Notes under the pieces: model-generated | Seen by the model: the letters and a program-made list of their open reading frames with translations, nothing else | Told to the model about the DNA's origin: nothing | Database searches by the model: none | NCBI RefSeq assembly: GCF_009914755.1 | Contig: NC_060927.1 | Source of the DNA: the human T2T-CHM13v2.0 reference genome, Homo sapiens | DNA length: 64,000 nucleotides | Strand: one strand, 5' to 3' | Shown here: positions 1-64,000 of the stretch, piece by piece | Position numbering within the stretch: position 1 is the first letter of the stretch | How the letters are laid out: each line of letters begins with the position of its first letter | Made by a program: the position numbers and the translations under genes

Positions 1-549
1 CAAATTTCTGCAGCCAGATTGAATTTCTGCAGCCAGATTGAATTTCTCCTCAGAAAATGGAATTTTCTTTTCTATTGCATTGTCAGTGTGCAAATTTTCC
101 AAACTTTTATGCTGGTTCCCTTTTAAAACTGAATGGCATTACCACACCCAAGTCACCTCTTGAATACTTTGCTGCTTAGAAATTTCTTCTACCAGATACC
201 CTAAATCATATCTCTCAAGTTCAAAATTTTACAAATCTCTATGGCAGGGGCAAAATGCCACCAATATCTTTGCTAAGACATAACAAGAGTCAACTTTGCT
301 CCAGTTCCCAAAAAGTTTCTCATCTCCATCTGAGACCACCTCAGCCTAGAACTTACTGTTTATATAACTATCATCATTTTTGTCAAAGCCATTCAACACA
401 TCTCTAGGAAGTTCCAAACTTTCCCACATTTTCCTGTCTTCTTCTGAGCCCCCCAACTGTTCCAACCTTTGCCTGTTACCCAGTTCCAAAGTTGCTTCCA
501 CATTTTTGTGTACCTTTTCAGCAGCACCCCACTCGTGGTACCAATTTAC
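1..549 (-). mobile_element. THE1 (MaLR) internal sequence, 5' part; element continues off the left edge of the window
   Basis: Collinear with the second THE1 internal region from 11941 onward; ends in TGGTACCAATTTAC, the reverse complement of the THE1-int start, next to the LTR. Confidence 0.9.
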
Positions 550-902
550 TGTATTAGTTTATTTTCTGTTGCTGATAAAGACATACCTGAGACTGGGCAA
601 TTTACAAAAAAAAAAAAAAAAAGGTTTAATGGACTTACAGTTCCACATGGCTGGAGAGGCCTCACAATCATTGTGGAAGGCAAGGAGGAGCAAGTCGTGT
701 CTTACATGTATGCAAAGAGAGAGAGATTGTGCAGAAAACCTCTCACTTTTAGAACCATCAGATCTCATGAGACCCATTCACTATCACAGGAACAGGATGG
801 GAAAGACCTGCCCCTATGATTTCATTACTTACCACCGGGTCCCTCCCAAACACGTAGGAATTCTAAATGAGATTTGGGTGAGGACACAGCCAAACCATAT
901 CA
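550..902 (-). mobile_element. THE1 LTR (THE1B-like), 5' LTR
   Basis: TGTATTAG...GGACACAGCCAAACCATATCA is the reverse complement of the THE1 LTR; an expanded A-run lies at about 606-622. Confidence 0.9.
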
Positions 903-904
903 GA

Positions 905-1238
905 CACCAAGTGTGTTATGAGCCACACTCATCTACATCTGATGTTACAACTTGCCATCACAATAATGCATCTCCTGCAATCCTTCTAAAGCTGACTTAC
1001 ACAAGCAAACATTAGTTCTCTTCAAGGTAATGTGCCATATTTGTTGTTGTTTATATATTTCTTAGCCATTTAACATGTATAAATATGTAGGTTTTAAAAA
1101 ACACATCACTGACACAGATTTTGAGTGTTATGTCCCTAACCCCATTTTCCCCACACACTCTGTGATTTTTATTGTACAATTTAGCATAGTGGGGTAACTT
1201 TTAAGAATAAATATGCCATATTATAGCAGAAATGGCTG
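905..1238 (-). mobile_element. Old TcMar-Tigger DNA transposon fragment (Tigger13-like, tentative)
   Basis: Ends TTATAGCAGAAATGGCTG followed by TA, a TIR-like end plus TA target; contains TGTCCCTAACCCCATTTTCCC. Confidence 0.55.
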
Positions 1239-1244
1239 TACATT

Positions 1245-1500
1245 AGTAAGCAAAAAAAAAAATTTGCCCTTATGGAACTTATATTCTAACAGGAGGGAGA
1301 GAGAAAATAAAGACTATATAACTGTAAATTATATAGTATCTCAAAAGCTGAGAAATGCTCTGAAGGACAATAACAAAGGAGAAAGTAAAATAGTAAGGGA
1401 GAAAGAAATCACTAGAGGTGAAATTTGCAGCAATTTAAACATAGGGTGATAAGTCTTGGACTCACTGAGCAGGTAATACATAAAAATTTGAAAAAGATAA
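1245..1500 (-). mobile_element. L2 fragment
   Basis: TGCCCTTATGGAACTTATATTCTA...GAGAGAAAATAA resembles the antisense L2 3' region. Confidence 0.6.
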
Positions 1501-2119
1501 GATTTTACAAAAGTATGCTTTTTCAAAATTTAAACATGACTTCATACAAATAGAAAATGTGCCTGTACCAATAATTTTATTTTAATCATTACTAGAATAA
1601 TCAATAAGGTGAGTGCATGAAAGATCATTTTAGGAGCTTAAAATTACATACACGATGTAGTAAATAATGTCAGAATAAGTTTGCAAGGTTAGATACAAAA
1701 CTGTTTAATATTTTCTCCACTATAAACCATAATCTGCAAGGCTTTCTTTTCTATTGAAAAGAAATTATGTGCACCAATTAGTGGTCAAAATATGCAAGTC
1801 AATATGTAACACTGCTAAATCTGTCACCTTTATTAGTCCATAGTCAATAATCAATAACACACATTGACTCAAACAAATTGCATTCCTCTGAATAATCATT
1901 GGGTTCACCTGTTATACATTGCCCCCAGATAACATTGAAAGTATATATATATTGTACTTTGTTTTTCCTTATTCTACGTTTTAGATAGCTTTTCCTAAGA
2001 AGGTAAGCCATGTGGATATTTTTGGACACCGCTTTGAGTCAGAAGAAACCACCAAAGCCTTTAAGCCGTAGTTTTCTCGACAGTTCTGTAATATACAAGT
2101 AATCTCCTGTGACTGGAAG

Positions 2120-4906
<2,787 letters not shown>

Positions 4907-6528
4907 GGTACAGTGTTAGTCTGGTTCAATTTGAATTGTGTCTTGGCTCAATTTCTTAGCCAAAAGCGTTGGTCTTTAACTTAGACTGAAGAAATGGAAG
5001 CATCTTTGTGAAAAAGAAATATATATTTTTCTTAATGTCAGGTCTTCATGGAAGCAAAATTTTCAGGCTTACTTTAGTCATTTTTTTCTTCTTAATATAG
5101 ATGCCTAGACTAATTGCTCATAAACAAAGACTATACTAGCTACTTACTGTAACAAAAAAGTAAAAACAGTTATGAAGTAAAGAAAAACTAAAAATTTGAA
5201 AAGGTGTTACATATTATCTTGGAATAAACCTTTAATATGTAATATTGGGAAGTTGTGAATTATGAGTATACTAGTTCAGATGTAAGTGAAAATGCTGGTT
5301 TGAAATCTGGCCTCTCCTAAGCAAAAGTTACTCAGGTTGATAAAATATTTTACCTAGTCTAACTGCAGTACAATTTAAACTAGTTGTTAAGGAATCAAGG
5401 TTGAATAATTACTTTTCCATATTTTCACATATACATTGTATGGAATTACTATGATCTACCTGTAACTTTCTATATTTATTTGAATCATGGACATCTTTCC
5501 AACTGTTTAAAAATTTAAGCTGTTGAGAATTCCCTATGCTACTGTAACATCATAGGAAATACTTTTCAAAATTTTAGAAAAATAAACAATGTCAATTATT
5601 TTTGTTATTGCCGTTGTTATTTTCAAATTCAAATCCTCAAATGTTTTGATTCTTTTATTTACAGAGATATAATATTTCAACTTTTAAAGGGGATAAAATT
5701 TTTAAATTAGTAAGTATTATAAAAGTAAACTAGAAGTCAGAAGAAAATAATCATGTGTATAATAATATTGTATTTTCTATTTTTCTGTAAAAAGTTATAT
5801 TTGTATCCAGGCATCATATAGAACATGGTTAAAGATAATAATTCAAAAATTAAATATACACATTTAAAATAATTTTTAGACATTTTCTTCATGTAGCTAA
5901 TGACTTAGATTCAAGAAGCATAAGTCAAATGTTTTAATAATAAAAATAAACTGTTTCATATAAAATTATATATTTAGTTTATTTACATTCTTTAATTCCA
6001 TTTTTGGTGTTTTAGAGGATAAGCGACAAAGAATTCTTGATGTCATATATGTATCACATGTCAAGGTATTTTAAGAAACTTTTGGGATTTAGGGAGAAAG
6101 AATATTTTGTCAATCACAAAATAACTGAAGAGATAGTCTTTTTGTTGCTACTATTTGTTTTTAAATACTTTTAAAAATAATTCTGGCTATAAATGTAAAA
6201 TTTACTGTTTCCTTATTTGGCTCAAATCTCAAGTTGATTGTATGTCTGTACATGAATGGGTTTATAACATTAGTTAAACTGAAAATATATCTCCTCTGGA
6301 TTGTTTTGCTATTCCTTCTTTTTATTTATGTATTTATTCCTAGTTGGTTTTAGTTGTTCTTTGCAAGATAAGATGTACAATTTACCATTTATATGTTACT
6401 AATTAACAAAATAAAATAAAATATCTCCGGGTGAATTTTGAAGTATCAATCCTGGCACAAGGAAACAGGCCAAGTTTTTCTGAAACACTGTGTTTATTCT
6501 ATACTGGCTATATTAAAAATACATAAAT

Positions 6529-6698
6529 GTTAGTCATGGTGGCTCACACCTGTAGTCCCAGCTACTGGGGGTGCTAAGCCTAGAAAGATCACTTGAGCTC
6601 AACAGTTTAAGACTGCAGTGAGCCATGATCATACTAGTGCACTTCGGCCTAGGCAAAGTGAGTCCCCATCTCTATATAAAATAAATAAATAAAAATAA
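6529..6698 (+). mobile_element. Old Alu monomer (FRAM/FAM-like)
   Basis: Single arm GGTGGCTCACACCTGTAGTCCCAGCTACT...GCAGTGAGCCATGATC with an AAAT tail. Confidence 0.8.
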
Positions 6699-7311
6699 CG
6701 CACTACTTTTTTAAAGCAATGGTGCCTTAAAGGTAGCAGAAGTTTAATCTCAGAGTGTGATTACAAATCTAATCTACATTTTAATAAGTCGAACTAGCTT
6801 AATTATTATAGACGTTGGAAAATTGCTTCTTCAGTATCTTAAACTTTATTATTATCATGGATGTTTATGATCTGGGGTATTATATTCTGCCAAATGTCAC
6901 CACTATGTCTTATTTCAATTCTATATAATTAGAAAAGGGAAATGGGATTGATTTTTTAATGGAATGCTTTATATAAAAGGTAATGGGGGTAAATTTTTCC
7001 AAACATCTACTTTGATATTTTAATGTCCTAAATGTGGACATATTTTTATTTTTAAAAACTATATTATATCAAGGAACCCTGAGATAGCTTCAGGACATGC
7101 ACATAAATAAAAGGGTAAAGATGTAAATATTAGGAGAAGAAGAGATAAAAGATAAACATCTGTTAGACTGGCTACATATGTGGCTCATATTTATTAATCT
7201 TTATGGTGTCTGTTTATAATGTTTGGTATGGTGAAAATAGGTGGATTATTTGTCAGAAGACAAGTTTCTGCCCCTGATCAGCCCTAGTGAGGCTTAATTA
7301 ATAGCAAAAAG

Positions 7312-7450
7312 TCCATGTGGTATAAAGGAATGAACCTACATTTTGGAGCCATTTTTAGAGGATTTTGAAAACAGTTCTACCGTTGTCCGCCTAACCTTTG
7401 GCAAGTTAAATAAACTTTTTGAACTTCAGTATGGAGGTAAAGATGTACAT
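7312..7450 (+). mobile_element. MIR fragment
   Basis: MIR core-like ACCTTTGGCAAGTTAAATAAACTTTTTGAACTTCAGT. Confidence 0.55.
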
Positions 7451-7467
7451 TAAATATTTTGTAATTT

Positions 7468-8068
7468 TTAGGAATCTTTTATTTGCAAGAGACAAAATAC
7501 TTAATTCAAACTACATTTAATTTTTAGAAAACACAAAAGAAGAAAGAAAGGAAGGGAGGGAGGGAGGTAGGAAGGAAGGAAGAAAGGAAGGAAGGAAGGG
7601 AAGGAAACAAGGGAGGTAGGAAGGAAAAACAGTTTATTGGTTTATGAAACTGATAGTCCTTATGCAGACTTGCCTTCAAATGTGCTTTGATCCAATAGAT
7701 TCAAATGATATTAATTCAGACTCTGTTTAATCTACACTCTTGACTTTTTCAACTTTATCCTCAAACTACCTTCCCTTATGATAGCATCACGTTTTACATA
7801 GTTTTGATAGTAAGTTATGAGGAATAGAGCAATCTTCACCCTTCTTTGAGTCACAGTATTAATAATCTTACATCTTTTTACATCTAATTAAATTTGATCA
7901 TCCCTCTGAAAAAAAAATCCCTCATATCCAGAAAATGGTGCAAGCTGATTGGGTTAAACTGCCTTTAGACTTATTCTTACAGTGGGAGATAAGATCAACC
8001 CTACACAAACCACATGGTTAATAATAGCAGACAACGGTTTCTCAAATAAAATTCTGTGTGGTCATCTG
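7468..8068 (-). mobile_element. Ancient MaLR/ERVL LTR (MLT1-type), containing a GGAA tract
   Basis: GGAATCTTTTATTTGCAAGAGACAAAA...TTCAAACT...TTTATTGG is typical of an old MLT1/LTR33 end in reverse. Confidence 0.5.
7535..7629 (+). repeat. Purine-rich (GGAA/GAAA/GGAG)n compound microsatellite
   Basis: Directly visible. Confidence 0.95.
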
Positions 8069-8086
8069 AAAGAAAAGAAATGAATG

Positions 8087-8427
8087 GGCGGGGCACGGTG
8101 GCCCACACCTGTAATCCCAGCACTTTGGGAGGCCAAGGCGGGTGGATCACGAGGTCAGGAGATAGAGACCATCCTGGCCAACATGGTGAAACCCCATCTC
8201 TACTAAAAACATACAAAAATTAGCCGGGCGTTGTGGCATGCACCTGTAGTCCCAGCTACTCAGGAGGCTGAGGCAGGAGAATCACTTGAACCCAGGAGGC
8301 GCAGGATGCAGTGAGCCAAGATTGCACCACTGCACTCCAGCCTGGGTGACAGAGCAAGACTCCATCTCAAAAAACAAAAAACAAACAAACAAACAAACAA
8401 AAAAAAAACAAAAAAGAAAGAAAGAAA
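8087..8427 (+). mobile_element. AluS (Sc/Sg-like) with 18-bp TSD
   Basis: Full dimer; TSD AAAGAAAAGAAATGAATG at 8069-8086 and 8428-8445; mixed AAAC/AAAG tail. Confidence 0.97.
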
Positions 8428-9019
8428 AAAGAAAAGAAATGAATGTGATGAATGTGGGAGAGTGAACCCTAGACAGACCCTTCAAGGATTTCTTGTAAAA
8501 ATGAAGTGTCTTAACACATGTGAGATACCTAAACCAAATTACATATTCAAGAACTGTTGAGCTATATACCTAGTTAGAGTGTATCAGTGGCTCTCTGCAA
8601 TATCTTGATAATATAGTGATATGTCACAATATATCTTATATAGATACCAACATTTAAGAATAAACTGACTAGCTCACATTTATGAATTTCATTGAAAAGT
8701 CTATTCCTATTCAATGAGTTTATTCTTACAATACTAAAATTCAGGTATTTTTGTTTTTTATGGTTTTTTGCATGATAAAGACATAAAGTTAAAGCCCTGC
8801 TTAACTTACTCCAGTCTTACTCCAACATGAACACAGTATAGTATCCTATTGATTGCTGTCAAGTTTATAAATTAATCTTATAATTAATTTATAATCTTTT
8901 GTTCAGTTTGAATGTTTAGTTTTTGACTAAATCAGAGTATAATCATGACAGCGGGTCATTGGCTACTGGCATTATTCATGTGGGTCTTGGTAGAGCAAAG
9001 GGGACAACATTCTGGGCAT

Positions 9020-9465
9020 TGTAAAAGTTATCGAAATTAAAACGAATTTATTTGTAATAAAAGCGCAGACAAACTGAGTCAGGGAAAGCCATTAAGGAAG
9101 GATTCTCATGTGCAAACACCTGATAACAAGAAATATTACAAAAAACTACAAAATTGTAAACTTGCACAAAGTCCATTGCAATCTGACACAGAAAAATACT
9201 TCTGCAAGAACATCTAGCCAGTAACAGCCTGTTCAGATTTGGACCGGTGCCACCCTTGTTATTGATCCTTGTAGTTAAAGATAATTATCTGAAAACAATG
9301 ATGTAATCCTCTCCACTTTCTGTTTAAAACTTTTGTTTTCCTCTAGCTCCCTGAATATGCACATAGTTTACTATGATATGTGCCTTCCCATTGCAATGTC
9401 TATTTTCCAATAAACATCACTTTCCCTTTTAAAGAGTCACTGCCTCTTTGTTATTTAGGTTGGCA
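9020..9465 (+). mobile_element. ERV1-class solo LTR (MER4 group; MER67/LTR54-56-like, tentative)
   Basis: TG...CA termini; AATAAA at about 9409; 4-bp flanks GCAT/CCAT; related to the LTR at 32730. Confidence 0.75.
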
Positions 9466-10570
9466 CCATGAAACTGCCATTTCTTTTTGGCTCTAAAATG
9501 ACGGTTTTCTGTGAAAATCGATTCACTAATATGGTTCTTTTATGTTTTGCATTATAAATCTATATGTGTTCCAGTTCTGTCTGATATTTACCATTAAAAA
9601 GTGTCAACCAAGAGAAATATATATTTTTCCATGTATTACCTCTGTGAAAATGATAGAACAACCAAAAATGATAATAAACATTTGTTTAAAGAAAAAGGTT
9701 TTTGATGACTTTATGAGTAAATTGGACAAGCTCCTAGAGCCCTTTAAGTTATATTTAGTATTTGGAAATATCTGTTTTTAACCAAATATAGTGCATTCAT
9801 GGAAATGCTTATTAATATCTTTGCCAGTCCAAGAAACACAGTGCCTGCCAGCAAATAGTAATTGGTCACTGAAGCAATCCCACAAGTCCTGTTATGATCA
9901 CTTCAGTTTCCTACTGATTATCATCACAAATTTAATTGCTCACATACAGCTAAATGCTTTGAAATAATCGTCTCAGAATCTTTCACGTAGTTTTATTAAA
10001 TAATCAATTTAACTTAGCAATTTTATGGAATGTTGGAAATGTTTTTATATGGAAATCAATTTTAGTAATGTTTTTTCAAACAGAAAAATCTTGTTTTTGC
10101 AGAGATAAAAGTATTAAAGCTAAGTTCTATTTGTTGTAGGGGTTTGCAAGATCCATTGTGTTTATGTGAATGTGGATACGTAAATATGCAAGTAATTTGA
10201 AGTAGTGGTGCAATCCACAAATGATGAGCTCATAAACTCAGGTTCATTTGCCTATGAGGGGATAATATATGAAAAATCAATAGAAGATGAAGATTTATCA
10301 GGTGGATTTCTTTATATGGTAAAATGAGTAAGGAGTAGGGATGATTGATTTTTCTTTTACTTTTCCCTTCTTGCACTACATATTTCTTAAACACTCACAG
10401 GGCATTGGAAATAGAATGCATTTTAAATAAGGTGTATTTGATGTTCATGCTTTCAGCTATTAATTTTCAATATTTAACACTTACCCATGGAAATATTCTT
10501 CCCAGATAAATGGAGAAAGAAACAAAATCCGTCTAGAGTATATAAGACACTTATATTCTTCATTTCACTT

Positions 10571-12820
10571 TGTGTTTTCATGCCGCTGACAAAGACATAC
10601 CCGACACTGGGAGGAAAAAGAGGTTTAATTGGACTTACAGTTCCACATGGCTGGGGAGGCCTCAGAATCATGGCAGGAGGCGAAAGGCACTTCTTACATG
10701 GCAGCAGAGAAAATGAGGAAGAAGCAAAAGCAGAAACCCCTGATAAACTCATCAGATCTTGTGAGACTTATTCACTATCATAAGAATAGCATAAGAAATG
10801 CCTGCCCCCATGATTCAATGACCTCCCCCGGGTCCCTCCCACAAGATGTGGGAATTTTGGGAGATACAATTCAAGTTGAGATTTGGGTGAGAATACAGCC
10901 AAAACATATCATTCTGCCCCTGGCCCCTCCATGTCCTCACATTTCAAAACTAATCATGCCTTCCCAACAGTCCCCCAAAGTTTTAATTCATTTCATCATT
11001 AACCCAAAAGTCCACAGTCCAAAGTCTCATCTGAGACAAGTCAAGTCCCTTCCACCTATGAGCCTGTAAAATCAAAGGCAAGCTAGTTACTTTCTAGATA
11101 CAATGGGGGTACAAGTATTGGGTAAATATAGCTGTCCCAAATGGGATAAATTGGCCAAAACAAAGGGCTTACAGGGCCTATGCAAGTCCAAAATCCAGCA
11201 GGGCAGTCAAATTTTAAAGCTCCAAAAGGATCTCCTTTGACTCCAGGTCTCACATCCAGGTCATGTAGATGCAAGAGGTGGGTTCCTGTGGTCTTGGGCA
11301 GCTCTGCCCCTGTGGCTTTGCAGGGTACAGTCTCTCTCCTGGCTGCTTTCACGGGCTGGTGTTGAGAGCCTGTGGCTCTTCACAGTGCAAGCTCTCAGTA
11401 GATCTACGATTCTGGGGTCTGGAGGATGGTGGCCCTCTTCTCACACATCCACCAGGCAGTGTCCCGGTAGGGACACTGTGTGGGGGCTCCAACCCTACAT
11501 TTCCCTTCCACACCGTCCTAGAAGAGGTTCTCCATGAGGGCCCCACCCCTGCAGCTATCTTTTGCTTGGGCATCCAGGCATTTCCGTGTATCTTTTGTAA
11601 TCTAGGTGGAGGCTCGCAAACCTAAATTCTTGACTTCTGTGCACCCACAGGCTCAATACCACGTGGAAGCTGCCAAGGCTTGGGGCTTCCACCCTCTGAA
11701 GCCACAGCCTGAGATATACGTTGGACCGTTTCAGTCCTGACTGGAATGGCTGGGGTATAGGGCACCAACTCCCTAGGCTGCACACAGCCTGGGGATGCTG
11801 GGCCTGAGCCATGAAACCACTTTTTCCTCCTGGGCCTTCAGGCCTGTGATGGGAGGGGCTGCTGTAAAATTCTCTGACATGGCCTGGAGACATTTTCCCC
11901 ATGGTCTTGGGGATTAACATTAGGCTCCTTGCTACTTATGCAAATTTCTGCAGCCTGCTTGAATTTCTCTCTAGAAAATGGGTTTTTCTTTTCTATCACA
12001 TTTTCAGGCTACAAATTTCCCAAACTTTAATGTTCTGTTTCCCTTTTAAAACTGAGTGCTTTTAATAGCACTGCTGTCATGTGTTGAATGCTTTGCTACT
12101 TAGAAATTTTTTCCACCAGATACCCTAAATCATCTCTCTCAAGTTCAAAGTTCCACAAATCTCTATGGCAGGGGCAAAAATGCTGCCAATCTCTTTGCTA
12201 AAACATAACAAGAGTCACGTTTGCTCCAGTTCCCAACAAGTTCCTCATCTTCATCTGAGATAGACCTCAGATGGACCTTATTGTTCATATCATTATCACC
12301 ATTTTCATCAAAGCCATTGAACAAGTCTCTAGGAAGTTCCAAACTTTCCCACATTTTCCTGTATCCTTCTGAGGCCTCCAAACTTTTCCAACCTCTGCCT
12401 GTTACCCAGTTCCTAAGTCACTTCCACATTTTTGGGTATCTTTTCAGCAATGCCCCACTCTACTGGTGCCAATTTACTGTATTACTCTGTTTTCATGCTG
12501 CTGACAAAGATACCTGAGACTGGGAATTAAAACAGGTTTAATTGGACTTACAGTTCCACATGGCTCTGGAGGCCTCAGAATCATGGCAGGAGGCAAAAAG
12601 CATGGCGGCAACAAGAGAAAATGAGGGAGAAGCAAAAATGGAAACCCCTGGTAAACTCATCAGATCTTGTGAGACTTATTCACTATCAAGAGAATAGCAT
12701 GGGAAAGACCTGCCCCCATGATTCAATTACCTGCCCTTGGGTCCCTCCCACAACATGTGGGAATTCTGGGAAATACAATTCAAGTTGAAATTTTGCTGGG
12801 GGCACAGCCAAACCATATCA
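10571..12820 (-). mobile_element. Two-LTR THE1 element (THE1C-like): 3' LTR 10571-10911, internal 10912-12477, 5' LTR 12478-12820
   Basis: Two similar ~340-bp LTRs ending ...CATATCA flank ~1.57 kb of THE1-int; the ORFs here are decayed MaLR sequence. Confidence 0.93.
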
Positions 12821-13297
12821 TATGATAAACTTTGAATGATGCAACACAATGCATATTCTTGTGATAGTTTTCAATTAATACAAGTTCCTCATCTTTAAGT
12901 ATACTGTGTGTGTGTTTTCTCAACTAAGAGGACCATTTTACAAGCCAATTTTTTGAATGTGATAATTAATTTAAATACATGAATAACATTTTAATAATAT
13001 GTTGGAGATATTTGGAAACAAGCTCAGAAGATATAAGACCCATCTTTTCAAAAGTACAATTTTGCCAGGCACAAACAGAAATGATGCTAGATTGCTAAAT
13101 CTACACAACATGAAAATTTCGTAAGTCTGTTTTTTCTAAGTATAAAGAATATACACATTGATGTACAAAGTGATCTTTATGCAAAAATGATGTTCTATAG
13201 ATAGTTAATCTTAGTGGTGAAACTTGGGTTTTGCATATAACACATCCAGACATTGTTGTCATATATTCATACTTCCCTTCAGCTCTCCAATCACTTA

Positions 13298-13977
13298 TAG
13301 CATTCTTCCCTTTTGCTTTTCAAGGTTTTAGTAACCAGGGGTTGACCATAGTCCAAATATATTAAATTTTGAAATTTCATAAATAAATAAACAATTCATA
13401 CATTTTAAACTACACACCACTCTGAGGAGTATGATGAAATCTTGTTCTGTCCTGCTAAGCTCTGCTCAGCATATCCACAATGTAGGCATTGCCCACACAT
13501 TTGTCACTTAGGACTGGGCTCAGTTCAGAGCAACTTTTTCTGTATTGCAGTGCTGTGTTCAAGTAACCCTAATTTTACTTAATAATGGCCCCAAAGCACA
13601 AGAGTCGTGATGCTGGTAATTTGGGTATATCAGAAAGAAAAGTGCTTCCTTTAAGTGATGAGGTGAAAGTTCTTGCCTTAATGAGAAAAGAAAAATATAT
13701 GCTGAGGTTGCTAACTCATGCTTTGTAAGAATGAATCTTCTATCTGTGAAATTGTGAAGGAAAAAAATGTGCTAGGTTTACTGTTGTATCTGAAACTACA
13801 AAAGTCATGGTCACAGTGCATGACAAGTGCTTAACTGAGATGGGAAAAGCACTACATTTGTGGTGAAAGACCTGAAAAGAATGTTCCAATTAATGATAAT
13901 TAGGCTCAGTACTATCTGTGATTTCAGGAACTGGAGGTCGTGGAATAATATCCCTCATGGATAAAAGGGGACTAATG
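13298..13977 (+). mobile_element. MER44 (Tigger7-derived) DNA transposon
   Basis: ATGGCCCCAAAGCACAAGAGTCGTGATGCTGG transposase start; ends GGATAAAAGGGGACTAATG; TA flanks. Confidence 0.85.
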
Positions 13978-14187
13978 TATCTGTCTCACCAGAGTCCATT
14001 TCTCATTTTATTTCTGAAGAGAAGTATAATTTTCTATCTTTACTCATACAACCCCCCCAAAAACTGAATTACATTTACTAGCTATCCCTGTGGGCACTGT
14101 AGGGGCTAGAGCACTTGCCAGAGATTGACCCATTACTGTCTTCAGTAGACATAGTTTTCTGGGAGATTTAGTTTAGTTTCATTACTC

Positions 14188-14350
14188 TAGTTCTTCTCAA
14201 ACCTTAGCATGCATCAGAATCACTTGGAGGGCTTGCTAAAACATAGATTGCTGGGCTGTGCCTCTAGAATTTCAGATACAGTAGGTTTGGCCAAAGCTTG
14301 AGAATTTTAACTTCTAACAAGTTACCAGATGGTGCTGATGCTGTTGGTCC
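14188..14350 (+). mobile_element. MER5A (hAT-Charlie)
   Basis: TTCTCAAACCTTAGCATGCATCAGAATCACTTGGAGGGCTTGCTAAAACATAGATTGCTGGG. Confidence 0.85.
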
Positions 14351-14466
14351 TCTAGGTGATTCAACTTTGTTCATATAGAAACCCTCCCTTCTACTTTATT
14401 GAAGAGAAGACAGGAATGAGGAATGCACAGTAAACTAGAGACATTCCTATTAAGAATAATTATTAG

Positions 14467-14847
<381 letters not shown>

Positions 14848-15340
14848 TTAAGTTCCCTGAGCATTATATGCCATTACTAAGTACGCAAAATATAATCGGT
14901 ATTTCCATTAGGTATTTTGTTTGCCAACCTGGACTTGGTTTTATTGCTACAGATATACAATTCAAGGATCAATTATACATTTAAATATGATTGTACTAAT
15001 CCCAATTGAGTGCTTCTTAGGAGTTTGTTTGAATAACATTTAGCAACTAAAAACCAGAATGCCCTTCAGAATAAATATAAAATTTAATTGAATACTACTT
15101 ATTGGATCAACTGTCATTCCTACATAACTCAGGAGCTGGGTAATTAAGGCCATTGTTTTTGTTAAGATTGAAGATACTTCACAACTTTCTTCAACTGAAA
15201 CTTCTATGCAATCCAGACTTGTCTGGTAGCTATGTAGAAAGGAAATGTACTTGTAACCATCAATTTTTTATTCAGAGAAACTCAATGAATTATTTAAGCT
15301 CAAGTTGAAATTAGAAATTTGACTTTCTATTTGACTTTCT

Positions 15341-15675
<335 letters not shown>

Positions 15676-16519
15676 TAGGAAGTCAGTCAGAACTTTAGTG
15701 AATAGAGGAACTTGAATAATATTTTAAGAGTAGATTATGTTATCATAAATTACTATATGCTAAATATGTTTCATATGTATGTATTAACATTCTCTTCCTA
15801 AAATTAGCACTGTTCTATCAAATGTCAACTATTTATATCATTCTGCATATGTGACTTAAAAATGATAACTATAAGACATTATTGTTTTGCAAACATTCAT
15901 AAGAACCAAACAGAAATAGAAACCCACTTTAATGTAACATGGTCACTTTTATTTAGGATATAATTAATTTATAATATGAATTATATGCAACCATGTAAAC
16001 TTGGATCCCCACTGAAATTTAAAATAAACAGGAGAGAGTATTTTATATAAAATTATAAGGTCTACACACAGCTGGAAAATATCCAAAGGACGCTCAGATC
16101 CCTTGTTTTGAAAAATGGTGACACCAGAGCATTTGTCTTAAAGTTTCAGTCTGCATTAAAATTGCTCCCTAATTATTAGGTGAAAGTTCTGGAGATGGTT
16201 TTTTGAAAATGTTACTCTACCTTTGCCAGGTTAAAAAGAACTTTTAAGCAATCATCACTTTAGTAGTAGAGCTAGAAGCCTTAGAATAATAGCAGACATT
16301 TCTAAGAAAAGCCAAAAAGCTGCCTTCTAAGTAAACTTGTCATAAATCTTCAAACAGGAAACAAAGCATCTTACCTTCAGAAATTATTTCAGAAGACAGA
16401 TTTTGCTAATATTGTGTGCTATAAAGCAAGTATAGAAAACACATGAGGAAATTATAGACTTTTGTCTGTACCAGTCTATAAAATAATGCTTAATTTCATC
16501 CATCTATAAAATCAGCAAA

Positions 16520-16862
16520 TTGGATTTAAGTTGTCAGCAGGACCATGCTCCCTCTGAAAGTTCTAGGGAGAAACTGTTCCTTGTTCCTTCAGCTTCTGGT
16601 GGCTCTTGGCACTTGTTGGCATTCTCTGACTTGTAGACACCTTACTACAGTCTCTCCCTCTGTCTTTCCACCACTTTCTCTGTGTCTGTCTTCTTTTCTC
16701 CAAGTCTCTTATAAGGATATTTGTCACTAGATTTAGGGCTCACTCAAATAATTCCTCAAGATCTTGGAAGATTTTTAATCACATCCGCAGAGACTTTTTT
16801 TTTTTTTTTAAATAAACGTTACATTCACAGCATTCACAGGTTCCAGAGATTAGGAATGGATA
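16520..16862 (-). mobile_element. MLT1 LTR (MLT1B/C-like)
   Basis: CAGCAGGACCATGCTCCCTCTGAA...TCTTATAAGGA...CACAGGTTCCAGAGATTAGGA. Confidence 0.75.
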
Positions 16863-16893
16863 TCTATCTATCATTTGTCTATCTGTCTGTCTA

Positions 16894-16947
<54 letters not shown>

Positions 16948-16965
16948 CATCCATCCATCCATCTA
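16862..16965 (+). repeat. Compound tetranucleotide STR (TCTG/TCTA/TCCA)n
   Basis: Directly visible. Confidence 0.95.
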
Positions 16966-17489
16966 GCATTATTTCTGTGTTGGGATACATGTCCTTCTGA
17001 AATTGCCATGAGGCAACAAGAAAATGAATGGCCATAAAATCTTATGTGAAATACTTGGGCCTAGCATTGCTTTGGAATTCAAAATGTTTATTAAAAAAAT
17101 AAGGTACTTTATTACATAACACTGTCAGCATGTGACACATTAACTTACTATGACAAAATCTTATGAGCATTCACAGGGGATATAACTTCATACCAGTTAA
17201 GGTTGGTTACAATTCAGTTCATGTCAAGTCAAGTTTCTCCACTAAAGCAGTTTCAAAGAATATAAGACAACATAAAACAAACAAAAGCATAATTTTCATA
17301 GGGCTTGGATCTCAGAAATGTGACTATGGGATTCTGGGCTTGTACTTAGACTAGGTCCAGATTAATTTAAGAGAGACTCCACATGGCCTGTCTAAATTTC
17401 CTATTTCCATGTGTCTAAAGATGCATTAAATAATGAAGGTATATTTAAAAAATAATGTTAGATGAAATCTGAAAAAAATACTGTTGTGA

Positions 17490-17965
17490 GGTAAGGCCAT
17501 AAGGTCAATACTGCTGGCATAACACTAACAAAGAAACCCAAGTCTAAAAATTGTCTAATGTCTCATAAACAACAAAAGTTAAATTTCACTTATATAGGGC
17601 CCAGACAGATGTTTCTGATTGGCAGGCTTACTCTTCAAGTAGTAGTGTCTCTGACTACCAGATTTCCTCCATCCTGTGCCTAGGCCATGTTCAATAGAAT
17701 ACATTCAAGGCAACTATGCTACTTTATATAAATTCAGCAGAAAGAAGAAAAAAATAAAAAAGATGGAAAATGCGCTTACTCTTTTCTGTCACCTTAGGAA
17801 ATAACAGATACCACTTTGTCTCATATCCTCTTGGCAAAATCTAGCCATGTGGCTCCATCCTGATGCCAGAGAGGCTGAAATATGCAGACTGCTCAGCTCC
17901 TTGCCAAATCTTTCATTATGATGGGGGATAATGAATTTAATTGAACAGTTTGCTGTATCTGTCAC
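17490..17965 (-). mobile_element. Old MLT1 LTR (MLT1J-like)
   Basis: TTGGCAAAATCTAGCCATGTGGC...GAGAGGCTGAAATATGCAG...TCTGTCACA. Confidence 0.6.
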
Positions 17966-19194
17966 ACATTCTAGAACTGAGATAATTTCGCAAAAATGCA
18001 ACATCAGTGATGCTTATTCATACACTGCCCTGCAAGTAAGGACACTGTGGTTGATTGTAAAAGTAAAACATTCCAACTCTCCCTATAATTCTGGAATGTA
18101 CAAGCTGCCTTAATCAAGGAAAAAATATAAAATCACTCTCACACCTGCCATTCATCACTTCCTTTCTTTCTATATCTATTCAGGGATTTCAAGTTCCAGA
18201 ATAAGATCCATACAACAAGATCAAAATTAGATGGAGATTGCGAGTGTTCCATTGCAGTATGTTGATATTAAGAAAGAAAAATATATAAACAAATAAAAGG
18301 TTTATAACAGTTACAATATTTCTGAAATATTTACAAATTTAGACACTTTCATCATGAAATAAGTTGACTCTTATGGATGGCAGGAATACATTCAAGTTGA
18401 AAGTATTAATAGGAACACAGACCCATGTCTTATTTCTCTTCTGTAGACTGCAGTTCCAGAAACAGTAGCAGGCTAATGTTTTAGATAATTTAATGGGGAA
18501 CTCTATCCAGATTTGTGTTTAGGAAAATGGAGAAAAAAATACACAGAATCACACCACTGTAACACTAATCTTAATATATTACTTATCAACTATTGTATAC
18601 TGTACATATTTCTCATAATTATAGTCATAATATTAAGATTTATATCAACTATTTTCCAAGATTATATAACACCAGTGAGCTACCTATTTTATTATTTAAG
18701 CTGCATATTTAACATAAATTTAAAAGCTAATTATGTGGTCTCTAAAAGAAAAAAGCAAATTCAGATTTATATTGTTCTTGGAATTTATGGGCTTAGCTGG
18801 AATTTATGAAAGATCCAGACTATCTACCCACTCTAGAAAGAAAATATTTTGAAATACTTTGGATCAATGGTTATTGAGCTTCTGTTTAACATGAACAGTA
18901 ATTATGAAATCAGTGCCAATTTTACTTATTGATTTCTAGTAGTAATACTAAAAATAACCAATGATAATGTGAGATTGGAAGTTTAAAAAATAAAAAAGCT
19001 AGGCATAAACTTATGGGTCATGACCCTAAAGATACCATTTCAATTCTCTAAATACTCATTAATTTCTATCTCTTAGTGGAGCTTTTCAGCCTACTTCTAA
19101 GTGACCAAACTCATCACATCTCATTTTATTTAATTAAAACCCTGAATCATTTCATAAATTTTATTGATTAAGTCAAGGTCCAAGATATCTTATT

Positions 19195-19680
19195 TGGTTT
19201 GGAGCCATTCAGGAAAAGAGAAACCACACCAGTTATTTTAACAGAGAATATGATAATGAAATGAGTTGGTTAAAGACATATTAGAGGGTTAAAATGGCAA
19301 AAATAGAAAAATAACATAGTAACTGCAGAAAGCACAAACCAATTCTTGAGCTGTAGGACAAAAATAAAAGAAGTTTGGGTTCTTTAAAGCTGGAAGCTTA
19401 GCAGGGAAGCACGGAGATCTCAGAAGGGGTTGTCGTACTGGTATCTTTGAGGAGGTAAGTGGAGATGGTTCAGGGAGCAGAAACAAACTGGAAACTGAAA
19501 TCAATTGTCTTTGTTAAGGTGACTGCCTGTTGCAGGTGAGATGCTGACAGAAAAAATGACTAAACAGGAAAGAGTAACTACTTCTTCCTCACATGCCCTA
19601 TAGTGTCAGAAGCTGACAAGATGCCAGTTAAAGAAAGATAAATATAGTTTGCTTTATAACCAGCTCATTATGTAATATTT
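19195..19680. mobile_element. Ancient ERVL-type LTR remnant
   Basis: CAGGAAAAGAGAAACCACACCAGTTATTTTAACAGAG resembles old ERVL LTR ends. Confidence 0.4.
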
Positions 19681-20179
19681 TGGGGACTATGGGTGGGAAT
19701 ATATAAAAAAATAAAGCTAAATGTCTGTGAAATTCCACTTGATTAGAAGTCTTTAAGTCTTTAAAACAAAACAAGACAGATTTACATAAAAAATCTAGCT
19801 AAATTTATACTTGATCATAATATGCTCCCTAAGTTCTATCAAAACATTAACTTAGTCTAAAGATGCTTATGCCTTATGTAATAAACAACCTATTAGACTA
19901 TGCCAAAAATTGTTTTCAGCTTACTTAGAATTTTAAGCTCTAGAATTTTAACATTTGCCATTTTTTAAAAAACAATAACTTTTATCTGTCATTATCATTT
20001 TCCAATTACCTCATGGTTTTCCCAGTCACTCTTTCTTTATTCCAAATCAATATTTATTTAGTTTTGACTCCAAGAATTTCTGTTTTTCACCTTTGCAAAG
20101 TTATAATGAACGATTTTATTCTCCCCTGTAGATATATTTTATTCAGCTTAATCCATCAGACACAACTATAACTTGGTGT

Positions 20180-21000
20180 TTTTTTTTAATACATCTTCTT
20201 TCAAAGTATCTGAGCATGTCCTTGATGTTGTGTTTACTAGTTTGAACATCTGTTTGAAGACCTCTCCCCCAAGCCAGAACTAATCTCTTCTGCCTCTGAA
20301 ATCCCATAAAATTTTATCTGTAACTCTCAAGTAATGTAAAGTTTCCAATCAGACCTAAACTTATCTATGTTTATATGTTTTTCTCTTCGATCCTACTTTT
20401 AAGTTAGAACAGGGTCTTTTTGCAACACTATTATGTGCCAACTATTTTATTAGGTACTAAGAATGTGGATTTAAATAAAACAGAAAACTCACTCTCAAGA
20501 AATTCAAGACTAGTCAGAGGTGATAAACAGTGTGAAATGAGTAGAATAACAGTAATATTTATAAGATACAGAGAAAGGAAGACAATGGTGATTAATTTTT
20601 CTGGTTGTGAATTGAAGGAAATTTCAAGATGCATCTTGACCTGACACTTCAATATAAAAAAGGGTGGAGTTGGAGAGTCAAAGGATGACATTTCCTGTAG
20701 AAAATACATTATAGGTGAAAGTATGATGATGTGAAATATCAAAGCACATTAAAGTAATTGCAAGGAGTTCAGCATAACTTGAGATGTGAGGGACCATTTA
20801 GTAGACAAGACCTAGGCTTTGACCAGATCATGAAAGTGCTTGAATGATATGCAAAAGAATTTGTCTGTATTTAGTAGAAAGTTCAAAACTAATAAAATAT
20901 TCTAATGATAGGACTCTTGCAATCAGTTTTACTTAAGAGAGATCCCTTTGGATCTGGTGGATTGAAAAAAGACTTTAGAATATGAGTTGCAGGCACATAA
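20180..21000. mobile_element. Two L2 fragments: plus strand at about 20180-20417, minus strand at about 20420-21000
   Basis: L2 3'-region motifs in both orientations (CACTATTATGTGCCA...; GACCAGATCATGAAAGTGCTTGAATGA). Confidence 0.55.
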
Positions 21001-21894
21001 TTTAATCAAATACTCATTTAGAACATGGGATTTTAAAGAAGTGTTGCAAAGAAACCCACAATGCTTTAGAGTTAAATCCAGCAGTGGAGGCATCTATTAC
21101 CTATTGGCAGAAATCTCAGAGCTACCTTGGGTATAGTGTTAATAGAATAATTAAGGCAGCAAGGACACCCTAACTGATCTATTTTTTACAGTACCCATGA
21201 GTGCTATTGTTGATCCAAATTCCAAAGTCTCATACTAGTTCTCCACTTTTTTTTTGTTTTGTAAATTAAGCAATCTACTTTCAGTAGATTTCTTTTATCT
21301 TTAATTTAGTCAGAATTATTTTCTATAGATTCCAAATTGGCTTTGTAAAAATCTGAAGTTGAACCATAAATTTTATCATGAAATCTGAGAGAATATCTTT
21401 AAATATATATATGAAGATGAGATCAGTTTTAAAAATTCTCACTTTGAAAGTTTAAAATTAATGCAATATTCAAGATAATTTAGAAATACTTTGTTGAAAG
21501 TAATAGTGGGGAAATAGATTTGGCATGATAATTGCATTTGAAGACCAGAATTACTAATTGAATGTATTTTTCACAAGCCCATATGAACCATATTGGAGGG
21601 CAAGAATAACATGTTTTAGATCTGCAGTGTGTTAATTTTTATTGAGATTCTTTTTTAAGTTTTCAGGAGAATGAAAACAAGGAAAATCAAATATGCATTG
21701 CATTAGCATTGAGTAGAATGCTTTGAATTTTATAAATCTTCTTGCTATTCTTTTTATTATGTTTTTATGCCCTTATTTTGCCTGACATCAACTAGTTAGT
21801 ATAGTCTAAATAATATTGATAAAATACCACTATTAGTTAGGCTGGAATAAAAATTACTGTATTTGATAAGTGAAGTTTATTTTAGGGAGTATCA

Positions 21895-24800
21895 TTTTTT
21901 TAAGAAGGTGTAATTTATATACAGTAAAATTTATCCTTTGTTATAAGCAGCTCTGCAAGTTTTGGCATATTTCTCTAGCAGTATAACTATCACCATAATC
22001 AAGATGCAGAACAATCCTATTACCCTGCATAGTTACTTTGCTCCCCTTTATAATCAATCACTCTTGCCAGCCTAGTTCCTGGCCACAATGGATCTGTTTT
22101 CTGTTCCTGCAGATTTTCCTCTTCCCAGAATGTTGTATAAATGGAATTGTTAAGACTGTAAGCTGTTGAGTCTAGCTTCTTCCGCTTAGCATAATGTATT
22201 TGAAACTTACCATGCTATCCCATATGTATGTTATTATTGTTCACTAGTATTCTCCTCTTTGATAGACCTTAATTTGTTTGTCCATTCCTCAGGTAGGGAT
22301 ATTTGAATTGTTTCTAGTTTGAGGACAGTATAAATCACTCTACATATTCAGGTACAAGTTTTGGTGTGAACATGTTTTTGTTTCTCTTGAATAAATACCC
22401 ATGGGTCGAATTGCTGAGCCAGATATTAATGAACTTTAAGAAATTGTCAAAATATTTGCAAAAATGTTAACATTTTGCATCTCATGAGCAATGTATACAT
22501 TTTGAATGCTCACCAGTACTTGGCCTTGTAAGATTCGTTGGAGTTGTTGTTAGCCATTTAAATAGTGACTTCATTTGGTTTTTAATTTGCATTTCTCTAA
22601 TGAATAATGATATAGGGCATTGTTTCATGTGCTTATTTGCCAATTGTTTTTCTTTGTTGAAATATTTCAGATTTTTGCATATTTTTATTGGATTAGTTGT
22701 TTATTAAGGAGTTTTATCATTCTTTTATCTTCTTGATACAATCTTTTATTAAATATTTGATTAGAAAAGTTTTTTCCCATTTTATGGCTTTTTATCTTTT
22801 ACTGTAAATAGCTACTTTTGAAAAGAAGTTCTTAATTTTTAAAAAGTTTAATTTTGTATCACTTTCACACTTCATTTTCTCTCTACTATTGGTTTATTAT
22901 CTATATTTTTATTATGTTTTTTGATAACTGCCCCAGGCTTTACAATATACACCTTTCATTAATCGTAGTCCACCTTCAAATGATAATATATTACTTCACA
23001 CAGTGTAAAGACCTTACAACATTATACTCCTAATTCCCCCTCTTCATACTTCACATTGTTTTTATACATTTTTACATCTGTAAACATGTACTACTTTGCT
23101 AATATTTGCTTTATAAGGTGAATTAATATTTTGATAAATTAAAAATAATAAAATGAAATTTATAATCATCTTTAATTATGACATTTCTTTGAGATGACAC
23201 AATTTTTTATTTAATATCTGGTGTCAATTTCTTCTAGCTTAAGATCTTTTCTTTTTTAACATTTCCTTAAGTACTAGTCTAGTAATAATTATTTCAGTTA
23301 TATATTAACTTTAAAAGTCTTTTTTTGTTCATTTTGAAATATATTTTTTCTCTATTCAGAATTCTCGGTTGTTTGTTTTTCTTTTTTGTTACTCTTTTTG
23401 CATTAGAAAGATGTCACTCCATTGTCTTCTGGCTAATATAATTTCTGCTGAGAAGTTTTCTATAAGTAATTCTTAGCTTTGTTACTTCTTATGGTCCGTG
23501 TCTTTTTTCTGGTTGCCTTCAAAAATTTTGTTTTTGTATTTAGATTTTGGCGACTCTGATATTATGCATCCAAGTTTATTTGTGTGTGTCTGTTTTGTGT
23601 TTTGTATTTATCCTATTAGATGTTCTCTAAGCTTCTTGGATCTTTAATTTGATATATTATATTAATTTTAGAAAATTATCCACTATTATTTCTTAGAATT
23701 TTCCTCTATCATTTTCATCCTTTCTGGCATTCCAAATACACATATGTTAGATTGTTTGATATTTTCCCACAGCTTCTAGATGCACTGGTTTTTTGTTTGT
23801 TTTTGTTTTAATTTTTTCTCTTTCCCTTTAATACGGGAAATTTCTATTGATCTACATTTTAAAGCACTATTATTTTTTTGGTTATTATTAAGTACACTTT
23901 GGGGACCATCAGAAATATCCTTTACCTCTGTTGCCATGTTTTCATCTCTAGAATTCTAGTTTGATTCTTTCTTAGATGTTACATTTTTCTGCTGACATTC
24001 CCTATGTGTTTATGCATGCTGTTGACCTTTCCCTCTTGCACGTTTAACACATATTATATTAATTTTAGGTTCCCTATTTGATAGTTACAATCTCTGATTT
24101 ACATCTACATCTAATTTTATAAAATATCTCTTGACAATGGTTCTTTTTTGTATCTCATAATTTTTCGTTAAAACCTAAACATATTGTGTAGTACAGTGCA
24201 GACTAAGGTATAAATTATTTATACCTTGAAATGGGCATATCTTTTGTTTGCCTGTAATGTGGGAGGTTGACTAAATCTTTTAGGATTTTCTTTGGCTTTG
24301 TGTTTTGTTGTTGCTGTGTTTAATCTCCCTGGACCATATGCTTCAAGTCTAGCATTAGTGTATGAGCTAGTTTGCTGAAGAGATTTTACTCAATGCCTGC
24401 TTCATCCTGTTTTAGATCTTTCCTTTGTGACTTCATCTCAGAGAGGTTCTTACTTTACACTCTTGTCTATCCACATCAGTAGATGGTTGTTGTTTCTTAA
24501 GACTTGTCAACCCGTTGGTGTGGGGAAGAAGGCAGGAAAAGAGTGTTATCTTCTGTTCCTGTTCTGTTCTATTAATATCTTAGAAAGATGCTATGCTGCT
24601 GGGTCTCAAGGGAAGGGCCTTCTCAGAGATCTTATATCCCTTCTACCCCATGCTAGGGGTACTATAATGGTCCTGGGACATTTTCCTAAAAAAAACTCTC
24701 AGGCAAATCTTTTTATTTTACCTTTTTTCTTCCTCTACATGCAATGTATTCTCACCTATGCCCTGAGAGTGCTACAGTTTTCTGTCGTTTCCCCAGTGGC

Positions 24801-25260
24801 TTAAGGCTTTCTCGCTGTAGGAGAGATAGCAGGGAAAGATCCAAATAAGGCTTTCTGCCTTTTTCACAGTGGCTGCTGTTCCCCTGGACAATGCTACACT
24901 CCCAGGGAAGCTTTCTCCTATCTTTTACTTTCCCTCCATTCTTCTTATGAGTATTTGGTGGGTTGTTTGGAGAAGAGCCTGTGAACAGTTGTAGATTCCC
25001 TTGTATTAGTGGTTCCTAAGTGTTTCATATACTCAAGCTAGGCCACATGTAGCTGTTAACAATTTGTTAAAAAGTTTAGTGAAATTATTCTTACCAGTGT
25101 GAATGGCATCATCCAGTGTCTTCCTCAGGCAGGTGAGTAGTCAAGTTCTTTTATCTTTGTCTCTACATAGATTTCCAATGAATGACTTCCCTGTGACCTC
25201 AGCTTCCTGATTGCTTTTAGTTTTATTATGTAAAGAAAAAAACAAAGCTTGAGAAAAGAC
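21895..25260 (-). mobile_element. Old L1M sequence (L1MC-like 3' end followed by ORF1/5' region pieces)
   Basis: T-rich antisense L1: TAATTTATATACAGTAAAATTTATCC, CATTTCTCTAATGAATAATGAT, TCCATTGTCTTCTGGCT, CCCTGTGACCTCAG. Confidence 0.8.
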
Positions 25261-25309
25261 AGAAGTTATGAAATGTCTAAGAGAGGGATTATATTGGAGG
25301 CTCAGTAAC

Positions 25310-25671
25310 TGTCCTACCCCATTTTGTGCAGTTGGAATACAACAGACTTGCTAGTTTATAATAAAAGAAATGCATTTATCACAGTTCTGGAGGATGGGAA
25401 GTTTAAGATCATGGTGCCAACAAGTTCAGTTGTCTGGTGATAGCTGCATCTTCCAGAGGGGAGGAACACTGTGCCCTCACATGACAGAAAGTGGAAGGGC
25501 AAGCTACCAAACACTGTGTGAGGCCTCTTTTATAAGAGCCTTAATTCCATTCACAAGGGATGAGCTCTCAAGCCTAATCACCTTTTAAAGGTCTCACCTC
25601 TAAATACTAACACAATTAGCCATTAAGTTTCAACACCGGAAATTTGGAGGGGACACATTTAAACCATACCA
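25310..25671 (-). mobile_element. MST LTR (MSTD-like)
   Basis: CACAGTTCTGGAGGATGGGAAG...TTTGGAGGGGACACATTTAAACCATA. Confidence 0.8.
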
Positions 25672-25896
25672 CTAAGTAAGATGGAAGGGTGGGATGGTAG
25701 TAAGCCACTACCCAATCTGTGGAGTTTCAGTCAAGCAAGGGAAGCAAATATATGACTCGAATAAATTATTATAAAAAGAAGATCCAGAATTAGAGAAAAA
25801 AACTTACAGTGTCCTAACCTATACATATAAGACAATTAAAATTAAGAACTCATAACCAGGAACTTAAAAAAAAAGAATGGTAAAGAAAGGCTATGT

Positions 25897-25940
25897 TATT
25901 GTGTTCATGCAAAAGTTATTGCAATTTTGCCATTACTTTC
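25897..25940. mobile_element. MADE1 (mariner MITE) fragment
   Basis: TGCAAAAGTTATTGCAATTTTGCCATTACTTTC. Confidence 0.55.
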
Positions 25941-26439
25941 AGAGACAGAAACAATATGATAAAATTGTGGAAGAGGTTGACATGGTGAAAGTGAGCATGA
26001 TACTTGAATGGGGATGTAAAGCAGAGTCTTGAATTCCTACCCTTCACATGTCATCCCAGAGGAGATGCCCTCAGGGTTCCACTCAGGATGGATATGGTTA
26101 AAAATGGATGATGTAGTAATTCCTGCTCCTGGTCCTTGATTTGGCTGTGCTAGGTCCACACAAAAACTCTCAAGCACTAGTTCTACCCAATAATCAGCCC
26201 TCAGTTGTCTTGCAGTGTCTGCTTTCCTTCCATGTCACATTTCCGTGGACATGAAAGTTTTTCTATCATGATTATTTCACCAGAAAAAGCAACTCACAGA
26301 GCAGTACTCTATCTAACCTCACAAGTGGTGTTTTGCTTGGCTGTTAAGGGAATGTAGAGACAAGATTTAGTTAATCCAGTAAACCCACATAAAACAAAAC
26401 GTGTTGCTCAAAATTAAACCATATAAAATTGTAGTTACT

Positions 26440-26810
26440 CAATCTTATAGAAGGAGAGAGAATGGTAGTTGCCAGGGTCTGGAGTATGAAGGAAATAGGG
26501 AGATACTAGTCAAAGGATACAAAATTTTAATTATGCAGGATAAATGAATAAGTTCTGGGAACTAATTTATAGCATGGTGACTATAGTTAATAATAATCTA
26601 TTGTATACTTGAAATTTGATGAGTTTAGACTCTAAATGTTCTTATCCCAGAAAAATAAAAGTGGTGTATGTGAGGTGGTGGATATGTCAATGAGCTTAAT
26701 AGTGGTAAATATTTCATAATGTACATGTATATCAAAACATCACATTTCACACCTTAAATACACATGATTTTTTGTTGACTTATCTTCAATCAAGCTGGAC
26801 AAAATAAATT
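26440..26810 (+). mobile_element. L1MA 3' end
   Basis: AGAATGGTAGTTGCCAGGG...GCATGGTGACTATAGTTAATAATAAT...GTATATCAAAACATCAC. Confidence 0.85.
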
Positions 26811-27185
26811 AAAAGTTGAAGTTATGCTATTGGTAAGTAGTATTTTTATACTGTCACAAAAAGAAATGTTATACTGCACACAAGTAACTGAACTCTGAAC
26901 TGAGGAAGTCCTGAAAAATTAGGAGGCACTCGCTTCATAAGAGAAACCCTGACCTAAAAGAGGAACATTTAAGGAAAGGCCTTTGTAACTATAATTCAAA
27001 ATCCTAAAACCTAAATAAATACCAACAATTCAACTACATAAGCATCAGCACTCTGTGCATACAAAAATTAAATAAAAAATTTAAAAAGTACCATGAGAAA
27101 AACAAAATGTAAGTGCTGTACTGGTGAGAAATATTTATTTCATAGACAAAGGACTAATATCCTTGAGGTACAGAACTTCTCAAGA

Positions 27186-27563
27186 GTGATGTCAGCTCAG
27201 GCTGACATAACGAAATACCATAGAATGGATGGCTCAAACAACATAAACTTATTTTCTCATAGTTCTGGAGGCCAGAAAGTTTAAGATCAAGATCTGACAA
27301 GGCTTGGTTTCTGGTTCTCTTCCTGCCTTGCAGATGGCTACTTTCTTGCTATGTACTCAATGACATTTTCTTGGTGAGTGCACATAGAGAGAGAGCAAGC
27401 TCTCACTTCTCCTTTTCAGCAGGACATATATCCCATTGAGGGTCCCACCCGCATAACCTCATCTAACCCTAATTACCTCCCATGGCCTTATTTCCAGTAT
27501 CACACTGGGGGTTTGGCTTCAACATATAGATTTTCAGGGTAGACAAACATTTGGTTTATAACA
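27186..27563 (-). mobile_element. MLT1A0-like LTR
   Basis: AGCTCAGGCTGACATAACGAAATACCATAGA...GGCTTCAACATATAGATTT. Confidence 0.8.
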
Positions 27564-27691
27564 AGTGGTAAAGACCAATAATATAACAGAAAAAAGATGG
27601 ACAAAGATATATATGCATAATTCTCAGAAAATAAAATACAATACTCTATACCCAGGAAAAGATGAGCCACTACAATCATAATGAACAAAGT

Positions 27692-27989
27692 GACATCTGC
27701 CCATATTCCTCCCAGATAGTATCAAGGAACTGAAACTTTCCAGATCATCACATCCAGACAATGAGACACCAGACCCCTTATCTCACCATCTGCTGTCTGT
27801 CGACCAACTCCTATATAAACCCCTACCTTTAGTAAGTTAGGAAGATAGATTTGAGACTTGTCTCCTATCTCCCAGATGACGTCACTTGCAATAAAGCCTT
27901 TCTTCCCTGGCAATACTCATTTTCTCAGTGACTGGCTTTCTGTGGGATGAGCAACCAGACCTAGGTTGAACTCCTTGTGTTTGGCAACA
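27692..27989 (+). mobile_element. ERV1 LTR fragment (MER34/MER39-like)
   Basis: TATATAAACCCC, GATTTGAGACTTGTCTCC, AATAAAGCCTTTCTTCCCTGGCAATACTC; ends ...GCAACA. Confidence 0.7.
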
Positions 27990-29072
27990 AATGCATACTG
28001 AGATAGTATTTTCCACCTAGCCACAACCAAAATTTTAATAACACTCTTGGTTTATGAGATTGACAGAAAGCAGGAACTCCTAAATTCCTGGAGAAAGTAT
28101 AGGTTTCTATATTTTCAAATGTTCATCAATTGGGGCTGCTTTGGTCCTGAATTTTGGTATTTTTTCAAAAGAATATTATATAGCTGTCAAAAGAATGAGG
28201 TAGCTCTCTATGATATATGAGATAATGTTTAGTATGATATATGTCTCTGTATCTACATACAGATCTGTATCTACGATACATGAGATAGTTAGCAAACATA
28301 AAGTGCAATGTATATAATATACCAAATGTTGTATAAAATTGAAGGAAACATGCACCTACATTAGTATTTTCTTGTTTGTGCTTTAAAAAAAATGAGCAAA
28401 TCCAGATAAGAAAATGCCAGTAATTCTTAGGTTTTTAGTGAATGGTTGAGGCTGGAAATGAAAACAGAAGAGACAAAAATAAGAGAAAACCTTTTAACTG
28501 TGCACTCCTATGCATTTTTTTTCTTGAACTATATAACCTAATCAAATGAAAAATCACTAAAAAATATTTTTGATTTTTTAAAAAGTAGAACCTACAAAAA
28601 AATCTACTTATAAAATGCTGATTATAATGTAGATACAAAAAATAAAATAAAAATATTTAACAAATAATAAGATTTGTAAGAACATTGTACTCAAATTTTT
28701 AAAATAATTTGTTATAAACATATAATTTCATAAAAATGCAAGAAAATTTAACACAAATTTAATTTCACGATTAAAATGCAAGAAAATTTTACAATTACTA
28801 TAAAATGAGATGAAAAGGCCAATGAGAATCAAAACATGCAAATTTTAATTGAATGGGTCACTTAAGAAGAATAAAGAGAAGTGTTAAGAACATTTATAAA
28901 ACTTGAGCCTGCATCACCTTGAGAAAAGAGGCAAAGGAATTCAAAAAGTTAGAGGAGGGTCAAAGCTCAAGATGGAAGTATTCTCAGAGATTGTTAGGCA
29001 GAATCTGCCATCGTTCACATCAAATTATGTGCTGTTAAACCATTGAGATTTTGAGATGTTCCCTCCACCAAC

Positions 29073-30123
29073 AGATACATTGGCTCTTTCATGACCCTAC
29101 ATGACTCTTTCATGACTCTTACATGACCTCGAACTGTGTAATATTAGAAACTCAAAGTACCTAACTTGCTATCAGGGACACCTTGATGTTGGGGAGACCT
29201 TGCTTTTCATGCAGCAGTGAAGTCAGTGCCTTCTCTTTTAAATGTAATAATTAAATTAATCTTAAATTAGTTGACTAAAAAGGAAATCTGAGGACATTTT
29301 AAACCAGTCCTATTGAAACAGAAGAACAAGACCATTTTAAAGCTATATTCTCCAGCTTCTTAAGGGGAGAAAAATGTGCATTGCTTCCTTAATATTTCTT
29401 TTAGAGCTTAGCACAGGCCTACACATATACCTAGTATGGAGCTTTCTTTTATTCATCAAAACTTAGTTGATATTATGGAGTGATCATATTCCAAGTCAAG
29501 CATGTAAGTAAAACTGTAAACATGTTTTCATAATATAAATGCAAACTTTTTAAATAACGGACTTCTATTGGCAGAAATTCTTTTTTGATATGTTTTAGGA
29601 TATATAACACATGGATTTCTTCCAAGCTGATGCGGCCCCATGCCAAGTGTCTCCGGTGGATTTTAGCTCTCATAGGCCTCTCTACTGGGTGTTCTGGCGG
29701 CGCAAGGCACAGCCTCCTCAACCTTATATGGTGACTTGGACAACTTTGAATTAGAGGAGATATAATCAGGGAGGGGCAGAAAAGGGAATGAGAAATTTGA
29801 ACAGAAAATTTTATATTGATAAAGCCATTTTATTACTTCCAGCTTGGTGTTAGCAAAGTATTAGCATCCTTTAATGAAATCTTTATGACATATAGCAAAA
29901 GTTAATATGGTCCATGGTATTTGATGAATATTGAGGTAGACTTTTCCAGAACACCAAATACACTTTGGGGAGTAAGTTACAGACTGCTTGGAGATACATT
30001 GGCTCTTTCATGACCCTAGAGTTCTATTTATTGAACTGCCTAATATCAGAAACTCAAAGTACCTAACTTGTTACCAGGGACAAAATGATAACTGGGGATC
30101 CCTGGCTTTTCATGCAGCAGTGA
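29073..30123 (+). repeat. Diverged direct repeat: 29073-29220 and 29992-30123
   Basis: First 27 nt identical; shared AGAAACTCAAAGTACCTAACTTG and GCTTTTCATGCAGCAGTGA. Confidence 0.95.
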
Positions 30124-31834
30124 TGAGGCAGCAGAACTGGGAATGTCAGACTGCCATGATGTTTGCTATGGGAACAATAAGAATCAAATTTATAGCACTG
30201 TCTGCATTTTCCCAGGAATTTCCTTGTGTGTTTGGAGCTGCTTTTAACACCTCTGGAACCACGTGTTTTGTGGAAATGTGATTTTCTTTACTTATTCAGT
30301 CACCATATTGAGAGATTGTTGGTATGTATCACTCAGTGTAGTGAAACACTATAACCTGAATTTTTTTCTTTATGTCTATGTAAATAAATCAGATAGCTTA
30401 ATTCATTTGAATGCAGTTTTAGTCAAATTCTCTTTGTATTTTTATGGTAGCATTAAAGCTATCAGAAACACTCCCACGGCAGCCGTGAGCACTATAAAAA
30501 GCAAAGTCTCAAAGAACGATTTCAGATTATGTCCTAAATGTGCACAAAAAATAATTTTGGAAAACTCTATTATTTACTTAATGATCCATTCTTAAGCAGT
30601 TTAAAAATAAAGAATGAATATCTAATGCCAGCAAGCATAGAAACATTTTGATAGAGCTAAGCCGATCATAAACTTGATGTATTAGAATATGCAGTTACAT
30701 TCTCAATATAATACATCTAAAATATTAATAAAGATGTTGTCATAAAATGGCATCAAAGCACTAAAGATGGGCAGTATTCAGCTCTGCATGACTTTATGCC
30801 TGCTCTCTTTTGATCATATGATATATCTTAATCAACTTTATGACCTAGGGAAAGTATTAGAAAAAAAGAATGTATTCAAAACCCAGAGACATCAGCCATG
30901 TTTATTTCAAAAATTAGACAATAAAAGAAAAATATATTTTATCTTACTTTACTAAGCATTATACTCATGGCAAAGAAATTATACACGCTGTACTGGGGGG
31001 AAGAAAAATGCTTAATGATAATTGAAGTAAACTGTTACACTGTTGATGCATTCATACTTAGATATAATCCATGGTTTCCAGGAAAATTGCTTAATCAAAT
31101 GAGGACATTACTGAATATTTATAATTATAGGAGAATCTATAAAAGAATCTAGAATAATTTAAATTTTGAATTTAAATTTTTTAAAAGACATAAAACTAAC
31201 CTTGAAGAGTAACTTAAATTTTTAACTGTTTCTTTTTTATTGTTAACTATTACTTTTTCTGAATGATGTTTTTGTTATCTAAAATTATTGAAGATACAGT
31301 AGAAAGCATAAATAATAAACAAAAATGCCCCATCCTTCTAGTTATGAAGGTTAGAGTCAGTGATCTCACTTAAAGTAGCTTCTAGTGAATAGCTCCTGGT
31401 GTGGCCTCTCATTTCCCACCAAAGTACTGGTGAATAAAATATCAAACATAAAATCTCTCAGCACTGAAAACTCAGCGTGATTGACAATGCCTCTTAGAAT
31501 TTGGGAGTAATTTTTATGATGTATATTTGACAGTTAATATTTTTAAAGTCATACTTTACTGATACTCTCTCTTATGGGTCAGAGAAGCCCTTCAAGTTTA
31601 GGAGATAAATAAACTGACTGGGATCAGGGATGCATAGAAGAACAGAGATTAATTGGAAATGCCTCTGGTACATTATAACAATACTTTGGGATAGTATGTT
31701 GATTCATCCTTCATTGTATCTCTACAGATACCAAATTAATAGATGACAAGAAGGTATTTTATGTTCACTTCAAGGTTTTCTTAACTTTTTAAACTCCTTT
31801 TTCCATCCCCATGGAGTTCACAGAAGAAAGGTGT

Positions 31835-32302
31835 TGTGGTGAGTTGAATGACAATCCCCAAATATATATGTTTGTGTTCTCATTCCCAGGACCTATGAAT
31901 ATTAACCTTTTTAGAAACAAATAGGTATTTATAGATGTAACTATCAAGGATCTTAAGATGAAATAATTCTGGGTTACCTAGGTGGGCCCTAACTCTAATG
32001 ACATGTGTCTTTATGTGAGACAGAAGAGGAGAAGATGCAGAGAGGAAAAGGCAATGTGAAGATGAAGGCAGAGAGTGGAGTAATGTGGCTACAAATCAAG
32101 AAAATCAAGGAATGCTGGCAGATACCAGGAGCTAAAAAAAGGCAAGGAAAGATTATTCCCTAGAACCTCCAAAAGGAATGTGGCCTTGCTGATACCCTGC
32201 TTTTGGAATTCTAGACTGCAGAACTGTGTGAGGGAAAAAATTCTGCTGTTTTAAGCCACCCAATTTGTGGTAGTGTGTTACAACAGCCACAGAAAAGTGA
32301 CA
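31835..32302 (+). mobile_element. MLT1C/D LTR
   Basis: TGTGGTGAGTTGAATG...CAAGGAATGCTGGCAG...TTTTAAGCCACCCAATTTGTGGTA. Confidence 0.85.
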
Positions 32303-32729
32303 GAGGTGAGGATAAGGGGGTAGCAGAAAGCAGCATACATGAGTAGGGCACTGATGTGATAGTAGACAAATACACGTCAGGGAGAATTCTGGAAAATGTG
32401 CAGCTTTGGTTAAATATGACAACAACAATGATGATGATGATCATGATTATGATATCTTCTATGTTTCCATTTTTATTGTAAAATAGTTTATTGTTGGAAA
32501 TTTTGGTCAAGAAACTTCACTTTCCGAATGCTTTTATTCTTCATATGCATGTAGTTTAATGTATTACTATATATTTTTCTTGGTGAAGTGCACTGCAGTG
32601 AGAGATAAGAACTAAGTTATCTATGGCTCTACAAAGCATCTTTTTTTTTTCAAACAAATATAACCCACCTTCACTTCCATTGATAGCATGTCTTCCAAAC
32701 ATCAGTCTGGTAACTAAGGAAATCTGAAG

Positions 32730-33272
32730 TGTGAAAGTTGTAAGATTCAAAATAGAGTCACTTGGGCTGAATCCTGGCAAGTGAAACTAGAGAAGGCCAT
32801 GAACAGAAGGCTGTTATGCATAGCTTGCCTGATAATGGGAACTATAACAAGAAATTTTTCCATACCACAGCTTACTACATGAGTCACACAAGGGCAGCTA
32901 ACAGCTCAGGGACAACTAGCCGAATGTACAGGAATATTTGCCTGTTCAAAATCTATCTCAAGAGCCCAGCTGAAAACTACAAGAGCCTAACTGTAATTCT
33001 AAGATTACAAATCCTACCTAGCAACTGCTGACACTTCCCAGTTAGACTCACCAGCATTTCTAAGACGCTGCCAGCACCAATAAGCTTTCTTTCAAAACAA
33101 TTTGTGTAACCTCCTCCTTCCTTAATAAACCTAACATTTCCTTTGTTCCCCTGACATTCTGAAGGCCACGCTGGTCTAGATGTATGTCCCAGATTGCAAT
33201 CCTAGTTCTTTAATGTTATTCTGAAAGAAAACCTTTTTACTTAGAGATTTGTCTCTGTTTTTTATGTTGACA
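32730..33272 (+). mobile_element. ERV1-class solo LTR (MER4 group, MER67-like, tentative)
   Basis: TGTGAAAGTTG...ATGTTGACA termini; 4-bp flanks GAAG/GAAA. Confidence 0.75.
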
Positions 33273-33829
33273 GAAATCAATTAATTAACATCCCACCTGG
33301 TATTATATTAGTGTGTTTCATCTCTGAAGTAGTTTTCTTAATTACAAATACTATAAAACTTCATATATTTGCTCCCTCAAAGAAACCATTGATCCATTTT
33401 CCCACCTATAATCACTGGGTCTACTTGAAAATTATTAGTTTCTGATAGATTTTTATCTGATCTTTCTCATCGGAGTCTATGGTACCTGTAGTCACTTTGT
33501 AGTTCTGTCCATCAAGAAAAGGATTCCATGTTAGTCTCATGGACATTTTATCTGCATCTTTCAGAGCATGCTTTTCTTGGATCTCAAGTAGGATCCTTGA
33601 TCTGAACTTCTGTTAGGGTAATAATTCCAGCTTGCTCTCTGGTATCTTTTATATTCAATTAAATATCAATGGAACCCAAGTTTCCTCCAGTTTAGTTTTG
33701 GGGTTGTATCTCTTTATTTTTATTTAACTTTAATATTTTTCATTTGGGTTTAATTTGTTCTCTATTTTGTATGCCTCTCAGACTTTAGTATACATACAAA
33801 TAACATGGATATAATACATATATGGATCC

Positions 33830-33915
33830 ATTATTTGAGGTGTAGCCTGTGATTGTGCATTTCTAACAAGCTCCCATGTGATGAAGATGCTGCTGATGCA
33901 CAGCAATATTTTGTT
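33830..33915 (+). mobile_element. MER5A fragment
   Basis: TGCATTTCTAACAAGCTCCCATGTGATGAAGATGCTGCTG. Confidence 0.7.
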
Positions 33916-34769
33916 TAGAGATAAAATTCATCCATCTTTGAATTTTGTTCTTCTCTTTATTTCCTACACTTTCCAACATTTTTAATCGTGTAATACTGTT
34001 TCCTGAGCACCATACTCTGTTCATTGAAATATCTGGCAAATATTTTACCTTAGTATAAAATCATTCAAGGCATAAGCAATTTTAAATATTTATTAAAGGT
34101 AATAAACATGATAAGGGATCGAGTTTGGGGGTCAGAGATACACCAATTATTCACTTTCAGACTCTTTTAACACTGGTTCCCTCTGTCTAATTTCCCCCTT
34201 GGGGCAAAATGATAAGAGCAAATGTCACCCTACAGATCCAGGGACATCTGTACTATAGGAGAGGAAACCTGAAATTATAAATCCCAGAGCTTATATATAG
34301 CAGCATGCACAGCTGTGCCTCCTTTCTGGAGAAACAGAAATTTATCCTTTAATAAAAAAAAAAACAAATCTCTAGTTTTCTAGGCTCATTATTTTTTAGA
34401 ATATTAATGAATGGGTTTAGAGGCCATATTTCTGTAAATCTCTCCTAATAAATTTGCTACCTCTAACATTTATTTATAACAACATTGCCAGTAATTTAAG
34501 CTTAGAAAGCCTTGGCCTTAGAGAAATATGAAAAACTTTATAGATCATTTATTCCCACAAAACTTACTTTTTCATTCATGTATACTTTTTGCACATTAGG
34601 TATTTGGGATTTCAGAATGATATTTATTAATAACCTATTATCACTCTTCCTAACCTGCACCTTATCTTCTTTGTTTTGTTCCTCCCTCCCTCCCATTCTT
34701 TTCTCTCTATTCTCCATTTGCTTTACACTGAATGTCCACAGCAAACCATTCTAAAGAGTTTAATGTATA

Positions 34770-37650
34770 ACTAAACAAACACTTTTCTTAATCCAATTTT
34801 CTGTCAAAGGACATTTGAATTGTTTGGTTGGGGCTATTAGGAAAATATAATATTAAAAACATTCTTGAGCAAGTCTTTCCTGGTTAAATAGGAGTAAAAT
34901 TTCTGGGTCATAGGGTAAATATATATAACTTTATAAGATTTTATAAGTATTCCATTTGTTTTACATCCTTAGCAAGACTTAACACTGCTAGTCTTTTTTC
35001 CCTTTATTTTAGTCATTCTAATGTATATAAAATGGGCTTATAAAATAAATAGTTTATTGGTTAACTTGGGGATGTTTTATATCTTTAAACTTTAAAATAC
35101 CCTATGAAAGATTATAAAATATTATTTCCTTATTTAGCTTTATTGAGCTATTATTGACAAGCATTCTATATAATTGAGGGGGTAAAACATGGGTTTTGAT
35201 ATACTATACATCCATGGAATGATTACTACAGTCAAGCTAATTAACATGCCTATCATCTCTCATGGTTACCTTTTGTGTGTGTGTGGTGAGAATACTACAA
35301 TTCTACTTATTCTTCTTTCAGTGTGGGCAACAGTGTGCAACTTTTCGGTGCTGTGGAGCATCGAAGCAGCTGAGGTTCAGAGTGTAGATACCTGCAGAGC
35401 TACAACAGCTCCAGGGTCTGGGGTTCAGGAGCTTCCTTTGTGAAGTAGACCTGATGTCTAAGAAATGGGCCCTCATAGTATGCCTGGAGCCAGGGTCGAA
35501 AGTGCAGGTGCATGAAGAGCAACCATGGCTCCAAATTCAGGGCTCTGGCTAGCCCACAGTGATGGTGTATGTGATGTCTGAGGCATGGACATTCATGCGA
35601 CTGTGGAGCCATGGTCTGGAGCAGAGGTAAATGCTGAGCAGCCAAGGTTCTGAGGTCTAGAACATGTGCAGGCTTGGGAGGGTAGCAACCCCAGTCCTGG
35701 GTGGCATAACAAAGGCTCCTCCTTGGGTGAAAGTGCCCAGCAGCCTTTTCTTTTCCATTGGGTCCATAGCAGTGATGGCTGTTGGTTATCTTAATGGTGA
35801 AAGCTGCAGTTCTCCTCTATATAGCAGGAAGTGAGGGTCTATGCTAATGAACAATAAGGGGACCTCTAGTGTGAAAATGTTTGGGAGTTCTTGCCTACTA
35901 CAGGAGCTATTGAATAGCTCATTGGCAAAGGCTGCTGGAGTACAAAGCTAGCCACTGGGGACTGTGGTGACATCTGCTGCGTGGCTGATACTGATAGCCC
36001 TGCCCCTCGCCTTTGATCCTAGCTGTCTCCAGACATCTCAGGTATGGGAATCTCTCCAGTAATACTCCACTGTGTTGCTCCAGGTTCTTATTTGGACTCT
36101 GGAGTCCTGTGAGGGCTACTGTGTGTGTGGATAGATTCAAATTGTCAGTTTTTCTTGGGGAATGAAGGTGAGAATCTCCTACTCTGCACCTTAGAATATT
36201 ATTCTTTTAATTTAGATAAAGTACTTTGTCTTAATTGGTCTCTAAAATTCCTCTTTTCAAGCAGAGTTGACTTATGTGATCTTAGTTTATGTCTAGACTC
36301 ATTTGTCTGTAATGTTTTTTAGTACGTGAATGGTATCTTAAGTTCAGTTGCATTACCTAGTAATCACTGGTGTATAGAAAACACTTGTAATTGACAACTT
36401 TGTGTAAGTTCTGATAAACTATGCTTTTTCCTTGGTAATTTAACAATAACTTAATTTATTTAATTATAATTGTTACATCTTTTTATTTTTGCATTACTTG
36501 ATTCCATCTACCAGGCATGCCAGGACTATGTTAAATAGTGGAAATATTTAGTAGGCAAATTTCTTGCTGATTTCAAAAGGCAATCATCTTAAGTTTCAAC
36601 ATTAAGTATGATACTACATTTGCTTTAGGATGTTGACATATAATCATTACCAAGTTAAGAAGTTTTCTTTTATTATTCTCTTAGAATTGTTTTCTTACTT
36701 ACTACAATCAAAAGTTTTAACATAATCAAAGATTTTAGTATAATCATTTAAACAATTACTATAATCAAAATGTCTTTGTAAAAAACTCTCTTTCAGATAT
36801 TGAGATACTTATGTGATATTTCTCCTTCAATTAATTTATTGAATTGCATAATTACATTTTCTAAACTTAAACACACTTCTAAGTTTAGGACCTAAGTTAA
36901 TAATAGCATATCGATAAAGAAATAATTTTGAGTCTGATTCACTAATAATTGATTTTTGAATCCATAGTAAATTGTGTCATTTGGTTTCTCAGGGTTTGGT
37001 ACCATGGTTATATAAGTCTCATCTAATGAATTTGGGAATGTTCTCTCAATCTCTCTCTCTGATTTTAAGTTTATTATTGAAAAGAACTTACAGACTATTT
37101 GTTAGAGAACACTAGTGAACATATCTTGTCCCTAGACTTACTTTTCTTTTTATAATTTGATTACATTTTTTAATGGCTGCAGATCTAGCCAACTTTTTTT
37201 CTTGATTTGTGTTATATAAAGTGGCTTTGTATACTTCCAATTATTTGAATATAACATACTGTCTAAGTATTTAGTGGAACCCCAGCTGTTTTACAGGCAT
37301 TATTTATCCTTCTCTTGTTCAAAATGAAGAATTCTAACCAACCTATGTTCATATTGTCCAGTATTTTAACTCGAGACCTTTTTCCAAAATTAGATTTGAT
37401 GACTATTGGTTTTATTCTCTTCACATGTTGTCTGTTTTCTATTCTGTTTTATTTCTCTAGATGTAAGTAGATATACTTGTGACCTCCCACAGTGTTTTCC
37501 ATGTCTTCTATACTCTCCTTTTATTTGTCTGTCTGGATTATGGATTATGGATAAAAGTATTGAGGTCTATTATTAAGTTTTTTTAGCTATAGTTATTCTG
37601 AAAATTGAAAGGTATCCTGGCAATTATTTATACTTTCTTATTTTCTAACT
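34770..37650 (-). mobile_element. Mosaic of antisense L1M fragments (L1MA 3' end at about 35130-35310; L1 5'-region-like at about 35310-36190; older ORF2 remnants)
   Basis: AGCTTTATTGAG...GTCAAGCTAATTAACAT; GACTATGTTAAATAGTG; GGTTTGGTACCATGGTTAT. Confidence 0.65.
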
Positions 37651-37818
37651 GAACATTTATTAATGTGTCTGTATATGTGAATAAGCATTTTCTAACACAT
37701 ACATGCTATAGGATTAAATTTGCCCTTCAAATTGAGATATAAGATTTACTAAAATGCTTTGAAATAAACATTTTAAACATATTTAACTTTTATATGCTAT
37801 TAAGATAGGAAGCAGAAA

Positions 37819-37911
37819 ATATGTTTATATTTATATATATTATATATAAAATATTTATATTTATTTATAAATAAATATAAATATAAAATATTATAAATAT
37901 AAAAAGCATAT
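37819..37911. repeat. AT-rich inverted repeat with a perfect 34-bp palindromic core (37851-37884)
   Basis: ATATTTATATTTATTTA|TAAATAAATATAAATAT. Confidence 0.9.
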
Positions 37912-38479
37912 CAACATGACATGTTGGTGACACCTATATGGTTACTATATCTTGCTGTATCAACTGTATTTGCATACCACAAATGTTTAAGATTCATAGA
38001 CGTTTTTGTCATTTAAGAGTTCTCTATGAGTACACTTTTTTCTTTTTTGTTTCATTGCTTTTATATGAGATCATACTAAAATTAAATGTGTTTTTAAAAA
38101 GCAAAAAGAAAGTTTTTGTTCATTGTTTTAAATACATTAACTCAGTTATTTAACATTTCCTATCTAAAAATTACAGTGTGTAAAGTCTTAAAGGGCTTCT
38201 TCATGCTTTTTATTGTGTTGCTGTTTTTGCTGTTTCTAAACCCAAGCACCTAGTTCCATAAAATTATGTGTGTGGTTGCCTATTGACTGCTTATTTTTCT
38301 TGAAAAGAATTTATTGAAAATTCTTTCTGGTCATAGAGGATTAACATCTTTTTCTACCAGACGTGAAGGGGCATTAACAACACAGAACCAGTTGAAATCA
38401 AATTCTCCATTTGAATATCTTAGGCCACAAAGGTAGCACAGGTTTAAGCATGAAATCAATCACATGAGGTCATACTTTT

Positions 38480-41400
38480 AGTTACAATTTTTCATGGAAG
38501 CCTCCAAGTTTCAAATAATTGAATCATGTAGATTACGTATATTTACCACAGTAAAATCTAGTAAGAAATAAACAACAAGAATAGGAACCAATGCAGGAAT
38601 TATCATAAATATTTCTATAAATACGACTCATCAGAAAGTCGATTTATAGTGAAATTAGAAAACACATTGTACCGAAGCATGATGAAAATATCCAGAGCCA
38701 GAAGACTAATAAGTTTCTGCTTAAAGAAAATATAGCGACAAGGCCCGGTGGCTCACGCCTGTAATCCCAGCACTTTGGGAGGACGAGGTGGCAGATCTCA
38801 AGGTCAGGAGTTTGCGACCAGCCTGGTCAACATAGTGAAACCCCGCCTCTACTGAAAATACAAAAAATTAGCTGGGCGTGGTGGCAGGTGCCTGTAATCC
38901 CAGCTGCTTGGGAGGCTGAGGCAGGAGAATCGCTTGAACCTGGGAGACGTAGGTTGCAGTGAGCCGAGATCGTGTCGCTGAACGCCAGCCCGGGTAACAG
39001 TGCGAGACTCAGTCTCGAGAAATATATATATATATATATATAGTTATGTAATATAAAAATTAAAAGTCTATAAAACTAAGGCTATTTCAAGAAATTTTAA
39101 AAGAAGCAATCTAAACCCAGAGAATGTAGATGAAAAAAAATACAACAGCAGAAATTAATGTTGTATAATACAAACAACAGAAAAAAAAAAAACCCAGACA
39201 ATTGTTAGTTCTTTTAGATTAATAATTGATTAACACTTTGAAAGACTAATCAGTTAATGAAAAAGAGTAGGCACAAAATGAATTATGAATACAAAAGGAT
39301 CATCACTACAGAGTCTGTAAATATTACAATGATCATGAGGGTATGTACTACATAATTTTATGCCAGTTAAATAAATAAGTAAAATGGAAAGACTGTTAGA
39401 AAAATAAAACAACAATAAGTTAAGATAAAATAGAAAACTTCAATAATTGTATATTAAATTGAATCCGTATTTTAAAACTTCATATACTACTGTAAATAGG
39501 CTAGGCCCAAATTACTCAAAATTTCAGAGGTTTAACAGATCAAATATTCACTTTATGCTCATGGCACCTTTCCATCATGGCTTGTTGGAGTTGCAGTTTT
39601 TCTCTACATCATCCTGTCATAGGGATCAAGGCTTATGAAAATTCTATTTCTGTGCTTCCAAGATTGGTGTGGCAAGGGGAAAAGAGTTATATGATATCTC
39701 AACTGGTAATTTAGTGTCTCTGCCTGAAAACAACACATTCAATTTCCACTCATTTCATTGATCGAAGCAAGATAGATGGCCATACCATAATACATGGGTT
39801 CAGAAATGTTTAATTTTATCTCAAGCCTGTAATTCCATTAAATGTAAGTTGAGTGAATTCCTTAACTTTAAAAGTTAAATGTAGATACAAAATGGATACA
39901 AAAATTTTTTTTAAATGTAGACAAACCCAACTACATGCTACCAACATGAAACACATCTTAAATACAAGTCCAATTTTAAACGTATGATTAAAGTTTAAAT
40001 AACGTAAAAACATCATACAAACTATAAAAGAAATTTGGTGCAACTCAGTTAATAATAGACAGTATAATTTCTAAGATAAAAATAATAGGAAAATATAAAG
40101 GATAATTGTACTAATGTCAATGAACTTGTAAATATACTAGCATAATATCACAGTTTTAAATTTATATGCATCCAATAACATACATTCAAAATAAATAAAA
40201 ACTTACTGGACTAAAGAATGAAATAAAAAATTCACAATTGTAGGAAAAAACAGTAATATATTTCACTATATAGCTGACAGGAAAAGTTAAGTGAAATAGA
40301 CAGACTTAATGAAAAACAACATTTAAGGAGAAAACCTATGAGAAATTATACAACATTATATTGGACAATAATAGAATATACATATTTTTTCAGATAAGCA
40401 TAAAACGAAAAACAAATGACTTCCTTATGGTGGGTCATAAAATAAACCTTACCTCAATTCCAATAAATTTAAATTATCCCAAGAATTTTCTTAGAGTGAA
40501 ATTAAGTAGAAACCAATAAAAAAATAATGAGAAATGGAAAGCCCCTAACTACTGGGAAATTAAGGTATGCATTTCTGAATAGTTTATGAGTTAAATAAAA
40601 ATGTAACAAGGGAAATTTAAAGAAATGAAATTAATTAATATTAAGTGATGACATATCAACACCTGAAGGGCGCACCTCAGTATTAATTAGATGAATATTT
40701 GGTTTCTAAAGTGCACACACTACTAAAGAAGAAGTGAAAAAGATTGATCTAAGCATCCATCTCAAGAACCAAGAAAAAGAAGACAAATTAAACACAAAAA
40801 ATGTAGAAAAAGTGAGTAACAAAACAATCAGATATCAGTGAAATAGAAAACAAATATACAATAGAGAATACCAACTAGATGAAAGTTTACTATAATAAAA
40901 ACTTGATAAAATAATAAAACCCTAGTCAGAGTACAGACAGAAAGGCAGAGATAAAGGGAAGGAGGAAAGAAAGATGTAGCAAATTGCTGATATCAATAAC
41001 TTAAATGAGAACATCACTATAGATCGAGAGACATTGTAAAGAATTACTAACAACATTATGACAGTAAATTACAATTGAGATGACTTGAGTTACGCAAAAA
41101 CAACAATTTATCAACACTGACACCAATAGATTTTCAAAAAGCACTGAATGGTCCTGTATCTTAAAAAATAATTGAATCTATTACTGAAAACCTCTCAATA
41201 AAAAATCTCAGAGACATGATTGCGTCATTGGTGAATTTCTCCAACATTAAAACAACAAATAAGAGTTTTCCATAAACTTTTCAAAGAATACAAAAAGAGG
41301 GCACAATTTCCAACCTGTATAAGAAAATCTAATGATAATCATCATTATCTTTACACATGCAGAAAATGCATTTGACAAAATTTAGTAGCCATTTACGAGA

Positions 41401-41520
41401 GAAAAATAGCTAACTAGCAATAGAAAAGAATTTCCTTAATATGACTAAGGATGTTAAAACAAATCTTGCAGTAAACATCAGACTTGGTGATATTTTGAAA
41501 ACTTTCTCTAGACATTTATA
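38480..41520 (+). mobile_element. Two degraded sense L1M ORF2 segments (about 38480-39500 and 39835-41520), separated by an old MLT1 remnant
   Basis: A-rich ORF2-like motifs ATCACTACAGA, CATCCATCTCAAGAA, GCAGAAAATGCATTTGACAAAAT. Confidence 0.7.
38737..39016 (+). mobile_element. AluS (Sg-like) with no A tail, followed by (TA)n
   Basis: Full dimer ending AGACTCAGTCTC, then GAGAA and TA repeats. Confidence 0.93.
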
Positions 41521-41539
41521 ACAAAATAAAGATGATGTT

Positions 41540-42150
41540 ATCAGTTATACAATGCTACTAATAACATAATGCTGTGCTGAAGAAAATAGAAAAGGGAAAA
41601 GGAAAAACACACACAGATATTAGTGTCTTAAAACAGTAATGCTTCATTTATTTCTTTAGTCATTGGATAGGCAATAAGACTAACTTTACCTATCTTATTC
41701 TTTTGATCTCCGAATATCTAATGGAAAGTTGATTGTGAGCTGAACTAGGATGATCTCAGCTGGAATACCTGGGTGGCTCTGCTCTTCTTCAGGTGTCTCT
41801 GATCCTCTAGCAGGATAATTTGTGTATTTATTTATAATGTAATAATATAATTTGTGGATAATATAATGTATATTTGTGGATTTGTGGATAATATAATATA
41901 ATGTGTAATATGATTTGTGGATAATTTATCATGTCAATAGCTAAGAACAAAAACAAAGGTAATCCCAATCAGGCAAGTCCTTTTCAAGTCTCTGCTTAAT
42001 TTACTTTTGTTACCATCCTATTGACCAAAGCAAGTCCTGTGGTCAAGCTCAAAGTTAGAGTGGGAGGATACTGAAAATTTACCAGATAAGAATGTGCATA
42101 CATGGAGAAGTGACACATTGATGCCTTCAGGTAAAATAAACCTATGGAGT
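41540..42150 (-). mobile_element. Old MLT1 LTR (MLT1G/H-like), with an internal degenerate ATTTGTGGATA repeat at about 41815-41930
   Basis: CCATCCTATTGACCAAAGCAAGTCCTGTGGTCAAGC. Confidence 0.6.
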
Positions 42151-42159
42151 TAGATATTA

Positions 42160-43420
42160 ATATAATGGTTTTCAGTAGAAGTGCCTGGAAGGGGCACAGA
42201 ATACTTCTGAGATGTTGATAATAATCTGTTCGAAAAGTCCATATGACTTTTGCTTCGCAGGTGTGTTAGTTTATCAAAATTCATTGCACTGTATACTTAT
42301 TTCTATGCATAAGACACTTTAAAAGGTCATTTTAAAAAACAAAAAAAATAAATTAATTAAAAATTGCAGATGAAAAATGTAATTAAAAACATGATATATT
42401 ACTATCTAACCAAACAATTTGTTAAATAAAATAATTTCAAAGCACAGATGAAGAGTTGATAAGGATGGATATAAGAAATATTGTATGTTCCTAAGGGTTC
42501 TTTTATCTGTTTGGTGATAAATCGTACAACGACTTTAGAAAATAAACTTCTATGCTAGTACAGGCATAAAATGCCGTATGACCTGGCCACTTCATACCCA
42601 GGTACAGACAGAAGAACTTATTACATATGTGCTTTTAAATAATTTGTACAAGAACAGCCATAGATGAATTACTTAATAATAATAAAAAACTCATAACATT
42701 CAAAATGTATACTTAGGATGGATAAATTGTGATATCATCATACAGTAACATCCTTTACTGCAATAAGTAAAATACAGCTACACATAATAACATGGAAAAA
42801 TGTAAGAAGCATATACTGAACAAAAAGATCCAGATCCAGAAAAGCACTTATTACATTGATTCTATTTATATAAAATTCAAAAATTACCAAAATTAAGCCA
42901 ATGCCTGTGGAACTAGTACACCTCCAAAAGAAAGCATTAAAATCATAGCAAAATTAAACCAATGATGCTGAAATAGTAAAACTCTAAAAGAAAGCACAAA
43001 AGTCAGCACACTGTTCACTTTGGCAGTGTTTGATGCCTGAGATGGGACACAAAAGAAACTTCTGTTGTGCTCATAATGTTCTGTTTCTTTTCCTATTTGG
43101 ATATTACACAGGGTTTGCCTTTTGATAAATTATTGAGATGTAGATTTTTGTTTTATTTACTTTTCTCTAAGTGTGTATTATTCCACAATTAAATTAAATA
43201 AAAAATCCAAGTTAATGGTTGACACTGTTTGGAGGAATACAGATGCATTTGGATAGAGCTACTTTGAGGACATCAAAGATAACAGTAATATTTTGTTTGT
43301 CAATCTGTGTACTGCATCAAGGGTTTTTATTCTATGATTCATTTTTTTTTTATTTGAAATGTTCCCTATGTACATGGGTTACTGAATAGGATCTATTTTG
43401 TAATAAATTTTAAAGGAACA
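42160..43420 (+). mobile_element. L1ME-type 3' end fragments
   Basis: GATGGATAAATTGTGATA; TTGATTCTATTTATATAAAATTCAAAA; AATGTTCTGTTTCTT. Confidence 0.65.
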
Positions 43421-45427
43421 TTTGGTTATGCATTTGCAGGTTAAAATGTAGTTTTCTGCGAAATGCTCTCATAATTTTGCAATTCCTCTGAAGCACTCAA
43501 ATAATATAATCCAATCTTTCAATTTATATGCAAGTTAGATAATTATGACATATATGCAAATGCAATTAAGAGTGTTCATATATGCAAATAACTATAACTT
43601 CCAACATGATAAATATTTCAGTAATTCCATAACAAGAATAGCATTTATCAGGAAATGATTGCTTACTCAATCTTATTGCAAGTTATTATAATTTAAAAAA
43701 ATTTTTTCTATATATTTAGAGATGGTTAAGAGAGTCAAGTCTTACTGTAGACCTTCGTATATCCTGCAATCATTATCACTGTAATACCTATAGGGGTGGT
43801 CAGGAAGACTTTGTAACTCAGTTGTTTGTATTAGATCACATGCCTTACTTGTACAACTTACATATCAGCTTTTGACGAATTTTGGGTCCTTGTCTGTCCA
43901 TATCCCAATTTATTTTATTTTATTTTACTTATACACAGAACTTCCTGACTGCTTTTACTGCGTTCAGATTGTCTTTGCCACACATACTGACTTCAACCAT
44001 TTCCCCCAACCTTGTTTATTTGTATATTTCTGTCCTCTTTCTGATTTATTCACACCTGTTTTTGTTTATTATATTATTTGCTCAAAACTTAGGCAGCCCA
44101 GATATTTTTTATGGTCTTTAATTATGTACAAAATGCCATGGGTTCTCTTTTTGGTGCAATGCCCGGTTTTATATTGCTTGTTTCCCAAACAGTGAGAACA
44201 GCAAGTTAGGAACAAATTTCATACCTATATCTTCCATTGTTTAAATATAATTACAGTTATATTTTAAATTCTGAAATTGTTTTAAAAATAAGCCAGAACA
44301 AATTAAATGTATAGCATTATTAGTTGACTGTATTTAAAGAATGTTGCTTCTAAAATGCATCAAATGGCTTTTTTTTTAACAACCTGGAGAAAAGAAACAA
44401 CAAAGATAATAATAATTGAGAAAACATGTGGACTAAAATTTTCCCTGGAAAATTGAATTGCACATCAGTATAATAATTTTTCAGAGAAATTGTTCAGCAA
44501 ATAAATCTGCTTACTATGAACAGAAGATTAACTGAATTAATTTGACAAATTATTTGTTACTGAATAAAACTGTTTATCAGTGATTTCCCAAGTGATATAC
44601 TTTTGAATGATAAATTCTAACTTAAGTGTGTATCTACATTTTGCAATAACTCTTTACTCTTTTGCTTATGTTTCAGGCTTAAAATCTGAACCATGTAGTA
44701 ATGATGATGATGCATGCAAAGCTAATATAACTTATGAAAGGCTAAATAACATCCTCAGATCAACAATTTGAATAGTATATTTTGGATTTTAAATTGTTTT
44801 AGTAAAATTTTGTAATTTAGAAATTTCCAAATAATAAGTTTGTTGGATCAAATGGTTACGATACACAGAGAGTGACAGAAAAATCATCTTTCAAATCAAT
44901 TATCAGTATCACTACAATACTTTTTGTTATAACAAATAAACTAGAAAAAGAACAGGCTGGATTTCTTAATACAAATGCTAATTAATTTATTCCACAAATA
45001 AGAACCAAATTAAAACTGTGACACAAATTAAAGTAACAATTAAGCTAACTCATGCAATTATTCATCTTTCAAATAAATGAGGTTAGAAGAGATGAATCTT
45101 GCCATTGATGCTGCAGTGCAAATTACCTAGTTTTAAAAAATTCATTAGAATAGTTAATAAAGCCTGAGTCATCATTAGTTGTGATGTTATAAAGCTTCTT
45201 TTATAAAGAAGTAGGAACTGTTGTACAGATTTAATTTCCTTTTATAACAAAATAAGTGATAAATAGCTCACCAAGAATGCTTTCTATGAAGAATAGCATC
45301 AGTTTGTGTTTGATATTATTTCCCTACAGTCTAGCAGTTTTTCGAACTGTGTACCTGCTCAGTAAAAACACACTGAATTGGTGAACATATCTGGTAGATC
45401 AAGCAACTGATCAAATAGAACTACCTT

Positions 45428-45716
45428 GGTAGGGCACAGTGGCTCACGCCTGTAATCCCAGCACTTTGAGAGGCTGAGGTGGGCAGACCACCTGAGGTCG
45501 GGAGTTCAAGACCAGCCTGGCCAACATGGGGAAACCTAGTCTCTACTAAAAATACAAAAATTAGCCGGGTGTGGTTGTATGTGCCTGTAAACCCAGCTAC
45601 TCAGGAGACTGAGGCAGGAGAATCACTTGAACCTGGGAGGTGGAGGTTGCAGTGAGCAGTGAGCCAAGATTGAGCCACTGCACTCCAGCCTGGGTGACAG
45701 AGCAAGACTCTATCTC

Positions 45717-45748
<32 letters not shown>

Positions 45749-45750
45749 AC
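45428..45750 (+). mobile_element. AluSx-like element with a 7-bp internal duplication (CAGTGAG) and an (AAAAC)n tail
   Basis: Full dimer; TSD ATAGAACTA(C/T)CTT at 45415-45427 and 45753-45765. Confidence 0.95.
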
Positions 45751-45839
45751 ATATAGAACTATCTTGCTTTATCTATACTTAAGATTCTACTACATAATAT
45801 GCTCAACAATAAACAAAGTGAGTTACTAATAGCCACAAG

Positions 45840-45904
<65 letters not shown>

Positions 45905-45944
45905 CATATGTGTGTGTGTGTTTACAAACATATATATATATATG
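45840..45944. repeat. Compound (TG)/(TA)19/(CA)/(TG)/(TA) microsatellite
   Basis: Directly visible; alternating purine-pyrimidine. Confidence 0.95.
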
Positions 45945-48634
45945 AAGTTAATATGCATATGTGATATATGCAAGCAATAGCAATTCTCCAAGAAGTGAAC
46001 TGTTGCTGGCTTTAGAGAAGTAAAATGGGAAATCTCAACATAAAATTGATCAGAACTAGAAGGTATAAAACTGGCTTCAAGAGACAGAATAATCTAGTTC
46101 TACAAGATTCTTTATTGTAAATGATTGGAGATATTAACGTATGAATTGAATAAGAGTCATTCAGAAGTGTACCAGGTCACTCTCAGAAGAAAAGACACGA
46201 CATCACCAGAGAAAGCTTTAGCAACATTTATCCTGACAATAGGTAGATGTAATAGAAAATGTGAATACGTGTCTGCCTCTGTTTCACGTTGTGAAGAAAA
46301 GAATGGATGCCATATGACTTTTCTGGTTTGTATTCCATACTCATCAAGAATGTTTTTGGATAATTTGACTTCTTAGACAGTTTGCCTACAAGTAGTCAAT
46401 GCCCTCTTCAAATCAATGAGACATTTTGGTCTTTATGAAAGATCCACTTACAGATATCTACATATTAGGCTTGCAAATAATTTATAGCACTCCATTAATT
46501 TGTGGACATGGATAAGATTGAGTTTCAGACAATACCTTTGAGAAACAGATCCCAGAAAAAGATCATTTCAACAAAATATCCCCTGGTATGGATGTAACTA
46601 GAAAATCAGTTAGACTTCCTAAAACACTACCCCTCCCCTAATTCGACCTCCATCCCAAAGAATACTTCATTTACTTCTGAAGATTTCTTTCCTTTTGAAA
46701 AATTAGACTTCATTTTTAAGGCATTTTTAGGTTCACAGCAAAATTGAGCAGAAGATACAGAGATTTCCAGTATACTGTCTTCCCCCACATGCACAGACTT
46801 TCCCACTGTCAACACCTCGTAGCAAAGTAGTGTATTTGTTATAGTTTGTGAACCTAGAGTGATACATCTTTATCACCTAAAGTTCATAGTTTACATTAGG
46901 GCTCACCCTTGGGGTTACATGTTCTGTGACTTTTGACAAATATGTAATGGCATGCACCCACTGTGATAGTGCTCTGCAGAATAGTTTCACTGTCCTAACA
47001 ATCCTGAGCTGCATCTCTTCATCTCTACTTACCACCTAATCCTTGGAAATCACTGACACTTTTATTGTCTCCATACTTTTGCTGTTTTCAGAATGTCTTA
47101 TAGCTGGAATCATATAATATTTAGTATCTTCCTATTTGCTTCTTTCATTTAGTAATACACATTTTAAGTTTTCTCTATGCTTTTTATGGTTTAATAGCTC
47201 ATTTATTTTTAGAGATGAATAATACTGTATTGCCTGGATATGCCATCGTTTATCTATTTACCTATTGAAGGACATTTTGGCTGCTACCAAGTTTAGGCAA
47301 TTATGAGTAAAGCTGCTATAAATATCTGTGTGTAGGTTTTTATATGGAAATATGTTTTTAACTCTTTCGAGTAAATACCAAGGAGCGTGAATGCTGTATT
47401 AGATGATAAGAGTATGTCTAGTTTTGTAAAAAATTGCCAGTCTTTAAGAATGGCTGTACCATTTTTTTTTTCTACCATCAATAAATGAGAGTTCCTGTTC
47501 CTCCATATTCTCACCAGCCTTTGGTGTTATCAGTATTTTGGGTTTTGACCAATAGGTGTGTAGGAGGTGTATAGTAGTATCTCATTGTTGTAGTAATTGA
47601 AAAATCCCCAATGATATTTGATTTTGAGCATCTTTTCTTACTTTTTTGCCACCTGTATATCTTTGGTGAGGTGTTGGTGCAAGATTTTTTGTCCATCTTA
47701 AAATCAGGCTGTTCATTTTTTTAAAGCTGATTTTTAAGAGTTCTTTGTAACATTTTGGAGAACAGTCATTTTTCAAATACAGGCATACCTCAAAGACATT
47801 GCTGATTTGGTTTCATATTACCATAATAAAGTGAATATCTCAATAAAGCTAGTCATAGACAATTTTTTTTGGTTTCCCAGTGCATAGAAGTTATGTTTAC
47901 AATATACTGTAGTCCATTAAGTGTGTAATAGCATTATGTCTTAAAATGAACCTACTTTAAATAAAATACTACATTGATTAAAAATGCTAACAATCATTTG
48001 AACCTTCAGCATGTCATAATCCTTTAGCTGATAGAGGGGCTTACCTTGATGTTGATGGCTGCTGACTGATCAGGATGTTGTTGCTGAAGGTTGGGTGGTT
48101 GTGGCAATTTCTGAAAATGAGGCAACAACAAAGTTTGCTGCATTTGTTGACTCTTCCTTTTACAAAAGACTTATCTACTATATGAAATGCTGTTTGATAG
48201 GATTTTACCCACAGTAGAACTTCTTTCAAAATTGGAGTCAATCTCCTCAAACATTACCAGTGCTTTATCAAATACATTTATGTAATAGTCTAAATCCTTT
48301 ATTGTCATTTCAACAATGTTCACAGCATCATCACTAGGAGTAGATTTTATCTCAACAAACTACTTTCTTTGCTCATCCATTAGAAGCCACTCATCACCTA
48401 TTCAAGTTTTATCATGAAATTGAAACAATTTAGTCACACCTTCAGGTTTCACTTCTAGCTCTAATTTTCTTGTTCTTTCTACCACATCTGCAATGACTTT
48501 TTCCACTGAAGTATTAAACTCCTTAAAGTTATTCATGAGGGCTGGACTCAACTTCTTCCAAGCTCCTGTAAGTGTTAATATTTTCACCTCCTCTCATGAA
48601 TCACAAAGGTTCTTAATGACATCTACAGTGGTGA

Positions 48635-48991
<357 letters not shown>

Positions 48992-49521
48992 TGAAATGCA
49001 TTTCTTAAGTAAGAATACTTGAAAGCGAAAATCAATGATCCATGGGCAAATGGATCAGAATGGATATTTTCTTAGCAGGCATGAAAACACATTAATTTCT
49101 TTAAACATCTCCATCAGAGTTCTGGGATGACCAGGTGCATTGTCAATGTGCAATAATATTTTGAAAAGAATCTATTGCCGAGCAGTAGGTCTTGATGGTG
49201 GGCTTAAATGTAATCAGTAAACTATGCTGTAAACAAATGTGCTATATTAAAAGATTTGTCATTCTATTTACAGAGCACAGGCAGAGTCAATTTAGTATAC
49301 TTTTAAGGGTCTTAGAATTTTTGGAAAGGCACATAAGCTTTGGTTTCAATTTAAAGTCACCAGCTGCATTAGCTACTAACAAGAGAGTTTGCGTCTCCTT
49401 TGAAATTTTAAAGCTGGGCATTTGCTTCTCTTTAGCTGCTTCCCTTTAGTCCTAGATGGCATCTTCTTCCAATATAAGGTTGTTTTACCTCCATGGAAAA
49501 CCTGTTTTTTACTGTGGATGC

Positions 49522-49932
49522 TTTCATGCACCTCCATGTGAAGAGACCACCAAACAGGCTTTGTGTGAGCAATAAAGCTTTTAATCACCCGAGAGCAGGC
49601 GGGCTGAATCCGAAAAGAGACTCTGCGAAGGGAGATAAGGGTGGAGCTGTCTTATAGGATTTGGGGAGATAAAGGAAAATTACAGTCAAAGGGGGGTTGT
49701 TCTCTGGCGGGCAGAGTTGGGGTCACAAGGTGCTCAGTAGGGGAGCTTTTGAGCCAGGATGAGCCAGGAGAAGGAATTTCACAAGACAATGTCATCAGTT
49801 AAGGCAGGAACAGGCCATTTTCACTTCTTTTGTGGTGGAATGTCATCAGTTAAGGCAGGAACTGGCCTTCTGGATGTGTACATGCAGGTCACAGGGGGTA
49901 TGATGGCTTAGCTTGGGCTCAGAGGCCTGACA
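49522..49932 (-). mobile_element. HERV-H 3' LTR (LTR7 family), complete
   Basis: Minus strand reads TGTCAGGCCTCTGAGCCCAAGCTAAGCC...GCATGAAA; preceded by the purine-rich PPT (49933-49945); left TSD GATGC at 49517-49521. Confidence 0.97.
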
Positions 49933-51310
49933 TTCCTGTCTTCTTATATTAATAAGAAAAATAAAATGAAATAGTGGTAAAGTGTTGGGATGGTGAAAAT
50001 TTTTGGAGGTGGTATGGAGAGATAATGGGCAATGTTTCTCAGGGCTGCTTCGAGCAGGATTAGGGGTGGCGTGGGAACCTAGAGTGGGAGAGATTAAGCT
50101 GAAGGAAGATTTTGTGGTAAAAGGTGATATTGTGGAGTTGTTAGAAGAAATATTTGTGGTGTAGAATTATTGGTGATGGCCTGGATACGGTTTTGTATGA
50201 ATTGAAAAACTAAATGGAATAAGAGAAGGAGAAAAACAGGTATAAAAGGTCTAAGAATTGGGAGGACCTAGGACATCTGATTAGAGAGTGCCTAAGGAGA
50301 TTCAGCATAGTCCTGCCAGCAGATTATTTATTTACTTCAAGAGTTTAGAGTGGCAGTATGGGGATAGCACCAGGAGATATCAACTGTGATGGCTTGGAGA
50401 AATAATGCAAACTGGCAGTGTAAACAAGAGTAGGGCATGTATGAGTAGTTGAGAACAGTGAATAGGAGTATGACTAGATAGAAGATAGTAGGGATGACAA
50501 GTTTTTTGGGGGCACAGTCTAAGTTGGTCTGGTGTCTGGAATGAGACTGGGGCCTAATAAAAAGGAGCATCTATACAGGAGCTCAAATGGGCTGTACACT
50601 GTAGCATCCTGAGGACAGGTCTGACTTCTGAGAAGCGAAAGTGGTAAAAGTATTGTCCAGTCCTTTTTAAGTTGTTGGCTGAGCTTGGTGAGGTGTGTTT
50701 TTAAAAGACATTTAGTCCATTCTACTTTTCTTGAAGACGGAGGACCATAAGGGATAAAGGTTTCACTGAATACTAAGAGCCTGAAAAACTGCTTGGCTGA
50801 TTTGACTAATAAAGGCTGGTCTGTTATCAGACTGTATAGTGGTGGGAAGGCTAAACTGAGGAATTATGTCTGACAGAAAGGAAGAAATGACTGCGGTGGC
50901 CTTCTCAGACCCTGTAGGAAAGGCCTCTACCTATCCAGTGAAAGTGTCTACCTAGACTAAGAGGTATTTTAGTTATCTGACTCGGGACATGTTGAGTAAA
51001 GCTAATTTGCCAGTCCTGGGTGGGGGCAAATCCTTGAGCTTGATGTGTAGGGAAGGGAGGGGGCCTGAATAATCCCTGAGGAGTAGTAGAATAGCAGATG
51101 GAACACTGAGAAGTTATTTCCTTGAGGATAGATTTCCACGATGGAAAGGAAATGAGAGGTTCTAAGAGGTGGGATAGTGGCTTGTACTATAGCATAGCCT
51201 GCCTTTGCTGGTGTGGCAATTAGGCCTGGTGGAACTGCCATCAATAAATCAAGCATGATCAAGGCGAGGAAGAGGAAAGAAGGAAATATGGGGAAATGAG
51301 GTGAATGTCA
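49933..51310 (-). mobile_element. HERV-H internal 3' half (3' pol/env remnants)
   Basis: Minus strand starts TGACATTCACCTCATTTCCCC, continuing the pol sequence that stops at 55156 on the plus strand, and runs to the PPT. Confidence 0.9.
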
Positions 51311-51446
51311 AGAAGAGTTTATAAGCTTTAAAAGGCCATGCTGTAACAGGTGAATGATAACAGGCTTTAATCCTTTCAAAGCATGCTATAGGATAAGATA
51401 TTGGCATTGAGCAGGGTAAGAGTGATTAGGTTTTAATAGGATGGTA
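51310..51446 (-). repeat. 137-bp inverted duplicate of HERV-H pol 54183-54319
   Basis: Ungapped alignment with 10 mismatches in 137 nt. Confidence 0.97.
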
Positions 51447-51728
51447 GCCTTAACTGATGACATTGTCTTGTGAAATTCCTTCTCCTGGCTCATCCTGGCT
51501 CAAAAGCTCCCCTACTGAGCACCTTGTGACCCCCACTCTGCTTGCCAGAGAACAACCCCCCTTACTGTAATTTTCCTTTATCTACCCAAATCCTATAAAA
51601 CAGCCCCACCCTTATCTCCCTTCGCTGAGTCTCTTTTCAGACTCAGCCCGCCTGCACCCAGGTGATTAAAAGCTTTATTGCTCACACAAAGCCTGTTTGG
51701 TAGTCTCTTCACACAGACACACATGAAA
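51447..51728 (+). mobile_element. HERV-H 5' LTR (LTR7 family) lacking the first ~127 nt of U3
   Basis: Matches the reverse complement of 49522-49805; TATAAAA at 51594-51600; ATTAAA at 51665-51670; followed by the PBS. Confidence 0.97.
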
Positions 51729-51730
51729 TT

Positions 51731-51748
51731 TGGTGCCGTGACTCGGAT
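51731..51748 (+). other. Primer-binding site for tRNA-His
   Basis: TGGTGCCGTGACTCGGAT is complementary to the 3' 18 nt of tRNA-His. Confidence 0.95.
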
Positions 51749-51871
51749 CGGAGGACCTCCCTTAAGAGATCAATCCCCTGTCCTCCTGTTCTTTGCTCCG
51801 TGAGAAAGATCCACCTATGACCTCAGGTCCTCAGACCAACCAGCCCAAGAAATATCTCACCAATTTCAAAT

Positions 51872-51880
51872 CCAGTAAGC
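51872..51880 (+). promoter_or_regulatory. HERV-H leader splice-donor position (CCA|GTAAGC)
   Basis: About 150 nt downstream of the LTR, where the HERV-H major donor lies; the -1 base is A rather than G, so it may be weakened. Confidence 0.55.
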
Positions 51881-52499
51881 GGCCTATTTTTACTCTCTTC
51901 TCCAACCTCCCTCACTATCCCTCAACCACTTTCTCCTTTCAATCTTGGTGCCACACTTCAATCTCTCCCTTCTCTTAATTTCAGTTCCTTTCATTTTCTG
52001 GTAGAGACAAAGGAGACACGTTTTATCCATGGACCCAAAACTCTGGCACCAGTCACGGACTGGGAAGGGAGCCTTCCCTTGGTGTTTAATCATTTCAGGG
52101 ATGGATGCCTCTCTGATTATTCACTCACGTTTCAGAGGTGTCAGACCATGCAAGGACGCCTGCCTTGATCCTTCACCCTTAGTGGCAAGTCCTGCTTTTC
52201 TGGGGGAGGGGGAAGTACCCCAACCTCTTCTCTCCGTGGTTCTACCCCTTCTCTGCTTTTCTGGGGGAGGGGCAAGAACCCCTCAACCCCTTCTCCTTCA
52301 CCCTTAGCGACAAGTCCCACTTTTCTAGGGGACAAGAATCCCCAACCCCTTATTTCCATGCCCCGACCCCTTTCCCACTTTTCTGAAGGGTAAGAACCCC
52401 CGAACCCCTTCCCTCCGTGTCTCTACTCTCTCTTTTCTCTGGGCTTGCCTCCTTCACTATAGGCAACCTTCCACCCTCCATTCCTCCATCTCCCTTAGC

Positions 52500-53720
52500 C
52501 TGTGGTCTCAAGAACTTAAAACCTCTTCAACTCACACCTGACCTAAAACCTAAATGCCTTATTTTCTTCTGCAATGCTGCTTGACCTCAATACAAACTTG
52601 ACAGTGGTTCCAAATAGCCAGAAAATGACACTTTCAATTTTTCCATCCTGCAAGATCTAAATAATTCTTGTCATAAAATAGGCAAATGGCCTGAGGTGCC
52701 TGATGTCCAGGCATTCTTTTACACATCGGTCCCTCCCTAGTCTCTGTGCCCAGTGCAACTCGTCCCAAATCTTCCTTCTTTCCCTCCCGCCTGTACCCTC
52801 AGTCCCAACCCCAAGCATCGCTGAGTCTTTCTAATCTTCCTTTTCTACAGACCCATCTGACCTCTCCCCTCCTCCCCAGGCTGCTCCTTGCCAGGCCAAG
52901 CTAGGGCCGAATTCTTCCTCAGCCTCCACTCCTCCACCGGGTAATCTTTTTATCACCTCCCCTCCTTACACCTGGTCCAGTTTACAGTTTCATTCTGTGA
53001 GTAGCCCTCCCCTACCTGCCCAGCAATTTCCTCTTAAAAAGATGGCTGAAGCTAAAGGCATAGTCAAGGTTAATGCTCCTTTTTCTTTATCAGACCTCTC
53101 CCAAATCAGTGAGCATTTAGGCTCTTTCATCAAATATGAAAAACCCAGCCCAGTTCATGGCTCATTCCGCAGCAACCCTGAGACGCTTTACAGCCCTAGA
53201 CCCTAAAAGGTCAAAAGGCCGTCTTATTCTCAATATACATTTTATTACCCAATCTGCTCCTGACATTAAATAAAACTACAAAAATTAAATTCCAGCCCTC
53301 AAACCCCACAACAGGACTTAATTAACCTCACCTTCAAGGTGTACAATAATAGAGTAGAAGCAGCCAAGTAGCAATGTATTTCTGAGTTGCAATTCCTTGC
53401 CTCCACTGTGAGACAAACCCCAGCCACATCTCCAGCACACAAGAACTCCAAATGCCTGAACCACAGCTCCCAGTGGTTCCTCCAGAACCTCCTCCCCCAG
53501 GAGCTTGCTACAAGTGCCGGAAATCTGGCCACTGGGCCAAGGGATGCCCACAGCCCAGGATTCCTCCTAAGCCTTATCCCATCTGTGTGGGACCCCACTG
53601 AAAATCAGACTGTTCAACTCACCTGGCAGCCACTCCCAGAGCCCCTGGAACTCTGGCCCAAGGCTCTCTGACTGACTCCTTCCCAGATCTTCTCGACTTA
53701 GTGGCTGAAGACTGACACTG
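52500..53720 (+). pseudogene. gag: HERV-H gag remnant with an NC zinc knuckle
   Basis: CYKCRKSGHWAKGC (CCHC) at 53506-53547; the second knuckle is broken by a stop; start is approximate. Confidence 0.8.
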
Positions 53721-53781
53721 CCTGATCACCTGGGAAGCCCCCTAGACCATCACGGACACCAAGCTTTGAGTAACTCTCACA

Positions 53782-54141
53782 GTGGAAAGTAAGTCCGTCC
53801 CCTTCTTAATCAATATGGAGGCTACCCACTCCACATTACCTTCTTTTCAAAGGCCTGTTTCCCTTGCTTCCATAACTGTTGTTCATATTGACGGCCAGGC
53901 TTCTAAACCTCTTAAAACTCCCCAACTCTGGTGCCAACTTAAACAATACTCTTTTCAGCACTCCTTTATAGTTATCCCCACCTGCCCAGTTCCCTTATTA
54001 GGCCGAGATGCTTTAACTAAATTATCTGCTTCCCTGACTAGTCCTGGGCTACAGCCACACCTCATTGCCGCCTTTTCCCCCAGTTCAAAGCCTCCTTCAC
54101 ATCCTCCCCTTGTATCTCCCCACCTTAACCCACAAGTATAA
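53782..54141 (+). pseudogene. pro: HERV-H protease remnant
   Basis: FLINMEATHSTL (degenerate DTGA site) and PVPLLGRD motif. Confidence 0.85.
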
Positions 54142-54162
54142 GACACCTCTACTCCCTCTTTA

Positions 54163-55156
54163 GTGACCGATCATGCACCCCTTACCATCCCATTAAAACC
54201 TAATCACTCTTACCCTGATCAATGCCAATATCCCATCCCACAGCATGCTTTGAAAGGATTAAATCCTGTTATCACTCGCCTGTTACAGCATGGCCTTTTA
54301 AAGCCTATAAACTCTTCTTACCATTCCCCCATTTTACCTGTCCTAAAACCAGACAAGGCTTACAGGTTAGTTCAGAATCTGCGCCTTATCAACCAAATTG
54401 TTTTGCCTATCCACCCCGTGGTGCCAAACTCCTATACTCTCCTATCCTCAATACCTCCCTCCACAACCCATTATTCTGTTCTGGATCTCAAACATGCTTT
54501 CTTTACTATTCCTTTGCACCCTTCATCCCAGCCTCTCTTTGCTTTCACTTAGACTGACCCTGACACCCATTAGGCTCAGCAAATTACCTGGGCTGTACTG
54601 CCACAAGGCTTCACAGACAGCTCCCATTACTTCAGTCAAGCCCAAATTTCATCCTCAGCTGTTACCTATCTCGGCATAATTCTCATAAAAACACACGTGC
54701 TCTCCCTGCTGATCGTGTCCGATTAATCTCCCAAACCTCAATCCCTTACAAAACAACTCCTTTCCTTCCTATGCATGGTTACTGTGGTCAGGATTCTTAC
54801 ACAAGAGCCGGGACCGCCCCCTGTAGCCTTTCTGTCCAAACAACTTGACCTTACTGTTTTAGCCTAGCCCTCATGTCTGTGTGCAGTGGCTGCCGCTGCT
54901 TTAATACTTTTAGAGGCCCTAAAAATCACAAACTATGCTCAACTCACTCTCTACATTTCTCATTACTTCCAAAATCTATTTTCTTCCTCATACCTGATGC
55001 ATATACTTTCTGCTCCCCGGCTCCTTCAGCTGTACTCACTCTTTGTTAAGTCCCACAATTACCATTGTTCCTGGCCCAGACTTCAGTCCGGCCTCCCGCA
55101 TTATTCCTGATACCACACCTGACCCCCATGATTGTATCTCTCTGATCCACCTGACA
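54163..55156 (+). pseudogene. pol: HERV-H pol (RT) remnant with stops; ends at the host junction
   Basis: QYPIP...SPILPVLKPDKAYRLVQNLRLINQIV...SVLDLKHAFFTIPL; right TSD GATGC at 55157-55161. Confidence 0.92.
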
Positions 55157-56292
55157 GATGCCTTCATTAACGATCTCATGTAGATTTTCTGGATAACTTC
55201 CTGCAGCTTGTCCATCAGCACTTACTGCTTCACTTTGCCTTGTTTTGTTATGGAGATGGCTCTTTTCTTAAACTCTATGAGCCAGCCACTTCTAGTTACC
55301 AATTTTTCTTCTGCAGCTTCCTCACTTCTCTCAGCTTTCACAGAATTGAAGAGAGGCAGGGCCTTGCTCCGGAATAGGCTTGGGCTTAAGGGAATATTAT
55401 GGCTGGTTTGATCTTCTATCCACACCATTAAAACTTCTTCCCTATCAGCAATAAGCCTGCTTTGCTTTCTTATCATTTGTGTATTTACTAGAACAGCACT
55501 TTTAATTTTTGTTAAGAACCTTTCCTATGCATTCACAACTTGGCTAGATATTTTGTGCAAGGAACCTAGCTTTGGGCCTATCTCAGCTTGTGACATGTCT
55601 TCCTCATTGAGCTTAATCATAACCAGCTTTTGACTAAAAGTGAGAGACATAGAGGCCATTATAGAATTATTAATTGGCCTAATTTCTATATCACTGGTCT
55701 CAGGAAATAGGAAAACCCAAAGAGAGGGATACAGATGGAAGAATGTTTTTCAATGAAACAGTCAGAACACACACAACATGTATCAATTAAATTCTTCATC
55801 TTATATGGACATGGATTGTGACATAACAGAACAATTACAACAGTAACATCAAAGATCACTGATCGCAGATTACCATACAGGTATAATAATAGTGAACAAG
55901 TTTGAAATATTGTGAGAATTACCAAAATGTGACATGGAGACATGAAGTGAGCTCATGCTGTTGGAAAAATAGCACTGATAGACTTGCTGGACGAAGGGTT
56001 GCTGCAAATCTTCTAATTGTAAAAGGTACAATATATGTGAAGCACAGTGAGATCTGATCCAATAAAACAAAGTATGCCTTCATGTGTTTTTCAAATAGTT
56101 TCTCCCAGTCTGTGGCTTGTCTTCTCATTCTCATTTTAGTGCCTTTCACAGAAAAGTTATTAATTTTAATGAAATGCAGCTTATCAATTATTTCATCATG
56201 ATTTGTGCCTTTGTGATGTATCTAAAAGGTCATCACTAAACCTAAGGTCATCTAGATTTTCTCCTACATTATCTTATAGGAGTTTTACAGTT

Positions 56293-56389
56293 TTGCATTT
56301 TATAATTATGTCTATAATCTATTTTGAGTTCATTTATATATATATATTGCATTTTATAATTATGTCTATAATCTATTTTGAGTTCATTT
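56293..56389 (+). repeat. Perfect 43-bp direct duplication with an 11-nt AT spacer
   Basis: 56293-56335 is identical to 56347-56389. Confidence 0.97.
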
Positions 56390-56609
56390 TTGTAAAGGGT
56401 GAAAGGTCTATGGGTAGATTCTTTTTTTTTTTTTTTTGCATGAGGATGTCCAGTTTTTCCAGCATCATTTGTTGAAAAGAATATTTTTGTTCCATTGTAT
56501 TTCCTTTGATTCTTCATCAAAAATCAGTTTATTTTGTTTATGTGGACGTGTATTTCTTTGTAGTCTTGTAGTCTTTGTTAAAAGTTTCTTTTGCAGATAT
56601 AACAAAGGC

Positions 56610-57405
56610 TGTGACAGGACATCAGTTACCTTTTCAGAATGAAAGGATTTATTTTTAAAGCTGCTTGGAGTGTTGCTGGTAGAGAACCTTCAGCTGTCAG
56701 CCTTTTTTGGGGTTGCACTCAGCAGCTTTGCACATGGACCTGAGCTTTTTCTGAGGTAACCCACATCCAAAGAATGATTAACACAGTGGTAATAAGAAAG
56801 CAGTCAGTTTTGCCCAACTCAAGATAATGATGAGGGGCCTGATGACTTAAAGATCCCTGAGGCCATGGTTAAGGCTTTTGCTGAGAAGGCATGGAAATGT
56901 GCTTTAATTTAGGCTGCCGTAATGAGAGACCATAGACTGAGTAGATTATAGAAAACAGAAATTTATTTATCATAGTTCTGGATGCTGTCAAATCCAATAT
57001 CAAGGTGCTGTCAGATTCATTGTCTGCTGGGGCCCATTTTCTAGTTCATGGATGGCAGGTCCTCTTGCTGGGTTCACACGTGGTGGAAGTGGGCTAGCTA
57101 GCTCTTGAGGGTCTCTTTTTTAAGGGTGAATCCCTTATAAAAGGGCTCTGCCCTCTTGACCTAATTGCCTCCCAAAGGCCCCTTCTTTCCAACATTATCA
57201 TCTTTGGGGCTAGAATTTCAGCATATCCATTTTGAGGGAACACAAACATTTCAACCATCGTTTTCTACCATTCAGACAGCTTCTCTCTGTGCTCAAATAT
57301 TTTTGTCTTCCTACCCTTCCATGTATGTTGATTGAAGGGCATTCCCTCATAAATTCCTGTGTTTTAATCTGTTTCAGAATCTGCTTCAGGAACCAAACCT
57401 GTGAG
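56610..57405 (+). mobile_element. LTR16-like ERVL LTR interrupted by a minus-strand MLT1A-like LTR (about 56898-57260)
   Basis: CTTCAGCTGTCAGCC; AGAATCTGCTTCAGGAACCAAACCT; inner AGGCTGCCGTAATGAGAGACCATAGACTG...GGAACACAAACATT. Confidence 0.65.
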
Positions 57406-58330
57406 GATTGGCTGAATCATGGTCTCAGTCCTTAATGGAATGCCACTGTTTATGGAAAATAATGTAATTAAAGGGACAAGGACTTTAGATACTTGAAGGT
57501 AGGTTTACTATGTTTTCAGACAGTTAAATTCAGGAAGTAAAAATGCATTTTGACCTGTATTTCTATGGTAACATTTTCTTGTCACTTTCTTATTTTGTTC
57601 ATTTATTCAGTCATTGCCAAATCTGTTTCCAAAGGATTTTGGTAATTTTCAAAACCCTTCTGCTGCTGAAATATACATTATTTAGAAACAATAGATTGGT
57701 GAAGAGGCTTGGAAGCATCCAAGTAAACCCGTAGTGCCTGAGGGAGCTGATAATCCACTTTACATCTTCAAAACTCCAAGAACTCAAAAGTAATTTTCAC
57801 GTTAAGATTCACTTATTTTAAATATCATCTTATGAGTTCAGCTTGAATAAACCATGACCAGTTTAAAGCTTCATATTTTTATAATTAGGGATTTCTAATT
57901 ACATTGTGATCTATATTTTTACCAATTAATATCTACATAGAAACCTCCTTAAATACAATTTTAAATATTTTATGGTCCTGATTTTGCTATAATTATTCCA
58001 AATCACAAATGTATTTTAAAATTCTGTCAAATCATTGTCTATTCTATAGAAAATTCTTGTTTCATCCCCCAAAATATCACTTCTTTCAATTTTAACTAAA
58101 TTAAATATAATTTCTGCTATCAGAAACTACAAATATTTTGGATCTATAATTTGTTTTATTTAGTCAGTTATGCTCATTCAAGAAAAAAGCAGTAATATAA
58201 TGAATGCATCTTTTCCTTCACCAAAGACATCATAAAATAATTAAGTTAGTAGTTAATTGAATAAACAGCTCTGTTAGTTATTTTAGGTATATATTCAGCT
58301 TATAGGTAAATATTAACTCATAGTACTGGT

Positions 58331-58680
58331 TGTGGTAGCCTTGAAAATATACTCTTCAGATTTCCTACAGCACAGTTCACTGACAGCTCCCACGACTACC
58401 CTTCCTGGATCTACCATGATGGTTATCCTAAAGTCATACTTTCCTTAGTAGTTTTTGGCTGATGACTGTGCAGGCCCATTCCTATAGGATGTGGGATTCC
58501 TGTAACAGAGGGCTTTGACTAGAGGACTCTTTATTGGCCTAGCCAATACTTTCTTAGTATTGAGCTATGGTCTGTCTTACTAACCTAGCCACCTTACCTC
58601 CCTGCTTCTTTTACACATTTTGACCTCAGGGTATAAAATCTCTTCCTGACTACTGCTTGTTTGATTTTACAGACATTTGC
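58331..58680 (+). mobile_element. LTR16-like LTR remnant
   Basis: TGACAGCTCCC...GGCCCATTCCTATAGGATGTGGGATTCC. Confidence 0.55.
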
Positions 58681-59560
58681 TGTTTATGTTAGTGCATTAG
58701 GCAGTGAAGAACACTCAGTCCTGATAGATCAGGAAACTACCTAGAAAATGTCCTTTGGGGAAAAAAGGCCATACTTGCCAAATCGAAATAGACTAAAGTT
58801 ATAGGCAAAATGATTTCATTTTTATAGTTCAAAGCCTTAGAAGTTTCCCAGTGTATTTTAAAAACTAAAGTAATTATTTTGTGTTATTTATGGTCCTTGA
58901 TTTTGTCTGCATTTATTCATAGTGTTTCTTTATAAGTTTTCTTATTAAAATGGTTCTTTATTAATTCTTGATACCATCCGTTGTCACTCATGTGTTGTCA
59001 ATATCTTTTTTGAGATTTTGTATTTTATTCCCATTTTCTTTTGGAGTCTTCTTGATAAGTGTTTCCCCACCAACTGGAGGTGGGCTTTAGTATATATATC
59101 TTAATCAAATTTTTAAAAAATATACAAAAAACAAACCACCACCACTGCAACACAAACCTTTAAGATTTTGTTTACAATTGCATTAAGACAATATATTAAT
59201 TTGAAGATAAGCTTTTAAAAATATTAGATCTTCCATTCAGGAATATAATATATGTCTTCATTAAAGTTCTTTTTTTGCTTCTCAATATGTATAAGTTACA
59301 TAACAAAAATAATTCAATCTGGTGTTTCTATAGCAAATCATGAATATAAGCAAACCTTTTAGAATTCTGAACCCAATTATTTTGCAACTAATTGTAATGC
59401 CAAATGAAATTATCAAATATGTATGAAGGCAAAGCAGATATATGTCAGGTATGTGGAATAACACCATGACATTTTCTGAAAAATTTGCTGGTGGGTGCGC
59501 TTGAGCATAACGAAAAGAAAATTTAAAAAGAATAAAACATATGAGTACAAAAATGAACCA

Positions 59561-59890
59561 GGGCCTACCACAGTGGCTCATGTCAGTAGTCCCAGCACTT
59601 TGGGAGGCTGAGGTGGAGTACAGCTTAAGGCCAAGAGTTCAAGACCAGCTGGTCAACAAAGTGAGACCCCTGTCTCTACAGAAATAAATAAATAAATAAA
59701 ATAAATAATAAAATTAGCAGAGTGTGGTAGCATACACCTGCAGTTCTAACTACTCAGGAGGCTGAGGTGAGAAGATTGCTTGACCCCAGGGGGTGGAAGT
59801 TACAGTGAGCTATGATCACACCACAGTACACTAGTTAGGGTGACAGTAAGACCCTTTCTCTACATAAAAACAAAAAACAAAAAAAACAAG
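59561..59890 (+). mobile_element. AluJ
   Basis: Diverged dimer; GAGTTCAAGACCAGC and CAGTGAGCTATGATCACACCAC; (TAAA)n linker. Confidence 0.9.
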
Positions 59891-60974
59891 AGAAATCAAA
59901 TAGTACAACCTGGGTAAAATGGGAAAAACATCTAAGGATTAAAATTAAATCTAAAACAAGTAAATTCAAGTTGATGCATTTAACCACTATTAATAAAATA
60001 TTATTGAAAGGGGATTCTATTTTCTCTCAACAAGGAGAAACGTTAATTAGAAATTGCATAAGACACAAAAGAGTTTATAGCACCATATTTTGAATGAAAG
60101 TGTATAAGCAATAATGAAGCTGAAAATGTCATCATCTGAGATTTAGGAGGAGTAGAAAGAAAAGATGTTGAGTAATTTAGTTGCACTAGTGTTTTTATCT
60201 TATTTAATGTGGATTCCAAATATTGTATTGTATGTAAGTAAGAGAAGAAAGAGAGGTGTTCACATTTAAAAAAAATTAAATATATCTAATAGAAGAATTG
60301 AATGTAATAAAAATATCCAACCCAGGAAAGAAAGTGGAAGGTAAGTTAAAATAGGAATAAGTTAAAGCAGTGCCTTCTAAATGTGTCCTCGGAAATTACA
60401 AAATGGGATAGATCTGCATTTTAGTTTTTAATATGTTTTGGTTTTAAAAGTGTCAAAATTTCAAAATAATGCTTTATGTAAATAGCACATAATAATACAG
60501 GGACGATGACTAAAATTTAACTTCTGGAGCTAGGTAAATTATTTTTTTAGACTTTGTAATGCTTCTCCTGCTTTCTTTATTCACATGTTTCTGCATATAC
60601 ATCCATTTAGTACATCAAGCATGAACATTTCCACGCATAGTAAACTGCATATATGATTATACTTCTATAGCACACAGGTTTCATGCTTGGTTAATGTCAG
60701 GAGCATGTGTTGGAGTCTGTACTGGGTACATATTCCTCCTGGCTTATGGTTCAGCAGAAAAGTGCAATACATGCCATCACCATTATACGATACTACTTAG
60801 AATTTTAGTGCTTTTTTTAAATTTAGGGTACTTTTTGAAATTATAAATATGATATGGACTTTTAGGTAATATTAGAAATTGCATAAGGCTCAATTTGTAA
60901 ATTCAAATTTTCTATTTTTTAAAGTTTATTAATAAATTGTAAATGTATCAAGTTTAAAAGATAATTTAAAAAGA

Positions 60975-61730
60975 TTAAAATAATTATATTGTTGTATACA
61001 TAATATATACAATGATGTTACAATATACATACACATAGTAAAATGGTTACTGTAGTAAATGAAAATATCTATCATCTCACATAGTTACCCATTTCCCCCT
61101 TTGTGGCAAGATCAGCTATAATCCACTCATTTAGCAAAAATCCTGAATATAATACATTATTTTTAACTACAATCCTTATGTTGTACATTACATTTTTTGA
61201 CTAGTTCATCCAATGTATTTGCTATGTTGTATCTTTTGCCCTACATCTCCCCATTTTCTCTCTCCTACCTAGACCCTGGTAATTACTGTTTTGGTTTCTA
61301 TCTCTATATATTTGACCTCTTTTTTGTTTTCTTTCAGATTCCAAATATAAGTGAGATCATGCAATATTATTATTTCTGTGTCTGGCTTATTTCATTTGGC
61401 ATAATGTCTTCTAGGTCTATCCATTTTGTGGCAAATGGCAGGAACTCCCCCTCCTCTTTCGTAAGGCCAAATAATATTTTATTAAACATAGATATAGATA
61501 CATGTACACATACATTGTAGTTTATTTATACATTCATCCATTGATAGACTTCTAGGTTGTTTCCATATTTTGACTATTGTAAATATTGCTGCAAGGAGCA
61601 TGGGAGTACATATATCTTTATAAGGTGATGATTTCATTTCCTTTGAATATATATTCAAAGGAGGGCTACTTGGCTCATAAGGTAATTCTATTTTTAATTT
61701 CTTTAAGCATCGGCATACTCTTTTCCATAA
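60975..61730 (-). mobile_element. L1MA 3' end with ORF2 C-terminal remnant
   Basis: Minus-strand LKKLKIELPYEPSSPPLNIYSKEMKS...KIWKQPR. Confidence 0.88.
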
Positions 61731-63669
61731 TGAATTCTTAAAACAGTAACATTTTGCCATTTGCTTTAATTCTCTTTGCCAGTCACAATACAAAGTAAAT
61801 GATAAAAATAAACTTAATGTTAAAATTTATAAGCATCCGTAAACCTCCAATTAAAATTTTTGGTGTGTTTATCAAAACAATATTTCAATTCTACATTATT
61901 AACTTATAATATGAGGGCTATAAATGTAATTCCTAAAATAAATTTATAATTTTCACATATATATAGATGTTGGACGTTTTATAGATTAATATGCAGATGA
62001 AATAATAAAGTTATAAAGAGCTTCAATGAATGGGTCAAACTGAAGAAAAGTACAAACTTCCAAGAGAATCGCAGGGAATGTTATGTACATCGACACAAGT
62101 ATATCTCTAGACAGAACTTGGAACTCTGTTTCTTATTTTAGAAGTATCTATAAAGTCCTTTATTGAGATATGTTAAGTCTATTGATTATATTTATGCTAC
62201 TGGAGATTATTTTAAATATATCTTTATTTTCATGAAGTCTACGTTCAGAGGCAATGTGGAAAGTTACTTGTATTATAGACAGGTAAGAAAAAACATATTT
62301 CTGCTAAATATACTTATTATGATCTATTCTAGAAGGCCAAGGGATACCAGGTGTCTGGAGCATGGCTGGGAACACATGGGGTTTGGAAAGGAGTGGGAGA
62401 AATTATGTGAGAATAAGCTGAAGACAAACATTTGTTATTTTGATAGTCAGAGATTCCATTTCTCTTTCCTTCCTGATGAACCTTTTGGTAAATTTAAAAT
62501 CAGACCAAGGATTCACAGGAGCTATATCAGTAATTTAGCTCACATACAATATGGGTTAGATGGAATTTTGTGGGAAGCAATTACTAAACATAACATTGCA
62601 TTGCACCTTCGGGAAAACAAGTTTAGAATCCCAACTAACAGACCTACGAATAAAATTTTTATAACAATATCTGTCTATAAACTAGGACTTATGCACCTAA
62701 CCAAAATAAATATTGCTTCTCCTGAAAGTAAGAGATGACTATTTTGAAGATTTTCTTTACATTTCTGGAATACTTCCATCTGTGTTTTGAAGCATGATAG
62801 ATTCCCTGAAGTGTTATGAGATAGTTCTTCTCTCAGGATAGTATGTTTAGTGTGGGTTGCTATTGTGGCAAAATAAATCACATCTGAATGTCCTGTGTTT
62901 AAAACTGCAATATCAAGGACTTGGGTTTGCTTTGTAGTCTATGACTCAGCCACACAGTAAAAAATTAATGTCTATTCATTATAATCTTCTTTAAAATAAT
63001 ATTTAAATGAAAAAGGAAGCCCGATTTTAATAACCTGTTAAGACTTAATCTTATAAACTTGAAATTTAATTATAAAGTAGAAGTATGAACTTTCTTTTTC
63101 TGTTACTTTTGCGTTAATTTTGAGAAGATGAGGAGTGTCTCATTTCAATTTTTGTTTTTGAGATATAGGATCTTATATTTAGGAAGGAGTGTAGACTCTG
63201 TCATACCAAGGGTGTGTTTAAATAAACCTCAGCTCATGAATGACTGATCTTAAGAATTAGAAAACATCTCTAGTGTGAGCAATTAGACCTACTTTTATTG
63301 TTAAGTTCTGGTTCAATAAGCATGAAATTCTAGGGAATGGATTGTGAGTTATAGCACTCCAGGGTCCTTACTTCATTGGCAACTTCTAATGTTTCTATAA
63401 TGAAACACCACTTTGATATTCAAAATTCTCCTTTGTTTAATGATCCCTGTAATGCATTTTGATGTTTCAATCACTCATGTGTTGGTTGAGCCCAGGTTTA
63501 GAAAATACTATCAATGTTGCCAACGATATTAAGGAAAAAAAAAAATCCAATGCAATGCACTATGCAAAGACAGATGAATAGATTGATGCAGAACTGGATA
63601 AATGTTGTATAAATAACTTGTTAATTTTAGCTGATATTCTGAGTAAAAGCATGCTTTCCTCTCCACTGA

Positions 63670-63960
63670 GGTTCTACATGGCCATGTGATACTTTCTGGG
63701 CTGTAATGTGTCACTTCTGAGTCAGCTATTTTGTCTTTGCTAGTCAATTATCTGGCCCTTTCTTTCCATACTGAAGTATTTGTGAAGCGTGTGTCAGAAT
63801 GTGGTCTGCGAACAGCCTTGTTTCATAAGTTATAACAATGAGCAGAGGCCTTCCCTGTCAACTCACACTGTGCCTGTAGAGTAAATAAGAAATAAACTTT
63901 TGTTGCTGAAGATGAGCCGGAATCTCATTGTAGCAAAATGTAGCCTATTCTGCTAATGCA
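63670..63960 (+). mobile_element. MLT1I/J-like LTR, 3' part
   Basis: AAGAAATAAACTTTTGTTG...TAGCCTATTCTGCTAATGCA. Confidence 0.6.
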
Positions 63961-64000
63961 AATAGAAAAATGGAAATGGATTTCTAGACAATTATTCGAT

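What the first reader, a model, noticed from the sequence alone, without database searches (positions are those of the whole stretch)
49517..55161. HERV-H provirus with an internal inversion but an intact 5-bp TSD
Seen: GATGC - complete 3' LTR(-) - PPT and 3' internal(-) - 137-bp pol duplicate(-) - U3-truncated 5' LTR(+) - PBS-His - gag - pro - pol(+) - GATGC. Tigger1 reads continuously across a single GATGC. The pol sequence that stops at 55156 (+) resumes at about 51305 on the minus strand (...CACCTGACA|TTCACC...). Known: normal proviruses have direct LTRs at both ends, and HERV-H makes 5-bp TSDs. Inference: this is one integrant whose 5' ~3.7 kb is flipped, not two back-to-back insertions. 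A repeat annotator would likely report it as unrelated fragments.
Basis: partly seen in the sequence, partly recalled or inferred. Interest (0 to 1): 0.85.

Follow-up and report, generated by a model that had tools for sequence, protein, structure and literature searches.

The report
HERV-H provirus with flipped 5' half
A single ancient HERV-H retrovirus copy sits inside an old Tigger-type transposon with its first 3.7 kb turned round, a tidy fossil of how proviral DNA gets broken and rejoined, but an ordinary dead element otherwise.

Summary
GATGC flanks a 5,635-bp HERV-H insert, and 9 of 9 other Tigger-type copies read through the site with room for one 5-mer only, so it is a true 5-bp target-site duplication. 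In 7 of 7 other HERV-H copies the pol sequence ending at 55156 (+) continues directly into what lies at 51310 downward on the minus strand.

The insert is one provirus of about 5.6 kb whose segment from LTR position 128 to a pol site is inverted.

New details:
- The breakpoint 7-mer CCTGACA is the reverse complement of the LTR start TGTCAGG.
- TGACA is present at both breakpoints.
- The first 127 nt of U3 are missing.
- The inner junction carries a 136-137-nt copy of the element's own pol. It has seven strand-coordinated non-CpG C>T changes (P about 4e-5 to 3e-4).

Most likely this was a break-and-rejoin inversion with microhomology and templated-insertion scars, after integration (about 0.5). 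A product rearranged before integration, with the pol site serving as a surrogate LTR end, is not excluded (about 0.35). The event is old, not an assembly artefact. Ape orthologues would decide. Interest is modest.

The parts
49517..49521 (.). left copy of the 5-bp target-site duplication GATGC
   Evidence: Read. 9 of 9 other Tigger-type copies leave room for one 5-mer only.
49522..49932 (-). complete LTR (411 nt), the 3' LTR of the provirus; it overlaps the RefSeq enhancer feature 49711-50211 given in the hub's table
   Evidence: Its reverse complement starts TGTCAGG and ends CATGAAA, like 9 comparator proviruses. It aligns full length to the LTRs of L019 and L021.
49933..51310 (-). 3' internal part, from pol site X-4 to the polypurine tract; holds an integrase-core remnant at 50766-50930
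   Evidence: Colinear with L019 q4508-6308 at 93.6%. Pfam rve E 5e-4, below the curated cut-off.
51306..51310 (-). TGTCA, reverse complement of TGACA; the 5 nt present at both breakpoints
   Evidence: Alignments of L003, L005, L006, L008 and others overlap by 3-5 nt at both arms. Sequence shown.
51311..51446 (-). filler at the inner junction: a copy of the element's own pol (source 54183-54319), with seven filler-only non-CpG C>T changes on its sense strand
   Evidence: Ungapped, 127 of 137 identical, sister to its source with support 82/80. Per-site table. Binomial P 4e-5 to 3e-4.
51447..51728 (+). 5' LTR lacking its first 127 nt of U3
   Evidence: Aligns to L019 from LTR position 128. 21 differences in 284 columns against the LTR(-).
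51731..51748 (+). primer-binding site TGGTGCCGTGACTCGGAT
   Evidence: Read. Its match to tRNA-His is recalled, not tested.
51729..55156 (+). 5' internal part: leader, gag remnants, protease, N-terminal part of RT, up to pol site X
   Evidence: Pfam Gag_p30 53121-53270, zf-CCHC 53386-53598, RVP 53770-54138, RVT_1 54142-54549. Colinear with L019 up to q4512.
54183..54319 (+). source of the filler, at the start of RT
55150..55156 (+). CCTGACA, the last 7 nt before the host DNA; native pol sequence that is also the reverse complement of the LTR start TGTCAGG
   Evidence: Native pol reads CCACCTGACATTCACC in other copies. LTR start shown. The 7-mer occurs 3 times in the (+) arm.
55157..55161 (.). 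right copy of the target-site duplication GATGC
55225..55749 (-). host repeat: remnants of a pogo/Tigger-type transposase N-terminus
   Evidence: Pfam HTH_Tnp_Tc5 E 2.7e-8 and CENP-B_N E 8.7e-6. The first look found 3,049 candidate copies in the genome; the 39 non-self matches scored were 75-79% identical.

Best explanation
One HERV-H provirus of the common 5.6-5.8-kb deleted form integrated in minus orientation into a Tigger-type fossil and made the 5-bp duplication GATGC.

Later its DNA was broken at a pol site X (between RT and integrase) and within the first 127 nt of the 5' LTR. The 3.7-kb piece between the breaks was rejoined the wrong way round.

- Outer junction: the pol end ...CCTGACA annealed to the last 7 nt of the LTR stub, which are the same 7 nt in this orientation. 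No visible LTR remnant is left and the target-site duplication stays intact.
- Inner junction: up to 127 nt of U3 were lost. A 136-137-nt stretch of the element's own pol was copied in by repair synthesis. That new strand annealed to the other broken end through an imperfect match (12 of 19). While single-stranded it was hit by a cytosine deaminase, giving seven C>T changes on one strand.

Shown: the anatomy, the single integration, the junction sequences, the cluster, and that the event is old.
Inferred: the order of events, the repair pathway (alternative end joining or template switching), the deaminase, and that it happened after integration.

The confidence given is for the whole statement, including 'after integration'. 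That it is one rearranged integrant I hold at about 0.93.
For: - Single integration: true target-site duplication and exact empty site, 9 of 9 Tigger copies. Arms are complementary at X in 7 of 7 copies. The length fits the comparators. Private divergence is 2.8% in both internal arms.
- Microhomology at the outer junction: CCTGACA equals the reverse complement of TGTCAGG. The 7-mer occurs only 3 times in the 3.7-kb arm and 2-5 times in four comparators, so a random breakpoint ends on one with odds of about 5e-4.
- Repair scars at the inner junction: 127 nt lost. The filler is sister to the element's own pol and shares all 5 sub-lineage variants with it. There is 12-of-19 homeology past the filler with 1 nt of strict overlap, and a blunt join on the other side.
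- Cluster: 7 filler-only non-CpG C>T among 41 C, against 0-3 in 10 comparators and a background of 2-3%.
- Timing hint: leaving the cluster out, filler and source differ at 3 of 137 sites, against 21 of 284 between the LTRs. Poisson P is 0.01-0.23 depending on the expectation used.
- Age: the filler has diverged from its source, so this is not an assembly artefact.
- Uniqueness: this is the only copy in which pol X abuts foreign DNA. Of 12 pattern matches, 10 are point variants of the native sequence and 1 differs otherwise and was not resolved.
Against: - Nothing in one genome fixes the time of the event.
- The outer junction reads the same whether CCTGACA is pol's own or the LTR's.
- The 5-nt overlap equals the stagger of this virus's integrase. 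The pol site matches 9 nt of the unprocessed LTR end (CCTGACA^TT) with the break exactly after CA. An integrase-made end would look like this.
- Under break-and-rejoin, the absence of any LTR remnant beyond 7 nt is a coincidence of perhaps 1 in 20-100 (my estimate).
- If the seven C>T changes are counted as ordinary changes, filler-source divergence (7.3%) equals LTR-LTR divergence (7.4%), which would put the event at integration.
- No change private to this locus is shared by filler and source: 0 shared against 2 source-only.
- The CC context of the cluster (5 of 7) is not significant on its own (P 0.08). The apparent spread of the cluster into the flanks is matched by comparators.
Confidence: 0.5

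Rival explanations
1. The DNA was already rearranged before it entered the chromosome. Reverse-transcriptase template switching, or breakage and end joining of the unintegrated linear DNA, made a molecule with the order 3' part(-), filler, U3-truncated 5' part(+). Integrase then used the true U5 end and, as a surrogate second end, the pol sequence CCTGACA^TT. That sequence mimics 9 nt of the unprocessed U3 end. The result was a normal 5-bp target-site duplication.
For: - The break is exactly after the CA of a 9-nt mimic of the LTR end. The PPT/LTR junction GGCAGGAATGTCAGG is seen in most of the listed copies, and native pol reads CCTGACATT.
- The 5-nt overlap equals the length of the target-site duplication.
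- The target-site duplication is perfect with no LTR remnant.
- Counted in full, filler-source divergence (10 of 137) equals LTR-LTR divergence (21 of 284).
- A C>T cluster, 5 of 7 in CC context, is what APOBEC3G does to retroviral single-stranded DNA (enzyme preference recalled).
- Internal inversions are a recognised class of defective HIV proviruses (PMC10842655, passages).
- Intramolecular integration makes inverted products in LTR elements (PMC7197481, passages).
Against: - It needs several rare steps in a row: a DNA end at or within 2 nt of X, loss of the true U3 end, and an integrase complex built on a non-LTR end.
- The inner junction does not show the LTR end joined to X, as autointegration would give. 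Instead 127 nt are gone and a filler is present.
- Full autointegration gives circles, which cannot integrate (PMC7197481, passages).
- Editing of reverse-transcription intermediates is usually spread along the genome. Here it is confined to 137 nt, and both arms have spectra within the comparators' range.
- No second HERV-H copy ends at this pol site. Of 12 pattern matches only this locus has foreign DNA after X.
Confidence: 0.35
2. Two separate HERV-H insertions lie back to back or nested, each truncated, and the flanking GATGC pair is fortuitous or belongs to one of them.
For: - The two LTRs are not resolved as sisters.
- They are no closer to each other (21 differences in 284 columns) than to the best other LTRs, which are 93-95% identical.
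Against: - The empty site is exact with one 5-mer.
- The two arms complement each other at the same pol position, with a 5-nt overlap, and add up to a normal provirus length.
- 3 of 10 control proviruses also fail to pair in the LTR tree.
- The distance profiles of the two arms correlate (rho 0.49), as in controls (-0.42 to 0.80).
- A nested insertion followed by a deletion would need the same pol position to be hit twice for no reason.
Confidence: 0.04
3. It is an assembly artefact or a very recent, human-specific inversion.
For: None found. Only one assembly could be read.
Against: - The inverted pol copy differs from its source at 10 of 137 sites.
- The inverted LTR pair differs at 21 of 284 columns. 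A misjoin or a recent event would give identical copies.
- The junctions carry a 127-nt loss and a filler, which are not a simple flip.
Confidence: 0.02

Closest known systems
Ordinary HERV-H provirus of the common deleted form (LTR7-type LTRs; family names recalled, no repeat library here)
   Same: LTR termini TGTCAGG...CATGAAA, the PBS two bases after the LTR, gag-pro-RT-integrase remnants, a 5-bp target-site duplication, about 5.6 kb, and 90-95% identity to other copies in this genome (the first look found 1,022 candidates).
   Different: The segment from LTR position 128 to pol X is inverted, so the LTRs face each other. 127 nt of U3 are missing. A 136-137-nt pol copy sits at the inner junction. 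One end of the insert is pol, not LTR.
Defective proviruses with internal inversion (HIV-1 and HIV-2 reservoir sequencing)
   Same: A retroviral provirus with an inverted internal segment, often together with deletions (PMC10842655, passages).
   Different: As I recall, those are defined between primers in or near the LTRs, so both ends stay normal. Here the inversion reaches the very end of the insert. Those arise before integration; here the timing is open.
Autointegration (intramolecular integration) inversion circles of retroviruses and LTR retrotransposons
   Same: An inverted portion separates two LTRs, and a target-size duplication is expected at the internal site (PMC7197481, passages citing Garfinkel 2006). 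Here TGACA, 5 nt, is at both breakpoints.
   Different: The products are circles and dead ends. The LTR end should be joined to the internal site, which is not seen here, and an integration target has no reason to look like an LTR end.
Chromosomal inversions and complex rearrangements made by microhomology-mediated end joining or template switching (Pol theta end joining, MMBIR)
   Same: Microhomology at a junction, loss of bases, a templated insertion copied from nearby, and tolerance of mismatched microhomology. The topic is seen only in the search listing and abstract starts of PMC8421209, PMC13015775 and PMC11724301; the rest is recalled.
   Different: As I recall, templated insertions are usually tens of bases; this one is 136-137 nt. 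The whole event lies inside one provirus, and one junction falls on the last 7 nt of the element.
L1 5' inversions by twin priming
   Same: A retroelement insert with an inverted 5' part and an intact target-site duplication. These are common among small human inversions (abstract start of 10.1101/2021.12.20.472354).
   Different: That mechanism belongs to target-primed reverse transcription of non-LTR elements. HERV-H integrates as double-stranded DNA through an integrase, so the likeness is in outcome only.
Germline APOBEC3G-like mutation clusters in hominid genomes
   Same: A strand-coordinated run of C>T in a short stretch, partly in CC context (PMC4864454, abstract; this locus).
   Different: Here the cluster sits in a stretch of repair-synthesised or template-switched DNA at a rearrangement junction. 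The context preference is not significant for the seven core sites.

Membership tests
HERV-H provirus | LTRs with the family's termini and high identity to other copies | tested here: met
   TGTCAGG...CATGAAA as in 9 comparators. LTR 92-95% identical to the non-self matches scored.
HERV-H provirus | Primer-binding site complementary to tRNA-His | not tested
   An 18-mer PBS is present at 51731-51748 and conserved in comparators. Its complementarity to tRNA-His is recalled; no tRNA gene was fetched.
HERV-H provirus | gag-pro-pol order with retroviral domains | tested here: met
   Gag_p30, zf-CCHC, RVP and RVT_1 in that order on the plus strand, and rve on the minus strand. All are broken by stops; Gag_p30 and rve score below the curated cut-offs.
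HERV-H provirus | 5-bp target-site duplication | tested here: met
   GATGC on both sides with an exact empty site. 7 of 9 comparators have perfect 5-bp duplications.
HERV-H provirus | Direct LTRs at both ends | tested here: not met
   The LTRs are inverted relative to each other, one is internal and truncated, and the right end of the insert is pol. It is a rearranged member.
Autointegration product | LTR end joined to an internal site of the same DNA | tested here: not met
   At the inner junction the LTR starts at position 128 and is separated from pol X by a 136-137-nt filler.
Autointegration product | Duplication of the internal target, of the integrase's stagger length, at both junctions | tested here: inconclusive
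   TGACA (5 nt) is at both breakpoints, but it is also part of the 7-nt identity with the LTR terminus.
Microhomology-mediated end joining or template-switch rearrangement | Microhomology at junctions | tested here: met
   7 nt at the outer junction. 1 nt strict plus 12-of-19 homeology at filler/pol. 0 nt at filler/LTR.
Microhomology-mediated end joining or template-switch rearrangement | Templated insertion copied from nearby sequence, with loss of bases | tested here: met
   The filler is sister to the element's own pol 2.7 kb away. 127 nt of U3 are lost.
Microhomology-mediated end joining or template-switch rearrangement | Event took place on chromosomal DNA | not testable with these tools
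   Needs orthologous loci of other primates; only this genome is held.
APOBEC-type mutation cluster | Strand-coordinated C>T run far above background | tested here: met
   7 of 41 non-CpG C in the filler, all on one strand. Comparators show 0-3. P 4e-5 to 3e-4.
APOBEC-type mutation cluster | Enzyme-specific dinucleotide context | tested here: inconclusive
   CC in 5 of 7 against 15 of 42 C sites, P 0.08. For the wider 21-site run, 13 of 21 against 30 of 106, P 0.005, but the run's limits were chosen after seeing the data.

The most novel reading that the evidence does not exclude
The insert is a germline fossil of an aberrant integration. The viral DNA was rearranged before it entered the chromosome. 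The integrase then accepted an internal pol sequence, a 9-nt mimic of the unprocessed LTR end cut exactly after CA, as its second DNA end and made a normal 5-bp target-site duplication. The single-strand deamination cluster in the filler would then record restriction-factor attack on the same replication intermediate.
Probability: 0.3. Interest if true: 0.55.

Novelty: new member of a known kind. Interest (0 to 1): 0.3.

Why it matters
Its importance is modest.

- It is a clean, fully resolved example of how a provirus can be rearranged without touching its flanks. All three junctions are readable, and a mutation cluster marks the repair or replication intermediate.
- Such loci can be mistaken for two elements. 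The head-to-head LTR pair misleads LTR-based dating and promoter orientation calls.
- Only the minus-strand LTR is complete here, and it overlaps an annotated enhancer.
- If ape orthologues showed that the structure was there from the start, it would be rare natural evidence that a retroviral integrase can use an internal LTR-like sequence as a DNA end.
- The two searches aimed at the question (HERV-H, inversion, provirus; HERV-H, target site duplication, rearranged) gave no listed title or abstract start on an inverted HERV-H provirus or this locus. Only listings were read, and subscription journals are not covered.

Tried and rejected
- LTR tree to prove the two LTRs are siblings. The tree is a star and the window pair is unresolved. 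7 of 10 control pairs cluster and 3 do not, so it is uninformative.
- Best-hit ranking of each LTR. Each LTR has closer matches elsewhere (95% and 94%) than its partner. This is expected in a star phylogeny and is not evidence of two elements.
- Search for other copies that end at pol X. 12 matches were found. Only this locus has foreign DNA after X, 10 are point variants of the native sequence, and 1 (L052) differs otherwise; its locus gave no alignment to the provirus and was not resolved. Copies with more than one mismatch in the 19-mer would be missed.
- Search for the seamless inverted junction (pol antisense directly followed by the LTR start) elsewhere. There were 432 matches at up to 3 mismatches, none exact. 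Most listed ones are the native PPT/LTR junction. None of the 5 best loci inspected has pol next to the LTR; the other 427 were not inspected.
- Idea that the C>T cluster runs across the whole inner junction on one chromosomal strand (21 sites, 51218-51765). Rejected as a firm claim. The limits were chosen after seeing the data, 6 sites are CpG, and the leader region shows as many G>A in comparators (window 10 of 122, comparators 1-11).
- Idea of a general strand asymmetry between the arms. Rates lie within the comparators' range.
- Dating from filler-source divergence. The answer depends on whether the seven C>T count as ordinary changes.
- Distance-profile correlation of the two arms. Rho is 0.49 and controls range from -0.42 to 0.80, so it is compatible but weak.
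- Nested insertion plus deletion between direct CCTGACA repeats. Rejected because the same pol position would have to be used twice without cause.
- tRNA-His complementarity of the PBS and the names LTR7 and Tigger1 were not tested, because no repeat library is held.

Full report
**What is there.** The window is human chr3 (T2T-CHM13). Reading 49300-55400 shows the following.

| Feature | Coordinates | Notes |
|---|---|---|
| Target-site duplication, left | 49517-49521 | GATGC |
| LTR(-), complete | 49522-49932 | 411 nt; reverse complement starts TGTCAGGCCTCTGAG, ends GCATGAAA |
| Internal sequence, minus strand | 49933-51310 | pol site X-4 to the polypurine tract |
| Copy of pol, minus strand (filler) | 51310/11-51446 | source is 54183-54319 |
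| Partial LTR(+) | 51447-51728 | starts at LTR position 128 |
| Primer-binding site | 51731-51748 | TGGTGCCGTGACTCGGAT |
| Internal sequence, plus strand | 51729-55156 | ends ...GATCCACCTGACA |
| Target-site duplication, right | 55157-55161 | GATGC |

The repeat finder gives the matching inverted arms. The LTR arms are 49522-49694 / 51556-51728 and 49689-49805 / 51447-51563. The pol arms are 51291-51446 / 54183-54338.

Pfam places Gag_p30, zf-CCHC, RVP and the first half of RVT_1 in that order on the plus strand. It places an integrase-core remnant on the minus strand (E 5e-4, below the curated cut-off). All frames are broken by stops.

**The insertion site.** The left flank finds thousands of copies of an old repeat; the first look gave 3,049 candidates, and the 39 non-self matches scored were 75-79% identical. 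Nine were fetched. In 9 of 9, the left and right flanks of the window align to adjoining positions. The local sequence has the same length as the window's flanks joined through a single GATGC. The right flank encodes HTH_Tnp_Tc5 and CENP-B_N remnants on the minus strand, so the host is a pogo/Tigger-type fossil. The name Tigger1 was not testable. GATGC is therefore a true 5-bp target-site duplication. Among comparator HERV-H proviruses, 7 of 9 have a perfect 5-bp duplication, one has 4 of 5 and one has none.

**One provirus, not two.** The window's own genome can be searched. In 7 of 7 other HERV-H copies, the base aligned to 55156 is followed directly by the sequence that lies at 51305 and downward on the window's minus strand. 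The alignments overlap by 3-5 nt. Native pol reads ...CTCTGATCCACCTGACATTCACCCCATTTCCCC....

Mapped on a colinear provirus (L019, 5,676 bp), the pieces are as follows:
- The (+) arm is LTR position 128 to pol site X.
- The (-) arm is X-4 to the end of the 3' LTR.
- The filler is a stretch of pol that ends 833 nt before X.
- The only missing sequence is the first 127 nt of U3.

The colinear equivalent is about 5,621 bp, against 5,599-5,856 bp in nine comparators. Both internal arms carry 2.8% private substitutions, 37 of 1,333 and 89 of 3,138 sites. The two LTRs share the same set of best relatives. Their distance profiles to ten comparators correlate as well as those of control proviruses (rho 0.49; controls -0.42 to 0.80). 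The LTR tree is a star. It does not pair the window's LTRs, but it also fails for 3 of 10 controls. Two independent truncated insertions would not complement each other to within 5 nt, nor share one target-site duplication.

**The three junctions.**
- **Outer junction (55156/55157).** The last 7 nt, CCTGACA, are native pol and at the same time the exact reverse complement of the LTR start TGTCAGG. With the two bases that follow in native pol (TT), the match extends to 9 nt of the unprocessed LTR end. The PPT/LTR junction reads ..GGAATGTCAGG in most of the listed copies. The 7-mer occurs only 3 times in the 3.7-kb arm, so a random breakpoint would end on one with odds of about 5e-4. The motif was therefore part of the mechanism.
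- **Inner junction, pol/filler (51310).** There is 1 nt of strict overlap. The native continuation of the copied stretch matches the pol sequence beyond X at 12 of 19 positions.
- **Inner junction, filler/LTR (51446/51447).** The join is blunt.

TGACA is present at both breakpoints. This can be read either as a 5-nt duplication of the break site or as the LTR's own terminus.

**The filler.** It is an ungapped copy, 127 of 137 identical to its source. It is sister to the source in a tree with 15 other copies (support 82/80). It shares with the source all five positions at which comparators are polymorphic. It was therefore copied from this element.

Of the 10 differences, 8 are filler-only: seven non-CpG C>T on the sense strand (the window's minus strand) and one CpG G>A. 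Two are source-only transversions. Seven hits among 41 non-CpG cytosines compare with 0-3 in ten comparators and a background of 2-3% (P 4e-5 to 3e-4). Five of the seven are in CC context, which is not significant alone (P 0.08).

A wider run of 21 minus-strand C>T changes (51218-51765; CC in 13 of 21; P 0.005) looks striking. Its limits were chosen after seeing the data, six sites are CpG, and comparators show as many G>A changes in the leader. I count only the filler cluster as established. It points to a spell as single-stranded DNA exposed to a cytosine deaminase. APOBEC3G-like clusters are described in hominid germlines (PMC4864454, abstract).

**Age.** The LTRs differ at 21 of 284 columns (8 CpG-type, 2 gaps). 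Filler and source differ at 10 of 137. The structure is therefore old and is not an assembly artefact. Whether the rearrangement is as old as the integration depends on the seven C>T changes. Counted as ordinary changes, the two divergences are equal (7.3% and 7.4%). Set aside as event-linked, 3 of 137 remain, fewer than expected (Poisson P 0.01-0.23 depending on the expectation). That hints at a later event. No change private to this locus is shared by filler and source (0 shared, 2 source-only), which is too few to decide.

**Mechanism.** The simplest single account is a break-and-rejoin inversion of the integrated provirus.
1. There was one break at X and one within the first 127 nt of the 5' LTR.
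2. The freed 3.7-kb piece flipped.
3. Its pol end annealed to the LTR stub through the 7-nt identity. This removes every visible LTR remnant and leaves the target-site duplication untouched.
4. At the other side, end processing removed U3 sequence.
5. A 3' end was extended on the element's own pol for 136-137 nt.
6. The new strand captured the second end through imperfect homology.

These are the usual scars of alternative end joining or template switching. I saw only the search listings and abstract starts for that literature, and the rest is recalled.

The rival is a molecule rearranged before integration, with integrase using the pol site as a surrogate end. In its favour are the cut exactly after CA in a 9-nt mimic of the LTR end, an overlap equal to the integrase stagger, and the perfect target-site duplication. 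Internal inversions are a known class of defective HIV proviruses (PMC10842655, passages). Autointegration gives inverted products in LTR elements (PMC7197481, passages).

Against it, several rare steps are needed. The inner junction does not show an LTR end joined to X. Full autointegration gives circles. The editing is local rather than genome-wide. No other HERV-H copy in this genome ends at that site. I put the odds at about 0.5 after integration, 0.35 before, and the rest on other histories.

**Comparison and novelty.** This is a rearranged member of a very well known family, and inverted or scrambled proviruses are a known kind. What is unusual is the resolution. The inversion reaches the last 7 nt of the element, the junction motif equals the LTR terminus, and the filler carries a deamination-like cluster. 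The two searches aimed at the question listed no paper whose title or abstract start concerns an inverted HERV-H provirus or this locus. Only listings were read, and the library misses most subscription journals. Primate orthologues would settle the timing at once, and they could not be reached here.

Noticed in passing
window 49711-50211: The RefSeq enhancer feature given in the hub's table covers the U3 part of the complete minus-strand LTR and the adjoining 3' internal sequence. The only complete LTR of this locus points leftwards, away from the gag-pol arm.
   Followed up: no
window 49522-49805 and 51447-51728: The two LTR parts form a 282-284-nt inverted repeat (21 differences in 284 columns) with a 1.6-kb spacer, a potential hairpin or cruciform-forming structure.
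   Followed up: no
window 52169-52414: Short direct repeats of 30-39 nt at spacings of 58-125 nt lie in the leader/pre-gag region (families D1-D3). Comparators L019 and L021 align to this stretch in several registers, and L021 has a 144-nt internal repeat in its own pre-gag region, so copy number seems to vary between copies.
   Followed up: partly
L029 (G000:C12:8787800-8794300): This comparator provirus has no matching target-site duplication (CAAAC against GGAAT). It may be a recombinant between two proviruses. L024 has a 4-of-5 duplication.
   Followed up: no
L020 (G000:C11:122854200-122861200): In this comparator the alignment to the window's plus arm is interrupted. Only a 79-nt match precedes position 2565 of the locus, so its 5' part is replaced or carries an insertion.
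   Followed up: no
window 49522-49560 and 51690-51728: The U5 ends of the two LTRs have decayed at the same CpG sites in opposite directions (CG to TG in one, CG to CA in the other). This inflates the LTR-LTR distance in R-U5 (89% identity against 97% in U3).
   Followed up: partly
window 54197-55156: No private sense-strand G>A change at 108 G sites in the RT part of the plus arm, against 23 of 344 in the rest of that arm. Comparators range from 0 to 9 in this part, so it is within range.
   Followed up: yes

What the first reader, a model, noticed from the sequence alone, without database searches (positions are those of the whole stretch)
51310..51446. Templated 137-bp pol insert with strand-biased C>T changes (APOBEC3G-like, opposite to the usual polarity)
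Seen: 10 mismatches against 54183-54319. In viral-sense orientation 7 are non-CpG C (source) versus T (insert), 5 of them in a 5'-CC context (CCCAT>CCTAT, TCCCA>TCTTA, CCCAC>CCTAT, GCCT>GCTT). One more is a CpG G>A and two are transversions. Known: APOBEC3G deaminates CC in single-stranded DNA and normally gives G>A on the viral sense strand. Inference: this piece was transiently single-stranded as sense DNA, as expected for a displaced template-switch product. Caveat: total divergence (about 7%) is similar to my by-eye LTR-LTR divergence (about 20 differences in 280 nt), so only the polarity and context are unusual, and the numbers are small.
Basis: partly seen in the sequence, partly recalled or inferred. 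Interest (0 to 1): 0.7.

Follow-up and report, generated by a model that had tools for sequence, protein, structure and literature searches.

The report
Deaminase-edited junction in a rearranged HERV-H
The 137-base piece sits where the two halves of a scrambled ancient retrovirus copy are joined head to head, and it carries a real, one-stranded burst of C-to-T changes of the kind made by the antiviral enzyme APOBEC3G, most likely while the viral DNA was being copied, before it entered the genome.

Summary
Window 51310-51446 differs from 54183-54319 at 10 of 137 bases. At all 7 C/T sites, 25-29 of the 28-29 copies in each of two comparison sets carry C, so T is derived in the insert. The two transversions are private to the other copy.

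The "insert" is not a simple insertion. Window 49519-55147 is one HERV-H integration, flanked by a 5-bp duplication (GATGC). Its 5' part (LTR position 127 to a pol point "P") lies inverted against its 3' part. The 137-bp piece is the tip of the 3' part at that head-to-head junction.

The edits extend beyond the piece. On the window + strand, GG>AG hits 11 of 40 GG sites in 51218-51765 (all within 51262-51765), against 3 of 232 elsewhere. They cross both junctions on one physical strand. In the adjoining LTR/leader they have the usual viral polarity.

A second locus (contig 12) holds a 5'LTR-to-P "half provirus" that ends at the same base and has its own 5-bp duplication. P therefore acts as a U3-like end formed before integration.

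Best reading: an aberrant reverse-transcription product, edited by an APOBEC3G-type deaminase on one single-stranded stretch. Primate orthologues could not be checked.

The parts
49514..49518 (.). Left copy of the 5-bp target-site duplication GATGC
   Evidence: GATGC lies directly before the reverse-complemented LTR end (49519) and directly after pol point P (55148-55152); the left and right flanks hit the same two copies of an old interspersed repeat at adjoining coordinates (within ~6 bp), so the flanks were once contiguous.
49519..49931 (-). Complete LTR7 (3' LTR of the provirus), minus orientation, 413 bp
   Evidence: inverted-repeat arms 49522-49694 and 49689-49805 pair with the + LTR. 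It starts (reverse complement) TGTCAGGCC at 49931 and ends ...GCATGAAA at 49519.
49932..51309 (-). 3' half of the internal region (polypurine-tract end back to pol point P), minus orientation
   Evidence: 51310->~50637 aligns at 81-95% to other HERV-H loci about 820 bp downstream of where the 137-bp piece aligns (18 of 28 loci with a second match of >=590 nt); it begins (sense) at (T)GACATTCACC, overlapping by 4-5 bases the end of the + half. 49900-50450 had fewer than 15 comparison copies and was not assessed.
51310..51446 (-). The 137-bp pol piece (the finding); counterpart of 54183-54319; 7 derived sense C>T
51447..51728 (+). LTR7 from LTR position 127 to its end, plus orientation (5' LTR lacking its first 126 bases)
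   Evidence: (arm 51447-51563 pairs with 49689-49805 at 97%) and alignment. 51447 pairs with 49805, which is LTR position 127.
51729..55147 (+). Primer-binding site, leader, gag-pro-pol up to point P, plus orientation; ends ...CCACCTGACA
   Evidence: 97-99% identity of 54420-54620 to many copies. One search shows other copies continue TTCACCCC after P, whereas here host DNA follows.
55148..55152 (.). Right copy of the target-site duplication GATGC
54183..54319 (+). Counterpart of the 137-bp piece inside the + half; carries 2 private transversions (54218, 54264)
51262..51765 (-). Edited tract: the cytosines of the window minus strand were deaminated. Window + G>A at 51262, 51299, 51324, 51354, 51388, 51390, 51395, 51396, 51438, 51702, 51752, 51764, 51765. 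Two CpG sites (51218, 51602) are counted apart.
   Evidence: 51602 is shared with the other LTR (49648) and is therefore not part of the burst.
55138..55147 (+). Pseudo-U3 end. In this locus 55141-55147 reads CCTGACA, the reverse complement of the LTR start TGTCAGG. In ordinary copies the motif continues CCTGACATTC, the same 10-mer as the reverse complement of the polypurine-tract end plus U3 start (49927-49936).
   Evidence: The same end is used at contig 12.

Best explanation
Window 49519-55147 is a single HERV-H integration that entered the genome already rearranged. It is a linear reverse-transcription product in which the 5' part (LTR position 127 through gag-pro-pol to point P) is joined head to head to the 3' part (a 137-base pol stretch, an ~820-base copy-choice deletion, then pol from P through the 3' LTR). 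One end of the molecule was the normal U5 end. The other was pol point P, whose sequence mimics the U3 end, so integrase could use it; hence the 5-bp duplication. Around the head-to-head junction about 500 nucleotides of one strand (the window minus strand) were single-stranded for a time. An APOBEC3G-type deaminase converted C to U there in CC/CCC context. That strand is minus polarity in the LTR/leader, giving the usual G>A. It is plus polarity in the 137-base piece and the start of the 3' half, giving the unusual sense C>T. Shown: the anatomy, the duplication, the derived state, the strand and context of the changes, and the second locus ending at P. Inferred: the enzyme, the timing, and how the strand came to be single-stranded. 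My proposed route is that the plus-strand primer with its first 7 DNA bases re-anneals to genomic RNA at P through 10 complementary bases. It then primes a second minus-polarity strand. The regular minus strand stops at P, jumps to a similar sequence 820 bases on, runs 137 bases, and the two 3' ends then copy each other. The junction region is left as a displaced or unpaired strand.
For: Anatomy. Single insertion: GATGC on both sides, and flanks adjoining in two paralogous repeat copies. Derived T at 7 of 7 sites. Rates (window + G>A per G): insert 7 of 42, its two flanks 8 of 86, rest 13 of 877. Context in 51218-51765: GG 11 of 40, GT 2 of 22, GA 0 of 34, GC 0 of 25, CpG 2 of 7; background GG 3 of 232; GG against other non-CpG contexts p=8e-5. 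Seven of the 11 are GGG, i.e. CCC on the edited strand (read from the contexts). Scan permutation p=5e-5 for 550 bp and 7e-4 for 137 bp; there is no cluster of the complementary change. Bins: 0 of 31 GG sites in 50901-51217, then 2 of 14, 5 of 15, 0 of 2 and 4 of 9, then 0 of 2 in 51766-51950, 0 of 35 in 51951-52400 and 0 of 68 in 52401-55147. Empirical control: ours ranks first of 51, 28 and 49 copies in the three adjoining stretches. One strand is edited on both sides of the junction, unlike two resected break ends, which would flip strand (inference). Pre-integration origin: contig 12 has LTR7 start to P (~3.94 kb) with GTTTG on both sides and non-HERV DNA after P. Of the 369 places matching the 24-mer-plus-VV pattern with <=2 mismatches in all, the 11 that do not read TT after P were all inspected. 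Only ours and contig 12 run into foreign DNA; the 9 others continue as pol with a point change or a small deletion. The 10-mer at P is identical to the polypurine-tract-end/U3-start junction, whereas only 7 of the 10 could serve at an integrated 5' LTR. The a+137/P junction lies in an imperfect direct repeat. The two private changes of the source are absent from the patch, so the duplication is about as old as the copy. Literature: sense G>A clusters outnumber C>T clusters >10-fold in ERVs, and GG is the human APOBEC3G motif (PMC4866542, passages). Inversions were found in 6% of 531 HIV-1 proviruses (PMC6235535, passages).
Against: The tract limits 51218-51765 were chosen after seeing the data. 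The scan statistic corrects for position but not for my choice of window width. With stricter calling (<=5% sharing, >=90% majority) the GG>AG counts fall to 1 of 12, 3 of 13, 0 of 2 and 1 of 6 in the four bins, against 2 of 229 elsewhere. The signal persists but rests on 5 sites. The rest of the putative second minus strand (51951-55147) shows 0 of 103 GG sites edited, so only a short part was exposed, and I cannot say why. How a plus-polarity stretch became single-stranded is not shown. [quoted passage not shown] The contig 12 locus proves the pseudo-end but is not a head-to-head structure. The enzyme is inferred from context alone. No orthologous primate locus could be examined, so neither a single burst nor rearrangement at integration is demonstrated. 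469 of 5629 bases (mainly 49900-50450) lacked enough comparison copies.
Confidence: 0.6

Rival explanations
1. Rearrangement after integration. A normal minus-oriented provirus was inverted in the chromosome by replication-based template switching (three switches, one through the 7-bp inverted microhomology TGTCAGG/CCTGACA). The exposed nascent strand was hit by a nuclear deaminase, as in mutation showers near rearrangement breakpoints.
For: There is microhomology at the right junction (7 nt), a templated-looking 137-bp filler, a 126-bp loss and an inverted segment. Strand-coordinated clusters consistent with APOBEC3G are reported in hominid germline evolution (PMC4864454, passages).
Against: A second, independent locus ends at exactly the same base P with its own 5-bp duplication and no inversion, which a chromosomal accident does not predict. 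Both breaks at P coincide within 5 bases. The context is CC, with 0 of 34 sites in the TC-type (GA) context that Pinto et al. list for APOBEC3B. A long break-induced nascent strand should carry edits along the whole inverted segment, yet 0 of 103 GG sites are edited in 51951-55147. Two resected ends would show opposite strands on the two sides (one search shows one strand).
Confidence: 0.15
2. The cluster is unrelated to the rearrangement. A later germline deamination burst hit the region around the plus-oriented LTR7 promoter, for example on the non-template strand of divergent transcription.
For: The tract (51262-51765) is centred on an LTR7. Pinto et al. report stronger APOBEC3G-motif enrichment in clusters within transcribed regions. 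HERV-H LTR7 activity in early embryonic cells is recalled, not tested.
Against: The tract is centred on the junction, and density peaks in the pol piece (5 of 15 GG sites). Of 27 other copies, 26 show 0-1 and one shows 3 such changes in the U5-leader stretch, so this is not a general property of LTR7 promoters.
Confidence: 0.1
3. The T alleles were inherited. The 137-bp piece was copied from a different, already edited or divergent HERV-H genome (for example the co-packaged RNA), or the excess is ordinary decay or polymerase error.
For: The template cannot be identified. Retroviruses package two genomes (textbook knowledge).
Against: No copy among 57 carries more than 3 of the 13 derived alleles. 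The same kind of change continues into the flanking body and LTR/leader, which are not part of the piece. All 7 private changes in the piece are one type, against a mixed spectrum elsewhere (34 private changes of 11 types in 2465 bases). An error-prone polymerase would not give CC specificity.
Confidence: 0.08

Closest known systems
APOBEC3G hypermutation footprints in endogenous retroviruses (Knisbacher and Levanon 2016, PMC4866542; passages read)
   Same: Strand-coordinated clustered transitions, derived relative to the family, in the GG (= CC on the edited strand) context typical of human APOBEC3G. They were fixed in the germline with the element.
   Different: Here the tract is short (~500 nt) and crosses a head-to-head junction. 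Part of it therefore reads C>T on the viral sense strand, the class that the paper used as a negative control (>10-fold rarer).
Defective proviruses with inversions arising during reverse transcription (HIV-1 reservoir studies; PMC6235535, passages)
   Same: An integrated provirus with an internal segment in reverse orientation, and a proper integration signature.
   Different: This is an ancient fixed germline copy. One terminus is an internal pol sequence that mimics the U3 end. I found no description of that in one full-text search. The paper gives no junction anatomy to compare.
Mutation showers (kataegis) at rearrangement breakpoints; APOBEC3G-like clusters in hominid evolution (Pinto et al. 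2016, PMC4864454; passages)
   Same: C-coordinated clusters on one strand next to a junction, with a CC/CCC motif.
   Different: The second locus with the same end and its own duplication points to a pre-integration, not a chromosomal, event. The TC context of the nuclear enzymes is absent (0 of 34).
Late-stage displaced strands and DNA flaps in reverse transcription (PMC12548423, passages; PMC7197481, passages)
   Same: Transient single-stranded DNA created by strand displacement late in reverse transcription is a known deaminase target. The cited case is unequal editing of the two LTRs.
   Different: Those cases concern the minus strand of the 3' LTR or plus-strand flaps at central polypurine tracts. 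Here the exposed stretch spans an aberrant junction.

Membership tests
APOBEC3G-type editing footprint | Cluster of C>T (or G>A) changes confined to one strand | tested here: met
   15 window + G>A against 1 C>T and 3 other changes in 51218-51765. Scan permutation p=5e-5 (550 bp) and 7e-4 (137 bp).
APOBEC3G-type editing footprint | Edited C preceded by C (CC, stringent CCC) | tested here: met
   GG 11 of 40 against other non-CpG contexts 2 of 81 (p=8e-5). Background GG 3 of 232. 7 of 11 are CCC (contexts). In the 137-bp piece alone: 5 of 15 against 2 of 27, p=0.077, not significant on its own.
APOBEC3G-type editing footprint | Changes are derived relative to the family, not inherited variants | tested here: met
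   At each of the 7 sites, 25-29 of the 28-29 copies in each set carry C. Sharing is scattered, at most 3 of 13 sites in any copy.
APOBEC3G-type editing footprint | G>A on the viral sense strand (minus-strand cDNA edited) | tested here: not met
   Not met in the pol piece and the start of the 3' half (sense C>T). Met in the adjoining LTR/leader (51702-51765). All lie on one physical strand.
APOBEC3G-type editing footprint | Single burst (all changes of one age) | not testable with these tools
   No primate orthologues are held. Only the window's own assembly could be searched.
HERV-H / LTR7 provirus | LTR7 at the ends, primer-binding site after the 5' LTR, gag-pro-pol homology, 5-bp target-site duplication | tested here: met
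(hundreds to thousands of first-look candidates; 88-99% identity). GATGC is on both sides.
Breakpoint mutation shower by nuclear APOBEC3A/B | TC (TCW) context of the edited C | tested here: not met
   0 of 34 GA sites changed in the tract. Motif as listed by Pinto et al..
Provirus rearranged before integration | The whole rearranged unit is bounded by one target-site duplication, and the unusual end recurs at an independent integration | tested here: met
   GATGC at 49514 and 55148; flanks contiguous in paralogues. The contig 12 element ends at the same base with GTTTG on both sides.

The most novel reading that the evidence does not exclude
HERV-H pol carries, on its antisense strand, an exact 10-base copy of the junction between the polypurine tract and the start of U3. 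During reverse transcription the plus-strand primer can restart there. This yields sub-genomic DNAs whose end at P is accepted by integrase. One outcome is a plain half provirus (contig 12). Another is this head-to-head chimera, whose junction preserves a fossil of a displaced, plus-polarity single strand edited by APOBEC3G some tens of millions of years ago.
Probability: 0.4. Interest if true: 0.75.

Novelty: new variant of a known kind. Interest (0 to 1): 0.6.

Why it matters
APOBEC3 footprints in endogenous retroviruses are normally read as G>A on the sense strand, and sense C>T clusters are treated as noise or as a negative control. This locus shows that a sense C>T cluster can be genuine when the element is rearranged. 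The physical strand, not the viral sense, is the right frame of reference. It also gives a datable fossil of an aberrant reverse-transcription intermediate. Together with the contig 12 locus, it points to an internal pseudo-end in HERV-H pol that integrase could use. That makes a concrete question testable: how often do ancient retroviruses integrate sub-genomic or chimeric DNAs, and through which sequence mimicry? For annotation, the two "HERV-H fragments" in opposite orientation here are one insertion, not two.

Tried and rejected
(1) Two separate proviruses head to head: rejected, because one 5-bp duplication bounds the whole unit and the flanks are contiguous in paralogous repeat copies.

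(2) Autointegration (inversion circle): rejected, because the internal junction is at LTR position 127, not at an LTR end, and the unit has host junctions at both ends (product types as described in PMC7197481).

(3) A related copy as donor of the T haplotype: the best genome match (contig 8, 93%) shares only 1 of the 13 sites.

(4) For contig 12 I first assumed the same head-to-head form and searched for its flank motif next to a reverse-complemented LTR end. This gave 127 matches, none near the locus among the 100 listed (27 not listed, all in the two-mismatch class on later contigs). The element turned out to be a plain 5'LTR-to-P half.

Four further candidates that I fetched were ordinary.

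As a result 49900-50450 has too few comparison copies.

(8) PMC12657518 on aberrant strand transfers in HIV-1 has no mention of inversions. I did not find the recalled report of plus-strand C>T near the primer-binding site (Yu et al. 2004) in the library, so it stays a recollection.
Full report
**What is at the coordinates.** Window 51310-51446 is the reverse complement of 54183-54319 with 10 mismatches in 137 bases. Read in viral sense, these are:
- 7 sites with C in 54183-54319 and T in the insert;
- 1 G/A difference at a CpG;
- 2 transversions.

Five of the seven C sites follow a C and two follow an A.

**Polarising the mismatches.** I did not build a consensus. I tallied alleles at the mismatch sites in 57 other HERV-H loci of the same assembly. 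Twenty-eight were picked by likeness to the insert. Twenty-nine were picked on a neighbouring pol stretch, so they were not selected on the sites in question.
- At each of the 7 C/T sites, 25-29 of the 28-29 copies in each set have C. T is therefore derived in the insert.
- At the two transversion sites the other copies carry the insert's base. These are private changes of the + copy (54218, 54264).
- The CpG site is polymorphic in the family (G 37, A 17, T 3).
- No copy carries the T haplotype. Sharing is scattered, with at most 3 of 13 cluster sites in any one copy.

**Is 54183-54319 the template?** This cannot be shown.
- The patch and its neighbour share no private marker (0 columns).
- With the 7 sites masked, the patch matches its neighbour at 127 of 130, one other copy at 128 of 130 and several at 127 of 130.
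- The best genome match of 51291-51446 is on contig 8 (93%, against 91% for the neighbour; 40 scored of 1053 candidates).

**Anatomy.** The piece is not an insert in a normal provirus. From left to right:
- host DNA ending GATGC (49514-49518);
- a complete LTR7 in minus orientation (49519-49931);
- HERV-H internal sequence in minus orientation (49932-51309), running from the polypurine-tract end back to a pol point I call P;
- the 137-base pol piece, also minus (51310-51446);
- an LTR7 in plus orientation that starts at LTR position 127 (51447-51728);
- primer-binding site, leader, gag-pro-pol in plus orientation up to P (to 55147, ending CCACCTGACA);
- GATGC again (55148-55152), then host DNA.

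The two host flanks hit the same two copies of an old interspersed repeat at adjoining coordinates, within about 6 bases. The whole 5.6 kb is therefore one insertion with a 5-bp target-site duplication.

In other HERV-H copies the 137-base stretch and the point where the minus-oriented body resumes lie about 820 bases apart (18 of 28 loci with a long second match). That junction lies in an imperfect direct repeat. The plus half ends, and the minus half begins, at the same place P, with 4-5 bases (TGACA) present on both.

**The edited tract is larger than the piece.** I called private substitutions over the 5160 of 5629 bases that had at least 15 comparison copies. A substitution counted as private when at most 10% of other copies shared our base and at least 80% agreed on another base. 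This gave 94 changes.

| Region | Window + G>A per G | Test against the rest |
|---|---|---|
| The 137-bp piece | 7 of 42 | p=1.2e-5 |
| Its two flanks (51218-51309 and 51447-51765) | 8 of 86 | p=2.3e-4 |
| Everything else | 13 of 877 | - |

The flank limits were chosen after seeing the data. By context inside 51218-51765:

| Context (window +) | Changed |
|---|---|
| GG | 11 of 40 |
| GT | 2 of 22 |
| GA | 0 of 34 |
| GC | 0 of 25 |
| CpG | 2 of 7 |
| GG outside the tract | 3 of 232 |

- Seven of the 11 GG sites are GGG, i.e. CCC on the edited strand (contexts).
- One of the two CpG changes (51602) is shared with the other LTR (49648), so it predates the burst.
- Placing the 28 G>A changes at random on G sites gives as dense a 550-bp window in 5e-5 of permutations, and as dense a 137-bp window in 7e-4. 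The complementary change shows no cluster.
- By bins, GG>AG is 0 of 31 (50901-51217), 2 of 14, 5 of 15 (the piece), 0 of 2, 4 of 9 (51601-51765), 0 of 2, 0 of 35, then 0 of 68 to the end of the plus half.
- Under stricter calling the four central bins drop to 1 of 12, 3 of 13, 0 of 2 and 1 of 6, against 2 of 229 elsewhere. The signal is weaker but still present.
- As an empirical control I applied the same call to every comparison copy. Ours ranks first in each of the three stretches: 5 against at most 2 among 50 others; 4 against 3, five copies with 1 and the remaining 21 with 0 among 27 others; 2 against at most 1 among 48 others.

**What the strand tells.** All these changes are G>A on the window + strand, so cytosines of the window minus strand were deaminated. 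That strand is viral minus polarity in the LTR/leader (the usual APOBEC polarity). The tract crosses both junctions, so the simplest reading is that one continuous single strand, already containing the junctions, was exposed. Two resected break ends would instead expose opposite strands on the two sides. This last step is inference.

**Before or after integration?** The right end of the unit reads CCTGACA, the reverse complement of the LTR start TGTCAGG. In ordinary copies pol continues CCTGACATTC. This is the same 10-mer as the reverse complement of the polypurine-tract end plus U3 start (GAA|TGTCAGG; window 49927-49936). Only 7 of those 10 bases could serve at an integrated 5' LTR, where host DNA precedes TGTCAGG.

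I then asked whether other copies end at P.
- The 17-mer before P followed by a non-T base occurs at 7 places. Five continue as ordinary pol with a point change or a small deletion. One is ours. One, on contig 12, runs into non-HERV DNA.
- Fetching two small stretches of contig 12 showed pol ending at the same base, followed by GTTTG and unrelated sequence. A complete plus-oriented LTR7 starts about 3.94 kb upstream and is directly preceded by GTTTG.
- That element is therefore a 5'LTR-to-P half provirus with its own 5-bp duplication. Its identity to ours over the last 188 bases is 89% and its flanks differ, so it is independent.
- Four further candidates from a looser pattern were ordinary copies.

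An internal end that twice carries an integrase-type duplication is hard to explain by chromosomal accidents. It is easy to explain if DNA ending at P is made before integration. In addition, the two private changes of the source stretch are absent from the patch, as expected if the duplication is as old as the copy. With only 2 sites this is weak evidence.

**Proposed mechanism (inferred).**
1. The polypurine-tract RNA primer, with the first 7 DNA bases of the plus strand, re-anneals to genomic RNA at P through 10 complementary bases.
2. It is extended as a second minus-polarity strand through gag, leader, U5 and R, and after a strong-stop-like transfer into U3.
3. On its own, this gives the contig 12 type of product.
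4. In our case the regular minus strand, arriving from the 3' end, stops at P (5-base overlap). It jumps to the similar sequence 820 bases on and runs 137 bases.
5. The two 3' ends then copy each other, joining LTR position 127 to the pol piece with no microhomology.
6. The junction region is a branch point where a strand is displaced or unpaired, and a packaged APOBEC3G-type enzyme edits about 500 nucleotides of it.

The end-to-end template switching of gammaretroviral reverse transcriptases, the tRNA-His primer site and the age of HERV-H are recalled, not tested.

**Comparison with what is known.**
- Sense G>A clusters in GG context are the known APOBEC3G footprint in primate ERVs. Sense C>T clusters are >10-fold rarer and are used as a negative control (PMC4866542, passages).
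- Late displacement of the 3' LTR minus strand as a second window for editing was proposed in 2025 (PMC12548423, passages).
- Plus-strand flaps at central polypurine tracts are known (PMC7197481, passages).
- Inversions made up 6% of 531 HIV-1 proviruses in one study (PMC6235535, passages).
- CC/CCC-type clusters also occur in hominid germline evolution (PMC4864454, passages), which keeps a post-integration reading alive.
- One full-text search for HERV-H with target-site duplication, inversion, aberrant reverse transcription or polypurine tract found nothing on a pseudo-end in pol. This is a thin basis for claiming novelty.

**Limits.**
- Numbers are small: 13 non-CpG sites.
- The tract limits are post hoc.
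- The enzyme is inferred from context.
- The single-strand intermediate is not shown.
- The rest of the plus half is unedited for reasons I cannot give.
- 49900-50450 lacked comparison copies.

**Verdict.** The "templated insert" framing needs replacing by [quoted passage not shown]. I rate it a new variant of a known kind, with interest 0.6.

Noticed in passing
L091/L092 (assembly contig 12: 88349942-88353885, + strand): A 'half provirus': complete LTR7, gag-pro-pol up to the same pol base P, flanked by GTTTG on both sides and by non-HERV DNA. It shows that P works as a U3-like integration end.
   Followed up: partly
window 49590-49666: The minus-oriented 3' LTR has 10 private changes of mixed types within 77 bases (14 in its 410 covered bases). 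This is far denser than the ~1.4% elsewhere, and they are not of deaminase type. It could be a patch from another LTR7 subtype, gene conversion or error-prone synthesis.
   Followed up: no
window 51700-51715 versus 49535-49550: Near the LTR end the three CpG sites decayed in opposite directions in the two LTRs: CA in the plus LTR, TG in the minus-oriented LTR (alignment). In the plus LTR the direction matches the strand of the edited tract.
   Followed up: no
window 49711-50211: The RefSeq 'enhancer' feature lies on the U3 part of the minus-oriented LTR7 and the adjoining polypurine-tract end of the provirus.
   Followed up: no
L066 (assembly contig 23, near 15767515): Another HERV-H copy with 3 private GG>AG changes in the U5-leader stretch (5 G>A in all). 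This looks like an ordinary, usual-polarity editing footprint at the same place.
   Followed up: no
window 51569-51570 region (alignment columns 123-124): The plus LTR lacks 2 bases (TG) that are present in the other LTR and in three comparison copies.
   Followed up: no
window 52169-52407: Direct repeats of ~30-40 bases in the leader/gag region of the plus half (repeat finder families D2-D4). I did not check whether other HERV-H copies have them.
   Followed up: no
window 49000-49518 and 55153-55700: The provirus sits inside an old, very high-copy interspersed repeat (76-83% identity to its paralogues; 2652 and 1904 first-look candidates). By eye it resembles a Tigger-type DNA transposon (recalled, not tested). 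An Alu-like element lies at 48709-48963.
   Followed up: partly

What the first reader, a model, noticed from the sequence alone, without database searches (positions are those of the whole stretch)
55150..55161. Right proviral end is a pol heptamer that mimics the LTR attachment end
Seen: the element meets host DNA at ...GATCCA-CCTGACA|GATGC. CCTGACA is both native pol sequence and the exact reverse complement of the LTR start (TGTCAGG; compare 49926-49932). TGTCA also marks the other breakpoint (51306-51310). Two models are inferred. (a) An inversion between 7-bp inverted microhomologies, with about 120 nt of U3 replaced by a templated insert. (b) A fold-back reverse-transcription product in which integrase used a cryptic internal CA-3' end together with the true U5 end, still giving a concerted 5-bp TSD.
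Basis: partly seen in the sequence, partly recalled or inferred. Interest (0 to 1): 0.75.

Follow-up and report, generated by a model that had tools for sequence, protein, structure and literature searches.

The report
Retrovirus integrated using hidden internal ends
This ancient human retrovirus copy ends in the middle of its polymerase gene at a short motif that imitates the normal viral tip, a second copy ends at the same base and eight more end at a similar motif, all with clean 5-base insertion scars, so the viral integrase likely accepted these internal motifs as substitute ends.

Summary
Confirmed and extended. The HERV-H-type provirus at 49522-55156 is flanked by a true 5-bp duplication (GATGC); its right end is native pol ending in CCTGACA, the same heptamer as the LTR tip. 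The heptamer alone is not beyond chance, but its use recurs. A provirus on chr12 runs from a normal 5' LTR to the same pol base, with its own perfect 5-bp duplication and no 3' half, which no inversion explains. Eight more copies lack the 3' LTR, stop at AAGAAGACA in the polypurine tract and have perfect duplications. Six control sites showed no break. The family's normal right end reads TGAAA, not CA (98 of 100 listed). Best reading (0.77): integrase used the internal motif as an end, here paired with the true U5 end, which forces the inversion; the inner junction is a repair or fold-back joint whose 136-nt templated insert carries 7 strand-coordinated C-to-T changes. A later microhomology inversion (0.17) is not excluded for this locus because ape orthologs could not be read. 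Closest precedent: HTLV-1 proviruses lacking the 5' LTR. I found no report for HERV-H.

The parts
49517..49521 (.). Left copy of the 5-bp target-site duplication GATGC, inside an older host repeat
   Evidence: 5-nt overlap of the flanks in 5 of 6 other copies of the host repeat
49522..49932 (-). Complete 3' LTR; its true U5 end (TGAAA, not CA) forms the left host junction
49933..51305 (-). 3' internal half (pol continuation through the polypurine tract); starts at the base that follows CCTGACA in intact copies; PPT/U3 boundary reads GACA-GGAA-TGTC
51306..51310 (-). TGACA shared by both halves of pol (5-nt overlap; also equals the first 5 nt of the LTR on the other strand)
51311..51446 (-). 136-nt templated copy of pol 54183-54318 with 7 non-CpG C-to-T changes on the viral plus strand
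51447..51728 (+). 5' LTR lacking the first 127 nt of U3; 19 of 282 positions differ from the other LTR
51731..51748 (+). Primer-binding site for tRNA-His
   Evidence: its complement lies at the 3' end of genes that ARAGORN calls tRNA-His, 2 of 2 tested
51749..55156 (+). Broken gag-pro-pol 5' half; protease piece 53770-54138, reverse-transcriptase piece 54142-54549
   Evidence: Pfam RVP and RVT_1 above cut-off
55150..55156 (+). Cryptic attachment end CCTGACA in pol, joined directly to host DNA
   Evidence: the same base ends the chr12 provirus
55157..55161 (.). Right copy of the target-site duplication GATGC

Best explanation
The provirus ends at an internal pol motif (CCTGACA) joined to host DNA with an exact 5-bp duplication, and the viral integrase likely took this motif for a viral end and inserted it together with the true U5 end in one concerted reaction. 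Shown: the map, the duplication, the same end at chr12, eight further LTR-less ends at AAGAAGACA, the TGAAA right end of the family, the C-to-T cluster. Inferred: (1) the DNA had a defective U3 end (127 nt short), so the internal motif was the only U3-like end; (2) the motif points the same way as the U5 end, so pairing the two inserts the two halves head to head, which is the inversion, whereas pairing it with the U3 end gives the simple truncation seen on chr12; (3) the inner junction was closed by a strand that ran from the short U3 end onto pol, copied 136 nt and slipped to the break by partial homology; this stretch stayed single-stranded and was deaminated. Whether that strand was made by reverse transcriptase before integration (fold-back, roughly 45%), by host repair after it (35%) or after an attack of the U3 end on the motif (20%) is my estimate, not tested.
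For: chr12:88,349,942-88,353,885 is GTTTG | full LTR, PBS, gag-pol to the same CCTGACA | GTTTG, with no 3' half in the following 9 kb; its own LTR ends TGAAA, so a deletion to the normal right end would have had 1 bp of exact homology. Of 34 PPT sites not followed by GG, 9 have no LTR behind them; 7 of the 9 have a perfect 5-bp duplication directly at GACA, 1 has it after 10 extra nt that end in TGACA, 1 has none; an eighth perfect case is nested in another copy on chr2. No break at six control sites. Normal U5 end TGAAA in 98 of the first 100 of 362 listed. Insert: 7 of 7 changes at conserved non-CpG columns are C-to-T, 7 of 41 C against 10 of 966 in the rest of the element examined, Fisher p 1.6e-6. 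Precedent for integrase joining an internal sequence with a proper repeat: HTLV-1 (PMC6950816, passage).
Against: No ortholog was read, so the chr3 inversion is not dated against the insertion. The pol end is rare: 2 of about 496 copies, one of them this locus; no second inversion of this type was found (one candidate was intact). The identical heptamer at 54559-54565 gave no break in 20 of 25 hits read, so the heptamer alone does not explain the choice of site. There is no G-to-A excess elsewhere (4 of 369 G), so the deamination does not point to a virion-packaged enzyme and fits nuclear repair as well; the CC-context bias is not significant (5 of 15 against 2 of 26, p 0.08). In 9 of the 10 loci the cryptic end replaces the right end; only here is it paired with U5. 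Intact-copy counts were not measured for the control sites.
Confidence: 0.77

Rival explanations
1. A normal provirus integrated first; later a replication-based rearrangement inverted its 5' half between the 7-bp inverted match of LTR tip and pol, and the same event replaced U3 with a templated insert.
For: 7-bp inverted match at the right junction, reciprocal halves with a 5-nt overlap, templated insert; clustered C-to-T changes also arise on single strands during such repair (own knowledge). It keeps the duplication by construction.
Against: It does not explain chr12 or the eight PPT-ended copies and must treat the shared base as coincidence; by my rough arithmetic a 6-kb element holds about a thousand inverted 7-mer pairs. 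The U3-to-insert joint has no microhomology. The insert lacks both changes that the element's own pol carries at conserved columns of the template, weakly favouring an early copy.
Confidence: 0.17
2. One-ended integration: integrase joined only the U5 end and host polymerases joined the other end after template switches, by chance at the position that leaves a 5-bp repeat.
For: Described for HIV and ASLV, including copied viral segments in either orientation (PMC5041404, discussion read); fits the inner junction well.
Against: There the host repeats are usually much larger or host DNA is lost; here 10 loci have exactly 5 bp and end at GACA.
Confidence: 0.05
3. Assembly artefact.
For: Inverted repeats inside a high-copy family can be misjoined; reads were not available.
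Against: The insert differs from its template at 10 of 136 positions and the LTRs at 19 of 282, so neither is an assembly duplicate; host flanks are in register.
Confidence: 0.01

Closest known systems
HTLV-1 type 2 defective proviruses (Miyazaki 2007, as summarised in PMC6950816; passage read, original not held)
   Same: The family's short repeat is joined to an internal pol or env sequence at one end and to a true LTR end at the other, read as integrase recognising an internal sequence.
   Different: Those lack the 5' LTR (PMC9635170, passages read, says type 2 forms of HTLV-1 and BLV are never 3'-LTR-deficient) and are somatic. Here the ends recur at two fixed GACA motifs, nine loci lack the 3' LTR, they are germ-line, and this locus keeps both halves as an inversion.
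Aberrant one-ended integrations of HIV-1 and ASLV (PMC5041404; passages and discussion read)
   Same: A bad viral end is extended on viral templates in either orientation, as at the inner junction here.
   Different: The host junction there is host-made, with large duplications or deletions; here both host junctions look integrase-made.
Internal cleavage of the 2-LTR circle junction by HIV-1 integrase, and circles as a source of integration (PMC1905944, PMC4372172; abstracts read)
   Same: Integrase can cut at an internal end-like sequence; the PPT/U3 boundary here, GACA-GGAA-TGTC, has the inverted-repeat geometry of such a junction.
   Different: Those are true LTR-LTR junctions; the pol site has only one half-site, and the PPT site would lie in a one-LTR molecule.
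Microhomology-mediated template-switch inversions (FoSTeS/MMBIR; own knowledge)
   Same: Inversion with short homologies and a templated insert.
   Different: Does not predict the same end at other loci with new target duplications.

Membership tests
HERV-H provirus | Primer-binding site for tRNA-His | tested here: met
HERV-H provirus | Retroviral protease and reverse-transcriptase remnants between LTRs | tested here: met
   Pfam RVP, RVT_1; 3 of 5 pieces scanned had no hit
HERV-H provirus | High-copy family (about 1000 members, PMC4724089 passage) | tested here: met
   472 exact pol 18-mers; 1092 candidates
HERV-H provirus | LTR matches the LTR7 library entry | not testable with these tools
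   no repeat library; the names HERV-H and LTR7 are recalled
Concerted integrase-made insertion | Target duplication of the family's length at both ends, no host loss | tested here: met
   GATGC twice; 5-nt overlap in 5 of 6 host-repeat copies; a colinear copy on chr3 has GTTTT twice
Concerted integrase-made insertion | Joined end terminates in an att-like CA | tested here: met
   CCTGACA, 7 of 7 with the U3 tip; the true U5 end is the non-canonical TGAAA
Concerted integrase-made insertion | Structure present from the time of insertion (orthologs) | not testable with these tools
   no primate genomes other than this one
HTLV-1-type defective provirus with one internal end | Family repeat joined to an internal sequence | tested here: met
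   this locus, chr12 and eight PPT-ended loci
HTLV-1-type defective provirus with one internal end | 5' LTR absent, 3' part colinear | tested here: not met
   this locus keeps 282 nt of the 5' LTR inside an inversion; the other nine lack the 3' LTR
Microhomology-mediated inversion (FoSTeS/MMBIR) | Microhomology at each joint | tested here: inconclusive
   7 bp at the right joint, 1 bp plus partial homology at insert-to-pol, none at U3-to-insert
Microhomology-mediated inversion (FoSTeS/MMBIR) | An unrearranged ancestral allele | not testable with these tools
   no orthologs
APOBEC3-type mutation cluster | Strand-coordinated C-to-T excess | tested here: met
   7 of 41 against 10 of 966; other copies have 0-2 over the same 136 nt
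APOBEC3-type mutation cluster | Enzyme-specific 5' context (CC or TC) | tested here: inconclusive
   5 of 15 CC against 2 of 26 other, p 0.08

The most novel reading that the evidence does not exclude
HERV-H spread with a degenerate right attachment site (TGAAA), and its integrase regularly bypassed it: about 2% of copies went in through internal GACA motifs. The eight 3'-LTR-less copies are germ-line fossils of one-LTR circles (or the gapped circular reverse-transcription intermediate) opened by integrase at GACA-GGAA-TGTC, a natural mimic of a circle junction, and this locus is the inversion made when an internal motif is paired with U5.
Probability: 0.35. Interest if true: 0.8.

Novelty: new variant of a known kind. 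Interest (0 to 1): 0.62.

Why it matters
It shows, in natural germ-line insertions, which non-LTR ends a retroviral integrase accepts in a fully concerted reaction, at fixed and recurring motifs. It offers a countable fossil record for the long-debated question whether circular viral DNA can integrate. It also means that some HERV-H copies catalogued as later deletions or inversions were born that way, so their missing LTR says nothing about later decay and they escape solo-LTR formation. No effect on the host is shown; the RefSeq enhancer at 49711-50211 overlaps the intact LTR and not the cryptic end.

Tried and rejected
Heptamer enrichment in the window: not significant. More breaks at the pol site: none among hits (5 of 5 intact; 1 new, intact; 11 of 11 intact; no new place); 4 of the 11 hits were unrelated DNA. 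Control sites: 54565 (20 of 25 hits read, all intact), 53265 (0 hits), the CA 7 nt upstream of the site (0), 53717 (1 hit, intact), 54355 (0), 50867 (2 hits, intact). Reciprocal fragments: the pattern was too loose; 1 of its 22 hits differed at both upstream positions and was intact; the other 21 were not read. chr11:70.23 Mb has no duplication and is followed by Alu-like sequence: not counted. Sisterhood with the chr3:195.69 Mb copy: only 1 rare allele shared over 2.4 kb, rejected. Literature: searches returned no paper on HERV-H copies ending at internal motifs (listings seen; only the papers named were opened; no supplements read, and locus tables in supplements or subscription papers may list these copies). 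Four primary papers were not held. Earlier findings of this scan were not open.

Full report
Observation. From left to right: host GATGC (49517-49521); a complete LTR on the minus strand with its U5 end at the host junction (49522-49932); the 3' internal half on the minus strand (49933-51310); a 136-nt copy of pol (51311-51446, template 54183-54318); a plus-strand 5' LTR lacking 127 nt of U3 (51447-51728); a tRNA-His primer site; broken gag-pro-pol (protease and RT pieces) up to CCTGACA at 55156; host GATGC. Two colinear copies (chr3:195.69 Mb, chr1:48.09 Mb) show that the halves of pol meet at this motif with a 5-nt overlap. The host flanks belong to one older repeat and overlap by exactly 5 nt in 5 of 6 other copies of it, so the duplication is real and no host DNA is lost. 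The names HERV-H and LTR7 are recalled. The LTRs differ at 19 of 282 positions, roughly 15-25 million years at recalled neutral rates, so ape orthologs should exist.

The heptamer by itself means little: 11 copies in the window against 7.5 expected, three in the element's forward half. The test is recurrence.

Recurrence at the pol site. A genome-wide exact search for the 15 nt ending in the motif, followed by a base other than T, gave 11 hits: 4 unrelated, 5 intact pol copies with a point change, this locus, and chr12:88.35 Mb. The chr12 element is GTTTG, full LTR, primer site, gag-pol up to the same CCTGACA, GTTTG, and no viral DNA in the next 9 kb. Its LTR ends in TGAAA, so a later deletion to the normal right end would have had one base of exact homology. 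Against 472 intact exact matches and 22 intact variants this is 2 of about 496. Copies with changes in the search word are missed, so both numbers are lower bounds.

A second cryptic end. A nested copy on chr2:34.70 Mb has a true U3 tip at one end, stops at AAGAAGACA in the polypurine tract at the other, and is flanked by a 5-bp duplication. Searching this site gave 414 matches followed by GG (not read one by one) and 34 followed by other bases. Of the 34, 25 are intact and 9 have no LTR behind them. For all 9 I read the 5' end: 7 have a perfect duplication directly at GACA (chr16 CTGAT, chrX ATAGC, chr3:57.35 GTTGC, chr4:155.14 GTGTT, chr4:159.45 GTAAT, chr9 GTCAG, chr5 TGGAC), chr19 has it after 10 extra nt ending in TGACA, chr11 has none. 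That is 7 of 448 in this search, 8 with chr2. A chance 5-mer match is about 1 in 900. Such copies cannot multiply as retroviruses without a 3' R (established knowledge), and each has its own target site, so they are independent events.

Controls. Six other sites gave no break: the identical heptamer at 54565 (20 of 25 hits read), 53265, a CA 7 nt upstream of the site, 53717, 54355 and 50867. These patterns catch only part of possible flanks and their intact counts were not measured, so they are modest controls. They do say that sequence mimicry alone is not enough; the pol site also has the TT that follows an unprocessed end, matching the PPT/U3 boundary over 10 nt, which 54565 lacks.

The normal right end is itself odd: TGAAA in 98 and TGACA in 2 of the first 100 of 362 LTR-primer-site junctions listed, and integrated 3' ends read TGAAA. 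A weak U5 end is a plausible reason why better CA motifs inside are used (inference).

The inner junction. At conserved non-CpG columns, compared with 29 other copies chosen for likeness to this element's pol, the insert has 7 changes, all C-to-T on the viral plus strand: 7 of 41 C against 10 of 966 in the 3.1 kb of the element examined (p 1.6e-6); the other copies have 0-2 over the same stretch. This marks a long-lived single strand. The CC bias is not significant and there is no G-to-A excess elsewhere, so it does not tell reverse transcription from nuclear repair. The U3-to-insert joint has no microhomology; the insert-to-pol joint has one base plus partial homology.

Mechanism. The pol motif points the same way as the U5 end. 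Paired with the U3 end it yields a simple truncation (chr12). Paired with the U5 end, as a DNA with a short U3 end would need, it inserts the two halves head to head, and the free inner ends must be joined: this locus. That geometry is deduction; the pairing is inferred from the duplication and the recurrence. I give it 0.77. A later microhomology inversion (0.17) explains this locus alone and leaves the shared base with chr12 to chance. One-ended integration with host repair (PMC5041404) explains the inner junction but usually not an exact short repeat (0.05).

Comparison and novelty. HTLV-1 proviruses whose 6-bp repeat is joined to an internal sequence are the precedent (PMC6950816, passage); they lack the 5' LTR (PMC9635170, passages). 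Internal cleavage at circle junctions is described for HIV-1 integrase (PMC1905944, abstract) and circles as a source of integration are argued in PMC4372172 (abstract). The PPT/U3 boundary here reads GACA-GGAA-TGTC, an inverted pair around four bases as in a circle junction, so the PPT-ended copies could be integrated one-LTR circles; stalled plus-strand synthesis at the PPT would give the same ends, and I could not separate the two. Seven searches returned no description for HERV-H; the library lacks most subscription papers and I read no supplements. Verdict: new variant of a known kind, interest 0.62. The single locus is a curiosity; the recurrent class it led to is the result.

Noticed in passing
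G000:C2:34,701,500-34,709,740 (L044, L045): One copy nested in the pol of another with a 5-bp duplication; the inner one lacks its 3' LTR and ends at the PPT GACA; the outer one has further deletions. The target lies within the stretch homologous to this locus's insert template.
   Followed up: partly
window 54171-54320 and L013 (chr3:195.69 Mb): No difference over 150 nt, against 5-8% in most other segments, with one allele shared by these two alone among 29 copies; possible gene conversion, but the copy was picked as best hit of about 1000.
   Followed up: partly
L138 and L145 (chr19:30.96 Mb): PPT GACA followed by 10 nt of unknown origin ending in TGACA, then GAGGG, which equals the 5' flank: a variant cryptic end.
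   Followed up: partly
L008 (chr10:85.47 Mb): Non-viral DNA that matches this locus's right junction over 21 nt, across the junction; likely coincidence.
   Followed up: no
ten loci with cryptic ends: Five of the ten duplications begin with GT as read on the strand of the 5' LTR (nine loci) or the plus strand (this one), hinting at a target preference; not tested against normal copies.
   Followed up: no
L097 (chr16) and L144 (chr5): Short tandem doubling at the U5 end or primer site of the 5' LTR in two of the 3'-LTR-less copies; may relate to a faulty right end.
   Followed up: no
G000:C1:112,827,525 and 112,833,090; C3:165,492,646 and 165,498,067: Pairs of PPT sites in opposite orientation about 5.5 kb apart: further inverted or nested copies.
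   Followed up: no
window, sequence following 55156 in intact copies: The antisense strand before the motif is purine-rich with two GGGG runs, like a polypurine tract; it could stall plus-strand synthesis at this point.
   Followed up: no
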